A program made the position numbers and the translations under genes. A stretch of DNA of 64,000 bases. It comes from an uncultured delta proteobacterium. GTDB taxonomy: Bacteria; Desulfobacterota; RBG-13-43-22. Location: assembly GCA_963843145.1 (NCBI GenBank), contig CAWJJC010000003.1, forward strand, positions 64,001 through 128,000, in the 5' to 3' direction. Positions within the stretch are counted from its first letter, which is position 1, and each line of letters opens with the position of its first letter. Shown piece by piece: positions 1 through 64,000 of the stretch. The notes beneath the pieces are model-generated. The model was not told the DNA's origin, searched no databases, and worked only from the letters and a program-made list of their open reading frames with translations.

Positions 1-1
1 C

Positions 2-490
2 GAGTGGGGCGGGGTCCGAATTCTCAGCCTGAGCTTCTGGACCCTGGCGATCACCTTGGTCATCCTGGGCCTGGTTTTCGTTTTCATCTATAAGACGCGG
101 ATCGGTCTGGCCATGCGAGCGGTTTCCCGGGATATGGAAACCGTATCGCTGATGGGCGTTCCGGTAAACCGGGTCATCAGCCTGACTTTTGCACTGGGTT
201 CGGCTCTGGCAGCCGCCGGTGGGATTCTCTGGGCTATGAAATATCCCCAAATCAATCCCCTGATGGGGATTATCCCCGGTCTGAAGGCCTTTGTGGCAGC
301 GGTCCTGGGGGGGATTGGGAACGTTTTCGGCGCCGTGGCCGGAGGGCTGATTCTGGGAATCCTGGAAATACTCCTGGTCGCCTGGTTGCCTTCCCTGGCG
401 GGTTACCGGGATGCCCTGGCCTTTTTCCTTTTGATTACCATTCTCCTCCTTCGGCCGACGGGTCTTTTCGGCGAAAAGTCATCCGGTTAG
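2..490 (+). CDS. livH: Branched-chain amino acid ABC transporter permease (LivH family), 5' truncated by window edge
   Basis: Frame open from position 2; GLAMRAVSRD, KAFVAAVLGGIG and LLRPTGLFG motifs. Confidence 0.9.
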   Translation, partial: EWGGVRILSLSFWTLAITLVILGLVFVFIYKTRIGLAMRAVSRDMETVSLMGVPVNRVISLTFALGSALAAAGGILWAMKYPQINPLMGIIPGLKAFVAAVLGGIGNVFGAVAGGLILGILEILLVAWLPSLAGYRDALAFFLLITILLLRPTGLFGEKSSG

Positions 491-496
491 ATTTTT

Positions 497-1552
497 TTGG
501 CTAGAGTTTATCGGAGATTACCCTTGCTTTCCTCCCGCCGGGATACTATTTTCACCCTCTTAAGTGTGCCCGTCCTGCTGGCCGTCCTGTTTTTTTTCAG
601 CCGCTACAGTTCCGAGTACCAAATCCGGATCCTGAGCCTGGTCGGTATTTTCATTTCATTGGCGGTGAGTTACAACCTGATCAATGGGGTCACCGGACAG
701 TTTTCCCTGGCCCCCAACGCCTTCATCGCTCTGGGGGCTTATACCGCCGCCCTGCTGACCATGGCCCCGGAAGAAAAAAGGATTTCTTTTATTATCGAGC
801 CTTTGATCTGGCCGCTCAATCAGGTCTGCCTGCCTTTTCCCCTGGCCCTGCTGTCGGGGGGGGTGGTGGCGGCTTTGTTTGGTTTTCTGATCGGGTTTCC
901 CGTCTTCCGGGTCAAAGGGGATTATCTGGCCATCGTCACCCTGGGGTTCGGGGAAGTGGTCCGGGTAGCGGCCAATAACCTCCAATCAATTACCAACGGC
1001 CCTTTGGGCCTCAAGGGCCTTCCCCCCTATACCAATCTGTGGTGGTCCTGGGGGGTGGCGCTCCTGACCGTCGTTTTTGTGGCCCGGCTGGTTAGGGGCA
1101 GCTACGGCCGGGCGCTGAAGGCCGTTCGCCAGGACGAGCTGGCGGCGGCGGCCATGGGAATCAATGTCTTCTGGCATAAGATGCTGGCCTTCGTCATCAG
1201 CGCCTTTTTCGGCGGTCTGGGCGGTGGGCTCTTGGCCCATCTCATCACCACTATTTCACCGACCCTGTTTTCCTTCTTCCTGACCTTTAACCTCCTGATC
1301 ATGATTGTGGTGGGGGGGTTGGGGAGCATCACCGGATCGGTCATCGCGGCGGCCCTGATCACCTGGGGCGGGGAATGGCTCCGCTGGGTGGAGGAGCCGA
1401 TGCACCTTGGGCCTTGGCAGGTGCCGGGAATTCCCGGGATGCGCATGGTCTTGTTTTCCTTTATTCTATTAGTGGTCATCCTCTTCGCCCGGGAAGGGCT
1501 CATGGGCCGGAGGGAATTTTCCTGGGATAAGGTGTTACGCCGAAGGCCATGA
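497..1552 (+). CDS. livM: Branched-chain amino acid ABC transporter permease (LivM family)
   Basis: GVTGQFSL, GDYLAIVTLGFGE and VVGGLGSITG motifs; start codon uncertain. Confidence 0.9.
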   Translation: MARVYRRLPLLSSRRDTIFTLLSVPVLLAVLFFFSRYSSEYQIRILSLVGIFISLAVSYNLINGVTGQFSLAPNAFIALGAYTAALLTMAPEEKRISFIIEPLIWPLNQVCLPFPLALLSGGVVAALFGFLIGFPVFRVKGDYLAIVTLGFGEVVRVAANNLQSITNGPLGLKGLPPYTNLWWSWGVALLTVVFVARLVRGSYGRALKAVRQDELAAAAMGINVFWHKMLAFVISAFFGGLGGGLLAHLITTISPTLFSFFLTFNLLIMIVVGGLGSITGSVIAAALITWGGEWLRWVEEPMHLGPWQVPGIPGMRMVLFSFILLVVILFAREGLMGRREFSWDKVLRRRP

Positions 1553-2328
1553 CTCTGCTGGAGATCCGCCACCTGACGTTATTTTTTGAAGGGCTGATGG
1601 CCGTCAACGATTTTTCCTGGCAGGTAGGGCCGGGGAAGATCATGGGCCTGATCGGGCCGAACGGGGCCGGAAAGACAACGGTTTTCAATCTGATTACCGG
1701 GGTGTTGAAACCCCGGGAGGGGCGGATTCGTTTCAACGACCGGGAGATTACCGGCTGGCCGCCCCACGCCGTTTGCCGGGAGGGCATCGGCCGCACCTTT
1801 CAGAACATCCGGCTGCTGCCCGAGATGACCGTGCTGGAAAACGTTCTGGTGGCCTTTCACGTCCGCCTGCGATCCTCTTTCTGGGGCGCGGTTTTCCAAT
1901 TTCCCCGCTATCGGCAGGAAGAGCGGTCCATGCAGCGCGAGGCGCGGGCTATTCTGGAACGGATGGGACTGGCAGAAAAGGCGGAGGCCTCGGCCCACTC
2001 CCTGACCTACGGCCAGCAGCGGAAGCTGGAGATCGCCCGGGCCCTGGCGACCCGGCCGCAACTGTTGTTGCTGGACGAACCGGCCGCGGGCATGAATCCC
2101 CGGGAAACCGTAGAGTTGATGGCGCTTATCCGGCAAATCCGCTCTGATTTTAAGCTGTCTCTCCTGGTGATTGAACACGATATGCGCTTTGTGGCCGGAC
2201 TCTGTGATGGGGTGAAGGTACTTGACTACGGGGCCACGATTGCCGAAGGAACCCCCCAGGAAATTCAGCATGACCCCCGGGTGATCGAAGCCTATCTGGG
2301 GAAGAAGCAAGAGGGGATGCCGGAATAG
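1549..2328 (+). CDS. livG: ABC transporter ATP-binding protein (LivG family)
   Basis: Walker A GPNGAGKT, LLLLDEPAAG, VIEAYLG; ATGA overlap with livM. Confidence 0.93.
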   Translation: MTLLEIRHLTLFFEGLMAVNDFSWQVGPGKIMGLIGPNGAGKTTVFNLITGVLKPREGRIRFNDREITGWPPHAVCREGIGRTFQNIRLLPEMTVLENVLVAFHVRLRSSFWGAVFQFPRYRQEERSMQREARAILERMGLAEKAEASAHSLTYGQQRKLEIARALATRPQLLLLDEPAAGMNPRETVELMALIRQIRSDFKLSLLVIEHDMRFVAGLCDGVKVLDYGATIAEGTPQEIQHDPRVIEAYLGKKQEGMPE

Positions 2329-2338
2329 AGGCTTCAAA

Positions 2339-2367
2339 ATGAACATCGAACAAAGAACTTTCAACAT
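2339..2367. repeat. Short 7-nt periodic array (AACATCG family)
   Basis: atgaacatcgaacaaagaactttcaacat matches 51214-51242 at 25 of 29 positions. Confidence 0.6.
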
Positions 2368-3073
2368 GTTAAAAGTCACTGATCTTCAGGTCCGCTATCA
2401 GGGTATCGAAGCGCTGAAAGGTATTTCCTTCCAAGTTCCCCAGGGCCGTATTGTCTCCCTGATCGGGGCCAACGGAGCCGGGAAAAGCACGGCCCTGCGG
2501 ACGGTGGCCGGCCTGGCGCGCCCGGCGGGAGGGAAGATATTCTTCCAGGGACAGGAAATATCCCGGAGGCCGGTCCATGACATCACCCGGCTGGGCATCA
2601 GCCTAGTACCGGAGGGCCGCAAGATTTTTTCCAATCTTTCGGTCCTGGAAAACCTCTACCTGGGGGCTTACACCCGACCGAGGGATGCCGCCTTCATCAA
2701 AGATCTGGAGTGGGTTTACTCGGTGTTTCCCCGGTTGGAAGACCGGAAGCGTCAGCGGGCCGGGACCCTTTCCGGAGGGGAACAGCAGATGCTGGCCCTA
2801 GGTCGGGCACTGATGGCCTCCCCCAAGCTCCTGATGATGGATGAACCTTCGCTGGGACTGGCGCCCCAGTTGGTAGCCGAGGTCTTTGGGGTGATCCGGA
2901 AAATACATGAGGCGGGGACCACCATTCTGCTCATCGAGCAGAATGCCTGGGGGGCGCTGGAAGTGGCCGATTACGCGTATGTGTTGGAGATCGGCCGCAT
3001 TGTCCTGCAAGGAAAGGGGTCGGATCTGCTGGCCGATGATGCCATTCGCCGGGCCTATTTGGGGGAAGGATAG
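2366..3073 (+). CDS. livF: ABC transporter ATP-binding protein (LivF family)
   Basis: GANGAGKS, LSGGEQQML, MDEPSLGLAP; second ATG chosen because the upstream codons are repeat sequence. Confidence 0.93.
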   Translation: MLKVTDLQVRYQGIEALKGISFQVPQGRIVSLIGANGAGKSTALRTVAGLARPAGGKIFFQGQEISRRPVHDITRLGISLVPEGRKIFSNLSVLENLYLGAYTRPRDAAFIKDLEWVYSVFPRLEDRKRQRAGTLSGGEQQMLALGRALMASPKLLMMDEPSLGLAPQLVAEVFGVIRKIHEAGTTILLIEQNAWGALEVADYAYVLEIGRIVLQGKGSDLLADDAIRRAYLGEG

Positions 3074-3077
3074 GGCT

Positions 3078-3210
3078 GAGGAGGGGAGATGGAAGAGGGA
3101 AGAGGGAAGAAAAGAATAGAAGACAGAGGAGAGAAGGGAGAAGACAGAAAGATGGAAGATGGAAGATGGAAGCGGAAGGCAGAAGAGAAAAGAAGACAGC
3201 AGGGAGATAG
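3078..3210. repeat. Purine-rich 7-nt periodic array (AAGATGG/AAGAGGG/AAGACAG)
   Basis: Nearly pure A/G tract containing gaagagggaagagggaaga and aagatggaagatggaagatggaag. Confidence 0.8.
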
Positions 3211-3231
3211 TTGGTTGGGAATAGGATTGTG

Positions 3232-4572
3232 ATGAGTAGGGACCTATCAGCATCTGAAGAAACGAAAGGCCGAGAAAACGTACCCCTAGCCGAGCGGATG
3301 CGACCCCGCAGGCTGGAAGAATTTATCGGGCAAAACCATTTGTTAGGCCCGGGGAAATTTCTGCGGAGCATGCTGGAGAGCGGCCGGATTTTTTCCATCC
3401 TCTTGTGGGGGCCGCCAGGATCCGGGAAAACGACCTTGGCCCGGATGGTCGCCCACTACGCCCAAGCCCATTTCGTCCAGTTCTCCGCGGTGCTTTCCGG
3501 GGTCAAGGAGATTCGGGAAGTGGTCAAGGAGGCCGAAGAGCGGCTGCGGGTTGAAAATCGGAAAACCATTCTTTTCGTGGATGAAATCCACCGTTTCAAC
3601 AAAGCCCAGCAGGACGCCTTTCTGCCGCATGTCGAACGGGGGCTGATTACGCTGGTCGGGGCGACTACCGAGAATCCGTCTTTTGAGGTGATCGCCCCGC
3701 TGCTCTCCCGGACCAAGGTTTTAGTGCTGAAACGTCTGGCCGCCGAAGACCTGGGAAAGATTATCGACCAGGCCCTGACTGATCCGGAGCGGGGGTTGGG
3801 GCACTCTCCCTTAGCTCTCGATTCCGAGGCCCTGGAGTTGTTGAAGTGGAAGGCGGATGGCGATGCCCGGGTCGCCCTGAACACCCTGGAACAGGCCTGG
3901 GCTTTAACCAACGCGGATGCGGCGAAAGGTTCCCGGATTACCCTGACGGTCATGGAGGAGGCCATCCAGAAGAAAGCCCTGCAATACGACCAGGGCGGGG
4001 AAGAGCATTATAACCTCATCTCGGCCCTTCATAAAAGCCTGCGAGGCGGAGACCCCGATGCCGCCCTCTACTGGCTGGCCCGCATGCTGACCGCCGGGGA
4101 AGATCCCTTGTTCATCGTCCGCCGATTGATTCGTTTCGCCACGGAAGATGTGGGACTGGCCGATCCCCAGGCTTTGCCCCAGGCCCTGGCGGCTAAAGAG
4201 GCCTACCATTTTTTGGGATCGCCCGAGGGGGAACTGGCCCTGGTCCAGGCCACGATCTATCTGGCCACCGCTCCCAAGAGCAACACCCTCTACCGGGCCT
4301 ATGGCGCGGTGCGGGAGGATGTGGAAAAATTTCAATCTCTGCCGGTACCGTTTCACCTCCGCAATGCCCCGACCAAACTGATGAAAGGGCTGGGATACGG
4401 TCGGGGATACCGTTATGCTCATGATTATCCTCAGGCTCTGGTACCTCAAGAGTATCTGCCGGACCCGTTACGAGGCCGGACCTATTACCAGCCCACGGAC
4501 CGCGGGTATGAAAAAACAGTGCGGGAACGATTGGCGGTTTGGAGAAAGAGGTTGAATCCAGGGAAGGGGTAG
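3232..4572 (+). CDS. rarA: Replication-associated recombination protein A (MgsA/RarA AAA+ ATPase)
   Basis: PLAERMRP, WGPPGSGKTT, FVDEIHRFNKAQQDA, GATTENPSFEV, ISALHKSLRG, VPFHLRNAPT. Confidence 0.95.
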   Translation: MSRDLSASEETKGRENVPLAERMRPRRLEEFIGQNHLLGPGKFLRSMLESGRIFSILLWGPPGSGKTTLARMVAHYAQAHFVQFSAVLSGVKEIREVVKEAEERLRVENRKTILFVDEIHRFNKAQQDAFLPHVERGLITLVGATTENPSFEVIAPLLSRTKVLVLKRLAAEDLGKIIDQALTDPERGLGHSPLALDSEALELLKWKADGDARVALNTLEQAWALTNADAAKGSRITLTVMEEAIQKKALQYDQGGEEHYNLISALHKSLRGGDPDAALYWLARMLTAGEDPLFIVRRLIRFATEDVGLADPQALPQALAAKEAYHFLGSPEGELALVQATIYLATAPKSNTLYRAYGAVREDVEKFQSLPVPFHLRNAPTKLMKGLGYGRGYRYAHDYPQALVPQEYLPDPLRGRTYYQPTDRGYEKTVRERLAVWRKRLNPGKG

Positions 4573-4634
4573 GGTATTTAAAGTGTTAATAATCAATTGT
4601 CAATTATTAATTAAGAGCGGATAAAAGGCCGGGA

Positions 4635-4763
4635 ATGAAAATTGGAAAACGGGTAGGTGCCGCGGTCTTTTTGCTGCTGCTTCTGGCCGGCTGCGGAGAC
4701 CAACCCGGGATTGAAGGCCCCGGCCGCTTGCGGATCAATAGAAAGGGAGTGTGTTTTCCATGA
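4635..4763 (+). CDS. Putative 42-aa lipoprotein or gene remnant (not in ORF track)
   Basis: MKIGKRVGAAVFLLLLLAGC: basic N-region, hydrophobic core, lipobox LAGC; stop overlaps pgi ATG (ATGA). Confidence 0.5.
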   Translation: MKIGKRVGAAVFLLLLLAGCGDQPGIEGPGRLRINRKGVCFP

Positions 4764-6199
4764 AACGATGGCAGGATCCCAGTTGGGTGGAAGAAATGAA
4801 ATTGGAATTGGATTTTAACCTGATGATGGCCCCGCCGCTGGACCCAGGGTCGGGAATCGTTGACCAAGATATCCAGGACTTGGTCCCCCTATTCCGAGAA
4901 ATTCATCAGGGCCTGTCAAATCAGAGGACCGCGGGCCAGCTTCCTTTTCTGACGATACCCTTTCATCCTTCCCTGGTCCAGGAGATCAAGAAATATGCCC
5001 GCCAGGTTAAGGGCTGGGTTGAAAATTTTGTAGTACTGGGGATAGGCGGGTCGGCTCTAGGGGCCAGGGCCCTGCAAACCGCCTTAAACCACCCCTACCA
5101 CAACCTGCTTTCGCGAACCATGCGCAAAGGATTCCCCCGCCTCTTCGTCCTAGACAATGTGGATCCCGACGGCTTCAAGGCCCTAGTGGATATGATCGAT
5201 GTTCGAAAAACCCTTTTCAACGTGATCAGCAAATCCGGCGGGACGGCGGAAACCATGAGTCAGTTCCTGATCGTCCGCGAGATCCTTAAGAAACGGTTGG
5301 GAAATCGGAAAGAAACGGACCATCTGGCGATTACCACCGACCCGGTCAAGGGAATATTGCGGAAAATCGCCCAGGAGGAACAAATCGCCAGTTTTTCAAT
5401 CCCGCCTTTGCTGGGTGGAAGGTTTTCGGTCCTCTCCGCGGTTGGTTTGTTGCCGGCGGCCATGGTGGGCATCGACATCAGTGAACTTTTGGCTGGGGCC
5501 CGGGAAATGGAACAACGCTGTCGATTCGAAGAGGTCCTGCAAAATCCCGCCTACCTTTGCGCTGCCTTGGCCTACCTGGCTTTTCAAAAGAAGCAAAAAT
5601 CAATCCGGGTCTTTATGCCCTATGTGGATGCCTTGAAAGGCGTCGGGGAATGGTTTGTCCAGCTTTGGGCCGAGAGTCTGGGAAAACGGTTTAACCAGAA
5701 GGGCCAGGAGGTCTGGGTTGGGCAGACCCCCATCGTGGCTTTAGGCGCCACGGACCAGCATTCTCAATTGCAACTTTATATGGAAGGGCCTCCCGACAAA
5801 GTGTTGACCCTGGTGGGGGTTAGAAATTACACCGGGATGCAGCCCATTCCCAAGATGTATCCCGAGGCCGAAGCCCTGGCCTACTTGGGCGGCCACTCTT
5901 TAAACGAGTTGATCCAAGCCGAATTACAAGCAACCCGAATGAGCCTGGCAAAAAATGGCCGTCCCAGTCTATTGATTACCCTCCCGAGGATCAACCCCTT
6001 CACCGTCGGGCAGTTGTTGTTCCTTTTAGAACTCGAAACCTATCTTTGTGGACAACTTCTATCCATCGACCCCCTGGATCAACCCGGAGTGGAACAGGGA
6101 AAGGTGCTGGCCTATGCCTTGTTAGGCCGAAAGGGTTTTGAGAATCAAGTTCAGGGTTGGGACCCTTTTATGATAAGCGAAGCCCAATATAAGCGTTAG
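4760..6199 (+). CDS. pgi: Glucose-6-phosphate isomerase
   Basis: VLGIGGSALG, VISKSGGTAET, GGRFSVLS, QLWAESLGK, GATDQHS, DQPGVEQGK. Confidence 0.95.
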   Translation: MKRWQDPSWVEEMKLELDFNLMMAPPLDPGSGIVDQDIQDLVPLFREIHQGLSNQRTAGQLPFLTIPFHPSLVQEIKKYARQVKGWVENFVVLGIGGSALGARALQTALNHPYHNLLSRTMRKGFPRLFVLDNVDPDGFKALVDMIDVRKTLFNVISKSGGTAETMSQFLIVREILKKRLGNRKETDHLAITTDPVKGILRKIAQEEQIASFSIPPLLGGRFSVLSAVGLLPAAMVGIDISELLAGAREMEQRCRFEEVLQNPAYLCAALAYLAFQKKQKSIRVFMPYVDALKGVGEWFVQLWAESLGKRFNQKGQEVWVGQTPIVALGATDQHSQLQLYMEGPPDKVLTLVGVRNYTGMQPIPKMYPEAEALAYLGGHSLNELIQAELQATRMSLAKNGRPSLLITLPRINPFTVGQLLFLLELETYLCGQLLSIDPLDQPGVEQGKVLAYALLGRKGFENQVQGWDPFMISEAQYKR

Positions 6200-6340
6200 C
6201 CAAAAATTCTTGCAATTTTTGGTTCAGAATAGTCAAGGTACGGTTCAAGAAAGGAATTCCGCATCAAATCCCTTGAGGCAAATCCGGACAGGGTAAAACC
6301 TTTCAAGCTGGTCAAATACTTCTTCCTGAGCAGCTTCCTG

Positions 6341-7690
6341 GTGATGCTGATCTTTGCCTTTTCCCTGGCCTATCTCATCACCCAGCGCTCGGAAAAGACG
6401 TTGCTAAAAAAAACCGAGGACTTCGCTTTACTCCTGGCGGAGAATTTGAACCATCAGGTTTTTTTCAATTTCGTGCTGCCCGTGACTGTCAAGTTCGGGC
6501 AGGTTCAATTGCGGAACACGGACCAATTTAATCTCCTCGATCAGATCATCCGTAATACCCTGTACAGTTTCAAGATCGAAACCGTGAATATCTACGACCC
6601 CCGAAATGTTCTGGCTTATAGCACCGACCGAAGTATGGTGGGGAAAAAAGAGGCGGGCGGCACCGACTATAAGAAAGCCATGAAAGGTAAATACAGTTCT
6701 CGTTTGATCAGCGAAGATGTGTTTATGGAGATCTGGCCCCGGAAGCTCCCACCGACTAAAAAGTTGATCACCACTATTCCTTTCCGGGTGGAAAGCCCGA
6801 CGGCCAAACGGACCGGGCAGATTTTGGGGGTCTTTGAGATCACCCAGGACATCTCCGGGGATTATCAGGATATCCTCTGGGATCAATACCTCCTGGTCCT
6901 GATTTCCGTCGTCCTGATTCTTTTGTTGTTTGTCGTCCTGCTTTTTATTGTCAAACGGGGGGAAACGATCATCGATAAAAGAGCGGAGGAGCGTAAGAAA
7001 TTAGTGGAAAAATTGCACCAATCCGAAAGAATGGCCAGCCTGGGAGCGATGATCGCTTCGGTTTCCCATGAAATTAAAAACCCCTTGGGAATCATCCGCA
7101 GCACCGCCGACCTGCTGGAAAAGAAGATCAGGCAATACGAACCGGAAAACCAATTGGCCTCCGTGATCGGTGAGGAGTCGGTACGTTTAAACCGGATCGT
7201 TACTGAATTCCTGGATTTTGCCCGTCCGCAGGTAGTGCAATATCTGCCGCTAGAAATAGAGGCACTTTTAGAAAAAAATCTGCAATTCCTGGATCCGGAG
7301 ATTCAAAAGCAGGGAGTAACGGTCACCAAGTTCTTTTCCCCCTCGGCCCAGCCCCTTTTCGGGGACCCGGACTTGCTCTACCGGACCTTCCTGAATATCC
7401 TCCTCAACGCGTTGCAAGCCATGCCGGAAGGCGGAATCTTGAGCCTGACTGTCCGCCACCAGCCCCAGGAAGTGGAAGTGGAGATCAGTGATACCGGATC
7501 GGGTTTTTCCCCAGAGGCCCTGGAAAAGGCCTTCGATCCCTTCTTTACTACTAAAGAAAAAGGAAGCGGACTGGGCCTGGCGATCGTTAAAAATACTATC
7601 GAGGCCCATCAGGGCAGGATTAGTCTGGAGAATGGAGTCCACGGAGGTGTAGCGGTCCGTATCGTTTTGCCCAGGGGGGCCACGGCCTGA
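6341..7690 (+). CDS. Membrane sensor histidine kinase (NtrB/ZraS-like); true start probably further upstream
   Basis: Two TM segments, H-box SHEIKNPL, N-box NILLNALQAM, DTGSG, PFFTTKEKGSGLGL. Confidence 0.92.
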   Translation: MMLIFAFSLAYLITQRSEKTLLKKTEDFALLLAENLNHQVFFNFVLPVTVKFGQVQLRNTDQFNLLDQIIRNTLYSFKIETVNIYDPRNVLAYSTDRSMVGKKEAGGTDYKKAMKGKYSSRLISEDVFMEIWPRKLPPTKKLITTIPFRVESPTAKRTGQILGVFEITQDISGDYQDILWDQYLLVLISVVLILLLFVVLLFIVKRGETIIDKRAEERKKLVEKLHQSERMASLGAMIASVSHEIKNPLGIIRSTADLLEKKIRQYEPENQLASVIGEESVRLNRIVTEFLDFARPQVVQYLPLEIEALLEKNLQFLDPEIQKQGVTVTKFFSPSAQPLFGDPDLLYRTFLNILLNALQAMPEGGILSLTVRHQPQEVEVEISDTGSGFSPEALEKAFDPFFTTKEKGSGLGLAIVKNTIEAHQGRISLENGVHGGVAVRIVLPRGATA

Positions 7691-7729
7691 ACGCCCTTTA
7701 ACAAGAACCTATAAATCCGAAATCCGAAA

Positions 7730-9172
7730 ATGGAAACTCTATTAGTTGTCGATGACGAAAAAAACTATCTCCTGGTGTTGAAGGAATTGCTGGCCGACGA
7801 GGGCTATGAGGTGTTGACGGCCCAATCCGGCGCCGACGCCTTGGCCATTCTTAACGAAACGGAATTGGACCTGGTCGTCACCGATATGAAAATGCCAGGA
7901 ATGAGCGGTTTGGAGTTGTTGGAAAAATTGAAACAGAAAGACCCTCAATTGCCGGTGGTCATGATGACCGCCTTCGGTACCGTAGAAAAAGCGGTTGAGG
8001 CCATGAAAAAAGGGGCGTTTGATTATATTTCCAAACCGTTTGATAACGAAAGTCTGAAAAAAACCGTAGCCACGGCTTTGAATATGTGGCGGGTGATCAA
8101 GGAGAACCGTTTTCTTTCCCAGGAATTAAAGGCAAAATTTGGACCCTCCGATTTAATTGGAAACAGTCTGGCCATTCGACAGGTTCGTGAACTTATTCAA
8201 AAAGTCGCTGCAACCAAGGCGACGGTCCTGGTGACCGGTGAGTCCGGCACCGGCAAGGAATTGGTGGCCCGGGCCATTCACGCGCAGAGCCCGCGGAGAG
8301 ACAAGCCCCTGATTTCGGTCAACTGCTCGGCCTTGGCCGAAACCTTGCTAGAGAGTGAATTATTCGGTCATGAACGGGGGTCCTTCACCGGGGCCACGAG
8401 TCAGCGGAAAGGCCGATTCGAAATCGCCGATGGGGGAACCCTGTTCTTGGATGAAGTTGGGGAAATGGCCCCTAGCGTTCAGGTCACCCTGCTGCGGGTT
8501 TTGCAAAACCGGGAATTTGAACGGGTGGGCGGCAACAAAACCATCAAGGTGGATGTACGCTTGATAGCCGCCTCCAACCGGGATTTGAAGGAGGAAATAC
8601 CCAGAGGAACTTTTCGAGAGGACTTATATTATCGATTGAATGTAGTCCACATCGAGGTTCCTCCCTTAAGAGACCGGCGGGACGATTTGCCTCTACTGAT
8701 TCGCTACTTTCTGGAGCGTTTTTCCAAAGAACTGAATAAGGAGACCCCCACCCTGAGTTCCGAGGCGATGACCGTCATCAGGGATTACTCCTGGCCGGGG
8801 AATATCCGGGAATTAGAGAATATGCTGGAGCGAGCGGTTATCCTGGCCTCCAGTTCATTGATCCACGCGGAGGACCTTCCCATTCATCCCAAGGGCCGGA
8901 CGAGCCAGGACTGGTCGGCCGACGAGGTTATTCCCCCGGGTTTAAAGCTGAATGAGGTCCTGGAGATGGTGGAAAAGAAAATGATCCTCAATGCCTTAGC
9001 CAAAACAGGCCATGTCCAGTCCCATGCGGCGGAACTCTTGGGGATTGAGAAAAATTTATTTAAATATAAAATGCGAAAATACGGGTTGGTAATCCTGAGA
9101 TTAAGTAGACGAAGATCAATGGTTGCCTTTGGGCTTAAAAAGGGAGCAGTAAAAAAAATTTTACCAAAATAA
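7730..9172 (+). CDS. Sigma54-dependent response regulator (REC-AAA+-Fis HTH); real stop likely TAA at 9090-9092
   Basis: VVDDE, TDMKMP, GESGTGKE, ESELFGHERGSFTGA, FLDEVGE, WPGNIREL, C-terminal HTH ending KMRKYGL. Confidence 0.93.
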   Translation: METLLVVDDEKNYLLVLKELLADEGYEVLTAQSGADALAILNETELDLVVTDMKMPGMSGLELLEKLKQKDPQLPVVMMTAFGTVEKAVEAMKKGAFDYISKPFDNESLKKTVATALNMWRVIKENRFLSQELKAKFGPSDLIGNSLAIRQVRELIQKVAATKATVLVTGESGTGKELVARAIHAQSPRRDKPLISVNCSALAETLLESELFGHERGSFTGATSQRKGRFEIADGGTLFLDEVGEMAPSVQVTLLRVLQNREFERVGGNKTIKVDVRLIAASNRDLKEEIPRGTFREDLYYRLNVVHIEVPPLRDRRDDLPLLIRYFLERFSKELNKETPTLSSEAMTVIRDYSWPGNIRELENMLERAVILASSSLIHAEDLPIHPKGRTSQDWSADEVIPPGLKLNEVLEMVEKKMILNALAKTGHVQSHAAELLGIEKNLFKYKMRKYGLVILRLSRRRSMVAFGLKKGAVKKILPK

Positions 9173-9241
9173 TTTAATTAATTTAGATGGTTATATTTAT
9201 GACCGCGTAGGAATTTCTCTTGCAGGTAAAAAAAATTTTAC
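9149..9241. promoter_or_regulatory. Two identical palindromic sites GTAAAAAAAATTTTAC (9149-9164 and 9226-9241), putative enhancer (UAS) sites
   Basis: Exact 16-bp direct repeat, each GTAAAA-N4-TTTTAC, 77 bp apart, upstream of a -24/-12 promoter. Confidence 0.7.
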
Positions 9242-9351
9242 TTTTATGGGCATTGAGGCCAAGACGGTTTGGGGGGAGGCAAAAGGGTCTTATTTAATAT
9301 ATTTAATAATATCATATAATTAAATAGATTATGGAATGCCCTCCCCCTCGT

Positions 9352-9367
9352 TGGTATGAGGCTTGCA
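9352..9367 (+). promoter_or_regulatory. Sigma54 (-24/-12) promoter
   Basis: TGGTAT-GAGGC-TTGCA with GG at 9353-54 and GC at 9365-66; IHF-like TATCATATAATTA at 9310-9322. Confidence 0.75.
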
Positions 9368-9376
9368 TTACCAAAA

Positions 9377-9446
9377 GCCAAGTAAACAATCTCTTTTCTC
9401 CTTTCCCCATAAAGCCAACTCCATAAGGGTTGGCTTTATAATTTTT
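9377..9446 (+). ncRNA. Candidate sigma54-dependent small RNA (~70 nt) with CU-rich anti-Shine-Dalgarno tract
   Basis: Lies between the sigma54 promoter and an intrinsic terminator, has no ORF, contains UCUCUUUUCUCCUUUCCCC. Confidence 0.6.
9409..9446 (+). terminator. Rho-independent terminator
   Basis: ataaagccaactc/gggttggctttat hairpin followed by aattttt. Confidence 0.7.
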
Positions 9447-9543
9447 AGCCGATTAAAAAGCCTTTTTGCCTGCCCGGCATCATTTTATTCTGGACAATAA
9501 ATAAAATTATATGTAATTATAGTATGTTATAAGGAGACTGGGA

Positions 9544-10779
9544 ATGCCCGGGCGATTCAAACAGCAAAAATCAAAAGAGGGAAGAAAGAAAGATCCTGCC
9601 TTCCAGGGAAAAGTGGATTATTGCCTTCAACGACTGGAGTCTTATCGGGGGGAAACCGATATCCTCCCGCGGGTTATTGAGGAATTGCTTCCCGGTCTGG
9701 AAGCCGATCCCACACTGGCTGAAGCTTTCCTTGTCCAGGCTACGGCTCGAAAAGATGAGCTTCTGGCGTCATTTCTAAGCCGGTTAAAAGACCGGACGGG
9801 GAGTTCAGCCCTGCGGCGGAGAATCAAAGGCGCGCTGTATCAGTTAAGCCAGCGGGGTCTTGAAATTCCGGAAGAGGCAAAAAACAAAGAGACCGGTCCA
9901 GCTATTCTGAGGCCATCCGAATCCCTGCCGCTGGAGTGCTACGTGTCGGACTTTGACCCCCTGGGTAGCCGAATGCTCACTTTGGTGATCCCCCGGGTCC
10001 CTCAGGGAAGAATTTTGGTCTTTGCCCTGGCAAACTGGGATCAGGGTCTGGAAGACTTGACGGCCTTGGAGGTTTCCAAAAAACAGGTAAAATCCCTTTT
10101 GGAGGAAAGCCAGGAGAGCTCCGGCTACCCGTTATATCCGTCCGACCCGAACCAGGTTGTCTTTCTGCTCCGGGAGGCCTATGACCGATCCCCGGCGTTG
10201 AAAACCGAGGATAAAAAGGTGTACGCGGTATTAATGACTTATCTGGAAACCATGGGTCCTTTCACCCAGCGGCCGATCATCAAGGACTTGATCCCCAGCG
10301 ATGAACAGGAAAATCAAAGCGGCGGGGATTGGGAATCCCTGAAATCGATACCGGAGCTGATGGCCTTTCAACTGCCTTCCGACCTTTTGTCTTCCTGTGC
10401 TCGGCAACTTGAGGAGATTAACAGCAGTCCCCTGGTCCTCGACGCCGGGCAGCAGAAAGAGCGTCTTCAGAGGGTCATCCAGCAGGCGGCCACGGATATT
10501 TTTACCCCGGCGCGGATTGAGAATTTTCATCGGCACCTGGAGGAGATAGCCTATCTTTACTGGCTGAAATCGGCACCCGAACTGTCCTGGGACCTGGTTG
10601 CAGCGGCAGCCAGGCTGGAAGGCGAACCTTTAGACCGGGAAAAGCGGGGAAGCCCCCTTCTGGCCTGGTTGATTGAAAAGGAATTCCAGGAAAATGAAGA
10701 AACAACGAGCGGGTCCGTCGAAGAGTCTGAAACTCGAACCGAAGGGGGGCTCATCCTCCCCCATTGGGTAAAAAAGTAG
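9544..10779 (+). CDS. Hypothetical protein (411 aa)
   Basis: Long ORF with AAGGAG RBS; no recognised motif. Confidence 0.8.
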   Translation: MPGRFKQQKSKEGRKKDPAFQGKVDYCLQRLESYRGETDILPRVIEELLPGLEADPTLAEAFLVQATARKDELLASFLSRLKDRTGSSALRRRIKGALYQLSQRGLEIPEEAKNKETGPAILRPSESLPLECYVSDFDPLGSRMLTLVIPRVPQGRILVFALANWDQGLEDLTALEVSKKQVKSLLEESQESSGYPLYPSDPNQVVFLLREAYDRSPALKTEDKKVYAVLMTYLETMGPFTQRPIIKDLIPSDEQENQSGGDWESLKSIPELMAFQLPSDLLSSCARQLEEINSSPLVLDAGQQKERLQRVIQQAATDIFTPARIENFHRHLEEIAYLYWLKSAPELSWDLVAAAARLEGEPLDREKRGSPLLAWLIEKEFQENEETTSGSVEESETRTEGGLILPHWVKK

Positions 10780-10788
10780 GAAGGTCTC

Positions 10789-11187
10789 ATGACCTCTTTA
10801 TCCGTAGCCACCAGCAGAAGGACCGAGTTCATCGACATCACCCCGGAGGTCCAAAAAGCCCTGGACCAGTCCGGCTTCAAGGAGGGCCTGCTGACCATCT
10901 TTGTCCCCCATACTACGGCCGGGGTTACCATCAACGAGGGGGCCGATCCCAGCGTCCAGGAGGACCTCCTCAACTCTTTGAATCAGGTGATCCCCTTTAA
11001 GGGGGCCTATCAACATAGGGAGGGAAACTCCCCGGCCCATATCAAGGCCAGTCTGCTGGGCTCTTCAGTGACGGTCCTGGTGGAAAAAGGGCGGATGGTT
11101 CTGGGAACCTGGCAGGCCATATTCTTCTGCGAGTTTGACGGTCCGCGGAACAGAAAGGTATATCTCCAGGCGGTGGCGGTTTCCTAA
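10789..11187 (+). CDS. yjbQ: YjbQ/UPF0047 family protein
   Basis: FVPHTTAGVTINE, EGNSPAHIKASLLG, LGTWQAIFFCEFDGPR. Confidence 0.93.
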   Translation: MTSLSVATSRRTEFIDITPEVQKALDQSGFKEGLLTIFVPHTTAGVTINEGADPSVQEDLLNSLNQVIPFKGAYQHREGNSPAHIKASLLGSSVTVLVEKGRMVLGTWQAIFFCEFDGPRNRKVYLQAVAVS

Positions 11188-11237
11188 ACTCCGGAATTAG
11201 GTCGCTAAGATATAAATTCGAAACTCGAATGGGGTGC

Positions 11238-11693
11238 TCAAAAAGTTGCGGTCCTGATAAATTCCTTCAGGGTATCCAGTTGATCCAGGGAGAGCGATTT
11301 TTTTAGCAGCCGCTGTCCAACCAAAATTGGGATTTTTTGATGCAGGGCCAGGGCGATGGCGTCACTGGGGCGGGATTCGGCGCTGATTACTTCCTGGTTC
11401 AACCGATAAACCACCTTGGCGAAATAGGTCTGGTCCTTAAAGTCATAAATCTCGACCCGGACGAATTCGATACCCGACCTATCCAGGATAGATAAATAGA
11501 GTTCATGGGTTAAGGGTCGCGGGGTTTGGACCAGCCCTTTTTCTTTCGCAATGGCCAAAATTTCAGGTTCTCCCACGAACATGATCAAAGAGGATTCGGC
11601 CAGGGCGTGTTCTTTTAAGATGAGCAGGTTGCCGTTTTCCTTTTCACTCTTCAGGATGATTTCGTGGATCGGGATAAAGATGGGATCTTCCAT
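11238..11693 (-). CDS. Bifunctional nuclease family protein (DUF151)
   Basis: PRPLTHEL, TYFAKV, SRPSDAIALAL motifs. Confidence 0.88.
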   Translation of the reverse strand: MEDPIFIPIHEIILKSEKENGNLLILKEHALAESSLIMFVGEPEILAIAKEKGLVQTPRPLTHELYLSILDRSGIEFVRVEIYDFKDQTYFAKVVYRLNQEVISAESRPSDAIALALHQKIPILVGQRLLKKSLSLDQLDTLKEFIRTATF

Positions 11694-11794
11694 AAGGGAT
11701 TCTTTTTTCGTCAGGGGTTTGAAGACGGACTTCTTACCAATTTTTCTTAGGTGATCCGCCGGAAAAGGTCAAGCTTTATTGAAGGAGTCAGACG

Positions 11795-13525
11795 ATGCAT
11801 TCGGGGATAGAATTAAAAGATTGCTTTAAATCATACACTTATGATCAGGAAAAGGCGAATTCCCCCCGGGAAACCATCGAACGGGTGCGTGCCCGGTTAA
11901 AGGAGATTGACCTGGATATCCTGAAAGAAACGGTCCGGATCGATACGGGGCGTCTGGGAATCCCGATTTATATCAGCCGCTGCGGGTCGGACGCGGTACA
12001 GGTTATCGGTACCCAAAAGCAAATGGGGAAGGGGGGGACCGCGGAACAGTCCGAGGCCAGCGCTTTAATGGAACTGGTGGAGCGGTTCAGTTTTTTTTCC
12101 TTTATCCGGGAGAGGGATTTTATCATCGAGACCTGTCAAAACATCAAAGGACAGGCCATCTCCTTTGAATCCCTGGCCCGGTGCTTTTACGATCAATCTT
12201 CGGATCTGGAGCAAATCCGGTCGCTCTGGGAGACTATCCCCCTGGCTTGGGTCTGGGCCCGCAATTTGACCGCCCAGAAAGACGTTTTGGTACCCATCGA
12301 CTGGTTTTACCTCATCCATGAATACAACGGCCCTTCGGCCGGAAACACCCAGGAGGAGGCCATTCTTCAGGGGCTCTGCGAAGTCCTGGAACGCCATGTT
12401 TCCTCGGTGATCAGCCATGATTTCCTGCTCACGCCCTCCATCGATCCGGGATCGGTTACGGACCCGGCGGCCCGGGAACTCATCGAAAAATTTGACCGAC
12501 TAGGCATTAAATTATTTTTGAAGGATTTCAGCCTGGACACGGGGATTCCCACCGTAGGTTCCTTGGCGTATGACCCGACCACCTTCCCGGAAAAAAGCGA
12601 GATCGTTTTTACCGCCGGAACCACTCCCAACCCGGAGAAATCCCTGATTCGGGCGGTAACCGAGATCGCTCAATTAGCAGGCGACTTTGTCAACCGGACT
12701 CAATACCGTCCCACCCTGCCCAAGTTCCAGCGGCTTGAGGAGGCCCAATACGTAATGGCCAACCCCGGAACGGTCTCCATCCAGGAACTGCCGAATTTAA
12801 CCCAAGACAATATCCGGTTGGAAATCGAGGCCTGCGCCCAGGCCTTAAGCCGGGTGGGGCTGGAAGTTTATATCGTGAATACCACGCACCTACGGTTGGG
12901 AATACCGGCGGTCTACACGATCATCCCGGGGGCCCATTTTCGAGATCGTACCCGGCACACCGGTGTATTGTTTCATTTGTCCAAACTGGTTTCCATGATG
13001 GAAGACCCGGGGGAGGCGGTCCGGGAACTCCGGAAGATTCACCAGGTCTTTCCGAACCGATACGAAGTCAATTTCTTCATGGGGTTCGCCCTGGAGCGGA
13101 ATGAACAGCCGGAAGAGGCCCTGGTTCATCTACAGCAAGCCCTTGGCCAACATCCCAGGGATATTGATCTTAGCAGCATCCACTGTCATGTCGGCGTCTG
13201 TCTGAAGGACCTGGAACGTTTTGAGGAGGCTATCGAGTCCTTGAAAAAGGCCAAATCACACAATGATGCCCAAAAAGAGATTTATAACACCCTGGGTTTC
13301 TGCTATTTTAAAATCAAGGAACATCATCAGGCCATCGAGGCCTTTGAACGAGCCATTGAAATTGACCCCGGATCAGGGATCGATTACGCCAATATCGGGT
13401 CCAATTTGCGGGAATTGGGGCATATTCAGGAGGCCATCCATTGTTACCGGATCGCCCTGGAACTGGACCCGACCCTTGATTTTGCCCGAACGAATATTGA
13501 ACGGCTATCGGCAGGGGGGAGTTAA
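11795..13525 (+). CDS. YcaO-family protein with C-terminal TPR repeats
   Basis: QMGKGG..QSEASALMELVER, NGPSAGNTQEEAILQGLCEVLERH, RAVTEIAQ; about four TPRs at the C-terminus. Confidence 0.9.
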   Translation: MHSGIELKDCFKSYTYDQEKANSPRETIERVRARLKEIDLDILKETVRIDTGRLGIPIYISRCGSDAVQVIGTQKQMGKGGTAEQSEASALMELVERFSFFSFIRERDFIIETCQNIKGQAISFESLARCFYDQSSDLEQIRSLWETIPLAWVWARNLTAQKDVLVPIDWFYLIHEYNGPSAGNTQEEAILQGLCEVLERHVSSVISHDFLLTPSIDPGSVTDPAARELIEKFDRLGIKLFLKDFSLDTGIPTVGSLAYDPTTFPEKSEIVFTAGTTPNPEKSLIRAVTEIAQLAGDFVNRTQYRPTLPKFQRLEEAQYVMANPGTVSIQELPNLTQDNIRLEIEACAQALSRVGLEVYIVNTTHLRLGIPAVYTIIPGAHFRDRTRHTGVLFHLSKLVSMMEDPGEAVRELRKIHQVFPNRYEVNFFMGFALERNEQPEEALVHLQQALGQHPRDIDLSSIHCHVGVCLKDLERFEEAIESLKKAKSHNDAQKEIYNTLGFCYFKIKEHHQAIEAFERAIEIDPGSGIDYANIGSNLRELGHIQEAIHCYRIALELDPTLDFARTNIERLSAGGS

Positions 13526-13628
13526 AGCCCCCCTTTGGCCACGCTACGGCAAGGAAGGCGGCGAGGGACATTAACACTCCCCCCTAAGACCCCGCTGACA
13601 TAAATTTACGCAAACGAAAGCCTTTTTT

Positions 13629-14319
13629 ATGTTCGATTATTTATCCGTTTTTGAAAAATACGAAGCCCTGGTCCAGGAGGTGGACCGGGCCATCGGCCGG
13701 GTTCAGGAGACCCATCCGGACCAGATCCGCTGTCACCGGGGTTGTTCGGACTGTTGTTCCGCGGTGTTCGATCTGACCCTGGTCGAGGCCTTTTATTTAA
13801 ATGCGCATTATCATTGGGAATTGCCCGAGGAGCAGCGTCTGGCTATCACCGAGCGCGCGGAGACGGCCGACCGGCAGTTCTATCAGATCAAGCACAAGCT
13901 GCACCGGATGCGGCTGCGGGAAGGGAAAACGGATCAGGAATTGCTTTGGTACCTGGCGGAGCAACGGGTCCGCTGTCCTTTGCTGAACACCGCGGAAGGC
14001 TGCGATCTCTATGCCTATCCGGCCGATCACCTGCCGGGTATACGGGATCCCCACGGCTATTCAGGGGGAACCCCGCATTTGCGAGCTTTCTGGATTTGAA
14101 TCCGGCCACTCTTATCCTACCATCCATCTCGACCGGATCAACGATCGGCTTTTTTCGCTCTCCCGTTATTTGCTGGGGGAAGCCGGGATAGCAGACCCGG
14201 ACCAGAAATTGAACGGGCTGCTGGTCCCGGCCTCCGAGGCCTTAATGACTGAATATCATGAGGATTATTTTCGTCTTTTAGCTAAAAGGAGCCTCCAGGA
14301 TGCCGTTGTCAACGCTTGA
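13629..14319 (+). CDS. YkgJ/UPF0153 cysteine-cluster protein, split by a +1 frameshift at 14019-14020 (229 aa when corrected)
   Basis: CHRGCSDCC...RCPLL...CDLYAY in one frame continues as RPITCRVYG...C in the next; removing one C restores YAYRPITCR. Confidence 0.85.
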
Positions 14320-14650
14320 AGTGGAAACAAGGAAGAAAGCCATTTTTGACCAGATGTCGCCCCGGCAGCAAAAGGTGGTTCTGAGGAAGGGTTACGAACG
14401 CTGGGATCCTTTTGTCGAACCCAATGATCCCATCGATTTGCGCAAAGGTAAAATGAAGGCCACGGCCACTGAATTGGCCAAGGCTTTCTTAGTCAGTTGC
14501 TCGCCGGAGGCCTATAGTAATTCTTTCGGCCAAGGGGTTTGGGAGATCTGCCTGGGATTGGTCAATGACGATGAAAAGTATCGCGGGATGTACGAGTTTG
14601 CCGTCTGGCATGCGCAGCAATTGAAGGCCAGGAACAAAGAGGATCTATAA
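14300..14650 (+). CDS. Hypothetical protein (116 aa)
   Basis: AAGGAG RBS, overlaps the end of the YkgJ gene. Confidence 0.75.
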   Translation: MPLSTLEVETRKKAIFDQMSPRQQKVVLRKGYERWDPFVEPNDPIDLRKGKMKATATELAKAFLVSCSPEAYSNSFGQGVWEICLGLVNDDEKYRGMYEFAVWHAQQLKARNKEDL

Positions 14651-14681
14651 ATTCGTAATTCGAAGCACGAAATCCGAAGCG

Positions 14682-15053
14682 TCAACTATTTTTGGCCAAC
14701 AACTTGATAAAAATAAAGGCCCCCCGGCCGGTTTTGTAGGTCCACTTCCCTCCCAGGACCCGGTGTTCGAAGGGGTTATAGCCTTCCAGATGCTTGATCG
14801 AGTAGTCTTGGTCCGCTTCCAGGGCCAGGGCCTTGTCCCAGTCGTCCTGGCTGGCTAAAACCAGGCCTTCCATCAGGGCCGCGCCCAGATTGTTCCCGGT
14901 GGAATCATACACCGCGATGGCTTCACAGGAGCAGGTCCATTTAAAAAAGTCGCCCTGGCTTCTGGACAATTTGGCCGGGGGCCGACCGAAAGCTTGCTGG
15001 CAGAAAGGGCAGCGGGGAATCTCGGATTCCCGTCGTCTGAATTGCTGGTGCAT
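14682..15053 (-). CDS. Hypothetical protein with CPFC...CSC (possible zinc ribbon)
   Basis: 123-aa ORF filling the gap, four Cys in two pairs. Confidence 0.7.
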   Translation of the reverse strand: MHQQFRRRESEIPRCPFCQQAFGRPPAKLSRSQGDFFKWTCSCEAIAVYDSTGNNLGAALMEGLVLASQDDWDKALALEADQDYSIKHLEGYNPFEHRVLGGKWTYKTGRGAFIFIKLLAKNS

Positions 15054-15147
15054 AGTTTGCCTTTATTGTTTTGTGCTTAGTTGATAGAATAAGAACCGGC
15101 CCCGGCCTTGTCAATCCATTCCGGAAGGCCATAGAAAGGAACGTATT

Positions 15148-15789
15148 ATGAACAAACCCTTGGTGCTGACCCAGACCCAGAACACGGATGACTATATCGA
15201 GGAACTTAAGCTCGCCCTGGCCAAGAATATGGACTGCGGGACCACCCATTACAACCTGGCGGTGGCCCTGGTCAGCAAGGGTTTGTGGGAGGAAGCCAAA
15301 GGAGAATTCAAGGCCGCCATTGAAGGCAGTCCCTCCCTGGCCGAGGCCTATGTGGATTTAGGCGGTCTTTATTTCCAAGAGGGCGATGTGGAGAACTGCA
15401 TCCGTCTTAATCTTGAGGCCATTAAGGTGCGGCCCAAGTTTTCCGTTCCTTATGGAAACGTGGGCTTCGCCTACCTGCAAAAAGGAGACGTGGATGCGGC
15501 CATCGACATCCTGGAAAAAGCGATGGAAATCAACCCCCAATTTGTCCAGGCCCTGACAACCCTGGCCAGCGCGTACTTCATGAAAGGCCGGTTAGAGGAC
15601 AGTATTACGACCTCTTTGAAGGCCCTGGAACTGGCGCCAAATTTTGGGGTCGCCCATAACAACCTGGCCTTAGGCTACCTGGAAAAGGGGGAACACCGGA
15701 AAGCGATCCAGCACCTTGACCTGGCGGCGGCCAACGGGTTCGCCGTTGATCCTGAATTCCTTAAAGAACTGGAACCGTATCGGGAGTAG
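15148..15789 (+). CDS. Tetratricopeptide repeat protein
   Basis: Repeating HYNLAVAL/AYVDLGGLY/PYGNVGFAY/AHNNLALGY units. Confidence 0.9.
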   Translation: MNKPLVLTQTQNTDDYIEELKLALAKNMDCGTTHYNLAVALVSKGLWEEAKGEFKAAIEGSPSLAEAYVDLGGLYFQEGDVENCIRLNLEAIKVRPKFSVPYGNVGFAYLQKGDVDAAIDILEKAMEINPQFVQALTTLASAYFMKGRLEDSITTSLKALELAPNFGVAHNNLALGYLEKGEHRKAIQHLDLAAANGFAVDPEFLKELEPYRE

Positions 15790-15811
15790 TATGTAAATAG
15801 CCTCAGCCCTG

Positions 15812-15900
15812 GTCATTGCGAGCGGAGCGAAGCAATCCCCCGATTGAGCTTGGGGAGCGTTGTGAGCCAACTGGGGGATTGCTTCGTCACTTCGTTCCTC
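15812..15900. repeat. GTCATTGCGAG...GAAGCAATC palindromic (REP-like) element, one arm truncated
   Basis: gtcattgcgagcggagcgaagcaatccccc ... gggggattgcttcgtcacttcgttcctc; homologous to 43055-43151. Confidence 0.8.
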
Positions 15901-15925
15901 TAATTTAATAACAGAAACGAGTTCT

Positions 15926-15956
15926 GAATGTCGAACGCCCAACATCGAATGTCGAA
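15926..15956. repeat. 7-nt periodic array (AATGTCG/AACATCG family)
   Basis: gaatgtcgaacgcccaacatcgaatgtcgaa. Confidence 0.6.
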
Positions 15957-15995
15957 AGGGCGTTTCGTGATGGTACCCGGAGGAACAGACTGCTT

Positions 15996-17150
15996 TTGCC
16001 TTATTCCCCTCCCATCCGCTTCCTGGGGTCCTCCTTATTAGGAAAAATCCCGCTTACGGGACTCGATCCGCAGACGATCATTCCCCTGGAGCGCCCGGGG
16101 ACTGGAAAGGCCTCCGGGTTTCCCCTGGCCGTCTACTTCCAGGCCATCCAGCAGGTTATCGAGAAAGGGGAGTATGGGGGACTGCTGGGCGCATTAAGCA
16201 CCCGATTGGACCGTAAGGTAACCATCCAAGAAATAAAGGAAATCCTGCTTTTTTCCGAAAAGCACGGCAGCGATTACCACCCGGCCCGGGTCGAGGTGTG
16301 CCTCTCTGATCAAGTGATCCCCCTGGTCATGAACGTGGCCCTCACCGACAGGGGGCGGTTGGTTTTAGCCCACGAGTTTGGAGTGTTGGATGAACTCAAC
16401 CGGAAACCTGCCCGGTCTTACCTTCCCCAGGCGTATTTTTGGGATGAAGCGGAGGTCGCTTCCGTTCAAGAGGGCCAACTTTCTCTGCCAATGTACCTGG
16501 CCGAGTGGCTGGAGGGATTTCATGAATTCCACCTTTCCCGGGACCCGGCCGACGGTGAACAGAAGTTGGTCTTGTGGGATTCGGCCCGCTCCGACCATTA
16601 CCTGCCCGACCGGACTGTTAAAGATATCTTTAGAGAAATCGCTTATATAGTAACTTCTTATTATGACCTGGAGACCTTTGCCCAGATCCATCCCTGGCAT
16701 CTGGCGGCCGGGGATTTCATTGCCCGCCTAGCAGAGGACAGCGTCGAGGTCCGGCTGGTGGCTGCCCGGCAGTACGGACCCCTGATCGGTCCCCCGGATT
16801 TGCCCCGAGAGGAAGCCTTGCTGTTTTTCCTGCTGAATTTAAGTGTTCGGATCCGCTTGGATCGGGTGGACGGGGTAGGGGAGGTAGCCTGGGCGACGGA
16901 TCATTGCCTGCGCCCGATGCTTGAAGGCTTCTTCCTAGCCCTGAAGGAAAAATCAGGAAGAGGAGAAATACCCGACGAATTTTTGTCCTATTCCCGGGGC
17001 TACTTGAAATCCCAAACCTTGGAGGACCTGGAGGGGCTTTTCCCCGCCCTGGTGGACTCAGTCAATCCCTCCGCCCCGGACCTTCCGGTTATCCGGATGC
17101 ATTTGGATGAGCATATCAGGGATGTTTTTAGCCAGCTCAGCGCTTTGTGA
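15996..17150 (+). CDS. Hypothetical protein immediately upstream of dsrA (start uncertain)
   Basis: 384-aa ORF with GGAGG upstream. Confidence 0.8.
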   Translation: MPYSPPIRFLGSSLLGKIPLTGLDPQTIIPLERPGTGKASGFPLAVYFQAIQQVIEKGEYGGLLGALSTRLDRKVTIQEIKEILLFSEKHGSDYHPARVEVCLSDQVIPLVMNVALTDRGRLVLAHEFGVLDELNRKPARSYLPQAYFWDEAEVASVQEGQLSLPMYLAEWLEGFHEFHLSRDPADGEQKLVLWDSARSDHYLPDRTVKDIFREIAYIVTSYYDLETFAQIHPWHLAAGDFIARLAEDSVEVRLVAARQYGPLIGPPDLPREEALLFFLLNLSVRIRLDRVDGVGEVAWATDHCLRPMLEGFFLALKEKSGRGEIPDEFLSYSRGYLKSQTLEDLEGLFPALVDSVNPSAPDLPVIRMHLDEHIRDVFSQLSAL

Positions 17151-17262
17151 TCCGGAATGGAAACCCCCCGTCTTTAAGGGGGGGGTTGGGTCTAATTCCG
17201 CCCTCTTTGGATGGAAAAGGGTATTCCACCATTGGTAACCGTTGCGCAATCTTGTTTTTTTG

Positions 17263-17292
17263 TTGACAAAAAGGGAGATATGGGACTATAGA
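17263..17292 (+). promoter_or_regulatory. Putative sigma70 promoter of the dsr operon
   Basis: TTGACA-N18-TATAGA in the AT-rich region upstream of dsrA. Confidence 0.45.
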
Positions 17293-17539
17293 ACGCAGTT
17301 ATATTTAAATGGCTAAATTCTTTTTCTTTTTCGGTCCCCTTTTTCTAGATAACAACATAACAACCGGTGAGTTACCTAATTATATGTTTTTGAAATCATG
17401 TGAAAAAGGAGACAATATAACGAGGGAACAAGGTAGATTTTTGAAAGGAGGTGAACCGGTTTCCATTCCATCTATAAAGGCAAGGCTATATTTCTTTTAT
17501 ATAAATTTGAAATAAAACCAAAAAAGGGAGGTTTAACGA

Positions 17540-18850
17540 ATGAAACACAAAACACCCCTGCTGGATCAGTTAGAAAGCGGGCCCTGGCCAAGCTTTGTTT
17601 CGGACATCAAGCGGGAGGCCGAAGCGCGGGCCAAGAACGAAAAAGGCGTGGATTTTCAGATCCCGGTCGAGGTTTGTGATGATATTCTGGGCGTGATGGA
17701 GCTGACTTACGAGCAGAAGGAGACCCACTGGAAACACGGCGGTATCGTCGGAGTTTTCGGGTATGGCGGCGGGGTTATCGGCCGTTATTGCGACCAGCCG
17801 GAGATGTTTCCCGGCGTGGCCCACTTCCACACCATTCGGGTCAATCAACCGGGCGGGAAATATTATTCCACAGACTATTTAAAGAAGTTATGCGACATGT
17901 GGGATAGGCGGGGCAGCGGGCTGACCAACATGCACGGTTCCACCGGGGACATCATCCTCTTGGGAACCTATACCCACCAACTGGAAGAGGTCTTTTATGA
18001 ATTAACCCATGACTTTAACCAGGACCTGGGCGGGTCGGGCTCTAACCTGCGGACCCCTTCGGATTGCCTGGGCATGTCCCGCTGTGAGTACGCCTGCTAC
18101 GATACCATGGCCCTGTGTTATGATCTGACCAATGAGTATCAGGATTTTCTACACCGGCCGGCCTTCCCCTATAAGTTCAAGTTTAAATTCGACGGTTGCC
18201 CCAATTGCTGCGTGGCCTCCATTGCCCGATCCGATATGTCCTTTATCGGGACCTGGCGGGACGACATCCGGATTGACCAGAAGGCGGTCCAGGCCTACGT
18301 GGGCGGGGAAATTCCGCCCAACGCCGGCGCCTTCAAGGGAAGGGATTGGGGGGCTTTTGATATCAACGCCGAGGTCATCGATCTCTGCCCCACCAAATGC
18401 ATGTCCTGGGACGGTAAGCAACTGAAAATCTACACCCCGGAATGCACCCGTTGCATGCATTGCATCAATGTCATGCCCCAGGCCCTGCGGATCGGTGAAG
18501 ACCGCGGCGTGGCCATCCTTTGCGGGGCCAAGGCCCCCATCCTGGACGGCGCCCAGATGGGCTCGCTGCTGGTGCCCTTCATGAAGGTGGAGCCGCCTTA
18601 TACCGAGATCAAAGATCTGATTGAGAAGATCTGGGATTGGTGGATGGAAGAAGGGAAAAACCGGGAACGACTGGGCGAGCTGATGAAACGTCAGGGTTTC
18701 CAAAAACTCCTGGAGGCCACCGGTCTGGAACCGATTCCCCAAATGGTCAAGGAACCCCGGACCAATCCCTATATTTTCTGGCGGGCGGATGAAGTTCCCG
18801 GCGGGTTTGAACGCGACATTAATGAATATCGCAAGCACCATCTGCGTTAG
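17540..18850 (+). CDS. dsrA: Dissimilatory sulfite reductase alpha subunit
   Basis: TPLLDQLESGPWPSFV, THWKHGGIVGVFGYGGGVIGRY, siroheme-[4Fe-4S] CX5C..CX3C, YKFKFK. Confidence 0.99.
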   Translation: MKHKTPLLDQLESGPWPSFVSDIKREAEARAKNEKGVDFQIPVEVCDDILGVMELTYEQKETHWKHGGIVGVFGYGGGVIGRYCDQPEMFPGVAHFHTIRVNQPGGKYYSTDYLKKLCDMWDRRGSGLTNMHGSTGDIILLGTYTHQLEEVFYELTHDFNQDLGGSGSNLRTPSDCLGMSRCEYACYDTMALCYDLTNEYQDFLHRPAFPYKFKFKFDGCPNCCVASIARSDMSFIGTWRDDIRIDQKAVQAYVGGEIPPNAGAFKGRDWGAFDINAEVIDLCPTKCMSWDGKQLKIYTPECTRCMHCINVMPQALRIGEDRGVAILCGAKAPILDGAQMGSLLVPFMKVEPPYTEIKDLIEKIWDWWMEEGKNRERLGELMKRQGFQKLLEATGLEPIPQMVKEPRTNPYIFWRADEVPGGFERDINEYRKHHLR

Positions 18851-18863
18851 GAGGTGAGCACTC

Positions 18864-20006
18864 ATGCCATACGATCCGAAAGAACCTTTAAAAGACAGAA
18901 TCACGGACCTGGGACCGAGACATTACGAAGAGTTTCTTCCCCAGGTGATCAAAAACAACTACGGTAAATGGGTTTCCCATGAAATCCTGGAGCCCGGGGT
19001 ACTGGTGCACCTGGCTGAAAACGGCGACAAGGTCTTCACCGTCCGCGTCGGCGGAGCCCGGCTGATGAGCATTTCCCATATCCGGGAGATCTGCGAAATC
19101 GCCGACAAGCACTGCGACGGGCATCTGCGCTTCACCACCCGGAACAACATCGAGTTCATGGTGGATGACCTGGCCAAGGTCGAACCCCTGAAAAAAGAAC
19201 TGCTCGGCCGCAAGCAGCCCGGCGGGGGCTTCAAGTTTCCCATCGGCGGGACCGGCGCCGGAATTACCAACATCATTCACACCCAGGGCTGGATCCACTG
19301 CCACACCCCGGCCACCGACGCCTCCGGCGTCGTCAAGGCGGTCATGGACGAACTGTTCGAGGAATTTACCCACATGCGCATGCCGGCCCAGGTGCGGATC
19401 TCCCTGGCCTGCTGCCTCAACATGTGCGGGGCCGTGCATTGCTCGGACATCGCCATCTTGGGCTATCACCGCAAGCCGCCCATGGTCGATTGGGAAGTGA
19501 TCGACAAGGTTTGCGAGATTCCTTTGGCTATTGCCGCCTGCCCGACCGCGGCCATTAAACCGGGCAAGTTCACCCGGGAAGACGGGACCACGGCCCAGGG
19601 CGTGCAGGTGAATGCCGACCGCTGCATGTTTTGCGGTAACTGCTACACCATGTGCCCGGCCCTGCCTTTGGCCGACGACGCGGGCGACGGCATCGTGATC
19701 ATGGCCGGCGGCAAGGTCTCCAACCGGATCAGCCCGCCCAAGTTCTCCAAGGTGGTGGTGGCTTTCTTGCCCAATACCCCGCCCCGCTGGAAGGAGACCG
19801 TTGACTGCATCAAAAATCTGGTGGAAGTCTACGCCAAGGACGCCCGAAAGTACGAGCGGGTGGGCGATTGGGCCGAGCGGATCGGCTGGGAGCGGTTCTT
19901 CGAAAAGACCGGCCTGCCTTTCACCCATCACCTGATCGATGACTTTCGGGATCCGGCTTATTACACCTGGAGGCAGACCAGTCAGTACCGCTTCACTAAT
20001 TCCTAA
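18864..20006 (+). CDS. dsrB: Dissimilatory sulfite reductase beta subunit
   Basis: [49 protein letters not shown]. Confidence 0.99.
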
Positions 20007-20129
20007 ACTTAACTCCATACCTAATTTCCCCTCCCTCTTCCTCCCCCCGGGAAAAGGAGGGGGGAGGGGACAGCCAGCGGAGATAGTTTTTCCTTCCCTT
20101 GGGCTGGAAACCAAGAAATGAGGGACATC

Positions 20130-20366
20130 ATGGACGACGCCGAAGCCAAAAAGTACATTGCCGAAGAACTGGAAAAGAAGAAGGGTAAGTCGAAATTCTA
20201 TCTAAAGGATTTTTACGCGATGCTGCCCGACCGGAAGGCCAGGGAGGTGAACAAACTGGTCAATAATATGGTTATGGAAGGGGTCCTGGAGTATTGGTCC
20301 AGCGGGAGCACCACCTTGTACGGGTTGAAAGGTGCCGGAAAGCAGCAGTCCGCCGAAGGGGAGTAA
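20130..20366 (+). CDS. dsrD: DsrD
   Basis: KSKFYLKDF, LEYWSSGSTTLYGLKG; directly after dsrB. Confidence 0.96.
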   Translation: MDDAEAKKYIAEELEKKKGKSKFYLKDFYAMLPDRKAREVNKLVNNMVMEGVLEYWSSGSTTLYGLKGAGKQQSAEGE

Positions 20367-20422
20367 TCGGGTCTTTCCGAAAACCTGAAATCCGTTGATC
20401 GGTTTTTTTTGCAGTTAAGACA

Positions 20423-21829
20423 ATGAATTCGCCCCGATTGGTAATGGCCGCCCTCCGTGGGGGAGCCGGGAAGACCGTGCTGACCATGGGCCTTCTGGCC
20501 GCCTGGCACGATCGGGGGATCAAGGTAGTACCTTTTAAGAAGGGTCCGGATTATATCGACGCCGGGTGGCTGGCCAAGGCGGCCGGCCACCCCTGCTATA
20601 ATCTGGACCCTTTTTTAATGGGGAAAAAGACCCTGGTGGCTTCATTCAAAAAAAGGTTCCTGGAAGGGGAGCTGGCCTTGATTGAAGGCAACCGGGGGGT
20701 TTTCGATGGGATCGACGCCCAGGGCACCTACAGCACGGCCCAGTTGGCCAAGTGGCTCAAGGCCCCGGTGGTCCTGATCCTCGACTGTACCAAGGCCACC
20801 CGGACCGTGGGGGCCATGGTTTTAGGCTGCCTGGCCTTTGATCCCGACCTACCCCTTAAAGGGGTAATTTTAAACCATATCGTCCGCAGCCGGCACGAGG
20901 CGGTGATCCGCAGGACCATTGAACAGATCTGCGACCTTCCCATTCTAGGGGTGATCCCCCGGATGGGCCCCGGCCGTCTGCCTGAAAGGCATCTGGGTCT
21001 GGTGCCTTTTCAAGAACACCCCGAGGTGGAGCAGACCGTACAATTCACCCGGGGAATGGCTGAAAAATACCTGGATTTGACCGGCTTGCAGGCCCTGGCC
21101 GGCCAGGCGCCACCGTTGCTTTCGGAGGCCTCCCCTTGGACTGAAAAGGGTCGGAAGGGTAGGGAAGGCCGTCCCCGGATCGGGGTGATTCAGGATACGG
21201 CTTTTCAGTTCTACTACCCGGAAAATCTGGAGGCTTTAGAAAACGCCGGGGCCGAGTTGGTTTTTCTGAACGCCCTTTCCGGGCAATTTCCGCCGGGCCT
21301 GCAAGCCCTGTACATCGGCGGCGGTTTCCCCGAAACCCAGGCCCCGCAGCTTTCCCAAAATGAACCTTTTCGACGAGACCTGGCCGCGGCCATCGAAGCC
21401 GGTCTCCCGGTTTATGCCGAGTGCGGCGGTTTGATGTACCTGGGGAAAACGCTGGTTTATCGGGGTGACGCCTTTCCCATGGTGGGGGTTTTTCCGTTTA
21501 CCTTTGGTTTGGAAAGAAAGCCCCAGGGGCATGGCTATACTCGGATCAAGGTGGTGGAAACCAATCCCTATTTCCCGGTGGGGACGACCTTGAAGGGCCA
21601 TGAATTCCATTATTCCCGGGTGATCGAGGGCGATTTGAAGGTCTGGAAAATGGCTTTTCAGATGACCAAGGGGGAGGGCTTGGATGGCCGCCGGGATGGG
21701 GTGGTCTATAAGAATACCCTGGCCACCTATACCCATCTCCATGCTCTGGGAAGTCCGGAATGGGCCCGGGGGTTGGTAGCCCGGGCCGGGGAAACCCGGA
21801 GGAAGAAAAGCGGGAGAGCCCGCAATTGA
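20423..21829 (+). CDS. dsrN: Siroheme amidase DsrN (cobyrinate a,c-diamide synthase family)
   Basis: GGAGKT, PFKKGPDYID, LPERHLGL, YAECGGLMYL, GHEFHYS; dsr context. Confidence 0.93.
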   Translation: MNSPRLVMAALRGGAGKTVLTMGLLAAWHDRGIKVVPFKKGPDYIDAGWLAKAAGHPCYNLDPFLMGKKTLVASFKKRFLEGELALIEGNRGVFDGIDAQGTYSTAQLAKWLKAPVVLILDCTKATRTVGAMVLGCLAFDPDLPLKGVILNHIVRSRHEAVIRRTIEQICDLPILGVIPRMGPGRLPERHLGLVPFQEHPEVEQTVQFTRGMAEKYLDLTGLQALAGQAPPLLSEASPWTEKGRKGREGRPRIGVIQDTAFQFYYPENLEALENAGAELVFLNALSGQFPPGLQALYIGGGFPETQAPQLSQNEPFRRDLAAAIEAGLPVYAECGGLMYLGKTLVYRGDAFPMVGVFPFTFGLERKPQGHGYTRIKVVETNPYFPVGTTLKGHEFHYSRVIEGDLKVWKMAFQMTKGEGLDGRRDGVVYKNTLATYTHLHALGSPEWARGLVARAGETRRKKSGRARN

Positions 21830-21943
21830 GTTTATTTTTCCTTGAGAAATTGTGGATTTTCCCCTTGACATTTTATTTAAAATAAGTCATGTATGGGCCA
21901 CAAAATTTATTAACCCATTAACACCATTGAGGAGGATGAAGGC

Positions 21944-22261
21944 ATGGCAAACATTGAATTTAGGGGAACAACCTTTAGTGTGGATGAAGACGGATTCATC
22001 GACGATTTCAATAGCTGGACCCGTGACTGGGTGGATTATGTAAAGGAATCCGAGGGAATTAAGGAACTGACCGAAGAACACTGGAAGATTATCAATATCC
22101 TGCAGGACTATTACAAGAAAAACGGGATCGCCCCCATGGTGCGGATCCTTTCCAAGGTGACCGGTTTCAAACTGAAATACATCTATGAATTGTTTCCGTC
22201 CGGACCGGGTAAAGGGGCCTGTAAGATGGCGGGACTGCCCAAGCCCACCGGTTGCGTGTAA
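21944..22261 (+). CDS. dsrC: Sulfur carrier DsrC
   Basis: VDEDGF, APMVRIL, C-terminal GACKMAGLPKPTGCV with both Cys; upstream TTGACA at 21865. Confidence 0.98.
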   Translation: MANIEFRGTTFSVDEDGFIDDFNSWTRDWVDYVKESEGIKELTEEHWKIINILQDYYKKNGIAPMVRILSKVTGFKLKYIYELFPSGPGKGACKMAGLPKPTGCV

Positions 22262-22286
22262 TTGTTGAGATTAGGATCACGGGGCA

Positions 22287-22345
22287 GGTGACGAGTAGCG
22301 GATTGAAGACATTGTGATTGAATTCCTGACCCGTTACTCGTCACC
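22287..22345. other. 15-bp stem-loop between dsrC and dsrT
   Basis: ggtgacgagtagcgg / ccgttactcgtcacc (one G-U pair), 29-nt loop. Confidence 0.65.
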
Positions 22346-22351
22346 CGGCCG

Positions 22352-22903
22352 ATGGACCTGAATAAATTATTAATAGAAAAAAAGCCCGCTTTCCTTAAAC
22401 GGTGGTTTACTCTCATCGTGGAAACCTACCCCGATGAGTCCACGCGTTTTCTAAAATATCAAAAAGATCGTTTTGCCAATCCGGTCGGTCATGCCTTTTC
22501 GCAGGCCATCGACCGACTATATGAAGAGGTTGTTTCCGGGGTGGATCCCCAACGGGCCGCTCCGGCCTTGGATCAGATCATACGGATTCGAGCCATACAA
22601 AACTTTTCCCCCTCCCAGGCGGTCGCCTTCGTCCTCTTTTTGAAAACCGTCATCCGCGAAGCCCTGGAGGAGGATATTAGACGATTCGGGATCAAGGAAG
22701 AACTGCTGGTCATCGAGACCCGTATTGACCAATTGGCTTTGCTGGCCTTTGATCAGTATGTAGCCTGCCGGGAAAAGCTCTACGATTTAAAGGCCAACGA
22801 ACTTCGCCGGCAGACCTATCGATTGTTGCAGCGGGCCAAAATTATCGGGGAGCCCCCCGCCTCCGACCTGAACTCCGAAGAAAGCAACGAGGGAAAGGCT
22901 TAA
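22352..22903 (+). CDS. dsrT: DsrT (RsbRD N-terminal domain protein)
   Basis: DRFANPVG, IRIRAIQNFSPSQAVAF, AFDQYVACREKLY; precedes dsrM. Confidence 0.92.
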   Translation: MDLNKLLIEKKPAFLKRWFTLIVETYPDESTRFLKYQKDRFANPVGHAFSQAIDRLYEEVVSGVDPQRAAPALDQIIRIRAIQNFSPSQAVAFVLFLKTVIREALEEDIRRFGIKEELLVIETRIDQLALLAFDQYVACREKLYDLKANELRRQTYRLLQRAKIIGEPPASDLNSEESNEGKA

Positions 22904-22924
22904 TAAGAAGGAGAGGAAAGGTCC

Positions 22925-23953
22925 ATGAATTTCATACTCAGCTTAATCATAACACTGGTGATTGTCCACCTTTTGGTCGTAATCCCCCTGGTAGGGATAC
23001 TGGCGGCCAATTTGCAGTTCCTGTTCGGGGTCATCATCCCCTATGCGGCGGTGCTGGTCTTTTTGATCGGGATGATCTGGCGGGTGACCGACTGGGCCAA
23101 ATCCGCGGTTCCTTTTCGGATTCCCACCACGGCCGGACAGCAGAAATCGCTGCCCTGGATCAAGGACAGCAAATTAGACAACCCCACCACTACAGCCGGG
23201 GTGGTGGGCCGGATGCTCCTGGAAATCTTGCTCTTTCGATCCCTGTTCCGGAACACCCGGATGGAATACCGCGAAGGTCCCCGGGTGACCTATGAATGGG
23301 AAAAATGGTTGTGGCTGTTCGCGTTGGTTTTTCATTATGCCTTTCTGGTGGTTTTGCTCAGGCATCTTCGTTTTTTTACCGATCCCGTGCCGGGCTTCGT
23401 TCAACTTCTGGAATCGCTGGACGGGTTTATGCAGATGGGGATCGCCCCCCTGGCCGGATTGGGACTGCCGGTGCTGCAGCTCAGCGGAGTAGTCCTGCCG
23501 GCGGCCGTCACTTTTCTTTTGCTTCGCCGTCTGCTGATCCCTAATGTCCGTTACATTTCGCTGCCGGCTGATTTCTTCCCCCTGTTGCTGATCCTGGGCA
23601 TCGCCACCACCGGCATCCTGATGCGTTATATACTCAAATTGGACATCGTCGGCGTCAAGGAGTTGATGATCGGCCTGGTGACCTTCAGGCCTGTGGTGCC
23701 CCCGGGGATCGGGGTCCTTTTCTACATCCATCTTTTCCTGGTCAGCACCCTTTTTGCCTATTTCCCCTTCAGCAAGCTGGTCCATCTGGGCGGCATCTTT
23801 CTCAGCCCGACCCGGAACCTGGCCAACAATAACCGGATGGTTCGGCACATCAATCCCTGGAGCTATCCGGTGAAGGTCCACACCTATGAAGCCTACGAGG
23901 ATGAATTCCGCGAAAAAATGATTGAGGCTGGAATCCCAGTGGAAAAGGAGTAA
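22925..23953 (+). CDS. dsrM: DsrM membrane b-type cytochrome
   Basis: PFRIPTTAGQQKSL, FRSLFRN, FHY..LRHLR, YFPFSKLVH, SPTRN. Confidence 0.97.
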   Translation: MNFILSLIITLVIVHLLVVIPLVGILAANLQFLFGVIIPYAAVLVFLIGMIWRVTDWAKSAVPFRIPTTAGQQKSLPWIKDSKLDNPTTTAGVVGRMLLEILLFRSLFRNTRMEYREGPRVTYEWEKWLWLFALVFHYAFLVVLLRHLRFFTDPVPGFVQLLESLDGFMQMGIAPLAGLGLPVLQLSGVVLPAAVTFLLLRRLLIPNVRYISLPADFFPLLLILGIATTGILMRYILKLDIVGVKELMIGLVTFRPVVPPGIGVLFYIHLFLVSTLFAYFPFSKLVHLGGIFLSPTRNLANNNRMVRHINPWSYPVKVHTYEAYEDEFREKMIEAGIPVEKE

Positions 23954-23955
23954 TC

Positions 23956-25593
23956 ATGGCCTTTAAGAATATACCCAAGCCCAATGAATTAGCCGATATT
24001 GGTCATAAACCGCCCTTGATGAAGGGCTGGCTGGATACGCCGGTGGATATTCGAACCGGGGTATTTTGCTACGCCGGCCAGCCTAAGAATCTGGAGGTGG
24101 TGGGCCTGCCCAATCCCCGGAAATGGGCTCCTTTAGACGAGGACTGGCAACTGCCCGACAACTGGAAAGAGATCTTTCTGGAGGGGATGCGGGAACGATT
24201 GAGCAAATACCGAACCTTTCATGTCTTTATGGATATCTGCGTGCGCTGCGGTGCCTGCGCGGACAAATGTCATTTTTTCATCGGCTCCGGGGATCCCAAG
24301 AACATGCCGGTCTTGCGGGCCGAACTGCTGCGCTCCATCTACCGCCGGGAATTCACTTTTGCCGGCAAAATGTTGGGGAAGATGGCCGGGGCCCGGGACT
24401 TGACCCCCGAAGTGCTCAAGGAAATCTGGTATTATCTGTTTCAGTGCACCGAATGCCGCCGTTGTTCCCTCTTCTGCCCCTATGGGATCGATACCGCCGA
24501 GATCACGATTATCGGGCGGGAATTGCTCAACCTGCTGGGTTTGAACATCGACTGGATCGCCGGGCCGGTGGCCAACTGTTACCGCAAGGGGAATCATCTG
24601 GGGATCGAGCCCCATGCCTTTAAGGACATGATTGAGTTTTTTCTGGATGAAGTCGAGGGGGTCTGCGGAATCCGACCGGAGCCGACCTTTAACCGCAAAG
24701 GGGCGGAAATTCTCTTCGTCACCCCCTCAGGCGATGTCTTTGCCGATCCCGGCACCTATACCGCCATGGGGTACCTGATGCTCTTCCACCAACTGGGCCT
24801 GGATTACACCTGGAGCACCTACGCTTCCGAAGGAGGGAATTTCGGGTTTTTTACCTCCATGGAAATGGCCAAACGGCTCAATTACAAGATTTATGCCGAG
24901 GCCAAACGGCTGGGGGTCAAGTGGATCCTGGGCGGTGAATGCGGCCATATGTGGCGGGTGGTCAACCAGTACATGGATACCTACAACGGTCCGGCGGATT
25001 TTCTGGAAGAGCCCGTTTCCCCGATCACCGGGACTAAATTCGAAAATGCCAAGTCCACCAAAATGGTCCATATCGTTGAGTTCACGGCTGATCTGATCCG
25101 GAACGGTAAGCTCAAGTTGGATGCCAGCCGCAACGACAATCTGCGGGTCACCTTCCACGACTCCTGCAACACCGCCCGGGGGATGGGAATTTTGGAGGAG
25201 CCCCGCTATGTCCTCAAACACGTCTGTAATAATTTTTTTGAAATGCCGGAAAACACGATTCGAGAGCAAACCTTCTGCTGCGGCAGCGGCTCGGGACTGA
25301 ACGCCGGGGAAGATATGGAGTTGCGCATGCGGGGCGGGTTTCCCCGGGCCAACGCCGTCCGTTTTGTCCACGATCGATTCGGGGTCAATATGCTGGCCAA
25401 TATCTGCGCCATCGATCGGGCGGCCTTGTCTACATCCATGGAATACTGGGTGCCGGAAGTCGGGGTTACCGGGCTGCACGAGATGGTGGCTAATGCGCTG
25501 ATCATGGATGGCGAGGGGGAGCGCACCACCGACCTGCGCGGGGAACCCTTGCCCGGATTCGAAGAGAAGGAGGAGGGCGAAGAAGATGCATGA
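23956..25593 (+). CDS. dsrK: DsrK Fe-S protein (HdrD-like)
   Basis: CVRCGACADKC, CTECRRCSLFCP, GECGH, HDSC, FCCGSG. Confidence 0.97.
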   Translation: MAFKNIPKPNELADIGHKPPLMKGWLDTPVDIRTGVFCYAGQPKNLEVVGLPNPRKWAPLDEDWQLPDNWKEIFLEGMRERLSKYRTFHVFMDICVRCGACADKCHFFIGSGDPKNMPVLRAELLRSIYRREFTFAGKMLGKMAGARDLTPEVLKEIWYYLFQCTECRRCSLFCPYGIDTAEITIIGRELLNLLGLNIDWIAGPVANCYRKGNHLGIEPHAFKDMIEFFLDEVEGVCGIRPEPTFNRKGAEILFVTPSGDVFADPGTYTAMGYLMLFHQLGLDYTWSTYASEGGNFGFFTSMEMAKRLNYKIYAEAKRLGVKWILGGECGHMWRVVNQYMDTYNGPADFLEEPVSPITGTKFENAKSTKMVHIVEFTADLIRNGKLKLDASRNDNLRVTFHDSCNTARGMGILEEPRYVLKHVCNNFFEMPENTIREQTFCCGSGSGLNAGEDMELRMRGGFPRANAVRFVHDRFGVNMLANICAIDRAALSTSMEYWVPEVGVTGLHEMVANALIMDGEGERTTDLRGEPLPGFEEKEEGEEDA

Positions 25594-25981
25594 CAGCGGT
25601 AAGATTATCACGGGGATAGTCATTTTCGTCATTCTGGTGACTTTTCCGATCTGGTACAACCTGGGTCGGGCCACGCCGCCACCGGATCCTAAAATCGACA
25701 CACCGGTGATTCAGGCCTTGGCGGTAAAGAAGTGTATCGAACCTAAAAACCAGATGAAATACACCCATATGGAGATTCTGGATCAATGGCGGCAGACGGT
25801 TGTGCGGACCGGGGAACGGATTTATACGGCCGGAGACGGGAAGCAGTACGATATGAGCCTCCAAAATACCTGCCTGAAATGCCATTCCAACAAGAGTCAG
25901 TTCTGTGATCAGTGCCACAATTACCTGCAAGTCAAACCCTATTGCTGGGACTGCCACCTTGCGCCAAAGGAGAAAAAGTAA
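25586..25981 (+). CDS. dsrJ: DsrJ triheme cytochrome c
   Basis: N-terminal TM segment; CLKCH, CDQCH, CWDCH. Confidence 0.96.
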   Translation: MHDSGKIITGIVIFVILVTFPIWYNLGRATPPPDPKIDTPVIQALAVKKCIEPKNQMKYTHMEILDQWRQTVVRTGERIYTAGDGKQYDMSLQNTCLKCHSNKSQFCDQCHNYLQVKPYCWDCHLAPKEKK

Positions 25982-26757
25982 TGGGCCTCAATCGAAGAGA
26001 TTTCCTGAAAATAGCCGGTATTTCCGGCCTCATGGGGCTGGGAGGAAAAGCGGCGCTGGAGGTCCTCCGGCCGGGGGAGTTGGAGGCGGCGCTGCCTCAG
26101 GCCCCTCCAATCGTAGCCAAGCATTGGGCCATGGTCATCGATACCCGGAAGTTTAAAACGGAGGAAGATTTTCAGCGCTGTATCGATGCCTGCCACCGGT
26201 GGCACAATGTGCCTAAGATCCCCAGTGCCAAGGAAGAAGTCAAGTGGATCTGGACAGACACGTACAATCACGCTTTTCCCGACGATGAACACGAATACCT
26301 GTCCGATTCGGTGGAAAACAAGAAGTTCTTGATTTTTTGTAACCACTGCACCAATCCCCCCTGTGTCCGGGTTTGTCCCACCCAGGCCACGTTTAAACGG
26401 GCCGACGGGATCGTCATGATGGATTTTCACCGCTGCATCGGCTGCCGGTTCTGCATGGCCGGCTGTCCCTACGGTTCCCGGAGTTTCAACTGGGGGGATC
26501 CGCGCCGTTACCTCAAGGAACCCACCAATCCGGACTTTCCGACCCGCTCCAAGGGGGTGGTGGAGAAATGTAATTTCTGTGAGGATCGATTGGCCAAAGG
26601 ACTGCATCCGGCCTGCGTGGAGGCCTCCCAGGGGGCGTTGGTTTTCGGCGATTTGGCCGACCCGAATTCCGAGGTCAGAAAACTGCTGAAAGCCAATTAC
26701 GCGATTCGTCGTAAACCCGGTCTGGGAACGTATCCCAACCTTTTTTATCTGGTATGA
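25981..26757 (+). CDS. dsrO: DsrO periplasmic Fe-S protein
   Basis: Tat motif NRRDFLK; CNHCTNPPCVRVCP, CIGCRFCMAGCP, KCNFC. Confidence 0.96.
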   Translation: MGLNRRDFLKIAGISGLMGLGGKAALEVLRPGELEAALPQAPPIVAKHWAMVIDTRKFKTEEDFQRCIDACHRWHNVPKIPSAKEEVKWIWTDTYNHAFPDDEHEYLSDSVENKKFLIFCNHCTNPPCVRVCPTQATFKRADGIVMMDFHRCIGCRFCMAGCPYGSRSFNWGDPRRYLKEPTNPDFPTRSKGVVEKCNFCEDRLAKGLHPACVEASQGALVFGDLADPNSEVRKLLKANYAIRRKPGLGTYPNLFYLV

Positions 26758-26764
26758 GGTGGTT

Positions 26765-27934
26765 ATGTTCGAGAAAGCGCTTAGAGGAAGCAAGGGATAT
26801 TTTACGTGGTTGGCCTTCTTGGGGGTTTTTATCGCCACCGGGGTGGCCTGCTACCTCTATCAATTTAACGAGGGGTTGCGCATTACCGGTATGAGCCGGG
26901 ACGTGTCCTGGGGGTTCTACATCTCCCAATTTACCTTCCTGGTCGGGGTGGCGGCCTCGGCCGTCATGTTGGTGCTGCCTTATTATCTCCATGACGTCAA
27001 GGTCTTCGGCAAGATCACCATCCTGGGTGAATTCCTGGCCATCGCTTCGGTGACCATGTGTCTGCTCTTTATCTTTGTGGACCTCGGCAATCCCGTCCGG
27101 ATCTTAAACGTGATCCTCTATCCGACGCCCAATTCCATCCTCTTCTGGGATATGATTGTGCTGAACGTCTATCTCATCCTGAATATCCTGATCGGTTGGA
27201 ATATCCTGGCCGCCGAACGCAAAGCCGTGGCCCCGCCCCGCTGGGTCACCCCCCTGATTTACCTTTCCATCCCCTGGGCGATCAGCATTCACACGGTCAC
27301 GGCCTTCCTGTATGCCGGCCTGCCGGGGCGCCATTTTTGGCTTACGGCCATCATGGCAGTCCGCTTTCTGGGCTCGGCCTTTGCCGCCGGCCCGGCCCTG
27401 CTGGTGCTCCTGGCCCTGATCGTCCGCCGGGTCACCGGGTTCGACGCCGGTAATGAGGCCCTGAAAAAACTGATCAACATCATCACCTACGCCATGCTGG
27501 CCAGCATCTTCTTCGTCATCCTGGAAATTTTCACCGCCTTTTATAGCCAGATCCCGGGCCATATGTATGCCTTCCAGTATCTTTTTTGGGGATTGGAAGG
27601 CCATAACAAATACACTACCTGGACCTGGGTCTCCGTGTGTATGGGGCTAACCTCGGCCCTGTTGCTGGTCATCCCCTGGACCCGGAACAAGATGGGCATA
27701 GCTGCCCTGGCCTGCGTCGGTGTGTTTGGCTCCCTCTGGATTGAAAAAGGGCTCACCCTGGTGGTCACCGGTTTTATCCCCAACCCGCTGGAACACGTGG
27801 TCGAATACGCCCCCACCGCCCCGGAGATTTTTATCGCCCTGGGGGTTTGGGCCACCGGTTTCCTGGTGCTGACCCTCCTGTATAAGATCGCCATCACCGT
27901 GAAGCTGGATCCCAACAGCGCTTCCGTACATTAA
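26765..27934 (+). CDS. dsrP: DsrP NrfD-family membrane protein
   Basis: TGMSRDVSWG, FTFLVGVAASAVM, SIPWAISIHTVTAF. Confidence 0.96.
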   Translation: MFEKALRGSKGYFTWLAFLGVFIATGVACYLYQFNEGLRITGMSRDVSWGFYISQFTFLVGVAASAVMLVLPYYLHDVKVFGKITILGEFLAIASVTMCLLFIFVDLGNPVRILNVILYPTPNSILFWDMIVLNVYLILNILIGWNILAAERKAVAPPRWVTPLIYLSIPWAISIHTVTAFLYAGLPGRHFWLTAIMAVRFLGSAFAAGPALLVLLALIVRRVTGFDAGNEALKKLINIITYAMLASIFFVILEIFTAFYSQIPGHMYAFQYLFWGLEGHNKYTTWTWVSVCMGLTSALLLVIPWTRNKMGIAALACVGVFGSLWIEKGLTLVVTGFIPNPLEHVVEYAPTAPEIFIALGVWATGFLVLTLLYKIAITVKLDPNSASVH

Positions 27935-27950
27935 GTAATCCGACTAGAAC

Positions 27951-27988
27951 AAAAAAGGCCCATCCGGTATCCGGATGGGCCTTTTTTT
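27951..27988. terminator. Bidirectional intrinsic terminator
   Basis: aaaaaaggcccatccgg-tat-ccggatgggccttttttt between convergent genes. Confidence 0.9.
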
Positions 27989-28038
27989 CGTCTTCGACGG
28001 GATGAACCCAACCATTGCGAAAGACAGGGAGGCCGGTA

Positions 28039-28638
28039 TTATTCCTTCTTTATCCCATGAAACAGCTCGCTTCCCACTCCGGGATAGACTTTTCTTTTTT
28101 CCGGCAGGGTGGGATGAACTGCTGGAGGCCAGACGTCTCGGTTAGGCTCGGCTCCCTCCCGGGTGATGGCGGAGGGGGCCGTATCTTTCATCACCGGCTG
28201 GAGGCGCACCTCGATCCCTTCCACCGCATGACTAAATTCAATGGGGATTCCATTGGGGTCATAGGTGTAAATGGAATGGATGAATCCGTGGTCGATGACC
28301 TCCGAGACTTCGAAACCGCCGACCTCTAATTTATCCTTCAATTCCCAGAGTTGCGCTTCCTGTTCAAGGCCGAAGGAAACGTGATCGAAGATAAAGGGAC
28401 CTTTGACCGGGTAGCCGTGCTCCTTTTCCTCCACCGGCCCCACCCCCGGCCATTCAAAAAAAGCGATCAGGTCCTGGGGGGAGATTTCGAAGAAATAGTG
28501 GCGGTATCCGGGATGACCCAAACCGGCCACCAGCCGCATCCCCAGCAGATCACGCCAAAAGCGGATGGTTCTGTCCATGTCGCCGGTGACCAGGGCCAAA
28601 TGATTGATACCGGTATAGCGGATCAAGTTTTCCTCCAA
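28039..28638 (-). CDS. VOC/glyoxalase family protein
   Basis: GINHLALVTGDM, FDHVSF, SIYTYDPNGIPIEF. Confidence 0.9.
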   Translation of the reverse strand: MEENLIRYTGINHLALVTGDMDRTIRFWRDLLGMRLVAGLGHPGYRHYFFEISPQDLIAFFEWPGVGPVEEKEHGYPVKGPFIFDHVSFGLEQEAQLWELKDKLEVGGFEVSEVIDHGFIHSIYTYDPNGIPIEFSHAVEGIEVRLQPVMKDTAPSAITREGAEPNRDVWPPAVHPTLPEKRKVYPGVGSELFHGIKKE

Positions 28639-28712
28639 AGATTAAGGTTATCTTTTTGTATTTTATATCCGAAATCAAAATCGTCAACCCCCTTTCGATC
28701 TCCGTTAGAAAC

Positions 28713-28741
28713 TTGACAGAAAAGATAATTTTTATTAGATT
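28713..28741 (+). promoter_or_regulatory. Putative sigma70 promoter
   Basis: TTGACA-N17-TAGATT upstream of the binding-protein gene. Confidence 0.6.
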
Positions 28742-28774
28742 ACCGGATTACCTAATCTAGAGAAGGAGGAGCGC

Positions 28775-30073
28775 ATGAAAAAGAGCATGGTGTTTTGCCT
28801 GGTTTTTTCCCTCATGATCCTGCTGGCGGTGGGGCTGGCCTCGGCCAATACCATCAAGATCGGGGTGATCTACCCCCTGACCGGCGGGGCGGCGGCGGAG
28901 GGACGGGAACTGCGAGCCGGCGCTGAACTGGCGGCGGAGATCGTCAATAATTCCAACCCGGCCATGGCCATGAGTATGGCCAAGAATGCCGGCATCAAGA
29001 GCCAGGGCGGGGCCAAGATCGAGCTGATTTTCAAAGATCACGAAGGCAACCCGACCCTGGGGGCCGACCTGGCCAAGAAGCTCATCCTGGACGATAAGGT
29101 GGTGGGACTCCTGGGCTGCTATCATAGCGCCGTCACCAAAACCGTCAGCGCCGTGGCCGAACAGTACGGCATCCCCATGATCAACGATTCCTCCACTTCT
29201 CCCGATCTGACCAAACGGGGCTTCAAATGGTTCTGGCGGACCACCCCTCATGACGGCACCTTCACCCGGGATCTCTTTGAGTTTATGAAGGGGCTGACCC
29301 AAGGGAAGGCCAAAGGCGTCAAGGCCGTCCCCAAGGAGGAAATCAAAGATCTGGCTTCCGCCTGTGAAAAAACGGAGTGGGGTTCCCATGTCTCTGAGTT
29401 GATCGAACTCTACAGCAAGGAATACGGGTTCAACGTCAAGAAGTCGATCCTCTATGCCGCCAAATCCGCCGACCTGTCGAGCGAAGTGGGATCCTTGAAA
29501 GCGGTGAAGCCGGACGTCATGCTCTTTGCCTCCTATGCCTCCGATGCCATTCTGATGATGAAAACCCTGAAGTCCCAGAAGGCCCAGCCCAAGATTCTCT
29601 GGGGGCAGGACGCCGGCTTTGAGGCCCCGGAGTTCCGGACCAGTCTGGGGGACGATGTGGCCGGGATCTTGACCCGAACCGTTTTCTCACCCAAGATCGC
29701 CGAGGTGAAGAAGGTGGCCGGACAGGTCAACGACCTCTACAAGAAGAAACACAACCGGGATCTGAGCGGGGCTTCGGCCCGGGCCTTTACCGGGGTTCAA
29801 GCCTGGGTGGAGGTGCTGGAAAAGGCCGGTTCCACCAAACCGGCGGACATCCAGAAGGCCGCCAACGCCATCAACATACCCGGAAATCAGTTGATCGTTC
29901 CCTGGGCCGGGATCAAGTTCGCCACCAGCGGAGACGACCTGGGCCAGAATGTCCTGGGATCGGGCATGATCGGTCAATATCAGAAGGGGAAGGACGGTCA
30001 GATCGTCCTGGAAATCGCTTATCCCTTTGATGTGGCCACGGCTAATTTAATTTATCCGTTTAAAGGTTTCTAA
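28775..30073 (+). CDS. ABC transporter substrate-binding protein (LivK/PBP1 family)
   Basis: Signal peptide, IKIGVIYPLTG, LLGCYHSAVT, WFWRTTPHD. Confidence 0.92.
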   Translation: MKKSMVFCLVFSLMILLAVGLASANTIKIGVIYPLTGGAAAEGRELRAGAELAAEIVNNSNPAMAMSMAKNAGIKSQGGAKIELIFKDHEGNPTLGADLAKKLILDDKVVGLLGCYHSAVTKTVSAVAEQYGIPMINDSSTSPDLTKRGFKWFWRTTPHDGTFTRDLFEFMKGLTQGKAKGVKAVPKEEIKDLASACEKTEWGSHVSELIELYSKEYGFNVKKSILYAAKSADLSSEVGSLKAVKPDVMLFASYASDAILMMKTLKSQKAQPKILWGQDAGFEAPEFRTSLGDDVAGILTRTVFSPKIAEVKKVAGQVNDLYKKKHNRDLSGASARAFTGVQAWVEVLEKAGSTKPADIQKAANAINIPGNQLIVPWAGIKFATSGDDLGQNVLGSGMIGQYQKGKDGQIVLEIAYPFDVATANLIYPFKGF

Positions 30074-30197
30074 GGATGTCCCATGATCGACGGGCCATCG
30101 ACGTCCGGCGATAAAAAAACTGAAGGCTTAAATGGGGGAGGGCCGAGGATGCTGCTTCCCCATTTTCAATAATTCAGAATCGGTTTTTTCGATCTTT

Positions 30198-31112
30198 ATG
30201 GAAATATTACTCAGCGCCCTGGTTTCCGGTCTCATGCTGGGCCTGGTCCTGGCCGTCATGGCCCTGGGGTTGACCATTATTTTCGGAGTCATGGACATGG
30301 TCAATTTCGCCCACGGGGAATTTTTGATGATCGGCATGTATACCGGGTTGCTGACCGCCCAGTTCACCGGGGTCGACCCCTTGTTCGGCCTGCCCGTGGC
30401 GGCCGTGGTGGGCTTTCTTTTAGGGGTACTCTGTTATTACGGCCTGGCCAGATACCTGCTGCGCGGTCCGATGCTGGCCCAACTTTTGGGCACTTTTGGT
30501 CTGATGCTTTTTTTGCGTAATTTGGCGCTCCTGGTCATGGGTTCTGAAGACCGGGCCCTTCATGAAGGTCTTCTGGTGGGCAAGAGCCTGGAAATCGGAA
30601 TGGGGATTATCATCCCGGCCACCAAGCTGGCGGCGGCTGTTCTGGGGATCACGGCTTTTGTCTCCGTCTGGCTGTTGATGAACAAAACCAAGGTGGGGCA
30701 GGCCCTGACCGCCACCTCGCTGAACGCCGAGGGGGCCCGTTATATGGGCATCCAGACGGAAAAGATGAACGCCCTGGCCTGGGGATTGGGGGGGGCTACG
30801 GCCACCTTGTCCGGGGCGCTCCTGGTCAATTTCTGGTCGGTCAACCCTTTCGTGGGTCTGCTTTTTACCATGATCGCCTTTACGGTGGTGGCCCTGGGAG
30901 GATTCGGCAGCGTGCCCGGGGCTTTTTTTGCCGGACTGGTGGTGGGATTGATTACCGAACTGCCCGGGATCTGGGACTTCTTCACTTATACCTTTCATAT
31001 TCAGTGGATGCAAAAAGTCCCCATGACTTCCTTTAAATACACCTTCGTTTATTTGGCCTATTTCCTGATCATGGTTTTTCGACCCCGGGGACTGTTCGGA
31101 TGGAAGCAGTAA
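30198..31112 (+). CDS. ABC permease (LivH family)
   Basis: ALGLTIIFGVMDMVNFAHGEF, VALGGFGS, RPRGLFG. Confidence 0.92.
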   Translation: MEILLSALVSGLMLGLVLAVMALGLTIIFGVMDMVNFAHGEFLMIGMYTGLLTAQFTGVDPLFGLPVAAVVGFLLGVLCYYGLARYLLRGPMLAQLLGTFGLMLFLRNLALLVMGSEDRALHEGLLVGKSLEIGMGIIIPATKLAAAVLGITAFVSVWLLMNKTKVGQALTATSLNAEGARYMGIQTEKMNALAWGLGGATATLSGALLVNFWSVNPFVGLLFTMIAFTVVALGGFGSVPGAFFAGLVVGLITELPGIWDFFTYTFHIQWMQKVPMTSFKYTFVYLAYFLIMVFRPRGLFGWKQ

Positions 31113-32113
31113 AGAGCGCGTTCGATTTTTCCGATTTTCCCCGCCTGGACCGGACCCTGGCCGTTTTGGGCGCGGCCGGCCTGTTCCTGTTCCCTTTAAT
31201 GCCCCACTCTTCCTTTGCCATGGTCACCCTGATCCAGTTTCTAATGTTCAGCACCTACGGGATGGGTTGGAATACCATCGGCGGCTACGGCGGACAGGTG
31301 GATCTGGGCAAGGCCCAATACGTGGGCATCGGGGCCTATACGACGGCGGTGATGCTGATCCGCTGGGATGTCCCCTTTTGGGTCTCCATGCCTATCGGCC
31401 TGGGTCTTTCGGTGGCCTGGTCCTTCCTGATCGGGTATCCGTTGTTTCGGCTGAAGGGACATTATTTCGCCATCGCCACCATCGCCACCTCTCTGGTCTT
31501 GAAGGATGTTTTCGAGGTCTGGAATTTTGTGGGGGCCTCCCGGGGTCTGGAGATTTCCCCCATCAAATACCAACCCCCCGACTTCCTGCGGCTGATTTTC
31601 CGAAGCGATGTTCCCTACTACTACACCATGTTGGGGATTTTCTTTTTGGGGCTCCTGATCATCAACTGGTTCAGGAAATCACGTTTGGGATTTCAACTGC
31701 GATCGATCAAAGACAATGAGGATATTGCCCGCTCTTTGGGCATTGATGTCCACTGGGCCAAGATCAAAACCTATGCCGTGGCTACGGCTTTTGTCAGCGT
31801 GGTCGGTTCGTTTCATGCCTGTTATATTAAGAACATTGAGCCCGAAGATACGATGAGCCTGGATATTTCGGTACTTATCGCCCTGATGGCCATGTTGGGT
31901 GGAGCCGGCTCTCTCTGGGGCCCGGTTATCGGAGCGGCCATTCTGATCCCCATGAAAAGCTATTTGAAGGAGTGGCTGGGAGCACAGGCCGGGTTGGTGG
32001 GGTTGGACCTGATCCTTTACAGCGCCATTATCATGCTGGTGGCCGCCGTGGAGCCCCGGGGGATCTGGGGCTTTGTGGAGAAGGCCCGGCGAAAAAAAAG
32101 AAGCGGTCGATGA
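31100..32113 (+). CDS. ABC permease (LivM family)
   Basis: GGYGGQVDLG, LKGHYFAIAT, MLGGAGSLWGP. Confidence 0.92.
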   Translation: MEAVKSAFDFSDFPRLDRTLAVLGAAGLFLFPLMPHSSFAMVTLIQFLMFSTYGMGWNTIGGYGGQVDLGKAQYVGIGAYTTAVMLIRWDVPFWVSMPIGLGLSVAWSFLIGYPLFRLKGHYFAIATIATSLVLKDVFEVWNFVGASRGLEISPIKYQPPDFLRLIFRSDVPYYYTMLGIFFLGLLIINWFRKSRLGFQLRSIKDNEDIARSLGIDVHWAKIKTYAVATAFVSVVGSFHACYIKNIEPEDTMSLDISVLIALMAMLGGAGSLWGPVIGAAILIPMKSYLKEWLGAQAGLVGLDLILYSAIIMLVAAVEPRGIWGFVEKARRKKRSGR

Positions 32114-32859
32114 GTTTGTTGGAGGTCAAAGAAGTCAGCAAAGATTTCGGCGGCTTGCGGGCCAACGACCGCGTTTCTTTCCGGGTGGATCCAGGAGAGG
32201 TCGTCGGCCTTATCGGCCCCAACGGGGCCGGGAAGACCACCCTGTTCAACTGCATCGCCGGCTTTCACAGCCTGAGTGAGGGGAATGTTTTTTTCGATGG
32301 CCGGGACATCTCCCGGCTGAAGGATTTTCAGATTGCTCGTCTGGGCCTGGCCAGGACCTTCCAGGTCTATACGGCCGCCGGGGATCTGAATGTGCTGGAA
32401 AATATCATGATCGGCGCTTTTCTGAAGACCCGGTCCAGGAGAGAGGCCCTTCACAAAAGCCGGGAGGTCATGGTTTTCATGGGCATCGAGGACCAGAGGA
32501 AGAACCTGATGACCGAACTGCCGGTGGCCGCCCAAAAAAGAGTTACCCTCGCCACCACCCTGGCCGCGGATCCCAAAATGATTCTCCTCGATGAAGTGGC
32601 CGCGGGCCTTAATCCCTTTGAGATCGAAGAATTTATCGGTCTCTTAGAGGAAATCAACCGGGGAAAGGGGATCACCCTGTTGCTCACCGAACACGTGATG
32701 GAATTGGTCATGCGCCTGAGCCATCGGGTCGTGGTTTTGGAGAGCGGCAGGAAGATCGCGGAAGGGGAACCCCGGGAAGTGATCAAAAGTGAGGCCGTGA
32801 TCAGGGCCTACCTGGGGGAAAACTACGTCAGTAAAAGGACGTCGGGCGCAGAGCGCTAA
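32110..32859 (+). CDS. ABC ATP-binding protein (LivG family)
   Basis: GPNGAGKTT, LLDEVAAG, VIRAYLG; ATGA overlap. Confidence 0.92.
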   Translation: MSLLEVKEVSKDFGGLRANDRVSFRVDPGEVVGLIGPNGAGKTTLFNCIAGFHSLSEGNVFFDGRDISRLKDFQIARLGLARTFQVYTAAGDLNVLENIMIGAFLKTRSRREALHKSREVMVFMGIEDQRKNLMTELPVAAQKRVTLATTLAADPKMILLDEVAAGLNPFEIEEFIGLLEEINRGKGITLLLTEHVMELVMRLSHRVVVLESGRKIAEGEPREVIKSEAVIRAYLGENYVSKRTSGAER

Positions 32860-32986
32860 GCGCAGGGATAACAGAAAGATAGAAGATAGAAGAGGGAAGA
32901 GGGAAGAATTTTTGAAACTCCAGGCTGAAGGCCAGGAGACCAATTGATTGAAGTATTTTAACGCTTGGCGCTACGCGCTCAGCGCT
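32846..32986. repeat. Nested 7-nt periodic arrays: inverted AGCGCNN arms around an AAGATAG/AAGAGGG array
   Basis: gcgcagagcgctaagcgca ... aagatagaagatagaagagggaagagggaaga ... cgcttggcgctacgcgctcagcgct. Confidence 0.7.
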
Positions 32987-32997
32987 CGGCCGACGCG

Positions 32998-33702
32998 ATG
33001 CTGGAAGTACAAAACATAGAGGTTCGTTATTCCGGTTTGCCGGTGATCCAGGGTGTTTCTCTGGAAGTAAAGAAAGGCGAACTGGTTTCGGTAATCGGAG
33101 GCAACGGGGCCGGGAAATCCACTCTTTTTAAAGCCATCATGGGGGTTTTGCGGCCTTCGCGGGGAGGAATCACTTTTCAGGGTAGGCAGTTGCCCGGGCT
33201 GACCACGGCGGCCATTGTCCGTCTGGGGGTCGTCTGCATTCCGGAGGACCGGAAACTTTTTCGGCCGCTCTCCGTGGAAGAAAATCTGCACTTGGGGGCC
33301 TATATTCTTAAGGATCAGCAGAAGATACGAACCCTGCTGAAGGAGGTCTTTACTCTATTCCCCCGTCTAAAGGAAAGACGGGATCAGCCGGCGGCCACCC
33401 TGTCCGGCGGGGAACAGCAGATGCTGGCCATTGGACGGGGACTGATGGCCGATCCCCAACTTTTGCTCCTGGATGAACCCTCCCTGGGGTTGGCCCCCTT
33501 GCTGGTGGACGAGGTCTTTCGCGTGGTGGAGACGCTGAAGGAGCGGGGCATGACCATTTTGCTGGTAGAACAAAATGTCCGGGAGGCACTGGAGATTTGC
33601 AGCCGAGGCTATATTCTGCAGACCGGGAGGATTATTCAGGAAGGAACCGGAGCCGAACTTCTTCAGAGCGACGCCGTCCGGAAGGCTTTTCTCGGGTTGT
33701 AA
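32998..33702 (+). CDS. ABC ATP-binding protein (LivF family)
   Basis: GGNGAGKS, LSGGEQQML, LDEPSLGLAP. Confidence 0.92.
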   Translation: MLEVQNIEVRYSGLPVIQGVSLEVKKGELVSVIGGNGAGKSTLFKAIMGVLRPSRGGITFQGRQLPGLTTAAIVRLGVVCIPEDRKLFRPLSVEENLHLGAYILKDQQKIRTLLKEVFTLFPRLKERRDQPAATLSGGEQQMLAIGRGLMADPQLLLLDEPSLGLAPLLVDEVFRVVETLKERGMTILLVEQNVREALEICSRGYILQTGRIIQEGTGAELLQSDAVRKAFLGL

Positions 33703-33712
33703 GGGCCTGGGT

Positions 33713-34393
33713 TTGGAATACGAGGTCCCAAAAATTCTTCTCTGCGGCGATCAGGCCGTGAGTATTGAATTCGGGGACGGCATCGAGCCGAAAATTAACC
33801 GGAAAGTCCTCCAACTCTTTGACCGGTTCCGAACCCGGCCGGTTCCGGGGATTAAGGATCTCATCCCCAGCTATCGATCCCTCCTGATACAGTATGACCC
33901 GCTCAAACTTTCCCTGGAGGAATTGAAGGCCATCGTCCGGTTGCAGTTGCCCTGCCTGGGACAGGTGGATTCCTCCGAGGGAAGAATCGTTACGATTCCG
34001 GTCCGCTACGGCGGGTCCAGTGGACCGGACCTTACGGAGGTGGCCGAATACCACGGATTGACTCCTGCGGAAGTCATCGCTCTTCATTCGGCAATCACCT
34101 ACCGGGTCTATATGATAGGTTTTAGCCCGGGCTTTCCTTTTTTGGGGGGGTTGGATCCACGCCTACATACACCCAGAAAAAAATCTCCCCGGGAAAAGGT
34201 GCCGGCCGGCAGCGTGGGTATTGCCGATCAACAGACCGGGATCTATTCCCTGGACAGCCCCGGAGGCTGGCGGTTGATCGGCCGAACACCGGTAAAGCTT
34301 TTTGATCTCTCCAGGGAAGAACCGCTACTCCTCGGGGCCGGAGATCGTGTTCTTTTCCGGCCGATTACGGGAAAAGAATTTGAAAATTGTTAG
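33713..34393 (+). CDS. pxpB: 5-oxoprolinase subunit B (KipI/allophanate hydrolase subunit 1 family)
   Basis: LIPSYRSLLIQYDP, IPVRYGG..GPDL, GFSPGFPFLG, SPGGWRLIGRTP; TTG start inferred. Confidence 0.9.
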   Translation: MEYEVPKILLCGDQAVSIEFGDGIEPKINRKVLQLFDRFRTRPVPGIKDLIPSYRSLLIQYDPLKLSLEELKAIVRLQLPCLGQVDSSEGRIVTIPVRYGGSSGPDLTEVAEYHGLTPAEVIALHSAITYRVYMIGFSPGFPFLGGLDPRLHTPRKKSPREKVPAGSVGIADQQTGIYSLDSPGGWRLIGRTPVKLFDLSREEPLLLGAGDRVLFRPITGKEFENC

Positions 34394-35312
34394 GATCATC
34401 AAGCCCGGTCCACTGACGACGGTCCAGGATTTAGGCCGCTTGGGCTACCAGGACCGGGGCGTGCCGGTCTCCGGAGCCGTCGATCAATACGCCTTGCGAC
34501 TGGGCAACCTGCTCGTCGGGAATTGGGAAGGGGAGGCGGCGTTGGAAATTACCCTGGGGGGATTGGAGGTCGAATTTGTTCAGAATGGTTTTTTTGCCTT
34601 GACCGGGGCAGAATCCGCCGCCCGACTGAACGAAGTAAACGTTTCCTTCTGGAGAGGAATCGCCGTTTCCAAAGGAGATCGTCTGATCATTGACCACAGC
34701 CGGACCGGGGCCCGGATTTACCTGGCTCTGGCCGGAGGGGTCCAAGTTCCTCCTATTATGGGAAGCAAATCCACCTACCTTCGCGGCGGGTTTGGGGGAT
34801 ACCGGGGGAGGGCCTTGACCAAAGGAGATCAACTTGAATGCGGGCCGGCGCGGGAGGCCGTCCTCCCCGAAATTCCCTTCGAATTAAGGCCGCCCTATTC
34901 AGACGCCCCCAGGCTGCGCGTGGTGTTGGGGCCCCAGGATGAAGAAATTACGGACCAGGGACTTTTTACCTTTTGGTCTTCCTCTTATGTCCTAACCCGG
35001 CAGATGGATCGCATGGGTTGCAGGCTTCAAGGTCCAAGGATAACGCACCGAAGAGGTCCGGATATCATTTCCGACGGCACCAGCTTCGGTTCCATCCAGA
35101 TCCCTGGAAACGGCCAGCCCATCATACTCCTGGCGGACCGCCAGACCACCGGCGGCTATGTTAAAATTGCCGCGGTCATTGCCCTGGACTGGCCCTTGAT
35201 CGCCCAGGCTTTGCCCGGTTGGGCCATTCGTTTTGAAGCCGCCACTTTGGAGGAGGCCCAGAAAAGCTATTTTCAAAGAGAATCTGCCCTGGCCCGCTTA
35301 TTAAAGGCATAA
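34380..35312 (+). CDS. pxpC: 5-oxoprolinase subunit C (KipA family)
   Basis: TTVQDLGR, GSKSTYLRGG, DRMGCRL, DRQTTGGYVKI; TTG start inferred. Confidence 0.9.
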   Translation: MKIVRIIKPGPLTTVQDLGRLGYQDRGVPVSGAVDQYALRLGNLLVGNWEGEAALEITLGGLEVEFVQNGFFALTGAESAARLNEVNVSFWRGIAVSKGDRLIIDHSRTGARIYLALAGGVQVPPIMGSKSTYLRGGFGGYRGRALTKGDQLECGPAREAVLPEIPFELRPPYSDAPRLRVVLGPQDEEITDQGLFTFWSSSYVLTRQMDRMGCRLQGPRITHRRGPDIISDGTSFGSIQIPGNGQPIILLADRQTTGGYVKIAAVIALDWPLIAQALPGWAIRFEAATLEEAQKSYFQRESALARLLKA

Positions 35313-35384
35313 GGGGATTGACCTTTGATCGGTTTGGGAGCATATTGGAAAAATTGGGGTCGAGGTTCAGGATCGGGTATTTTT

Positions 35385-35706
35385 GACGCTTCGCCCTTTT
35401 GGGTAGGTACCCCCAATATAAGGGTATGGGCCACCCGGGTCTCTTGGAAAGGGTTTTCCAAAGGCCATCCGGACTCCGAATTCGGGCCTAAGCAACTAAC
35501 TTGATTCAAAAGCAGGCCCAAACCCGGAGACCTTAAAAGCCTTCCCTGTTGGCCCTGCCTCCAGTGCGATTTGAGGATACAGGGGCCGGGTTAGAACCGA
35601 AGAAGAAGTGTGGAAAACCCTTTCCAAGAGACCCGGGTGGCCAGGGAGGCCTTGGGTTCGGAGCGATCGACTATGGTGCAACCACCCACCCAGAAGGGCG
35701 GAGAAC
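35385..35706. repeat. Non-coding element with long inverted arms including a perfect 32-bp inverted repeat (35429-35460 / 35611-35642); MITE- or REPIN-like
   Basis: ggccacccgggtctcttggaaagggttttcca is the exact reverse complement of tggaaaaccctttccaagagacccgggtggcc; outer imperfect pair cttcgcccttttgggta / cacccagaagggcggag. Confidence 0.8.
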
Positions 35707-35743
35707 CAAATTTATTACTATAGAACAGGAGTGAGAGATAACG

Positions 35744-35953
35744 ATGGTGGATATCAAATTGCTTGAAAAAGTCTTGAAGGAATTTGAGCAGGAGAACGAA
35801 GAAGATCCGATCGAGGATCCCGAATATATCAAGGGGATCAATTTTATGGCCGATGAAATGCGGACCCTGGACGAAAATTATTTCGCCAAGGGAATCATTG
35901 ATTTCATCCGGGAGTATGATCGGCGAAGGAAGAAAAAGATGGGGAAGTCTTGA
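35744..35953 (+). CDS. Small hypothetical protein (69 aa)
   Basis: Purine-rich RBS, protein-like acidic then basic composition. Confidence 0.7.
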   Translation: MVDIKLLEKVLKEFEQENEEDPIEDPEYIKGINFMADEMRTLDENYFAKGIIDFIREYDRRRKKKMGKS

Positions 35954-35988
35954 TTAAACTTTTTAACTAAATTATAAGGAGTCATTTT

Positions 35989-36369
35989 ATGAAAATTGCG
36001 TTTCCGGTCACGGAAGATCGAGGGATGGAGAGTCCGGTGTATGGTCATTTTGGTTCAGCTCCCCTCTTTATGGTTTTAGACAGTGCCAACGACGCACTCG
36101 AATCCATTGGGAATTCGGATGCTCATCATGCCCACGGTCAATGCCAACCGATCAAGGCCTTGGGGGGGACCTCCGTGGACCTGGTAGTCGTAGGCGGCAT
36201 CGGGGGCGGGGCTTTACTGAAACTCCAAGGTTTGGGAATCAAGGTGTTCAGGGCCGTGGAAGGCAGCGTGCTGGAAAATCTGGAATTGTTGAAATCCGGC
36301 AAATTGCCTGAATTCGCGGTGAATATGACCTGTGCCGGACACCAGGGCGGCCAGAGTTGCCATCACTAA
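35989..36369 (+). CDS. NifB/NifX-family (FeMo-co biosynthesis domain) protein
   Basis: MKIAFP, GHFGSAPLF, VVVGGIGGGA; Cys/His-rich tail. Confidence 0.88.
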   Translation: MKIAFPVTEDRGMESPVYGHFGSAPLFMVLDSANDALESIGNSDAHHAHGQCQPIKALGGTSVDLVVVGGIGGGALLKLQGLGIKVFRAVEGSVLENLELLKSGKLPEFAVNMTCAGHQGGQSCHH

Positions 36370-36383
36370 AGCGGAGTGAATCC

Positions 36384-36827
36384 ATGGAGCAGGATGCAAT
36401 TACCCAGCCCGGCGACCTGTCGACTATCCGGGAGATGCTGCGAAGTTCGGGGTACGCCGAAAAAGCGATTGACTATTACCTGACCAAACCCAACCAAGGT
36501 CCCTTGGAGGGCGCCGACCAGATTTCCGAATTGACCGGTCCCTGCGGGGATACCATGAAGTGTTATCTGAAGGTCGACCGGGGAACTATCCAAGAGGCCA
36601 GGTTCCAGGTTTTAGGTTGTCCGGGGGCGATTGCCGCCGCCATGGCCCTGGCCGACCTGGTCAAGGGGAAAAAATTCCAGAAGGCCCTGGAAGTCAAAGA
36701 CGGGGACGTTTTCAGGGAATTGGTCCAGATCCCCGATCAGAAACAGCATTGTATCCGTCTGGCGGTTAAAACGCTGGAAAAAACCATTGCGGATTTTCAA
36801 AAGGAGAAAAACCATGCCGCTGTTTGA
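36384..36827 (+). CDS. IscU/NifU N-terminal Fe-S scaffold protein
   Basis: GPCGDTM, LGCPGAIA, QKQHC (three conserved Cys). Confidence 0.88.
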   Translation: MEQDAITQPGDLSTIREMLRSSGYAEKAIDYYLTKPNQGPLEGADQISELTGPCGDTMKCYLKVDRGTIQEARFQVLGCPGAIAAAMALADLVKGKKFQKALEVKDGDVFRELVQIPDQKQHCIRLAVKTLEKTIADFQKEKNHAAV

Positions 36828-37068
36828 TTACCTCTGCCTGGATTGTGGCCGGGTAAGTGAAATGCTTTTGATCGGTTCGAGCGAAGAACCGGGATGCCCC
36901 GACTGCGGGAGCAGAAACGTGAAACGGATGCTTTCCGCACCCTCCTCTTTATCCGGGGTGGCCCAGCACAGCCTGCCGGGGGTAAAGGATACGGCCTGCT
37001 GTGGATCGGCCCCCGGCCAGGGAGCGGGCTGTGCCGGCCCGGGGAGTTGTTGCGGCCACGGGCACTAA
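36814..37068 (+). CDS. FmdB-family zinc-ribbon protein
   Basis: MPLFDYLCLDCG...CPDCGS; CC..C..CC tail; AAGGAG RBS. Confidence 0.88.
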   Translation: MPLFDYLCLDCGRVSEMLLIGSSEEPGCPDCGSRNVKRMLSAPSSLSGVAQHSLPGVKDTACCGSAPGQGAGCAGPGSCCGHGH

Positions 37069-37095
37069 AGGGTATTCCCTATTCCGGAGTACCGT

Positions 37096-37169
37096 TGGAA
37101 AACCCTTGCGCCGGTACCCGGCGGCCAGACCAGCTAGGGGGGGGTATCCACCCCCAAGGGCGAAGGGTC
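37096..37169 (-). repeat. Copy of the ~76-bp dispersed repeat
   Basis: Colinear with the reverse complement of 35385-35460. Confidence 0.7.
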
Positions 37170-37189
37170 AAATATTGTAGGAGGTGGCT

Positions 37190-37936
37190 ATGTCTGGGCA
37201 CTCTAAGTGGAGCACGATAAAACGGAAAAAAGGGGCCGCCGATGCCAAGCGGGGAAAGGTTTTTTCCAAACTAATCAAGGAAATTACCGTGTCGGCCCGC
37301 ATGGGGGGGGCGGACCAAAGCGGCAATCCCCGCCTGCGGGCGGCCATTCTGGCCGCCAAAGCGGAAAACATGCCGAAGGATAATATCGATCGGGCCGTTA
37401 AGAAAGGCACCGGGGATTTGGAGGGAGCGGCTTACGAAGAAACCGCCTATGAGGGCTATGGGCCGGGCGGGGTGGCGATCCTGGTTCAAGTATTGACCGA
37501 CAACAAAAACCGTACGGTTTCCGATGTCCGACATATTTTCACGAAAAACGGAGGCAATATGGGGGAAGCCGGCTCCGTGGCCTGGTTGTTCGATAAAAAG
37601 GGCTTCGTGGTTTTTGAAAAGGGAAAGGTGGATGAAGAGGCCTTGATGGAATGGGCCCTGGAGGCCGGGGTAGACGATATCCGGGAACAGGAAAACGAGT
37701 GGGAAGTGATCACCACCCCTGAAATTTTTGAACAGGTGCGAACGACTTTGGAGGAAAAACAGTGGATCCCCCAAGTGGCCGAAGTAACCATGCTGCCCAA
37801 GAATACCATTACCCTGGACGCCAAACAGGCGGAGCAGATGCTGCGCATGATGGAGGCCCTGGAAGATCACGAAGATGTTCAAAATGTGTACGCCAATTTT
37901 GATATCCCGGATCAGGTCATGGAGGCCTTAGGCTGA
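37190..37936 (+). CDS. yebC: YebC/PmpR family protein
   Basis: [38 protein letters not shown]. Confidence 0.97.
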
Positions 37937-37939
37937 TTC

Positions 37940-38431
37940 ATGGGCGTCCGGCAACCGGGGCGGACCTTGGGGATCGACCCGGGATCGCAAGTCACCGGAG
38001 TGGGGATTCTGGAAAGAGACGGGTCGCGGTTTCGGCATATTTACAGCGGCGCCATTCGCCTTTCGACCTTGCCGACCCTGGTCCTGCGGTTGGAAAAAAT
38101 TCATCAGCGGCTGCAGGAAATCATCCAGGAATTCCTGCCCACCGAGATGGCGGTGGAAAAAGTTTTTTTAGCCAAAAACGTTCACAGCGCCCTGATCCTG
38201 GGGCAGGTTCGGGGGGTGGCCCTGCTGGCGGCCGTGGAAGCGGGGCTGGAACTTTTTGAATATAGCGCCTTAGAGATCAAAAAAGCGGTCACCGGCTACG
38301 GTCGGGCGGAAAAAACGCAAGTCCACTCCATGGTCGGGAATTTATTGGGACTGACGATTCCTCGAAACCGGGACATCTCCGATGCCCTGGCCGTAGCCAT
38401 CTGTCACCTGAATTGGTTCCGGCCCCTTTGA
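37940..38431 (+). CDS. ruvC: Holliday junction resolvase RuvC
   Basis: [35 protein letters not shown]. Confidence 0.96.
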
Positions 38432-38447
38432 CGCCGGAGGCGCAGCG

Positions 38448-39048
38448 ATGATTGCCTTTTTAACCGGTCAATTACGATTCAAATCTCCTGAATACAGCAT
38501 CATCGATGTACAGGGCGTCGGCTATCAGGTGGTTTTACCGCTCTCCTCCTTTTATGAATTGCCTCCTTTGAAAGAAGAGATTCAGTTGCACATCCATACC
38601 CACGTTCGGGAGGATGCGCTCAGCCTGTTCGGATTTTTGACCCTTTTGGAAAAGAAGCTTTTTTTATTGCTTCTGGAGGTGACCGGTATCGGCGCCAAGC
38701 TAGCCTTGAATATCCTCTCCGGCATTTCGGCGCCGGAGCTTTATCAGGCTTTAGTGACGGCCGACAGCCAACGGGTCCAGCGCGTGCCGGGAGTGGGAAA
38801 AAAGACGTCCGAACGCATCATCCTGGAACTAAAGGACCGGGTAAAAAAGATTGAAATTATAGCCCCGCCGCCGCCCGAGAGGGGAACCTGGGACCGGACT
38901 TGGGAAGATGCCCTTTCGGCCCTGCTCAACCTGGGCTATGGTCGTCCTTTGGCCGAAAAGGCCCTGGAATCCATCCGCCGACGAATCGGACTCCGGCGTA
39001 ACCCTGGAAGAACTGCTGCGTCGAAGTTTACGGTCTTTATCGCAATGA
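38448..39048 (+). CDS. ruvA: RuvA with a +1 frameshift near 38975-38979 (199 aa when corrected)
   Basis: [44 protein letters not shown]; normal C-terminus [15 protein letters not shown] lies in the shifted frame. Confidence 0.92.
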
Positions 39049-40100
39049 CGACTCCTCGCCTTCTGGATCTCGATAATCTGGAAGGGGAAGGGCAACTCGA
39101 AGTCGGGTTGCGGCCCCGGAGCCTGGATGAGTTTGTCGGGCAGGGCAAGGTGAAAGAAAATCTGAGGATTTTCATCGAAGCCGCCAAGGCCCGCTCTGAA
39201 GCGCTGGATCACGTTTTGGTCCACGGTTTTCCGGGATTGGGCAAGACCACCTTGGCCTATATCATTTCCCAGGAATTGCAGGTCAACCTGAAGACCACCT
39301 CCGGTCCGGTTATCGAGCGGCCGGGCGACCTGGCGGCGCTACTGACCAATCTACAACCTAAGGAAGTCTTATTTATCGACGAAATCCATCGGCTTAACCA
39401 TGTGGTCGAGGAGATTTTGTACCCGGCCATGGAAGATTTTCAGTTGGACCTCCTGATCGGGCAAGGGCCGAGCGCCCGATCCGTCAAGCTGGATCTGCCC
39501 AAGTTCACCCTGGTGGGGGCCACCACCAGGGCCGGGCTGTTGACCCCGCCCTTGCGCGATCGTTTTGGAGTCATCCTCCGCGTGGATTTTTATTCGCCGG
39601 AGGAATTACAGACTATTCTGACCCGCTCGGCGGCCATTATGAAGATCGCCGCGGAAGAGGAGGGGCTGTTGGAGATCGCCCGACGCTCCCGGGGTACGCC
39701 GCGGGTGGCGAATCGTTTGCTGCGGCGGGTTCGGGATTACGCCCAGGTCAGGGCGGAGGGCTGCATCTCGCTGCCCGTGGCCCGGGAGGCCTTGCAGATG
39801 CTGGAAGTGGATCGTTTGGGTCTGGACCGGATGGATCGGAAGATTCTGTTGACCATCATGGAGAAATTCAGCGGCGGTCCGGTGGGGGTGGATGCTCTTT
39901 CCGTGGGCTTGTCTGAAGAAAGGGATACCCTGGAGGATGTCTACGAACCCTTCCTTATTCAACTGGGTTTTTTAAACCGGACCCCCAGGGGTCGGATGGC
40001 CACCCCTTTGGCCTATAGACATTTTGGAAAAAAAGCGCCCGTGGAACTCCAGGGACTATTATTTGAGTCCGAGGAGGAAGAGCGTTCTTCGGCGTTTTAA
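39045..40100 (+). CDS. ruvB: Holliday junction helicase RuvB
   Basis: [48 protein letters not shown]; ATGA overlap with the ruvA stop. Confidence 0.96.
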
Positions 40101-40138
40101 AAAACGGCAGAAACGATAACTCTTCAGGAGAACTGGCA

Positions 40139-40918
40139 ATGCATTCGCTGGCGGTGTTCAGTTTAAAGGGGGGGACCGGTAAAACCACCTTGAGCGTTTC
40201 CTTGGGCTGGATTTTAGCCGAAGAGGGGCTCCGGGTCCTGCTGGTCGATCTGGACCCCCAGGGACACTTGACGCATTATTTGAAGGCCGGACCCGCAAAA
40301 GATCAGCCGACCCTTTTTCAAGCGTTGATTCATGATCAGCCGATCAGCGGGGCCGTGGTCTCCACAAAAAATCCCGGGTTGCATCTTCTGCCGGCCAGTG
40401 AAGAGAATTTGTATTTAAACGAGGCCCTCATATCCAGACCCTGGAGGGAATGGAAATTAAGGGATGCCCTGGAGGCCGCCCAGCCCTTCCCCTATGATTT
40501 GGTGCTGCTGGACGTGGGGGGCAACTTGAACCTCATCACCTACAATGCCTTGCTGGCGGCTAACGCGCTGGTGATCCCTGTATTGCCCGATCTATTTTCC
40601 TACTTAAGCCTGAAGACCCTGTTTACCTTCCTGAAACGGACCGCCGGCCAGTATCAATATGCCTTTCAAATGATCTGGGTCCTGATCAATAAAATTAATA
40701 ATCATCGCCCGCTGGATCGGGAAAACCGGGACGCGTTACGGAAATATTACGGCAAGTTCTTGATGCCCGAAATGATACGGGAGGATCCTAAGCTGGTTCA
40801 GGCCTTGCGCCGGCAGGAGCTGATTACCCAATACGCCCCCGAGTCTATTGCGGCCAGGGACTTGAAAAAGGTGGCGCAATTCATTCAAAAGTCCTTTCTG
40901 CCGGATGTCGGCCGCTGA
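40139..40918 (+). CDS. ParA/Soj family ATPase (no parB alongside)
   Basis: Deviant Walker A KGGTGKTT, LLVDLDPQG, NALLAAN. Confidence 0.9.
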   Translation: MHSLAVFSLKGGTGKTTLSVSLGWILAEEGLRVLLVDLDPQGHLTHYLKAGPAKDQPTLFQALIHDQPISGAVVSTKNPGLHLLPASEENLYLNEALISRPWREWKLRDALEAAQPFPYDLVLLDVGGNLNLITYNALLAANALVIPVLPDLFSYLSLKTLFTFLKRTAGQYQYAFQMIWVLINKINNHRPLDRENRDALRKYYGKFLMPEMIREDPKLVQALRRQELITQYAPESIAARDLKKVAQFIQKSFLPDVGR

Positions 40919-40977
40919 AATTTATTAATAAGTTCATCCAATACAATCCAAACCTATCTTGATAAGGAGGTACTTCT

Positions 40978-41325
40978 ATGAACGACGTCTATGAAACCAA
41001 TGCCCCCCGGGAATTCCCAAACCCTAAGGCCCAGCCGGAAATCGACGAAAAAAAAGCCATCAAATTGGAAGGGATGAAAGTCTCCGAGCTTAAGGAAACG
41101 GTGGAACGCTGGAAGAAGGATATCTTAGATCGTATTCAGTTCCTGAAGGAAAATTATGACCAGGCCTTACAAGACAAGGAGGCCTTGACTTTGGAAGTGG
41201 ATAAAGGGAAGGCCGAACTGGCCGCTTCGGATTTCCGGGTCCAGGAACTGGAAAGACAGTTGGCCGATGTCTTGGAAACGTATAATAATTTACTCAAAGA
41301 AGTGTCCGGCGCTTTGCAGGATTAG
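40978..41325 (+). CDS. Hypothetical coiled-coil protein
   Basis: AAGGAGG RBS; heptad-rich L/E/K sequence. Confidence 0.8.
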   Translation: MNDVYETNAPREFPNPKAQPEIDEKKAIKLEGMKVSELKETVERWKKDILDRIQFLKENYDQALQDKEALTLEVDKGKAELAASDFRVQELERQLADVLETYNNLLKEVSGALQD

Positions 41326-41391
41326 CGGGCGGCCTTCCGGAAGGAACTTTTCATTTTTAAGAAATAGTTCCAGGACAAATCTAACCTGTTG

Positions 41392-41421
41392 GACGCTTCG
41401 CCCTTTTGGGTGGGCACCCCC
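41392..41421 (+). repeat. Partial copy of the dispersed repeat
   Basis: gacgcttcgcccttttgggtgggcaccccc versus 35385 gacgcttcgcccttttgggtaggtaccccc. Confidence 0.75.
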
Positions 41422-42564
41422 TTACAATCCCATCATCTTGGCCACGATGGTCTTCATGATTTCGTTGGTGCCGGCGAAGATGGACATGACCCGCATGTCC
41501 CGCCAGGCCCGGGCTATGGGGTATTCCTCGCAGTAGCCGTAACCGCCGTGGAGTTGGAGGCATCCGTCGGCCACCCGCTGGGCCATTTCGGTGGTCCAGT
41601 ACTTGGCCATGGAGACTTCGGTGACCACATTCTTGCCCTCCAGGTGGTCGGCGATCAGCTTATCGAGAAAGGTGCGCCCCAGCTTGATCTCGGTGGCCAT
41701 CTCCACGATCTTGAACTGGCTGACCTGGAATTTGGAGATAGGCTTACCGAAGGCGGTGCGGTCCTTCGTATATTTAATGGTTAAATCCAACATATATTCC
41801 GCCCCGGCGACGGCGCCGATGGCGCACATCAGCCGCTCCTGCTGGAGCTTCTGCATGAGCATGATGAACCCGGTGCCCTTGTATCCCAGCCGGTTGGCCT
41901 TGGGGATGCGGCAGTCGGTGAAGTACAATTCGGCCGTGTCCTGGCTATGCCAGCCGATTTTTTTGATCTTCTTCCCTTTTTCAAATCCGGGGGTACCGGC
42001 TTCCACCAGGTAGAGGTCGATGGCCTCATACGGGTTTTCGACCGCCGGGTCCCGGGCTACCAGCACCAACAAATCGCAGTTGATGCCGTTGCTGATAAAG
42101 GTCTTCTGGCCGTTCAGGACCAGTTCCTCCCCTTCTTCGACCGCCGTGGTCCGGATGGCCGCCAGATCGCTTCCCGTGTTGGGCTCGGTCATGGCGATGG
42201 CGGTGATGAGGTCCCCGGAACAGCAGCCGGGCAGGTATTTTCTTTTTAATTCCTCCGTGCCGAATTCGGTAATGTAGGGGACGACCACGTCGCTGTGCAG
42301 GGGGGCGGCCAATCCGCCGTGATTGGTCTTGGTCAATTCCTCACAGACGATGACGGAATAGAGAAAGTCCGCCCCGGCCCCGCCGTATTCCTCCGGGACC
42401 ATGGGGCAGAGAAAGCCCTGGTCGCCCATCTTTTTCCAGGCGCTTCGCGGGACGATCCCCGCCTCCTCCCATTCGTCAACATAGGGGATGACCTCTTTTT
42501 CAAAAAACTTCCGCAGGGCGTCGCGAAAGATGCGATGCTCTGCGGTGTATTGTAAGATGTCCAT
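41422..42564 (-). CDS. Acyl-CoA dehydrogenase
   Basis: AIAMTEPNTGSD, LNGQKTFISNG, LQQERL, QLHGGYGY, IFAGTNEIMK. Confidence 0.95.
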   Translation of the reverse strand: MDILQYTAEHRIFRDALRKFFEKEVIPYVDEWEEAGIVPRSAWKKMGDQGFLCPMVPEEYGGAGADFLYSVIVCEELTKTNHGGLAAPLHSDVVVPYITEFGTEELKRKYLPGCCSGDLITAIAMTEPNTGSDLAAIRTTAVEEGEELVLNGQKTFISNGINCDLLVLVARDPAVENPYEAIDLYLVEAGTPGFEKGKKIKKIGWHSQDTAELYFTDCRIPKANRLGYKGTGFIMLMQKLQQERLMCAIGAVAGAEYMLDLTIKYTKDRTAFGKPISKFQVSQFKIVEMATEIKLGRTFLDKLIADHLEGKNVVTEVSMAKYWTTEMAQRVADGCLQLHGGYGYCEEYPIARAWRDMRVMSIFAGTNEIMKTIVAKMMGL

Positions 42565-42670
42565 AGGCCCTCCTATTTCGAAAAATCAGAGAAAAATTTA
42601 ATGCCGCTCTCAAGAATTACGCCCCCTCCCTTGATGAGAGGGGGGGCTGGGGGGGGTGGGTGAAACCCGG

Positions 42671-43012
42671 TTATTCTCCAGCCTGGTTGATAATAACCGG
42701 ATACCGGTTCCCCTCCCGGTCATAAAAAACAACCTTCCCCGCTTTGTTCCAGAGGTTCTCATCCATACAGCAATAAAAGGCCTTGATTTCCCCCGGTTCG
42801 ATGCGCAGGTCCCCCGATGGCATGAGCTGGGCGAAGCGCTGGGTCCCCTCGGCCGTCTCCAGATCGAAGAAACTGGGCACGGAAACCGGCTCCCGGCCGA
42901 GGTTGGTGACGTGGATCTCGAGGTTCTGGTCAAACATCTTCAGGCCGCAGCAGGTTTTGAAGCTCAGGATGTCTTCGGCGGCCGAGTTCATGATGAGGCG
43001 GAATTTGAGCAT
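42671..43012 (-). CDS. Hypothetical protein (113 aa)
   Basis: ORF in operon orientation between the thiolase and acyl-CoA dehydrogenase genes. Confidence 0.7.
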   Translation of the reverse strand: MLKFRLIMNSAAEDILSFKTCCGLKMFDQNLEIHVTNLGREPVSVPSFFDLETAEGTQRFAQLMPSGDLRIEPGEIKAFYCCMDENLWNKAGKVVFYDREGNRYPVIINQAGE

Positions 43013-43054
43013 AGCCTACAGGTACTTTTCGAGTATCGGCCGGTCTTCCTTCAG

Positions 43055-43151
43055 GTCATTGCGAGGAGTGAAGCGACGAAGCAATCCCCCTGGTAACTTC
43101 CGACTTCCCCCAAGCGTATTCGGGGGATTGCTTCGCTTTGCTCGCAATGAC
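43055..43151. repeat. GTCATTGCGAG...GAAGCAATC palindromic (REP-like) element, complete
   Basis: gtcattgcgaggagtgaagcgacgaagcaatccccc ... gggggattgcttcgctttgctcgcaatgac. Confidence 0.85.
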
Positions 43152-43186
43152 GGGAGTGATGGCGGTTTTATTTCCACCCGTAGGCC

Positions 43187-44398
43187 TCAATTTTCATATT
43201 TTCCCACGATGGCGATGCTGCAGACGTTCATGAAGGGCACCCCGCCCAGATTGTGGGTCAGACCGAAGCGGGGATTTTCGATCTGCCGCTCCCCGGCCCG
43301 GCCGTGAAGCTGGAGGTACATCTCATAGAGCATGCGCAGACCCGAGGCCCCGATGGGATGGCCGAAGCATTTCAGCCCCCCATCCACCTGGCAGGGAACC
43401 CCACCCCCGTCCCGATTGTAGAAACCGTCCAAGGCGTCCTGGACGGCCCGTCCCCGCTCGGAGATATGGAGGTCTTCGTAGGTGACCAGTTCGGTGATGG
43501 AGAAGCAGTCGTGAAGTTCCATCATGCTGATTTCCCGACGGGGATCGGTAATCCCGGCTTCCTGATAGGCCCGCCGGCTGCAGACGTCGGTGGTCACAAA
43601 GTGGTCCCCATCCCATTGGTTGAAGCCCATTTCGGCTCCGCCGCTTAAGGCCAGTTGCAGGGCCTTGACGGTAATAAAATCTTTTCTCCCCAGCTCCTTG
43701 GCCTTTTCCACGGTGGTGACGATGGCGCAGGCCGCTCCGTCGCTCACCCCGCAGCAGTCGAAAAGCCCCAGCGGATGGGCGATGATGGGGGCGGCCATGA
43801 TCTGTTCCACGGTCACGGCCTTGCGCAGGTGGGCCTTAGGGTTCAGGACCCCGTTGGCGTGACTCTTGGCCGAGACCTGGGCCAGCGCGCGTTTCAGCTC
43901 CTGATCGGGAATCTGGTATTTAGCCGCGTAGGCGCTGGCTAATTGGGCAAAGGCCCCGGGGGCGGAGATGTTGGGAAACCAGAGCCAGTTCAAGGAGCCC
44001 AGTCCGGACCCCGGATTGGGGAGCCCCCCGTAACCCGTGTCTTTGAGCTTTTCCACGCCCATGGCCAGACAGATATCGTAGGCCCCGGAGGCCACGGCAT
44101 AGACCGCCCCGCGGAAGGACTCGGTCCCGCTGGCGCAAAAGTTTTCCGTCCGGGTGGCGGGGATCAACGGCAGGCGGAGGGTCATGGATAAAGGGAGGGC
44201 GCTCTTGCCCACGTTGATCTCCTCCATGCAGGTGCCCAGCCAGGCGGCTTGAATATCATCAGGCGTTATTCCGGAATCCTCCAGACACTCGGCGAAGGCC
44301 TCCACCATCAGTTCTTCGGCCCCCACATCCCAGCGTTCTCCAAAGCGGGTGCAGCCCATGCCGAGGATGGCAACTTTATCTTTGATACCGGTAGCCAT
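43187..44398 (-). CDS. Thiolase (SCP2-type acetyl-CoA acyltransferase)
   Basis: ENFCASG, ELHDCF, GHPIGASG, THNLGG. Confidence 0.93.
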   Translation of the reverse strand: MATGIKDKVAILGMGCTRFGERWDVGAEELMVEAFAECLEDSGITPDDIQAAWLGTCMEEINVGKSALPLSMTLRLPLIPATRTENFCASGTESFRGAVYAVASGAYDICLAMGVEKLKDTGYGGLPNPGSGLGSLNWLWFPNISAPGAFAQLASAYAAKYQIPDQELKRALAQVSAKSHANGVLNPKAHLRKAVTVEQIMAAPIIAHPLGLFDCCGVSDGAACAIVTTVEKAKELGRKDFITVKALQLALSGGAEMGFNQWDGDHFVTTDVCSRRAYQEAGITDPRREISMMELHDCFSITELVTYEDLHISERGRAVQDALDGFYNRDGGGVPCQVDGGLKCFGHPIGASGLRMLYEMYLQLHGRAGERQIENPRFGLTHNLGGVPFMNVCSIAIVGKYEN

Positions 44399-44446
44399 AA
44401 AACCCTCCTAATAAATTCTGGTTAAGAATAGTTTACTTCCCGGGCT

Positions 44447-44512
44447 AAATCCGAATTCCGAAATTCGAAATCCGAAACAAATTCAAATGACCCAAATTCA
44501 AAATTCAAAACA
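44447..44512. repeat. 7-nt periodic array (AAATTCG/AAATCCG family), single arm
   Basis: aaattcgaaatccgaaacaaattcaaatgacccaaattcaaaattcaaaa resembles the arms at 47313-47524. Confidence 0.8.
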
Positions 44513-44564
44513 TTCCTGCGTTAGCGATGGACAATTTAGGTTAGGTAATGTTTTTAAGTCCGGT

Positions 44565-47301
44565 TTAAAATTTGAACAATTTTTCAATGAGCTGGGACTT
44601 CATCAAATCCCCTTCAATCTTCAACTTGCCGCCGGTGAAAGCCTGCATGGCCGGGAGCTTGCCGGACATCAGGTTCAGGAAGTCGCCGTCGGCCATCTTG
44701 ATGGTGGTCGTGGGTTTCTCAGAGAGCCCACGGCTGACCTGGCAGGTGTTGTCTTTGATGGCGGCCACCCAATCCCCGCCGCCCGGACCGGAGATCCGGA
44801 ACTGAAAGACCACGTCCACCCCGGCGGCCTTTTCGACCTGAAAAGCCTGGGGGAGGCCGTCGAAGACCGACTGGACGGTCGGCCCTTCAGGCGCCGCGGT
44901 CGGGGCCTCCGGCTGGGAACCTCCGCCCATAAGCATGTCGCCGAAGGCCAGCGTGGTGTTATAGAATTCCTTGGCCCCCTCCAGGGAGTGGATGGCCTTC
45001 CAGTTTTTGTCAATATCCTCGATCGTCGGCAGGGATCGTCCCTCGCCGATCAGGATTCCCGGGCCGGTAACGACGGCGGCCTGGTTGAAATAACCCAAGC
45101 CGGCGTTGAAGACCCGGCCGGTCTCCCGGCACTGTTCGGAAGACAGGTAGAGAACCAGGGGGGCGACGAATTCGGGTTTAAGCCTTTCGAAGAGATCGGG
45201 GGGCAGGATGTCTTCCGTCAACCGGGTGGCGGCCACCGGGGCCACGGTGTTGACCCTGATGTTGTATTTTTCCCCTTCCAGCTTCAGGGTGTTCATCATC
45301 CCCAGCAGGGCCAGCTTGGCCGCCGAGTAATTGGACTTGGCCGAAGTTGCCGAACAGACCGGCAGCGGAGGTGGTGAGGATGATCCGCCCGTATTTCTGC
45401 TCCCGCATTTGCCGGAAGGCCGGCCGGGTGACGTAATAAGCCCCATCCAAATGGACGGAGAGGACCTGATTCCAGTCCTCAGGACCCATTTTAAGCAGGG
45501 TCTTATCCCGCAGGATCCCGGCATTGTTGATGACGATATCCACCCGGCCGAAGGCCTCGACGGCTTGCCGGATGAGGGCCTCCCCGCCCTCGGGAGTGGA
45601 AACGGAGTCGCAGTTGGCCACGGCCTCCCCCCCGGCCGCCCGGATCTCCTCGACCACCCGGTCGGCCGGGCCGGCGGAACCGGCGCCGGAACCGTCCCGG
45701 GCCCCGCCCAAATCATTGACAACCACCTTGGCCCCCCGGGCAGCCAGCTCCAGGGCGTAGGTCCGACCCAAACCGGCCCCGGCCCCGGTCACGACGGCCA
45801 CCTGACCGTCAAAGCGGATGCCGGCCGGTTTTTCTTCTTTTACCGGTGGCTTAACCGGCAGAGGCACGGCCTTCCAGAAATAACCGGAGAACCCGCGGTC
45901 CTTGTCGGTGTACCTCTTCCGGAAAGAGAGCCGGACCGGCTGGCCGACCCAGACCTCGGCCAGTTCGCAATCGGTAAAATCGGCCATGAATCGTCCCCCG
46001 TCATCGAACTGGATCATGCCGTAGACCGCCGGCGGGTCGAGGGAAACCGTCAGCAGGTCTCCGGTAAAGGTCTTGATAAAGGCTGATTTTTGGGCAAACT
46101 CGTAATCTTCCTGGGTGTAGAATTTACGGCAGTCCGGGTTGACGCAGATATCCATTTTAGGAAACTGAGGGGTGCCGCAAGCCGTGCACCGGCCGCCCAC
46201 CAGCCCGAGGATCATCTGCCGCTTCCGGTAGAGGACGGTCATGGCCGTCTGGGTGGGGGCCTCGGCCCGGATCCCCATCTCGGTCTGAATCAGGTCCCGG
46301 AACTTCAGGAACTTGGGATAATTGTCGACCGTCTTTTTGTGCTTTAAGGACCCTTCAATCCCCTTTCGGGGGGGCAGTTTTTTGATGTTCTCGGTCACCC
46401 GGAAATACAGCGCGTCGCACCCCTGTCCGAAGCCCGCCAGCAGGATCCGCTCTCCGGGCTTGGCCTGTTCCAGGGCCTGGGTGAACAGGACCAGGGGATG
46501 CGCGGCGCCGGTCTCCCCGCAGACCTCGTGGAGGTTGTCCTGGACTTTTTCCGGAGGGGCCCCTAGTTTCTTGGCGATGTTGCGGTGTTCGGCCTTGAAG
46601 AAGCAGGGAAAGACCAGCTTGTCCACCTCGTCCATGGTGATGGACAGCTTTTGAAAAAGACCGTTGACCGCCCTGGGAATGATCTTGGCATACCCTTCGT
46701 CCCGGACCCAACGTTCCTCCCACATATAATCATATTTATTTTGAGCGCCGCGATAATGATCGACAAAATCCAGGGAGAGGGTCTCGGAACCTAAGAATTC
46801 GGCAATCACCCCGGTGCTGCCCACCAGGAGCGAAGCGGCCCCGTCGCCGAACCACATCTCATAAAAATAGGCGGCCTTGGCCTCCCGCTTGTCGGCCGCG
46901 GTTACCAGGATACTTTTTGGGTTCCCTTCCCGGAGGGAATTCAAGGCGGTAAGGAGCGCGCTGGTGCCGGAACGGAGGGAGGCGGTGATATCCTGGGCCT
47001 GGATGTCATCCCGAAGGTTCAGGGCCGTTTTGACAATGCCGGCGTTGAGGCGGTCGCTAAAGGGCAGGGTGGTGGAGCACAGGTAGATCGCCTCCACAGT
47101 CGATTTATCCATTCCCGTCAGACAGTCCTGCGAGGCGGCTACGGCCATGGTCAGGCTGTCTTCATCCCAGTTGCAGAAAGACCGTTCCCCCTGGGCGACC
47201 ATGACGATGGCCGGGGCAAGCCAGCCCATTTCCTGAAAGATGCTCATGCGGTTAAGACGGAGCCGGGGAAGGTAGCCGCCGTAGGATATGATGCCGATCA
47301 T
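44565..47301 (-). CDS. Multidomain protein: HMG-CoA-synthase-like + DUF35 zinc-ribbon/OB-fold + SDR + SCP2; +1 frameshift at 45337-45338 (911 aa when corrected)
   Basis: DEDSLTMA, GDGAASL, CTACG..CVNPDC, FWKAVP, TGAGAGLG, NNAG; GNFGQ continues as SNYSAAK after removing one base; LKIEGDLM SCP2 end. Confidence 0.85.
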
Positions 47302-47312
47302 GGGACCTCCTT

Positions 47313-47524
47313 AAAATTCAAATTCGAAATTCGAAGCACGAAGCACGAAACAGAAAACAATATTCAAGATTCAAATGACCGAAACAATTTCACCTCCCGA
47401 TCAGAAATAGGGCGAATTTCATATTTCTAATGGTGGCCGCGGTGGTTTAAGATCCGGGGGTTTCGGATTTCGAATTTTGGTCATTTGAATTTGTTTCGAA
47501 TTTCGAATTTCGAATTTCGAGTTT
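47313..47524. repeat. Inverted pair of 7-nt periodic arrays around a ~70-bp spacer
   Basis: aaattcgaaattcgaagcacgaagcacgaaac...caaatgaccgaaac faces tttcggatttcgaattttggtcatttgaatttgtttcgaatttcgaatttcgaatttcga. Confidence 0.85.
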
Positions 47525-47547
47525 AGCTAAAGAATCTAAAGCCTGGT

Positions 47548-49653
47548 TTAGAACTTAAACAGTTTTTCTATGAGCTGTGATTTCATTAAATCGCCTTCGA
47601 TCTTCAGTTTGCCCGAGGTATAGGCCTGCATGGCCGGAAGCTTTCCGGACATGAGATTCAAAAAGTCTTCTGCGGACATCTTGATCGTGGTTGTCGGCTT
47701 TTCATGGAGGCCCGGGGTTACCGTGCAGGCGCCGTCCTTGATGGCGGTCGACCAATCCCCCCCGCTTTCTCCGGTGATGTGGAACTGAAAAACCACCTCC
47801 ACCCCGGCGGCCTTTTCCGCCTGGAAAGATCCGGGCATCCGGTCAAACACCGATTGGACGGTGGCCTCGGGGGGCGGGGCCGGGGCGGTCTTAGATTGGG
47901 GTTCGGGTCCGGTGAGCATGACTCCCAAGGCCTCGGTGGCATTGTAAAATTCCCGGGCGTCCTCCATTCGGAGGATGTCCGCCAGACGGCCGACCACGGT
48001 TTCCGGGGTGGGCACGGTCGACCCGTCGCTGAGCATGGCCCCCGGCCCGGAGACTACCGCCGCCCGATTGAAATACCCCATCCCGGCGTTATAGACGGCG
48101 CCGCTGACCGGGCATTGTTCGGAACAGAGGTAGAGGACCAGGGGAGCGACAAATTCAGGTTTGAGTTTCTCGAACAGGTCCGGCGGCAGGATATCCTCGG
48201 TCAGCCGGGTGGCGGCTATGGGGGCTACGGTATTGACCTTGACGTCATATTTTTCGCCTTCCAGCTTCAGGGTATTCATCAGCCCCACCAGTCCCATTTT
48301 GGCGGCCGAGTAGTTGGTTTGCCCGAAATTGCCGTACAGCCCGGCGGCCGAGGTGGTCATAATAATCCGTCCGTATTTGTTTTCCTTCATCTGCCGGAAG
48401 GCCGGACGGGTCACGTAATAGGCCCCGTCCAGGTGGACGGACTTGACCGCCTCCCAATCCGGCGGATCCATCTTCAGGAAAGTTTTATCCCTGAGGATCC
48501 CGGCATTGTTGATCAGGATATCCACCCGGCCGAAGGCCTCCAGTGCCCGGGCGACAATGGCTTCGCCGCCTTCCGGCGTGGAGACGGAGTCGAAGCTGGC
48601 CACGGCCTCGCCGCCCAGGGCCTTGATCTCTTCCACCACCCGATCGGCCGGGTTGGCGGAACCGGTCCCGGATCCATCCCGGGCGCCGCCCAGGTCGTTG
48701 ACCACCACCCGGGCGCCCCGTTTGGCCAGCTCCAGGGCATAGACCCGGCCCAAACCGGCCCCGGCCCCGGTCACGATGGCTACGCGGCCGTCGAAGCGAA
48801 TCGCCTCCTGGGGGACTTCCCCGTATTCAAAGACCCCATTGTCGATAATCACCTCGCCCGTGTCCGCTTGAATGACCCGCCAGAAGGCCTGGCCCCCATT
48901 CATTTTCCAGATCAGGGTTTTGATCGGGTTTCCCGGGATCAGGGGACTGCGGAAGCGGTTGACCATCCGGCGTGCCTTTTCCGGGGCCCCGGGGATAAGC
49001 TGCTGGATCAAGGCCCGGCAGGCATACCCGTGAGTGCAGAGTCCGTGCATAATGGGCCGGGAGAACCCGGCCATTTTGGCGAATTCCGCGTCCACATGGA
49101 GGGCGAAGATATCACCGGAAAGGCGATAAATCAGCGGTTGATCGACCGAGGGGCTGGCCGAAATCTCATAATCCGGGGGCCGGTCCGGAAAGGAAAACGT
49201 CCGCTGCGGGGCCTCCTCCCCCCCGAAACCCCCGTCCCGGCGCGCGAAGACTGTTACGATACTGGTGAAAAGCTTCCGGCCGCCTTCATCACGGGTGTCA
49301 AACTCGGCCAGGATCAGGGCGCCCTTGCCCGGGCCTTTGTCGTAAAAGTGGGTTATGGACCCCTCGGTGATCAGCTTCCCCTCCGGGGGGATGGGGTGGT
49401 GAAAGATCAACTCCTGCTCTCCATGGAGGACGCCGGCCAGATTGACGTTGCTTAGTGCCGCCAGTTCGGGCATGAAATCGTAAAGGGTCACAATGCCGAA
49501 ACTCGGCAGGACTTTGAGCTCTTTTTCGTAACAGTACTCCAGATCGGAAAAGCCTGCTCCCACGCCCAAGGCGTAGAGGACCGTGTCCTTCCAGGTGTAG
49601 TCTTTGGAAAAGGGGCCGATCTTTTTTCCTATGCCGTCCAAGTTAAGGGCCAT
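47548..49653 (-). CDS. MaoC-type hydratase + SDR dehydrogenase + SCP2 fusion (MFE-2-like)
   Basis: [47 protein letters not shown]-terminal SCP2. Confidence 0.92.
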   Translation of the reverse strand: MALNLDGIGKKIGPFSKDYTWKDTVLYALGVGAGFSDLEYCYEKELKVLPSFGIVTLYDFMPELAALSNVNLAGVLHGEQELIFHHPIPPEGKLITEGSITHFYDKGPGKGALILAEFDTRDEGGRKLFTSIVTVFARRDGGFGGEEAPQRTFSFPDRPPDYEISASPSVDQPLIYRLSGDIFALHVDAEFAKMAGFSRPIMHGLCTHGYACRALIQQLIPGAPEKARRMVNRFRSPLIPGNPIKTLIWKMNGGQAFWRVIQADTGEVIIDNGVFEYGEVPQEAIRFDGRVAIVTGAGAGLGRVYALELAKRGARVVVNDLGGARDGSGTGSANPADRVVEEIKALGGEAVASFDSVSTPEGGEAIVARALEAFGRVDILINNAGILRDKTFLKMDPPDWEAVKSVHLDGAYYVTRPAFRQMKENKYGRIIMTTSAAGLYGNFGQTNYSAAKMGLVGLMNTLKLEGEKYDVKVNTVAPIAATRLTEDILPPDLFEKLKPEFVAPLVLYLCSEQCPVSGAVYNAGMGYFNRAAVVSGPGAMLSDGSTVPTPETVVGRLADILRMEDAREFYNATEALGVMLTGPEPQSKTAPAPPPEATVQSVFDRMPGSFQAEKAAGVEVVFQFHITGESGGDWSTAIKDGACTVTPGLHEKPTTTIKMSAEDFLNLMSGKLPAMQAYTSGKLKIEGDLMKSQLIEKLFKF

Positions 49654-49690
49654 CTTTTTTCCTCCAGGTTAATGTCTTTCAACTTAGGAA

Positions 49691-50353
49691 TTAGGCGGAT
49701 GGAGACTGCCGGCCCGGTTTTCTGCCCCCTCGGTCGAAAGCCGGGATCAAGATAAATTTCAAAGTCTCCTTGGCCAGCGAAATGTATTCCGGGCGTTCGA
49801 TTTTGAGAAGGGATCGGAAAAAGTTTTCGCCGGAAATAAAATTATGTATGGCATTCATGATGACCAGGACCTGCATTTTAACGGAGGCGGAGACGTTTTC
49901 CTTATCCCGGCTGAGACCCATGGAGCGGGCAATATCGGAAATGAATTCCGGGACCCTGAAATCCAGGCTGGTTTCGGGGCGGGTTTTGCCGAAGTAGCGG
50001 AACAGGACCAGGTTGGATATCTCCGGATGGCGGAAGAGAAAGTCCACTATCCGGTCGATGGATAGCTCCATCCGCCGGGCCAGGGGCCGCCCGTGGATTA
50101 CTTTTTCCACCGCCACCAGTTGCTGCCGCAGGTCCTCGTTGATATCTAAAACCACGGCCTCGTACAGGTCCCCCTTTTCACCCCAATGATAATAAAGAGT
50201 GGAAATGTCGATACCCACCCGTTGGGCGATCATTCGGGTGGTCGTTCCGTGATAGCCGTATTCTCCGAAAAGCTGCCGAGCTATCTTGAGGATCCGGGCC
50301 TTCATGGATTCCGGATCTCGACGAGCTTTTTCCAACGGGGTGCTCACGGCCAT
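49691..50353 (-). CDS. TetR/AcrR family transcriptional regulator
   Basis: LFGEYGYHGTTTRMIAQRVGIDISTLYYHW HTH; GGAG RBS before the ATG at 50353. Confidence 0.92.
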   Translation of the reverse strand: MAVSTPLEKARRDPESMKARILKIARQLFGEYGYHGTTTRMIAQRVGIDISTLYYHWGEKGDLYEAVVLDINEDLRQQLVAVEKVIHGRPLARRMELSIDRIVDFLFRHPEISNLVLFRYFGKTRPETSLDFRVPEFISDIARSMGLSRDKENVSASVKMQVLVIMNAIHNFISGENFFRSLLKIERPEYISLAKETLKFILIPAFDRGGRKPGRQSPSA

Positions 50354-50368
50354 TCTCCATATAATGTT

Positions 50369-50415
50369 TCCATCGATTGATGGAGAAAGCGTAGCATGAT
50401 CAGGGATAAAGTCAA
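50369..50415 (-). promoter_or_regulatory. Sigma70 promoter (TTGACT-N16-TACGCT) with palindrome TCCATC-N4-GATGGA over the start site; likely TetR operator
   Basis: -35 at 50415-50410, -10 at 50393-50388, inverted repeat at 50369-50384. Confidence 0.6.
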
Positions 50416-50474
50416 GGGAATATTTTTTCTGGAAAGGTGATTTCCAGCTCATTGAGCAGCAAATGCTCAAAAAA

Positions 50475-50627
50475 CAGGGGATCACGAACCCGCCACCAAG
50501 GGAAACTGGGCGGCCCGAAATGGGTTGATCAAATTAAATGGTAGCAAAATTACAACGTTCGATAATACCGGAGGCCAGATCCCCTGCTCCGAACCGTAAC
50601 TTGCCGGGTGCCCGATGTTGGCATCGG
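50475..50627 (+). ncRNA. Candidate structured leader RNA, possibly a degenerate GEMM-type riboswitch
   Basis: Nested stems (caggggatc/gatcccctg; aaccc/gggtt; GAAA-containing loops) plus cgataatac...gccgggtgcccga. Confidence 0.3.
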
Positions 50628-50701
50628 TCTTGCAAAATAACCTATCCTAGAAAGGGGTATAGGGTAGATTGACCTTAGAGCAGGCCTTGGAGGCCGTCGG
50701 G

Positions 50702-50754
50702 GCTCGGCGGGCCTAGCGGTCAGGGAGGGGTACCCACGCCAAAGGGCGAAGCGT
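50702..50754 (-). repeat. Partial copy of the dispersed repeat
   Basis: cggcgggcc...ggggtacccacgccaaagggcgaagcgt is colinear with 37119-37169. Confidence 0.65.
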
Positions 50755-50773
50755 TTAAAAAAGGGAAGGCATC

Positions 50774-51175
50774 ATGGGAATAAAACGCCATTCAGGTTCA
50801 TCTCCAAAACCGGATGGGTTTACTCTGTTGGAAACGGTGATCGCTTTGGGCCTTTTCACCTTGGTCCTTTTATTTTCCACCAATACCTTGATAACCGTCA
50901 TCAAGACCAATGCCCTCAGCCAAAATCGAACGGGGGCCTTGGCCCTGGCTCAGGGGAAAATGGAGTCTCTGAAGTCGCAACCGGTGTCGCTCCTCAGGGG
51001 GGAAACAGAGCCTCAGGTGACCAATGGAAACCTGCCGGTGCTATACCGTCGAGAAACCTCCATTAGTCCGGGGACACCCATGGGCTGTGTCCTGGTGACC
51101 GTGAAGGTTACTTGGCCTTCGGAAACGGCGTCCAACCCCCACAAGGTAGAATTGGCTACCCTGATAGCGGAGTGA
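50774..51175 (+). CDS. Type IV minor pilin-like protein (PilV-like, prepilin N-methylation motif)
   Basis: DGFTLLETVIAL cleavage motif, ALAQGKMESLK, VTVKVTW. Confidence 0.85.
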   Translation: MGIKRHSGSSPKPDGFTLLETVIALGLFTLVLLFSTNTLITVIKTNALSQNRTGALALAQGKMESLKSQPVSLLRGETEPQVTNGNLPVLYRRETSISPGTPMGCVLVTVKVTWPSETASNPHKVELATLIAE

Positions 51176-51213
51176 GAAAAACGGCCGCTTCGCCGGAAGG
51201 GGCACTGAAAAAG

Positions 51214-51255
51214 ATGAACGTCGAACATCGAACTTCCAACATCGAACATCGAATG
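51214..51255. repeat. Left 7-nt periodic arm (AACATCG) of the four-helix-bundle cassette
   Basis: atgaacgtcgaacatcgaacttccaacatcgaacatcgaatg. Confidence 0.85.
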
Positions 51256-51269
51256 CTCAGTGGGGAAAG

Positions 51270-51608
51270 ATGAAGAAACAGACTTATGATCTGGAAGAAA
51301 GGCTGCTCGAGTTTTCGGTCAGAATAATAAAAATCGTTGAACGGCTTCCCAATACCAGAACAATCGGCCATGTTGCGGGCCAATTGTTAAAATCGGGGAC
51401 TTCACCTTATCCAAACCATGGGGAAGCCCAAGCAGCGGAGTCCCCAAAGGACTTTATCCATAAGCTTCGTATCTCATTAAAGGAACTTAGGGAGACCCAG
51501 AGATGGTTAAAACTTATTCAGCGTTGGACGTTCGATGTTCAATGTTCGATGTTGATCTCGTCGAAAGCAATTGACACCTGGAATGGATTCTTAGAGAATA
51601 CCGACTGA
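51270..51608 (+). pseudogene. Four-helix-bundle protein (23S rRNA IVS-protein family), apparently 3'-truncated after ...WLKLIQR
   Basis: DLEERLLEFSVRII, QLLKSGTS, EAQAAESPKDFIHKLRISLKELRET..WL; the frame then runs into the inverted repeat arm instead of a final helix. Confidence 0.75.
51522..51556. repeat. Right, inverted 7-nt periodic arm (CGATGTT)
   Basis: cgttggacgttcgatgttcaatgttcgatgttgat is a reverse-complement match to 51214-51255. Confidence 0.85.
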
Positions 51609-51621
51609 TTGCGAGGGCATC

Positions 51622-53286
51622 TTGTTGAAAAACCAAAAGACCAAACCGCGAACTTCCCCATCCCCCGTAAAACCAAAAGGGAGCGGGAAGCCCAAAGTTT
51701 CTCTCCGTAAAGATCCGCCCGGACGTCAGGGAGTTCTGCGTCAACTCCAGGTGGCTGAGGAAAAACTGCGACGGACCGAGCACCGCTACCGGACCCTGAT
51801 CGAAAGTATACCGGACATTATCTACACCCTCGAATTGGATGGGTCCTTGAGTTATATCAGCCCCCGCTGGAAAAAAATCCTCGGTCACGACGAGTCCGAA
51901 GTGTTGGGTCGGTTTTTTATTGAATTTGCCCCTCCGGAGGATCATCCTTTTTTGGTTCGAGTATTTAAGGATGTCCGGAACCACAAAAAAAACGTGGAGA
52001 ACGTCCATTGGCATTATTTAAAGAAGGATGGGACCAGTCGGTTTTTCTTAGGCAGCGCGGCTCCACTTTACGATGAGGAAGGACGGGTGACCGGGATGAT
52101 CGGCATGGCCCGGGACGTAACCGACCATAAAAGGGTGGAGGAACAGCTCCTGCAGTCGCAAAAAATGGAATCTATCGGCAACCTGGCTGGGGGGATTGCC
52201 CATGGCTTCAACAACCTCCTGGGGGGTATTTTAGGTTACGCGACCTTTGTAAAAAGAAAACTTTCAACCCGGGATAAAATCTATCAGTCGGTCGAGGCAA
52301 TTGAGCGATCGGCCCAAAGAGCGGCGGAGTTGACCAAACAGTTATTGGGGTTCGCCCGCCGGGGGAAATACCAGGTCAGGCCCATCGACTGTAACGCCTT
52401 AATCCAGGAAATTGTCCTCATCCTCCAGCGAACCATTGATCCCCGGATTGCCATAGAGGTGGACCCCGACCCTCGGCTAGCCCTTATTGAGGGGGACGAG
52501 ACCCAAGTCCAGCAGGCCCTGATGAATATCTGCCTTAATGCCCGAGATGCCATGCCCAAAGGGGGGACTTTAAAGATTGCCAGCCGGAATCAGCGGATGA
52601 TCCCGGATCAGGCTTCCCGTCAGCGGGGAATGAAGGAAGGGAGTTATATCCGCCTGACCCTTGCGGATACCGGGACCGGCATGAGTCCTGAGGTCCGGAA
52701 CCGAATTTTTGAGCCTTTCTTCACCACCAAGGCCAAAGGTCAGGGGACCGGACTGGGGCTTTCCATGGTCTACGGCATCATCCAGAACCATGGGGGAACG
52801 ATTGAAGTGCAAAGTCACACCGGGACAGGCAGCACCTTTACGGTATTCCTCCCGGCCGTAGCTCCCGTCGCCTTGAATGGTGAAGAGGTTCCCCCGGTTC
52901 CGGATACGCATCAGGGGAAGGAAACCATTCTTTTAGTGGATGACGAGGAAATCATTCGGGATTTGGGGGTCGACCTTTTGGAAGACCGCGGGTATCGAGT
53001 CTTTTCAACATCTGAGGGAAGGGAGGCGGTCAGGATTTACCGGAAACGGGCTCGCGAAATCGACTTAGTTATTCTGGACGTGATGATGCCCGGGATCGGG
53101 GGAAAGGAAACCTATAGGCAATTAAGGGCGATAAATCCGCAGGTTAAAGTGTTGCTTTCTTCCGGGTACAGTACCGAAGGTGAAGTAGGCGAGATCCTTA
53201 AACAGGGCGTTTCCGGTTTCGTTCAAAAGCCCTATCGGGAGGAAGAGCTGGCCGCCAAGGTTCGGGAAGTTTTAGACGCTCCATAA
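51622..53286 (+). CDS. Cytoplasmic hybrid histidine kinase (PAS-HisKA-HATPase-REC, CckA-like)
   Basis: PAS ending RDVTD, QSQKMESIGNLAGGIAH, NICLNARDAM, EPFFTTK, GTGLGL, LVDDE, LDVMMP. Confidence 0.93.
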   Translation: MLKNQKTKPRTSPSPVKPKGSGKPKVSLRKDPPGRQGVLRQLQVAEEKLRRTEHRYRTLIESIPDIIYTLELDGSLSYISPRWKKILGHDESEVLGRFFIEFAPPEDHPFLVRVFKDVRNHKKNVENVHWHYLKKDGTSRFFLGSAAPLYDEEGRVTGMIGMARDVTDHKRVEEQLLQSQKMESIGNLAGGIAHGFNNLLGGILGYATFVKRKLSTRDKIYQSVEAIERSAQRAAELTKQLLGFARRGKYQVRPIDCNALIQEIVLILQRTIDPRIAIEVDPDPRLALIEGDETQVQQALMNICLNARDAMPKGGTLKIASRNQRMIPDQASRQRGMKEGSYIRLTLADTGTGMSPEVRNRIFEPFFTTKAKGQGTGLGLSMVYGIIQNHGGTIEVQSHTGTGSTFTVFLPAVAPVALNGEEVPPVPDTHQGKETILLVDDEEIIRDLGVDLLEDRGYRVFSTSEGREAVRIYRKRAREIDLVILDVMMPGIGGKETYRQLRAINPQVKVLLSSGYSTEGEVGEILKQGVSGFVQKPYREEELAAKVREVLDAP

Positions 53287-53326
53287 ATTCCTTGATTATC
53301 CCTGGGCATTGCGTTAAATTTTCTTG

Positions 53327-54046
53327 ATGCTAATTGAAGCCTTGACCATGCCGGAGTTTCATGAGCGGCTTCGGAGCAGCCGGACGGTTTTGATCCCGGT
53401 GGGCTCCGTGGAAGAACACGGCAATCATCTCCCCCTCGGTACCGATACTATCCACGCCTTTGAGGTCTGCCGCCTGGCCGGTGAACGAACCGGGGCCTTT
53501 GTCGCCCCGCCCGTCTATTACGGGGTTTGTCGCAGTACCAGCCAGCATCCGGGGACCCTGACCATCTCCGGAGATACTTTAAGGGCGTTGATTAAAGATA
53601 TCGGAGCGGCTCTTTATCAGCAAGGGTTGCGCAATATAATCATCCTTTCAGGCCATGCCGGGGGGACCCACACCTCGGCCTTGGTTGAAGCGGGGGAAGC
53701 TCTTCTGGAAAGGCTTCCTGAGGCTCGAGTCGCGGCCTTGAACATTTTGGACTTAGGGGCGGCCGTTTGGGAACCGATCATTGAAACCAAAGGGGATGCC
53801 CACGCGGGGGAACTGGAAACGTCGGTCATGATGGCCTTAAGACCAGGTTGGGTTAAGGGAAGTAGTCCGGAGGAGTACCCCAGCTTTCCAAAGGCCATTT
53901 TGGTCCGGAACAAAAGGAAATTCTGGCCGGGAGGAGTTTGGGGTGATCCGGCCAAGGCCTCGCTGGAAAAAGGCGCGGCTCTTTTGGAAGCAACTACCGG
54001 GGCGCTGGTGGAATTAATCAACCTACTGGAGCACGGAGAGAGTTAA
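53327..54046 (+). CDS. Creatininase/creatinine amidohydrolase family protein
   Basis: PVGSVEEHGNHLPLGTD, HPGTLT, SGHAGG, HAGELETS, GVWGDP. Confidence 0.92.
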   Translation: MLIEALTMPEFHERLRSSRTVLIPVGSVEEHGNHLPLGTDTIHAFEVCRLAGERTGAFVAPPVYYGVCRSTSQHPGTLTISGDTLRALIKDIGAALYQQGLRNIIILSGHAGGTHTSALVEAGEALLERLPEARVAALNILDLGAAVWEPIIETKGDAHAGELETSVMMALRPGWVKGSSPEEYPSFPKAILVRNKRKFWPGGVWGDPAKASLEKGAALLEATTGALVELINLLEHGES

Positions 54047-54053
54047 TAACGAT

Positions 54054-54563
54054 ATGAAAGTTAATAAAAAAATAGCATGTATGGCCCTGTTTTTTTTGAG
54101 CGCCCTTTGGTTTTCCTGGCCCTGGGAACAAGCAGCCTCAGGGACTCAAGGGTTGAAGGCTGTGCCCGACTTTATCCTGAAGGACCTCAGCCAAAAAAAA
54201 GTAAAATTAACCGATTTTAAGGGCAAAGTGGTTATTTTGAATTTTTTTGCCACCTGGTGCCCCCCCTGCCGGCTGGAAATTCCCGAGCTGGTTAAATTAT
54301 ACCGTTTGAATAAAGAGAAGGGGTTGGTGGTCCTCGGGATCTCCCTGGATGAGGACGTGCCTCCCCAAGATCTGATGACCTTCGTCAAGAATATGAAAAT
54401 TACCTACCCGATCTTGATGGGAACCAAGGATGTGCTGGAAAAGTATGAGATCGGCGGGGTACCTACCACTATACTTATCAATCGGGAGGGTAAGGCCTTT
54501 ACTCGCTATGACGGTTTGGTGCCGGCCAGCCGGTTCGAAAAAGATCTTAGTAAATTGCTGTAA
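54054..54563 (+). CDS. TlpA/ResA-family disulfide reductase
   Basis: N-terminal signal or anchor, LNFFATWCPPCR, GVPTTILI. Confidence 0.92.
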   Translation: MKVNKKIACMALFFLSALWFSWPWEQAASGTQGLKAVPDFILKDLSQKKVKLTDFKGKVVILNFFATWCPPCRLEIPELVKLYRLNKEKGLVVLGISLDEDVPPQDLMTFVKNMKITYPILMGTKDVLEKYEIGGVPTTILINREGKAFTRYDGLVPASRFEKDLSKLL

Positions 54564-54569
54564 TTTATA

Positions 54570-55028
54570 CTAAAGGAGCTTTTCACGCCGGAGGATTTGT
54601 TCAACCCGTTTTTTAACCTCAAAAGGTTGATCCAGGCCAAACCACCAAAGATCCGGCGATCCAGCCGTCGCGGGTTGGAATTGCAGATGGCCGATCCCGA
54701 CCAGACGGTGTACCACGCCCCGGCGGACGATCACGGAATCAATCTCAGCCAGAGGCATTTTTTTTACCTGAACCAGTCCCCCCCACCCGAATTCCCGGCT
54801 AAATATGCCGGCCCCGTATTTATAGGAAGAATATTGTCTGATCAGGATTATAAACGCAACCAATAGGGCGGCAATTACTCCCCCGATCTCGCGACTTATG
54901 GGTGCTTCGGGGTTTAAGAGCGGTCCGAGTCCAAAGATAACGATAGCCGCGTAAAAAACGAAATAACTTTTCCAGGACGGTTTCAGGCTTAATTCCTCCC
55001 GGGAGGAAGGGGCGGGTGCTGGTTCCAT
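54570..55028 (-). CDS. Membrane protein with bacterial PH domain (YdbT-like)
   Basis: Two TM helices then IDSVIVRRGVVHRLVGIGHL. Confidence 0.75.
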   Translation of the reverse strand: MEPAPAPSSREELSLKPSWKSYFVFYAAIVIFGLGPLLNPEAPISREIGGVIAALLVAFIILIRQYSSYKYGAGIFSREFGWGGLVQVKKMPLAEIDSVIVRRGVVHRLVGIGHLQFQPATAGSPDLWWFGLDQPFEVKKRVEQILRREKLL

Positions 55029-55089
55029 GGCTGGGAATACTCCTTAGCCGGCATATAATCATAACCCCGAAAATTATGCAATTTTTTTA

Positions 55090-55118
55090 TTGATTTTTTA
55101 GAAAAATATTATTATACT
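55090..55118 (+). promoter_or_regulatory. Sigma70 promoter of the tRNA-tuf operon
   Basis: TTGATT-N17-TATACT. Confidence 0.6.
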
Positions 55119-55186
55119 TATTGTTTTACATGCCCTGGAATAACGGGGAGATGGACAAATTATACGTAAATAGAAGGAGTTAAAAA

Positions 55187-55262
55187 GCCAGCGTAGCTCA
55201 GCAGGTAGAGCGACTGATTTGTAATCAGTTGGTCGGGGGTTCGAATCCCTTCGCTGGCTCCA
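55187..55262 (+). tRNA. tRNA-Thr(TGT)
   Basis: GCCAGCG acceptor stem, anticodon loop TTTGTAA, GGTTCGAATCC, CCA end. Confidence 0.96.
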
Positions 55263-55333
55263 GGTAGCGGGGCGGCAGGAGAATGTTCCTGCTGTGTCTT
55301 CCCTTGCTTTATTACCTTAAGTCCCTAATTTAA

Positions 55334-55418
55334 GGAGGGGTTCCCGAGCGGCCAAAGGGAACAGACTGTAAATCTGTCGGCCATGCCTTCGGAGGTTCGA
55401 ATCCTCCCCCCTCCACCA
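55334..55418 (+). tRNA. tRNA-Tyr(GTA)
   Basis: GGAGGGG acceptor, ACAGA-CTGTAAA-TCTGT, long variable arm, CCA. Confidence 0.96.
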
Positions 55419-55548
55419 GCCCGTTAGGATATGGTTTCCATTGGCAGGTTTTCCCGTCCAATGAAAGGTGTAGGAGATTAGGTTCGTTTAACTAAATTGG
55501 TTTGACTACAGCCATAAAATCCAGGTCTACGAAATTTTTCCAAATTAG

Positions 55549-55625
55549 GCGGGAGTAGCTCAGTTGGCTAGAGCGTCAGCCTTCCAAGCTGAGGGTCGCG
55601 GGTTCGAATCCCGTTTCCCGCTCCA
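55549..55625 (+). tRNA. tRNA-Gly(TCC)
   Basis: GCGGGAG acceptor, anticodon loop CTTCCAA, CCA. Confidence 0.96.
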
Positions 55626-55689
55626 TTAATCAGCGCCGCCGCCCTGGTTTTTTTCGGGCGGCCTGAGGCGAATCAAATATAAGGGAAAA

Positions 55690-55765
<76 letters not shown>

Positions 55766-55839
55766 GAAGGTATGAATCTTTCAACTCTTGATCAATTAAC
55801 AAGAACAGATTGAAAACTTAACGAAGGGGGACGAGACTG

Positions 55840-57039
55840 ATGGCCAAGAAGAAATTTGAACGGACGAAGCCGCATGTGAATGTGGGGACGATCGGGCATA
55901 TTGATCATGGGAAGACGACCTTGACGGCGGCGATCACGCTTTGTTTATCGAAGACCGGGTTTGCGAATTACATACCCTTTGACGAGATCGACAAGGCGCC
56001 GGAGGAGAAGGAGCGGGGCATTACGATCGCCACGGCCCACGTGGAGTACGAGACCAAGAAGCGGCATTATGCGCACGTGGACTGTCCGGGGCACGCGGAC
56101 TATATCAAGAACATGATCACCGGGGCGGCGCAGATGGACGGGGCGATTCTGGTGGTGGGGGCGGATGACGGGCCGATGCCGCAGACGCGGGAGCATATTT
56201 TATTGGGACGCCAGGTGGGCGTGCCGTACATTGTGGTTTTTTTGAACAAGGTGGACATGGTGGATGATCCGGAGTTGATTGAGCTGGTGGAGCTGGAACT
56301 GCGGGAACTCTTGAGCAAGTATGAGTATCCGGGGGACGATATCCCGATCATCAAGGGATCGGCGCTGAAAGCGCTGGAGTGCGGCTGCGGGAAAGGGGAC
56401 TGTCCCAGTTGCCAGCCCATCCTGGAGCTGATGGAGGCGATCGACAATTATGTACCGGAGCCGGTGCGGGATATTGAGAAGCCGTTTTTGATGCCGGTGG
56501 AGGACGTGTTCAGCATTTCGGGCCGGGGGACGGTAGTCACGGGCCGGGTGGAACGCGGGATGATCAAGGTCGGTGAGGAAGTGGAGATCGTGGGGATTCG
56601 GCCGACGGTGAAGACGATCTGTACCGGGGTGGAGATGTTTCGGAAGACCTTGGATCAGGGCCAGGCGGGAGACAACGTGGGGTTGCTGCTGCGGGGGACC
56701 AAGCGGGACGATGTGGAGCGGGGTCAGGTGGTAGCCAAGACGGGATCGATCACGCCGCACACCAAGTTCAAGGCGGAGTCGTACATTCTGTCGAAGGAGG
56801 AAGGCGGGCGGCACACGCCGTTTTTCAACGGCTACCGGCCGCAGTTTTATTTTCGGACCACCGACGTGACGGGGGTGGTGACCCTGCCGGAAGGGGTGGA
56901 GATGGTGATGCCGGGAGACAACGTCTCGATGACGGTGTCCTTGATCATGCCCATTGCCATGGAGAAGGAACTCCGCTTTGCCATTCGTGAGGGAGGTCGG
57001 ACCGTAGGCGCCGGCGTGATCTCCGAAATCTTGGAATAA
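55840..57039 (+). CDS. tuf: Elongation factor Tu
   Basis: [32 protein letters not shown]. Confidence 0.99.
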
Positions 57040-57087
57040 CAGCCAGGTCGAGAAGGAATCCTCGCCTGTCGGGATCAGGGAACGAAT

Positions 57088-57237
57088 ATGCGCGATATTA
57101 TTAATTTATCTTGTACGACCTGTAAGCAGAAGAATTATACCACCACCAAAAACAAGCGGAAGACCCCGGATAAGTTGGAATTAAAAAAGTATTGCCGCTT
57201 CTGTCAGACCCACACGGTCCACAAGGAAACCAAATAA
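57088..57237 (+). CDS. rpmG: 50S ribosomal protein L33, zinc-ribbon type (not in ORF track)
   Basis: [49 protein letters not shown]. Confidence 0.97.
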
Positions 57238-57270
57238 CGAACCGATCGTTATTCACCGGAGTTAATCCGC

Positions 57271-57347
57271 AGGCCAGTAGCTCCAACGGTTAGAGCACCG
57301 GACTCCAAATCCGGGTGTTGGGGGTTCGAATCCCTCCTGGCCTGCCA
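57271..57347 (+). tRNA. tRNA-Trp(CCA)
   Basis: AGGCCAG acceptor, CCGGA-CTCCAAA-TCCGG, CCA; canonical position before secE. Confidence 0.96.
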
Positions 57348-57380
57348 AATTTGTTCAAAGGGACTGGGAACCCGGGGGAG

Positions 57381-57755
57381 ATGAAGAAACTAAAACCGAA
57401 AAAAAAGAGCGGGGCGGGCGAAATTGACAAAACGGTCGAGGAAAAACCAACCAGAGACCCCCAATCCGCTATGGCTCCTAAGGAAACTAAGGTCAGCCTG
57501 AGAAAACCCCCCTCGGACGAAGCCGTCTCCGAGGGGCTGGTTGCCGGGTGGACCAAAAAACTACAATTTATTGAGCCGACCAAGACTTTTTTCCGGGAAG
57601 TTCGGATGGAGCTGAAAAAGGTCACCTGGCCGACCCGCAAAGAGACCTTGGCCGCCACCGCCATGGTCATTATTCTTTCGGTGATCGTAGCCTTTTTCTT
57701 GGGGATACTGGATGTGGCCTTAGCCAAATTGGTTGGTTCCATTATGGGGCGCTGA
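57381..57755 (+). CDS. secE: Preprotein translocase SecE
   Basis: FFREVRMELKKVTWPTRKET plus TM helix; charged N-terminal extension, start uncertain. Confidence 0.93.
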   Translation: MKKLKPKKKSGAGEIDKTVEEKPTRDPQSAMAPKETKVSLRKPPSDEAVSEGLVAGWTKKLQFIEPTKTFFREVRMELKKVTWPTRKETLAATAMVIILSVIVAFFLGILDVALAKLVGSIMGR

Positions 57756-57827
57756 ACGGTTCCTTTCAGAGGAGCGGCGGCGTAAGGATTTATCGGTTTA
57801 CCCAGGAAGGGGTAACGGGGTTGGGCC

Positions 57828-58358
57828 ATGGCGCATAAATGGTATATCGTACACACCTATTCGGGATTTGAACTTAAGGTCAAATTGGCCTTGGAGGAGC
57901 AAGTAAAATCCCAGGGCCTGGAAGCTCTTTTTTCGCAAGTCTTGGTTCCAACGGAACAAGTAGTGGAACTGGTCAAGGGCGAGCGAAAGACCTCCTCCCG
58001 CAAGTTTTATCCTGGGTATGTGCTGATTAAAATGGAGTTGAATGACGATACCTGGCACTTGGTTAAAGATACCCCCAAGGTGACCGGGTTTATCGGCGAA
58101 AAGAACAAGCCGGCTATTATACCGGACGAGGAAGCCGAAAAGGTCATTGAACAAATGGCCGAAGGGGCGATCCGTCCGAAACCCAAGTTTTACTTTGAGG
58201 AGGGGGATGAAGTTCAGGTGATCGATGGCCCTTTCTCCAATTTTAACGGGGTAGTGGATGAGGTCAAACCGGATAAGTGCAAGCTGAAAGTACTGATCAG
58301 TATTTTTGGTCGCTCTACGCCGGTGGAATTGGATTTTGTCCAGGTGGCCAAGTCATAG
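57828..58358 (+). CDS. nusG: Transcription factor NusG
   Basis: WYIVHTYSG, KFYPGYV, DGPF, IFGRSTPVELDF. Confidence 0.98.
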   Translation: MAHKWYIVHTYSGFELKVKLALEEQVKSQGLEALFSQVLVPTEQVVELVKGERKTSSRKFYPGYVLIKMELNDDTWHLVKDTPKVTGFIGEKNKPAIIPDEEAEKVIEQMAEGAIRPKPKFYFEEGDEVQVIDGPFSNFNGVVDEVKPDKCKLKVLISIFGRSTPVELDFVQVAKS

Positions 58359-58503
58359 TCGGCGGCCCATAAAGGTCCCCGGTTTGGTCGGATCGAGATA
58401 AGCAAACGGCCGATCACCGGAAAGTGTTGAATAACCCCTTGGCCATTCATAAGAATGGCCTTCCGTAGGGGAAAGGCATTTAAGACGAAGGAGAACCGTT
58501 GAA

Positions 58504-58926
58504 ATGGCTAAGAAAATCATTGCCTATATAAAACTGCAGGTGCCGGCGGGACAGGCGAATCCTTCTCCCCCCATTGGACCGGCGCTAGGCCAGCACGGCG
58601 TCAATATCATGGAGTTCTGCAAGGCCTTCAATGCCCGCACTCAGGGCCAGGAAGGGATGATCATCCCCGTGGTTTTGACTGTTTTTGCCGACCGTTCCTT
58701 CACTTTTATAACCAAAACCCCGCCGGCCTCGGTGCTTTTGAAAAAAGCGGCCCAGATTGCTAAAGGATCCAGTGTGCCGAATCGGGATAAGGTGGGACGG
58801 GTTTCACCGGCCCAGGTGGAAGAGATCGCCAAGTTAAAAATGCCGGATTTAAATGCCGCCAGTTTAAACGCTGCGATTAAGATCATCGAAGGCACGGCGC
58901 GCAGCATGGGCATTGACATCGGCTGA
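58504..58926 (+). CDS. rplK: 50S ribosomal protein L11
   Basis: [26 protein letters not shown]. Confidence 0.99.
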
Positions 58927-58960
58927 GTTAACTATCAGGAAAAGAGGTAGGAAATACGCT

Positions 58961-59665
58961 ATGCCAAAGAATGGGAAGAACTATAATCAGGCTCGTGAGC
59001 AAGTGGATCGGACCAAGCGCTATCCCTTGGAAGAAGCGGTTCAATTGGCCGTTAAAGCCTCCTATGTCAAATTTGACGAGACGGTGGATATGGCGGTCCG
59101 ATTGGGGGTGGACCCTAGGCATGCCGACCAGATGGTTCGGGGGGCCGTTGTCCTCCCCAACGGCACCGGAAAAACCACCCGGGTGTTGGTTTTTGCCAAA
59201 GGGGAAAAAGAAAAAGAGGCCTTGGATTCAGGTGCCGACGTGGCGGGATCGGAAGAATTGATTGAAAAGATCAAAGGCGGCTGGCTGGAATTCGATAAGG
59301 CCGTCGCTACTCCCGACCTGATGGGCCAGGTGGGAAAAATCGGAAAAATTTTAGGGCCCCGGGGGCTGATGCCTAACGCCAAGACCGGCACCGTAACCTT
59401 TGACGTGGCCAAAGCCATTCGGGAGATCAAGGCCGGTAAAATCGAATTTCGCGTGGAAAAAAACGGCATCGTCCATGCCCCGATGGGACGGGTTTCCTTC
59501 GGGCTGGATAAATTGATCCCCAATATTTTATCTTTTTTCGACACTATTCTGCGTCTTAAACCATCCAGTGCCAAAGGAACGTATCTCAAAAGCATAACTA
59601 TTTCGACTACCATGGGTCCAGGAATCAAAATCGACCCTTCTTTTATCAAAGAAATCGGGAAGTAG
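58961..59665 (+). CDS. rplA: 50S ribosomal protein L1
   Basis: [23 protein letters not shown]. Confidence 0.99.
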
Positions 59666-59823
59666 CCCAACCGGTCCCTTTTGAACCCCTGGAGAGATTT
59701 ATTCTTGACCGGGGGGCGACGTGAAAAAGAGACTTTCGGGCCTTCTTCTGGAACTGGAAGGCCCGGCGAACCGATCGATTTGTTCCCTGGATATTAATGA
59801 TCAACCAAAGCCAACCGTTCCAC

Positions 59824-59883
59824 GAGTTAAAGACCGTAGGTGCCTGCCAGGCTTTAAATGATTTTTTCAGCCTACCGAGACTC
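59824..59883 (+). promoter_or_regulatory. L10 leader (rplJ autoregulatory RNA)
   Basis: aagaccgtagg...ttaa...cctaccgag motif upstream of rplJ. Confidence 0.75.
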
Positions 59884-59964
59884 GGATATTCCGACTGAAC
59901 TCAGCTGTCGGCCCCACGGATTTGACCGCCGAAGAACGAATGGTAAGAAAGGAGGGGTGCATTC

Positions 59965-60486
59965 TTGAAAAAGACGGATAAGGAAAAGATCGTGGTCGAT
60001 CTTCGCCAACGTCTGACCAGATCTCAGGCCGTTTTTGTTACCGATTTTACAGGGTTGAATGTCGAATCGATCAACAAATTGCGCCGGGATCTGAAGCAGC
60101 GGGGAGATGAATACCAGGTCGTGAAGAAAACCCTGCTGCGGCGGGCCTCTCAGGAGACCCCGGTCTCGGCGATCGAGGACATTCTGGTGGGTCCCTGCGG
60201 GATTACCATCAGTTATGGGGATCCGGTGGCTTCGGCCAAACTGCTGGCGGACTTCGCCAAGGACCGGGATAAATTTGCCTTTAAGGGCGGGGTTCTTCAG
60301 GGAAGGCCGATTTCGGCAGAGGACGTAGGTCAACTGGCCAAGATGCCGTCCCGGGAAATTCTCCTGGGGCAGTTGTTGTCCGCGTTGGTGGCCGTGCCTA
60401 CCGGATTGGTTTCTACCCTGTCCGCTATCATTCAGAAATTTTTACTAACCTTGAAGGCCGTGGAAGACCAAAAAGCCCAGGCTTAA
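59965..60486 (+). CDS. rplJ: 50S ribosomal protein L10
   Basis: DFTGLNV..LRR..VVKKTL, LAKMPSREILL; AAGGAGG plus TTG. Confidence 0.97.
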   Translation: MKKTDKEKIVVDLRQRLTRSQAVFVTDFTGLNVESINKLRRDLKQRGDEYQVVKKTLLRRASQETPVSAIEDILVGPCGITISYGDPVASAKLLADFAKDRDKFAFKGGVLQGRPISAEDVGQLAKMPSREILLGQLLSALVAVPTGLVSTLSAIIQKFLLTLKAVEDQKAQA

Positions 60487-60513
60487 GATCAATTATCAGG
60501 AGGAAGATTAACG

Positions 60514-60903
60514 ATGGCTGAGAAAATCACTAAAGCAGAGGTAATCGAGTTCATTTCCAATATGACCGTCTTGGAGCTTTCCGAATTGGTCAAGGAGTTA
60601 GAAGATACCTTCGGCGTTAAGGCCTCGGCCCCGGTCATGGCCATGGCCGGCCCGATGCCGGGGGCCGGAGAAGCTGTGGTGCAGGAAGAGCAAACCGAAT
60701 TCGCCGTTATCCTGACCGGAGTGGGAGACAAAAAGATCCAAGTGATCAAGGAGGTCCGGGCCATTACGAATTTAGGGCTGAAGGAGGCCAAGGACGCCGT
60801 CGAGACTCTGCCCAGCACCATTAAGGAAGGCATCCCGAAAGAGGAAGCGGAAAATGTAAAAAAGCAGTTGGAAGCCGCTGGGGCCGCCGTGGAAATTAAG
60901 TAG
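60514..60903 (+). CDS. rplL: 50S ribosomal protein L7/L12
   Basis: [21 protein letters not shown]. Confidence 0.99.
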
Positions 60904-60965
60904 CTTGGCGGCTGATCGAGGCGGGCACCCGCTGCAACAAATGCTTGTCATGTAAAGGAGACGGG

Positions 60966-63900
60966 ATGAAAGATCGTTCTTTCCTCAACGTTCGGTTTCG
61001 AAAGAATTTCGGACACATCGAAAAGATTATCGATATTCCCAATTTGATGGACATGCAGAAGCAATCCTACGAACGTTTTCTGCAATACCATAGGGATCCC
61101 GATCAACGGGAAAATACCGGCCTGCAAGGGGTCTTTAAAAGCGTTTTTCCCATTCGGGATTTTAGCGGGTTATCTTCTCTGGAGTTTGTTCGATACAGTT
61201 TCGGTGAGGTAAAATACGATGAGGCGGAATGCCTGCAAAGGGGCATGACGTATGACGTGCCGATGAAAATCACCGTCCGCCTCATCGTTAACGATCTGGA
61301 CAAAGATACCGGGAGCCAAACGATTCGGGACATCAAGGAACAGGATATTTATTTCGGGACGATTCCCTTGATGACCGATAAGGGAACGTTCATCGTCAAC
61401 GGCACCGAGCGGGTAGTGGTCAGTCAGTTGCATCGGTCGCCGGGGGTGTTCTTTGCCCATGATAAGGGGAAGACCCACAGCAGTGGCCGCCTTTTATATT
61501 CAGCGCGGGTCATTCCTTTGCGCGGCTCCTGGATTGATCTGGAGTTTGATCCGAAAAATATCCTTTTTGTCCGCATCGACCGACGGAGGAAATTTCCGGT
61601 AACCATCCTGTTGAAGGCTTTAGGGTATTCCAATCAGGAGTTACTGAATTATTTTTACGAACGGGAGCGGATCACCCTGGAGGATGGGAAAATACGCCGG
61701 GAAGTCAATCCGGATTTCCTTTTGGGTAAAAAGGCCCCCCGGGACATTGTGAATCCCCTGACGGGAGAAGTGATCGTCCGCAAAAATCGAAAGATCAATA
61801 AGCGGATTATCAAATTGCTTCAGGACGCGGAAATCCGGTCGTTGCCGGCCAGGGCCGAAGACCTTGAGGGGTATTTCCTGGCGCAGGAAGTGGTGGATCC
61901 CGAGACCGGAGAGATCCTGATCGAAAGCAACGAGGAATTGACCCGGGAGAAACTAAACCTTCTGCTGCAAAAGAAGACGCCTTTTGTGGATTTGCTGTTT
62001 ATCGATGGGGTCAATGTCAGTTCTTCTCTGCGGGATACCTTGATTATGGATAAGGTGCCGGGCAGCGAAGAGGCCATCCTGGAGATCTATAAGAAGTTGC
62101 GCCCCAGCAACCCGCCAACCCTGGAAGTGGCCACCAACTTTTTTTACAACCTGTTTTTCAATCCGGACAACTACGATCTCTCGTCGGTGGGTCGGCTCAA
62201 GCTGAATCACCGCCTAGGCCTGGAGGTTCCCCTGGAGGATCGGACCCTGCGCAAAGAGGATATCCTGCTGACGGTGAAGAAGCTGATTGAGCTGAAGGAT
62301 ACCAACGGCGCGGTGGACGATATCGATCATTTGGGCAATCGCCGGGTCCGGGCCGTCGGCGAACTTTTGGAAAACCAGTATCGAATAGGGCTGGTGCGGA
62401 TGGAACGGGCCATCAAGGAGCGAATGACCCTGCAGGAGATCGAGACCCTGATGCCCCATGACCTGATCAATCCCAAACCGGTGGCCGCCGTGGTGAAGGA
62501 ATTTTTCGGGACCAGCCAGCTTTCTCAATTCATGGACCAGACCAATCCGCTCTCCGAAATCACCCACAAGAGGCGGTTGAGCGCTTTGGGTCCGGGCGGG
62601 CTTACCCGGGAGCGGGCCGGGTTTGAGGTGCGGGACGTGCATCCCACCCATTACGGGCGGATCTGTCCGATTGAAACACCCGAAGGCCCCAATATCGGCC
62701 TCATTGTTTCCCTGAGTACCTATGCCCGGGTAAATGAATTCGGTTTTATCGAAACCCCTTACCGGGTGGTCGAAGAGGGTACGGCTACTCAGGAAGTGAG
62801 ATTTTTAAGCGCGCTGGATGAGCAAGGGTTTAATATCGCTCAGGCCAATATCCCTTTGGACCGGGCCGGGCGTCTGGTCGATTCCATGGTTTCGGCCAGA
62901 AAGGACGGGGAATTTGTGATGGTCAATCGGGAGGAAGAGGGCATTGACCTCATGGACGTTTCTCCCAACCAGTTGGTCAGCGTGGCCGCCTCTCTGATCC
63001 CTTTCTTGGAAAATGACGACGCCAACCGGGCTTTGATGGGTTCCAATATGCAGCGGCAGGCCGTCCCGTTGCTCTCCTGTCGCGCCCCGATCATCGGTAC
63101 CGGGATCGAAGAGGTGGTGGCCCGGGATTCCGGGGTAACCGTGGTAGCCAAAAATAATGGCGTGGTGGAAGACGTGGACGCCGACCGGATTGTGGTTCGG
63201 TATATCACGGAGGAAACGAAAGCCCGTCCTTTGGGGGCCGGGGTGGAACTGTACAAATTAAATAAATTTCAGCGGTCCAACCAGAATACCTGTTTCAGTC
63301 AAAAACCGATCGTGCGTAAAGGGGACCCGATTCAAAAAGGACAGGTTATCGCCGATGGTCCCTCCACCGAGAAAGGAGAGTTGGCCTTAGGGCGTAACGT
63401 GTTGGTGGCCTTCATGTCCTGGGGCGGTTATAATTTTGAAGACTCCATCCTGGTGGGGGAGCATCTGGTTAAGGACGATGTTTTCACCTCGATTCATATC
63501 GAAGAATTCGAACTGGTGGCCCGGGATACCAAACTGGGCCGGGAGGAAATCACCCGGGATATTCCCAACCTGGGGGATGAGTCCTTAAAAAATTTGGACG
63601 AAAGCGGCATCATTCGCATCGGAGCGGAAGTGAAAGCCGGCGATATTTTGGTCGGGAAGGTTACCCCGAAAGGAGAAACCCAACTTTCCCCGGAGGAGAA
63701 ACTGCTCCGGGCGATCTTCGGAGAAAAGGCCGGGGACGTGAAGGACTCTTCCCTCCGGGTTCCGCCGGGGATCGAGGGCGTCGTTATCGAAGCCAAGGTT
63801 TTTTCCCGTAAAGGGGTGGAGCGGGATGCCCGGTCCAAGGCCATTGAAGAGGAAGAAGTGGCCCGGATCATGAAGGATCAAAACGACGAGATTCAGATTT

Positions 63901-64000
63901 TACATCGGGAGGCGCTGCAGCGCTTGAAGGCCTTGGTGGCCGGAAAAATATCGAGCAATACCATCAAAGAAGATCGCAGCGAAAAGGTCCTGATCGCCCG
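60966..64000 (+). CDS. rpoB: RNA polymerase beta subunit, 3' truncated by window edge (not in ORF track)
   Basis: [67 protein letters not shown]. Confidence 0.99.

Follow-up and report, generated by a model that had tools for sequence, protein, structure and literature searches.

Described systems related to the locus

Membrane sensor kinases that phosphorylate an adjoining sigma54-dependent activator are well established for this class of proteins, and phosphorylated NtrC-type activators act from upstream sites, together with IHF, at -24/-12 promoters. Small RNA (sRNA) genes located next to the sigma54 activator that drives them include those of the CbrAB-CrcZ, GlrKR-GlmY and LuxO-Qrr systems; CrcZ and GlmY function as decoys, and the Qrr RNAs pair with the mRNAs of regulators. 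MicF, MicC and MicA of enterobacteria are short RNAs composed of an unstructured 5' seed and a terminator, which are under envelope-sensing control, use sigma70 or sigmaE and Hfq, and pair over the Shine-Dalgarno (SD) sequence and start codon of porin mRNAs. Pairing that covers the SD sequence and the AUG blocks the initiation of translation.

In the case of Myxococcus xanthus, the available text on Pxr describes a processed RNA of 108 nt with three stem-loops, whose gene lies between nla19 and an NADH dehydrogenase gene and whose direct targets are given there as not known (PMC5568312, PMC5684412). For Desulfovibrio vulgaris, the functions of Dv_sRNA2 and of the DVU0653 ncRNA are given as unknown in the accessible parts of the corresponding reports (PMC3333781, PMC4641369). 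The same parts present DVU3221 as a kinase and DVU3220 as a GSFTGA activator without a known motif, the most conserved Desulfovibrio regulator and one that also occurs in Desulfobacterales; it was assigned to nitrogen genes from one EMSA, and no sigma54 promoter is listed downstream of it there (PMC3333781, PMC4641369). DVU3222 is described as glucose-6-phosphate isomerase in the text available (PMC10920352).

Organization of the locus

The window, that is, the whole 64-kb stretch of DNA analysed, encodes dsrAB, dsrC and dsrMKJOP, and its host therefore has the genes of a dissimilatory sulfur metaboliser. Elsewhere in the window, ruvA and ruvB occupy one 550-aa ORF (38448-40100), reflecting a fusion or a missing stop, and at 45178-47301 and 44565-45722 an HMG-CoA-synthase-like domain forms a fusion with an SDR domain, the remainder of which seems to continue in an overlapping frame.

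A membrane sensor histidine kinase (6287..7690, plus strand) comprises a sensor region between two hydrophobic stretches, followed by HisKA and HATPase domains (Pfam), and precedes a sigma54-dependent response regulator on the same strand (7730..9172) with a receiver, a sigma54 AAA+ domain carrying GSFTGA and a Fis-type HTH (HTH_8; Pfam). The sensor region corresponds to no named family in Pfam, NCBIfam or the ESM Atlas, and no function is named among the 626 proteins found with this domain at E<=1e-10 in the 50% library; among the NCBIfam matches listed, none for the kinase or the activator lies above the curated cut-off. The first standard start of the kinase is at 6341, and homology already begins about 18 codons upstream of it. 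No standard kinase start is present where homologs begin (6251-6341), and two related loci, L001 and L002 (near 5950-6001), likewise lack one in frame, so a non-standard start may be used. The activator ORF reaches 9172, about 25 codons past the stop position of its relatives and through the first enhancer site; this extension (9085-9172) is either a one-base indel or genuine.

The 16-mer GTAAAAAAAATTTTAC, of the form GTAAAA-N4-TTTTAC, occurs at 9149-9164 and, identically, at 9226-9241, with no third match in the 64-kb window when one mismatch is allowed. These are the predicted distal (UAS1) and proximal (UAS2) enhancer sites, located 203 and 126 bp upstream of the -24 TGG, respectively, and UAS1 falls within the 3' end of the activator ORF. 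Downstream of them lies an IHF-like site (9310-9322, plus strand; TATCATATAATTA) with one mismatch to the consensus used for scoring, followed by a -24/-12 promoter (9352-9366, plus strand; TGGTATGAGGCTTGC) that matches the strict pattern and has its predicted +1 near 9378, 12 nt beyond the GC. The strict pattern has one other match in the window (50619-50633), which is located upstream of a pilin-like gene at 50774 and is not accompanied by a GTAAAA site. A second IHF-like stretch, between the enhancer sites (9181-9193), is degenerate in the window and a full consensus match in L001 and L002.

The predicted sRNA spans about 69 nt (9378..9446, plus strand, with inferred ends) and consists of an unstructured 5' part containing a U/C-rich seed (9389..9408), antisense to an SD-to-start region, and an intrinsic terminator (9409..9446) made of a 13-bp stem at 9409-9439 and a U-rich tail. 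The hairpin has a minimum free energy of -17.4 kcal/mol (z -4.5; 0 of 200 shuffles equally good), and fold prediction leaves the seed single-stranded, with a mean unpaired probability of 0.95. The preliminary description of this DNA had named two identical palindromes, an IHF-like site between enhancers and promoter, a -24/-12 promoter, and a short unit that exposes a CU-rich seed and ends in a terminator. Each of these elements is found in place, with the sole amendment that the identical 16-mers fall short of perfect palindromes: each is an inverted repeat whose 6-bp arms are separated by a 4-bp spacer.

The RNA also remains as unannotated as it was there: no Rfam family reaches its gathering score at this position, the matches in the window being tRNAs only, and none is matched in seven related loci. 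By E-value, the best Rfam match near the RNA is NrrF, with 19 bits against a threshold of 60 and on the opposite strand. Searches of plasmid and phage nucleotide sequences yielded nothing beyond short chance matches, all of them covering less than 80% of the query. Unlike MicF, MicC and MicA, to which it has no sequence relation (no Rfam match), the window RNA appears to be driven from sigma54 enhancers, and it differs from CrcZ, GlmY and Qrr in having no sequence similarity to them.

The locus does share the layout of Pxr and Dv_sRNA2, in that a kinase and a sigma54 regulator lie directly upstream of conserved UAS, an IHF site, a -24/-12 promoter and a non-coding unit with a terminator. As in PxrK/PxrR-Pxr, a kinase and an NtrC-like regulator directly precede an sRNA gene that is equipped with an enhancer region and a sigma54 promoter of its own, and tandem paralogs occur in some genomes; unlike Pxr, as it appears in the available text, the window RNA is about 69 nt long, with one hairpin, an anti-SD seed, no Rfam match and other neighbours. 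The pairs DVU0680/DVU0679-Dv_sRNA2 and DVU0653-ncRNA of D. vulgaris are similar in combining, in a sulfate reducer, a sigma54 response regulator with a non-coding RNA output just downstream (PMC3333781, PMC4641369). Identity with DVU0679/Dv_sRNA2 was considered and rejected: the motif given for DVU0679 is CGTGCG-N4-CGCACG, as against GTAAAA-N4-TTTTAC here (PMC3333781), and unlike the window activator DVU0679 has GAYTGS and a dissimilar listed DNA-binding domain (PMC3333781, PMC4641369). Because motif, size and fold differ, the RNA is assigned to neither the Pxr nor the Dv_sRNA2 family.

Gene order points to a further possible relative, the set DVU3222(pgi)-DVU3221-DVU3220, whose order is taken from the D. 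vulgaris locus numbers alone: pgi lies directly upstream of the kinase in 37 of the 78 loci with a called upstream gene. The activators agree with DVU3220 in the GSFTGA motif and in length (443-460 aa here, 459 aa for DVU3220), but the DNA-binding domain listed for DVU3220, compared by eye, is dissimilar to that of the window activator (PMC4641369). Among the 36 domains listed in that source, the closest to the window's is that of DVU3305, with about 21 of 42 residues shared by eye (PMC4641369).

Conservation of the cassette in related loci

Relatives were gathered with an alignment of the kinase sensor region, and the best 80 of 250 genome loci were analysed. A full-length activator follows the kinase in 50 of these; L021 and L061 end too soon, which leaves 48 evaluable loci. 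A cassette of promoter, seed and terminator lies on the strand of the activator, 190-600 nt downstream of it, in 37 of the 48, identified by sequence pattern in 34 cases and by inspection and a covariance model in L025, L029 and L030, the last with a damaged -24/-12 element. Conservation of promoter, seed and terminator in relatives, on which the preliminary description had let its reading depend, is thus found. The generic promoter-terminator scan did not detect the copies with the type-3 seed defined below.

The cassette is absent from 11 evaluable loci: L068, L070, L072 and L080, which have another C-terminal domain, and L010, L012, L013, L038, L063, L076 and L078. Three of these (L010, L012 and L013) are near relatives with the recognition helix of the window and yet lack a cassette, which may mean that the activator acts on other targets or that the RNA gene has moved. 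In the remaining 30 of the 80 loci, where the activator is incomplete or absent (contig end, truncation or absence), no cassette copy was found. The longer, different C-terminal domain of L068, L070, L072 and L080 is a trait of Syntrophobacteraceae-like activators, and none of the four has a cassette downstream. Kinases without an adjoining activator, despite continuing sequence, occur in L011, L016, L018, L019, L057, L058, L065-L067, L069, L075 and L077.

Conservation is unevenly distributed along the cassette. Across ten near relatives, identity to the window is highest in the seed (9389-9406), at 99%, followed by the enhancer sites with 76-81% and the stem with 71%, and drops to 21-33% in the spacers; the terminator hairpin is retained although its sequence changes. 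In the 19 Desulfobacterales-like sequences with a type-2 seed, 99.6% of the cells in the stem are paired and 10 two-sided changes occur, a count made on type 2 alone since the hairpin is out of register in the type-1 alignment. An IHF-like match with at most one mismatch is present in the zone in 26 of 37 sequences, compared with a mean of 7.0 and a maximum of 14 in shuffles. UAS2 is located at -111 to -114 or at -124 in relatives, spacings about one helical turn apart.

The gene that follows the RNA is variable: 33 sequences have next ORFs from 18 different families, and in 15 of these sequences the ORF is convergent (heuristic ORF calls). This difference in both family and direction indicates that the RNA stands alone. 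It also makes it highly improbable that the sigma54 promoter serves the downstream gene and that the hairpin is an attenuator in its 5' leader, an arrangement that would suit the nine sequences, the window included, in which a 411-aa family comes next on the same strand. In the window, that next gene has its own, partly conserved sigma70-like site (9491-9520), no antiterminator fold competes with the hairpin, and in L035, L043 and L079 tandem promoter-RNA-terminator units are present. The 411-aa protein itself (9544-10779) has no Pfam or NCBIfam match and adjoins the RNA in eight relatives too. The second unit in L035 (9453) and L043 (9467) encodes a longer sRNA of about 120 nt, with its own -24/-12 element, after the first.

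Link between activator and enhancer sites

Across clades, the enhancer sequence tracks the recognition helix of the activator. In a tree of the receiver and AAA+ domains, L001 and L002 together are sister to the window (support 98/90), and their activators are 95-97% identical to the window's over these domains and 50% identical in the recognition helix. Both of their enhancer sites read GTTCAA-N4-T(T/C)GAAC, at -202 and -124, positions as in the window, while the outgroups L003 and L004 retain the helix type and site of the window. The recognition helix and both sites have therefore changed jointly, which ties the activator to these sites; as a single event among kin that share traits, the switch is suggestive rather than statistical. 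Between activators that are 95% identical, it provides a natural example of a specificity swap. In L079, the activator (7417-9045) carries a tandem pair of HTH domains that differ in their recognition helices, and sRNA copies are located at 9425 and 9892, each with its own promoter.

The preliminary description had proposed that the adjacent activator drives a stand-alone, sigma54-dependent anti-SD sRNA. The cassette in 37 of 48 loci, the variable downstream gene and the joint change of helix and sites all strongly favour this proposal, and we infer from the sequences that the adjoining activator likely drives the sRNA gene.

Seed types and candidate targets

Three seed types occur among the copies. 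Type 1, to which the window seed belongs, shows the core CUCUUU(W)UCUCCU without variation in all 17 copies and predicts a target start region of AGGAGA(W)AAAGAG. In type 2, the antisense of the seed reads as an SD sequence, 7 nt and ATG-AA in 19 of 19 copies, without a conserved ORF, and predicts the target start region CAGGAGGAAAGCNNATGAAGAA; the RNA predicted for this type is about 80 nt long. The type-3 seed, present in two copies, is antisense to an MKKLLG start. Common descent of the three types is argued from position and promoter rather than from the covariance score: the cross-type score of the model for the window is E=0.041, and the porin's own plain terminator (see below) also scores, at 27 bits, so that cross-type matches speak only weakly for a shared origin.

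A start region on the opposite strand could also belong to a small peptide gene encoded there, for which the element would be a cis-antisense RNA or antitoxin, as in type I toxin-antitoxin pairs. The minus-strand SD and ATG are indeed well spaced in all 19 type-2 copies and in L035 and L043, but the ORFs that follow range from 3 to 48 codons, shift frame and share nothing beyond their initial three to five residues; 7 of the 37 copies have no start, the window has only TTG, and a conserved small hydrophobic ORF antisense to the RNA was not found. We consider such a function most improbable. Scarcely more credible is a decoy that sequesters a protein in the manner of CsrB or CrcZ instead of base pairing. 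The gene order of CrcZ behind CbrAB is identical, but the window RNA contains neither GGA nor a repeated A-rich motif, and what is conserved in it is one U/C tract, antisense to a start region.

For a trans-acting, base-pairing RNA, the reading of the seed antisense as SD plus start led to the prediction of a secreted-protein target, written down before the porin was found. In L035, L039, L041 and L043, the kinase is flanked by a divergent gene for a 426-aa protein, which begins with a signal-peptide-like segment, ends in Phe and has a weak Porin_4 match below the curated cut-off. Its structural model contains 16 strands after the signal-peptide-like helix (pLDDT 74) and matches OprP, OmpT, Omp32 and OmpF. 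In L043, the porin start pairs with the seed of its own lineage at 19 of 20 positions across the SD and AUG, with -24.0 kcal/mol and rank 1 of 1942 candidate starts, a background in which many are not real starts; with the window seed it forms 17 bp at -22.2 kcal/mol and ranks 5 of 1942. The L035 allele ranks 8 for the seed of L035. Apart from the porin, no top-ranked match in the locus of the seed itself spans SD and AUG; the porin link comes from one lineage of four closely related genome bins. This porin fits type-2 seeds poorly (ranks 103-566) and has ranks 43, 30 and 138 for the seeds of L071, L074 and L079, respectively; no homolog is present within the 64-kb window. A G-run in the porin leader is a further possible pairing partner for the C-run of the first RNA in L035 and L043. 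In an initial scan of the start regions in the loci, spurious starts prevailed and the porin went unnoticed. L042 and L010 contain a complement of the seed with one mismatch, and L009 a similar stretch; this was set aside as a divergent promoter region.

The preliminary description had instead pointed to complements of an 11-mer of the seed in the start regions of dsrO and fmdB. The matches exist at 25966 and 36800, and the dsrO site also encodes the last codons of dsrJ; as targets, however, the two genes are poorly supported, since they reach only about -13 kcal/mol and ranks 326 (dsrO) and 317 (fmdB) of 1942, and leave the invariant 5' CUC unpaired. When the 66 window starts were ranked by a loose RNA-duplex criterion, no clear target emerged (dsrO 17th, fmdB 38th). 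Two or more 11-nt matches among these 66 starts arose in 4 of 400 shuffles, under a null in which the SD core is preserved and A-runs are left out of account; as the observed matches are somewhat above this null, secondary targeting of dsrO and fmdB is possible. Judged by predicted pairing, the porin mRNA fits the seed much better than either.

The RNA might nevertheless be a true trans-acting anti-SD sRNA whose main targets are not porins, and instead are other secreted proteins, such as binding proteins and lipoproteins, or a broad set of mRNAs, perhaps with dsrO and fmdB among them. From the type-2 and type-3 seeds no more than an MKK-like start can be predicted, a feature of many exported proteins, an anti-SD seed pairs weakly with many starts, and the rarity of paired 11-nt matches in shuffles is in keeping with such targets. 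Against them, the seed is near-invariant 5' of the SD complement, which points to one long specific duplex; it is this part that dsrO and fmdB leave unpaired at their low ranks, and the porin is the sole top-ranked own-locus match over SD and AUG. We therefore regard non-porin targets as unlikely, though as an alternative to be taken seriously.

Proposed mechanism and significance

In the proposed mechanism, the membrane kinase would, on its signal, phosphorylate the adjoining sigma54 activator. Very probably, the activator would then bind the two GTAAAA-N4-TTTTAC sites, IHF would bend the DNA, and sigma54 polymerase would make the RNA of about 69 nt that ends at its own terminator. It is also probable, with somewhat less confidence, that the single-stranded seed would pair in trans with a specific mRNA, across its SD and start codon, and block its translation. 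With moderate confidence, we take the main target to be the mRNA of an outer-membrane porin, in which case the system would lower porin synthesis in the way of the MicF/MicC-type RNAs of enterobacteria. Taken as a whole, a sigma54-driven, MicF-like anti-porin sRNA family laid out like Pxr and Dv_sRNA2 is, on balance, the reading we favour. A broader and doubtful extension would make this a lineage-wide, pgi-linked sigma54 system of Desulfobacterota, corresponding to DVU3221/DVU3220, whose ancestral output was an anti-porin sRNA with a seed rewritten in each clade and with helix and sites switching together. If this pgi-linked anti-porin reading were true, the system would be a sigma54 counterpart of EnvZ/OmpR-MicF, and the nitrogen-regulator label of DVU3221/DVU3220 would come into question.

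The RNA represents a conserved, apparently undescribed sRNA family. Both the layout and the mechanism have precedents in other bacteria, so that the surprise is limited; in the full-text literature searched, which covers few subscription papers, control of a porin mRNA by a blocking sigma54 sRNA was not described for sulfate reducers or their relatives. A role is known for very few of the sRNAs found in sulfate reducers, and the available text of a 2019 preprint calls DseA the first such sRNA in Desulfovibrio (10.1101/803072). Since a predicted regulator, its sites, a promoter, a seed and a candidate target are all given, each step is directly testable. If true, the proposed mechanism would mean post-transcriptional control of outer-membrane permeability in these anaerobes, and would provide an output for a widespread, so far unassigned two-component system.
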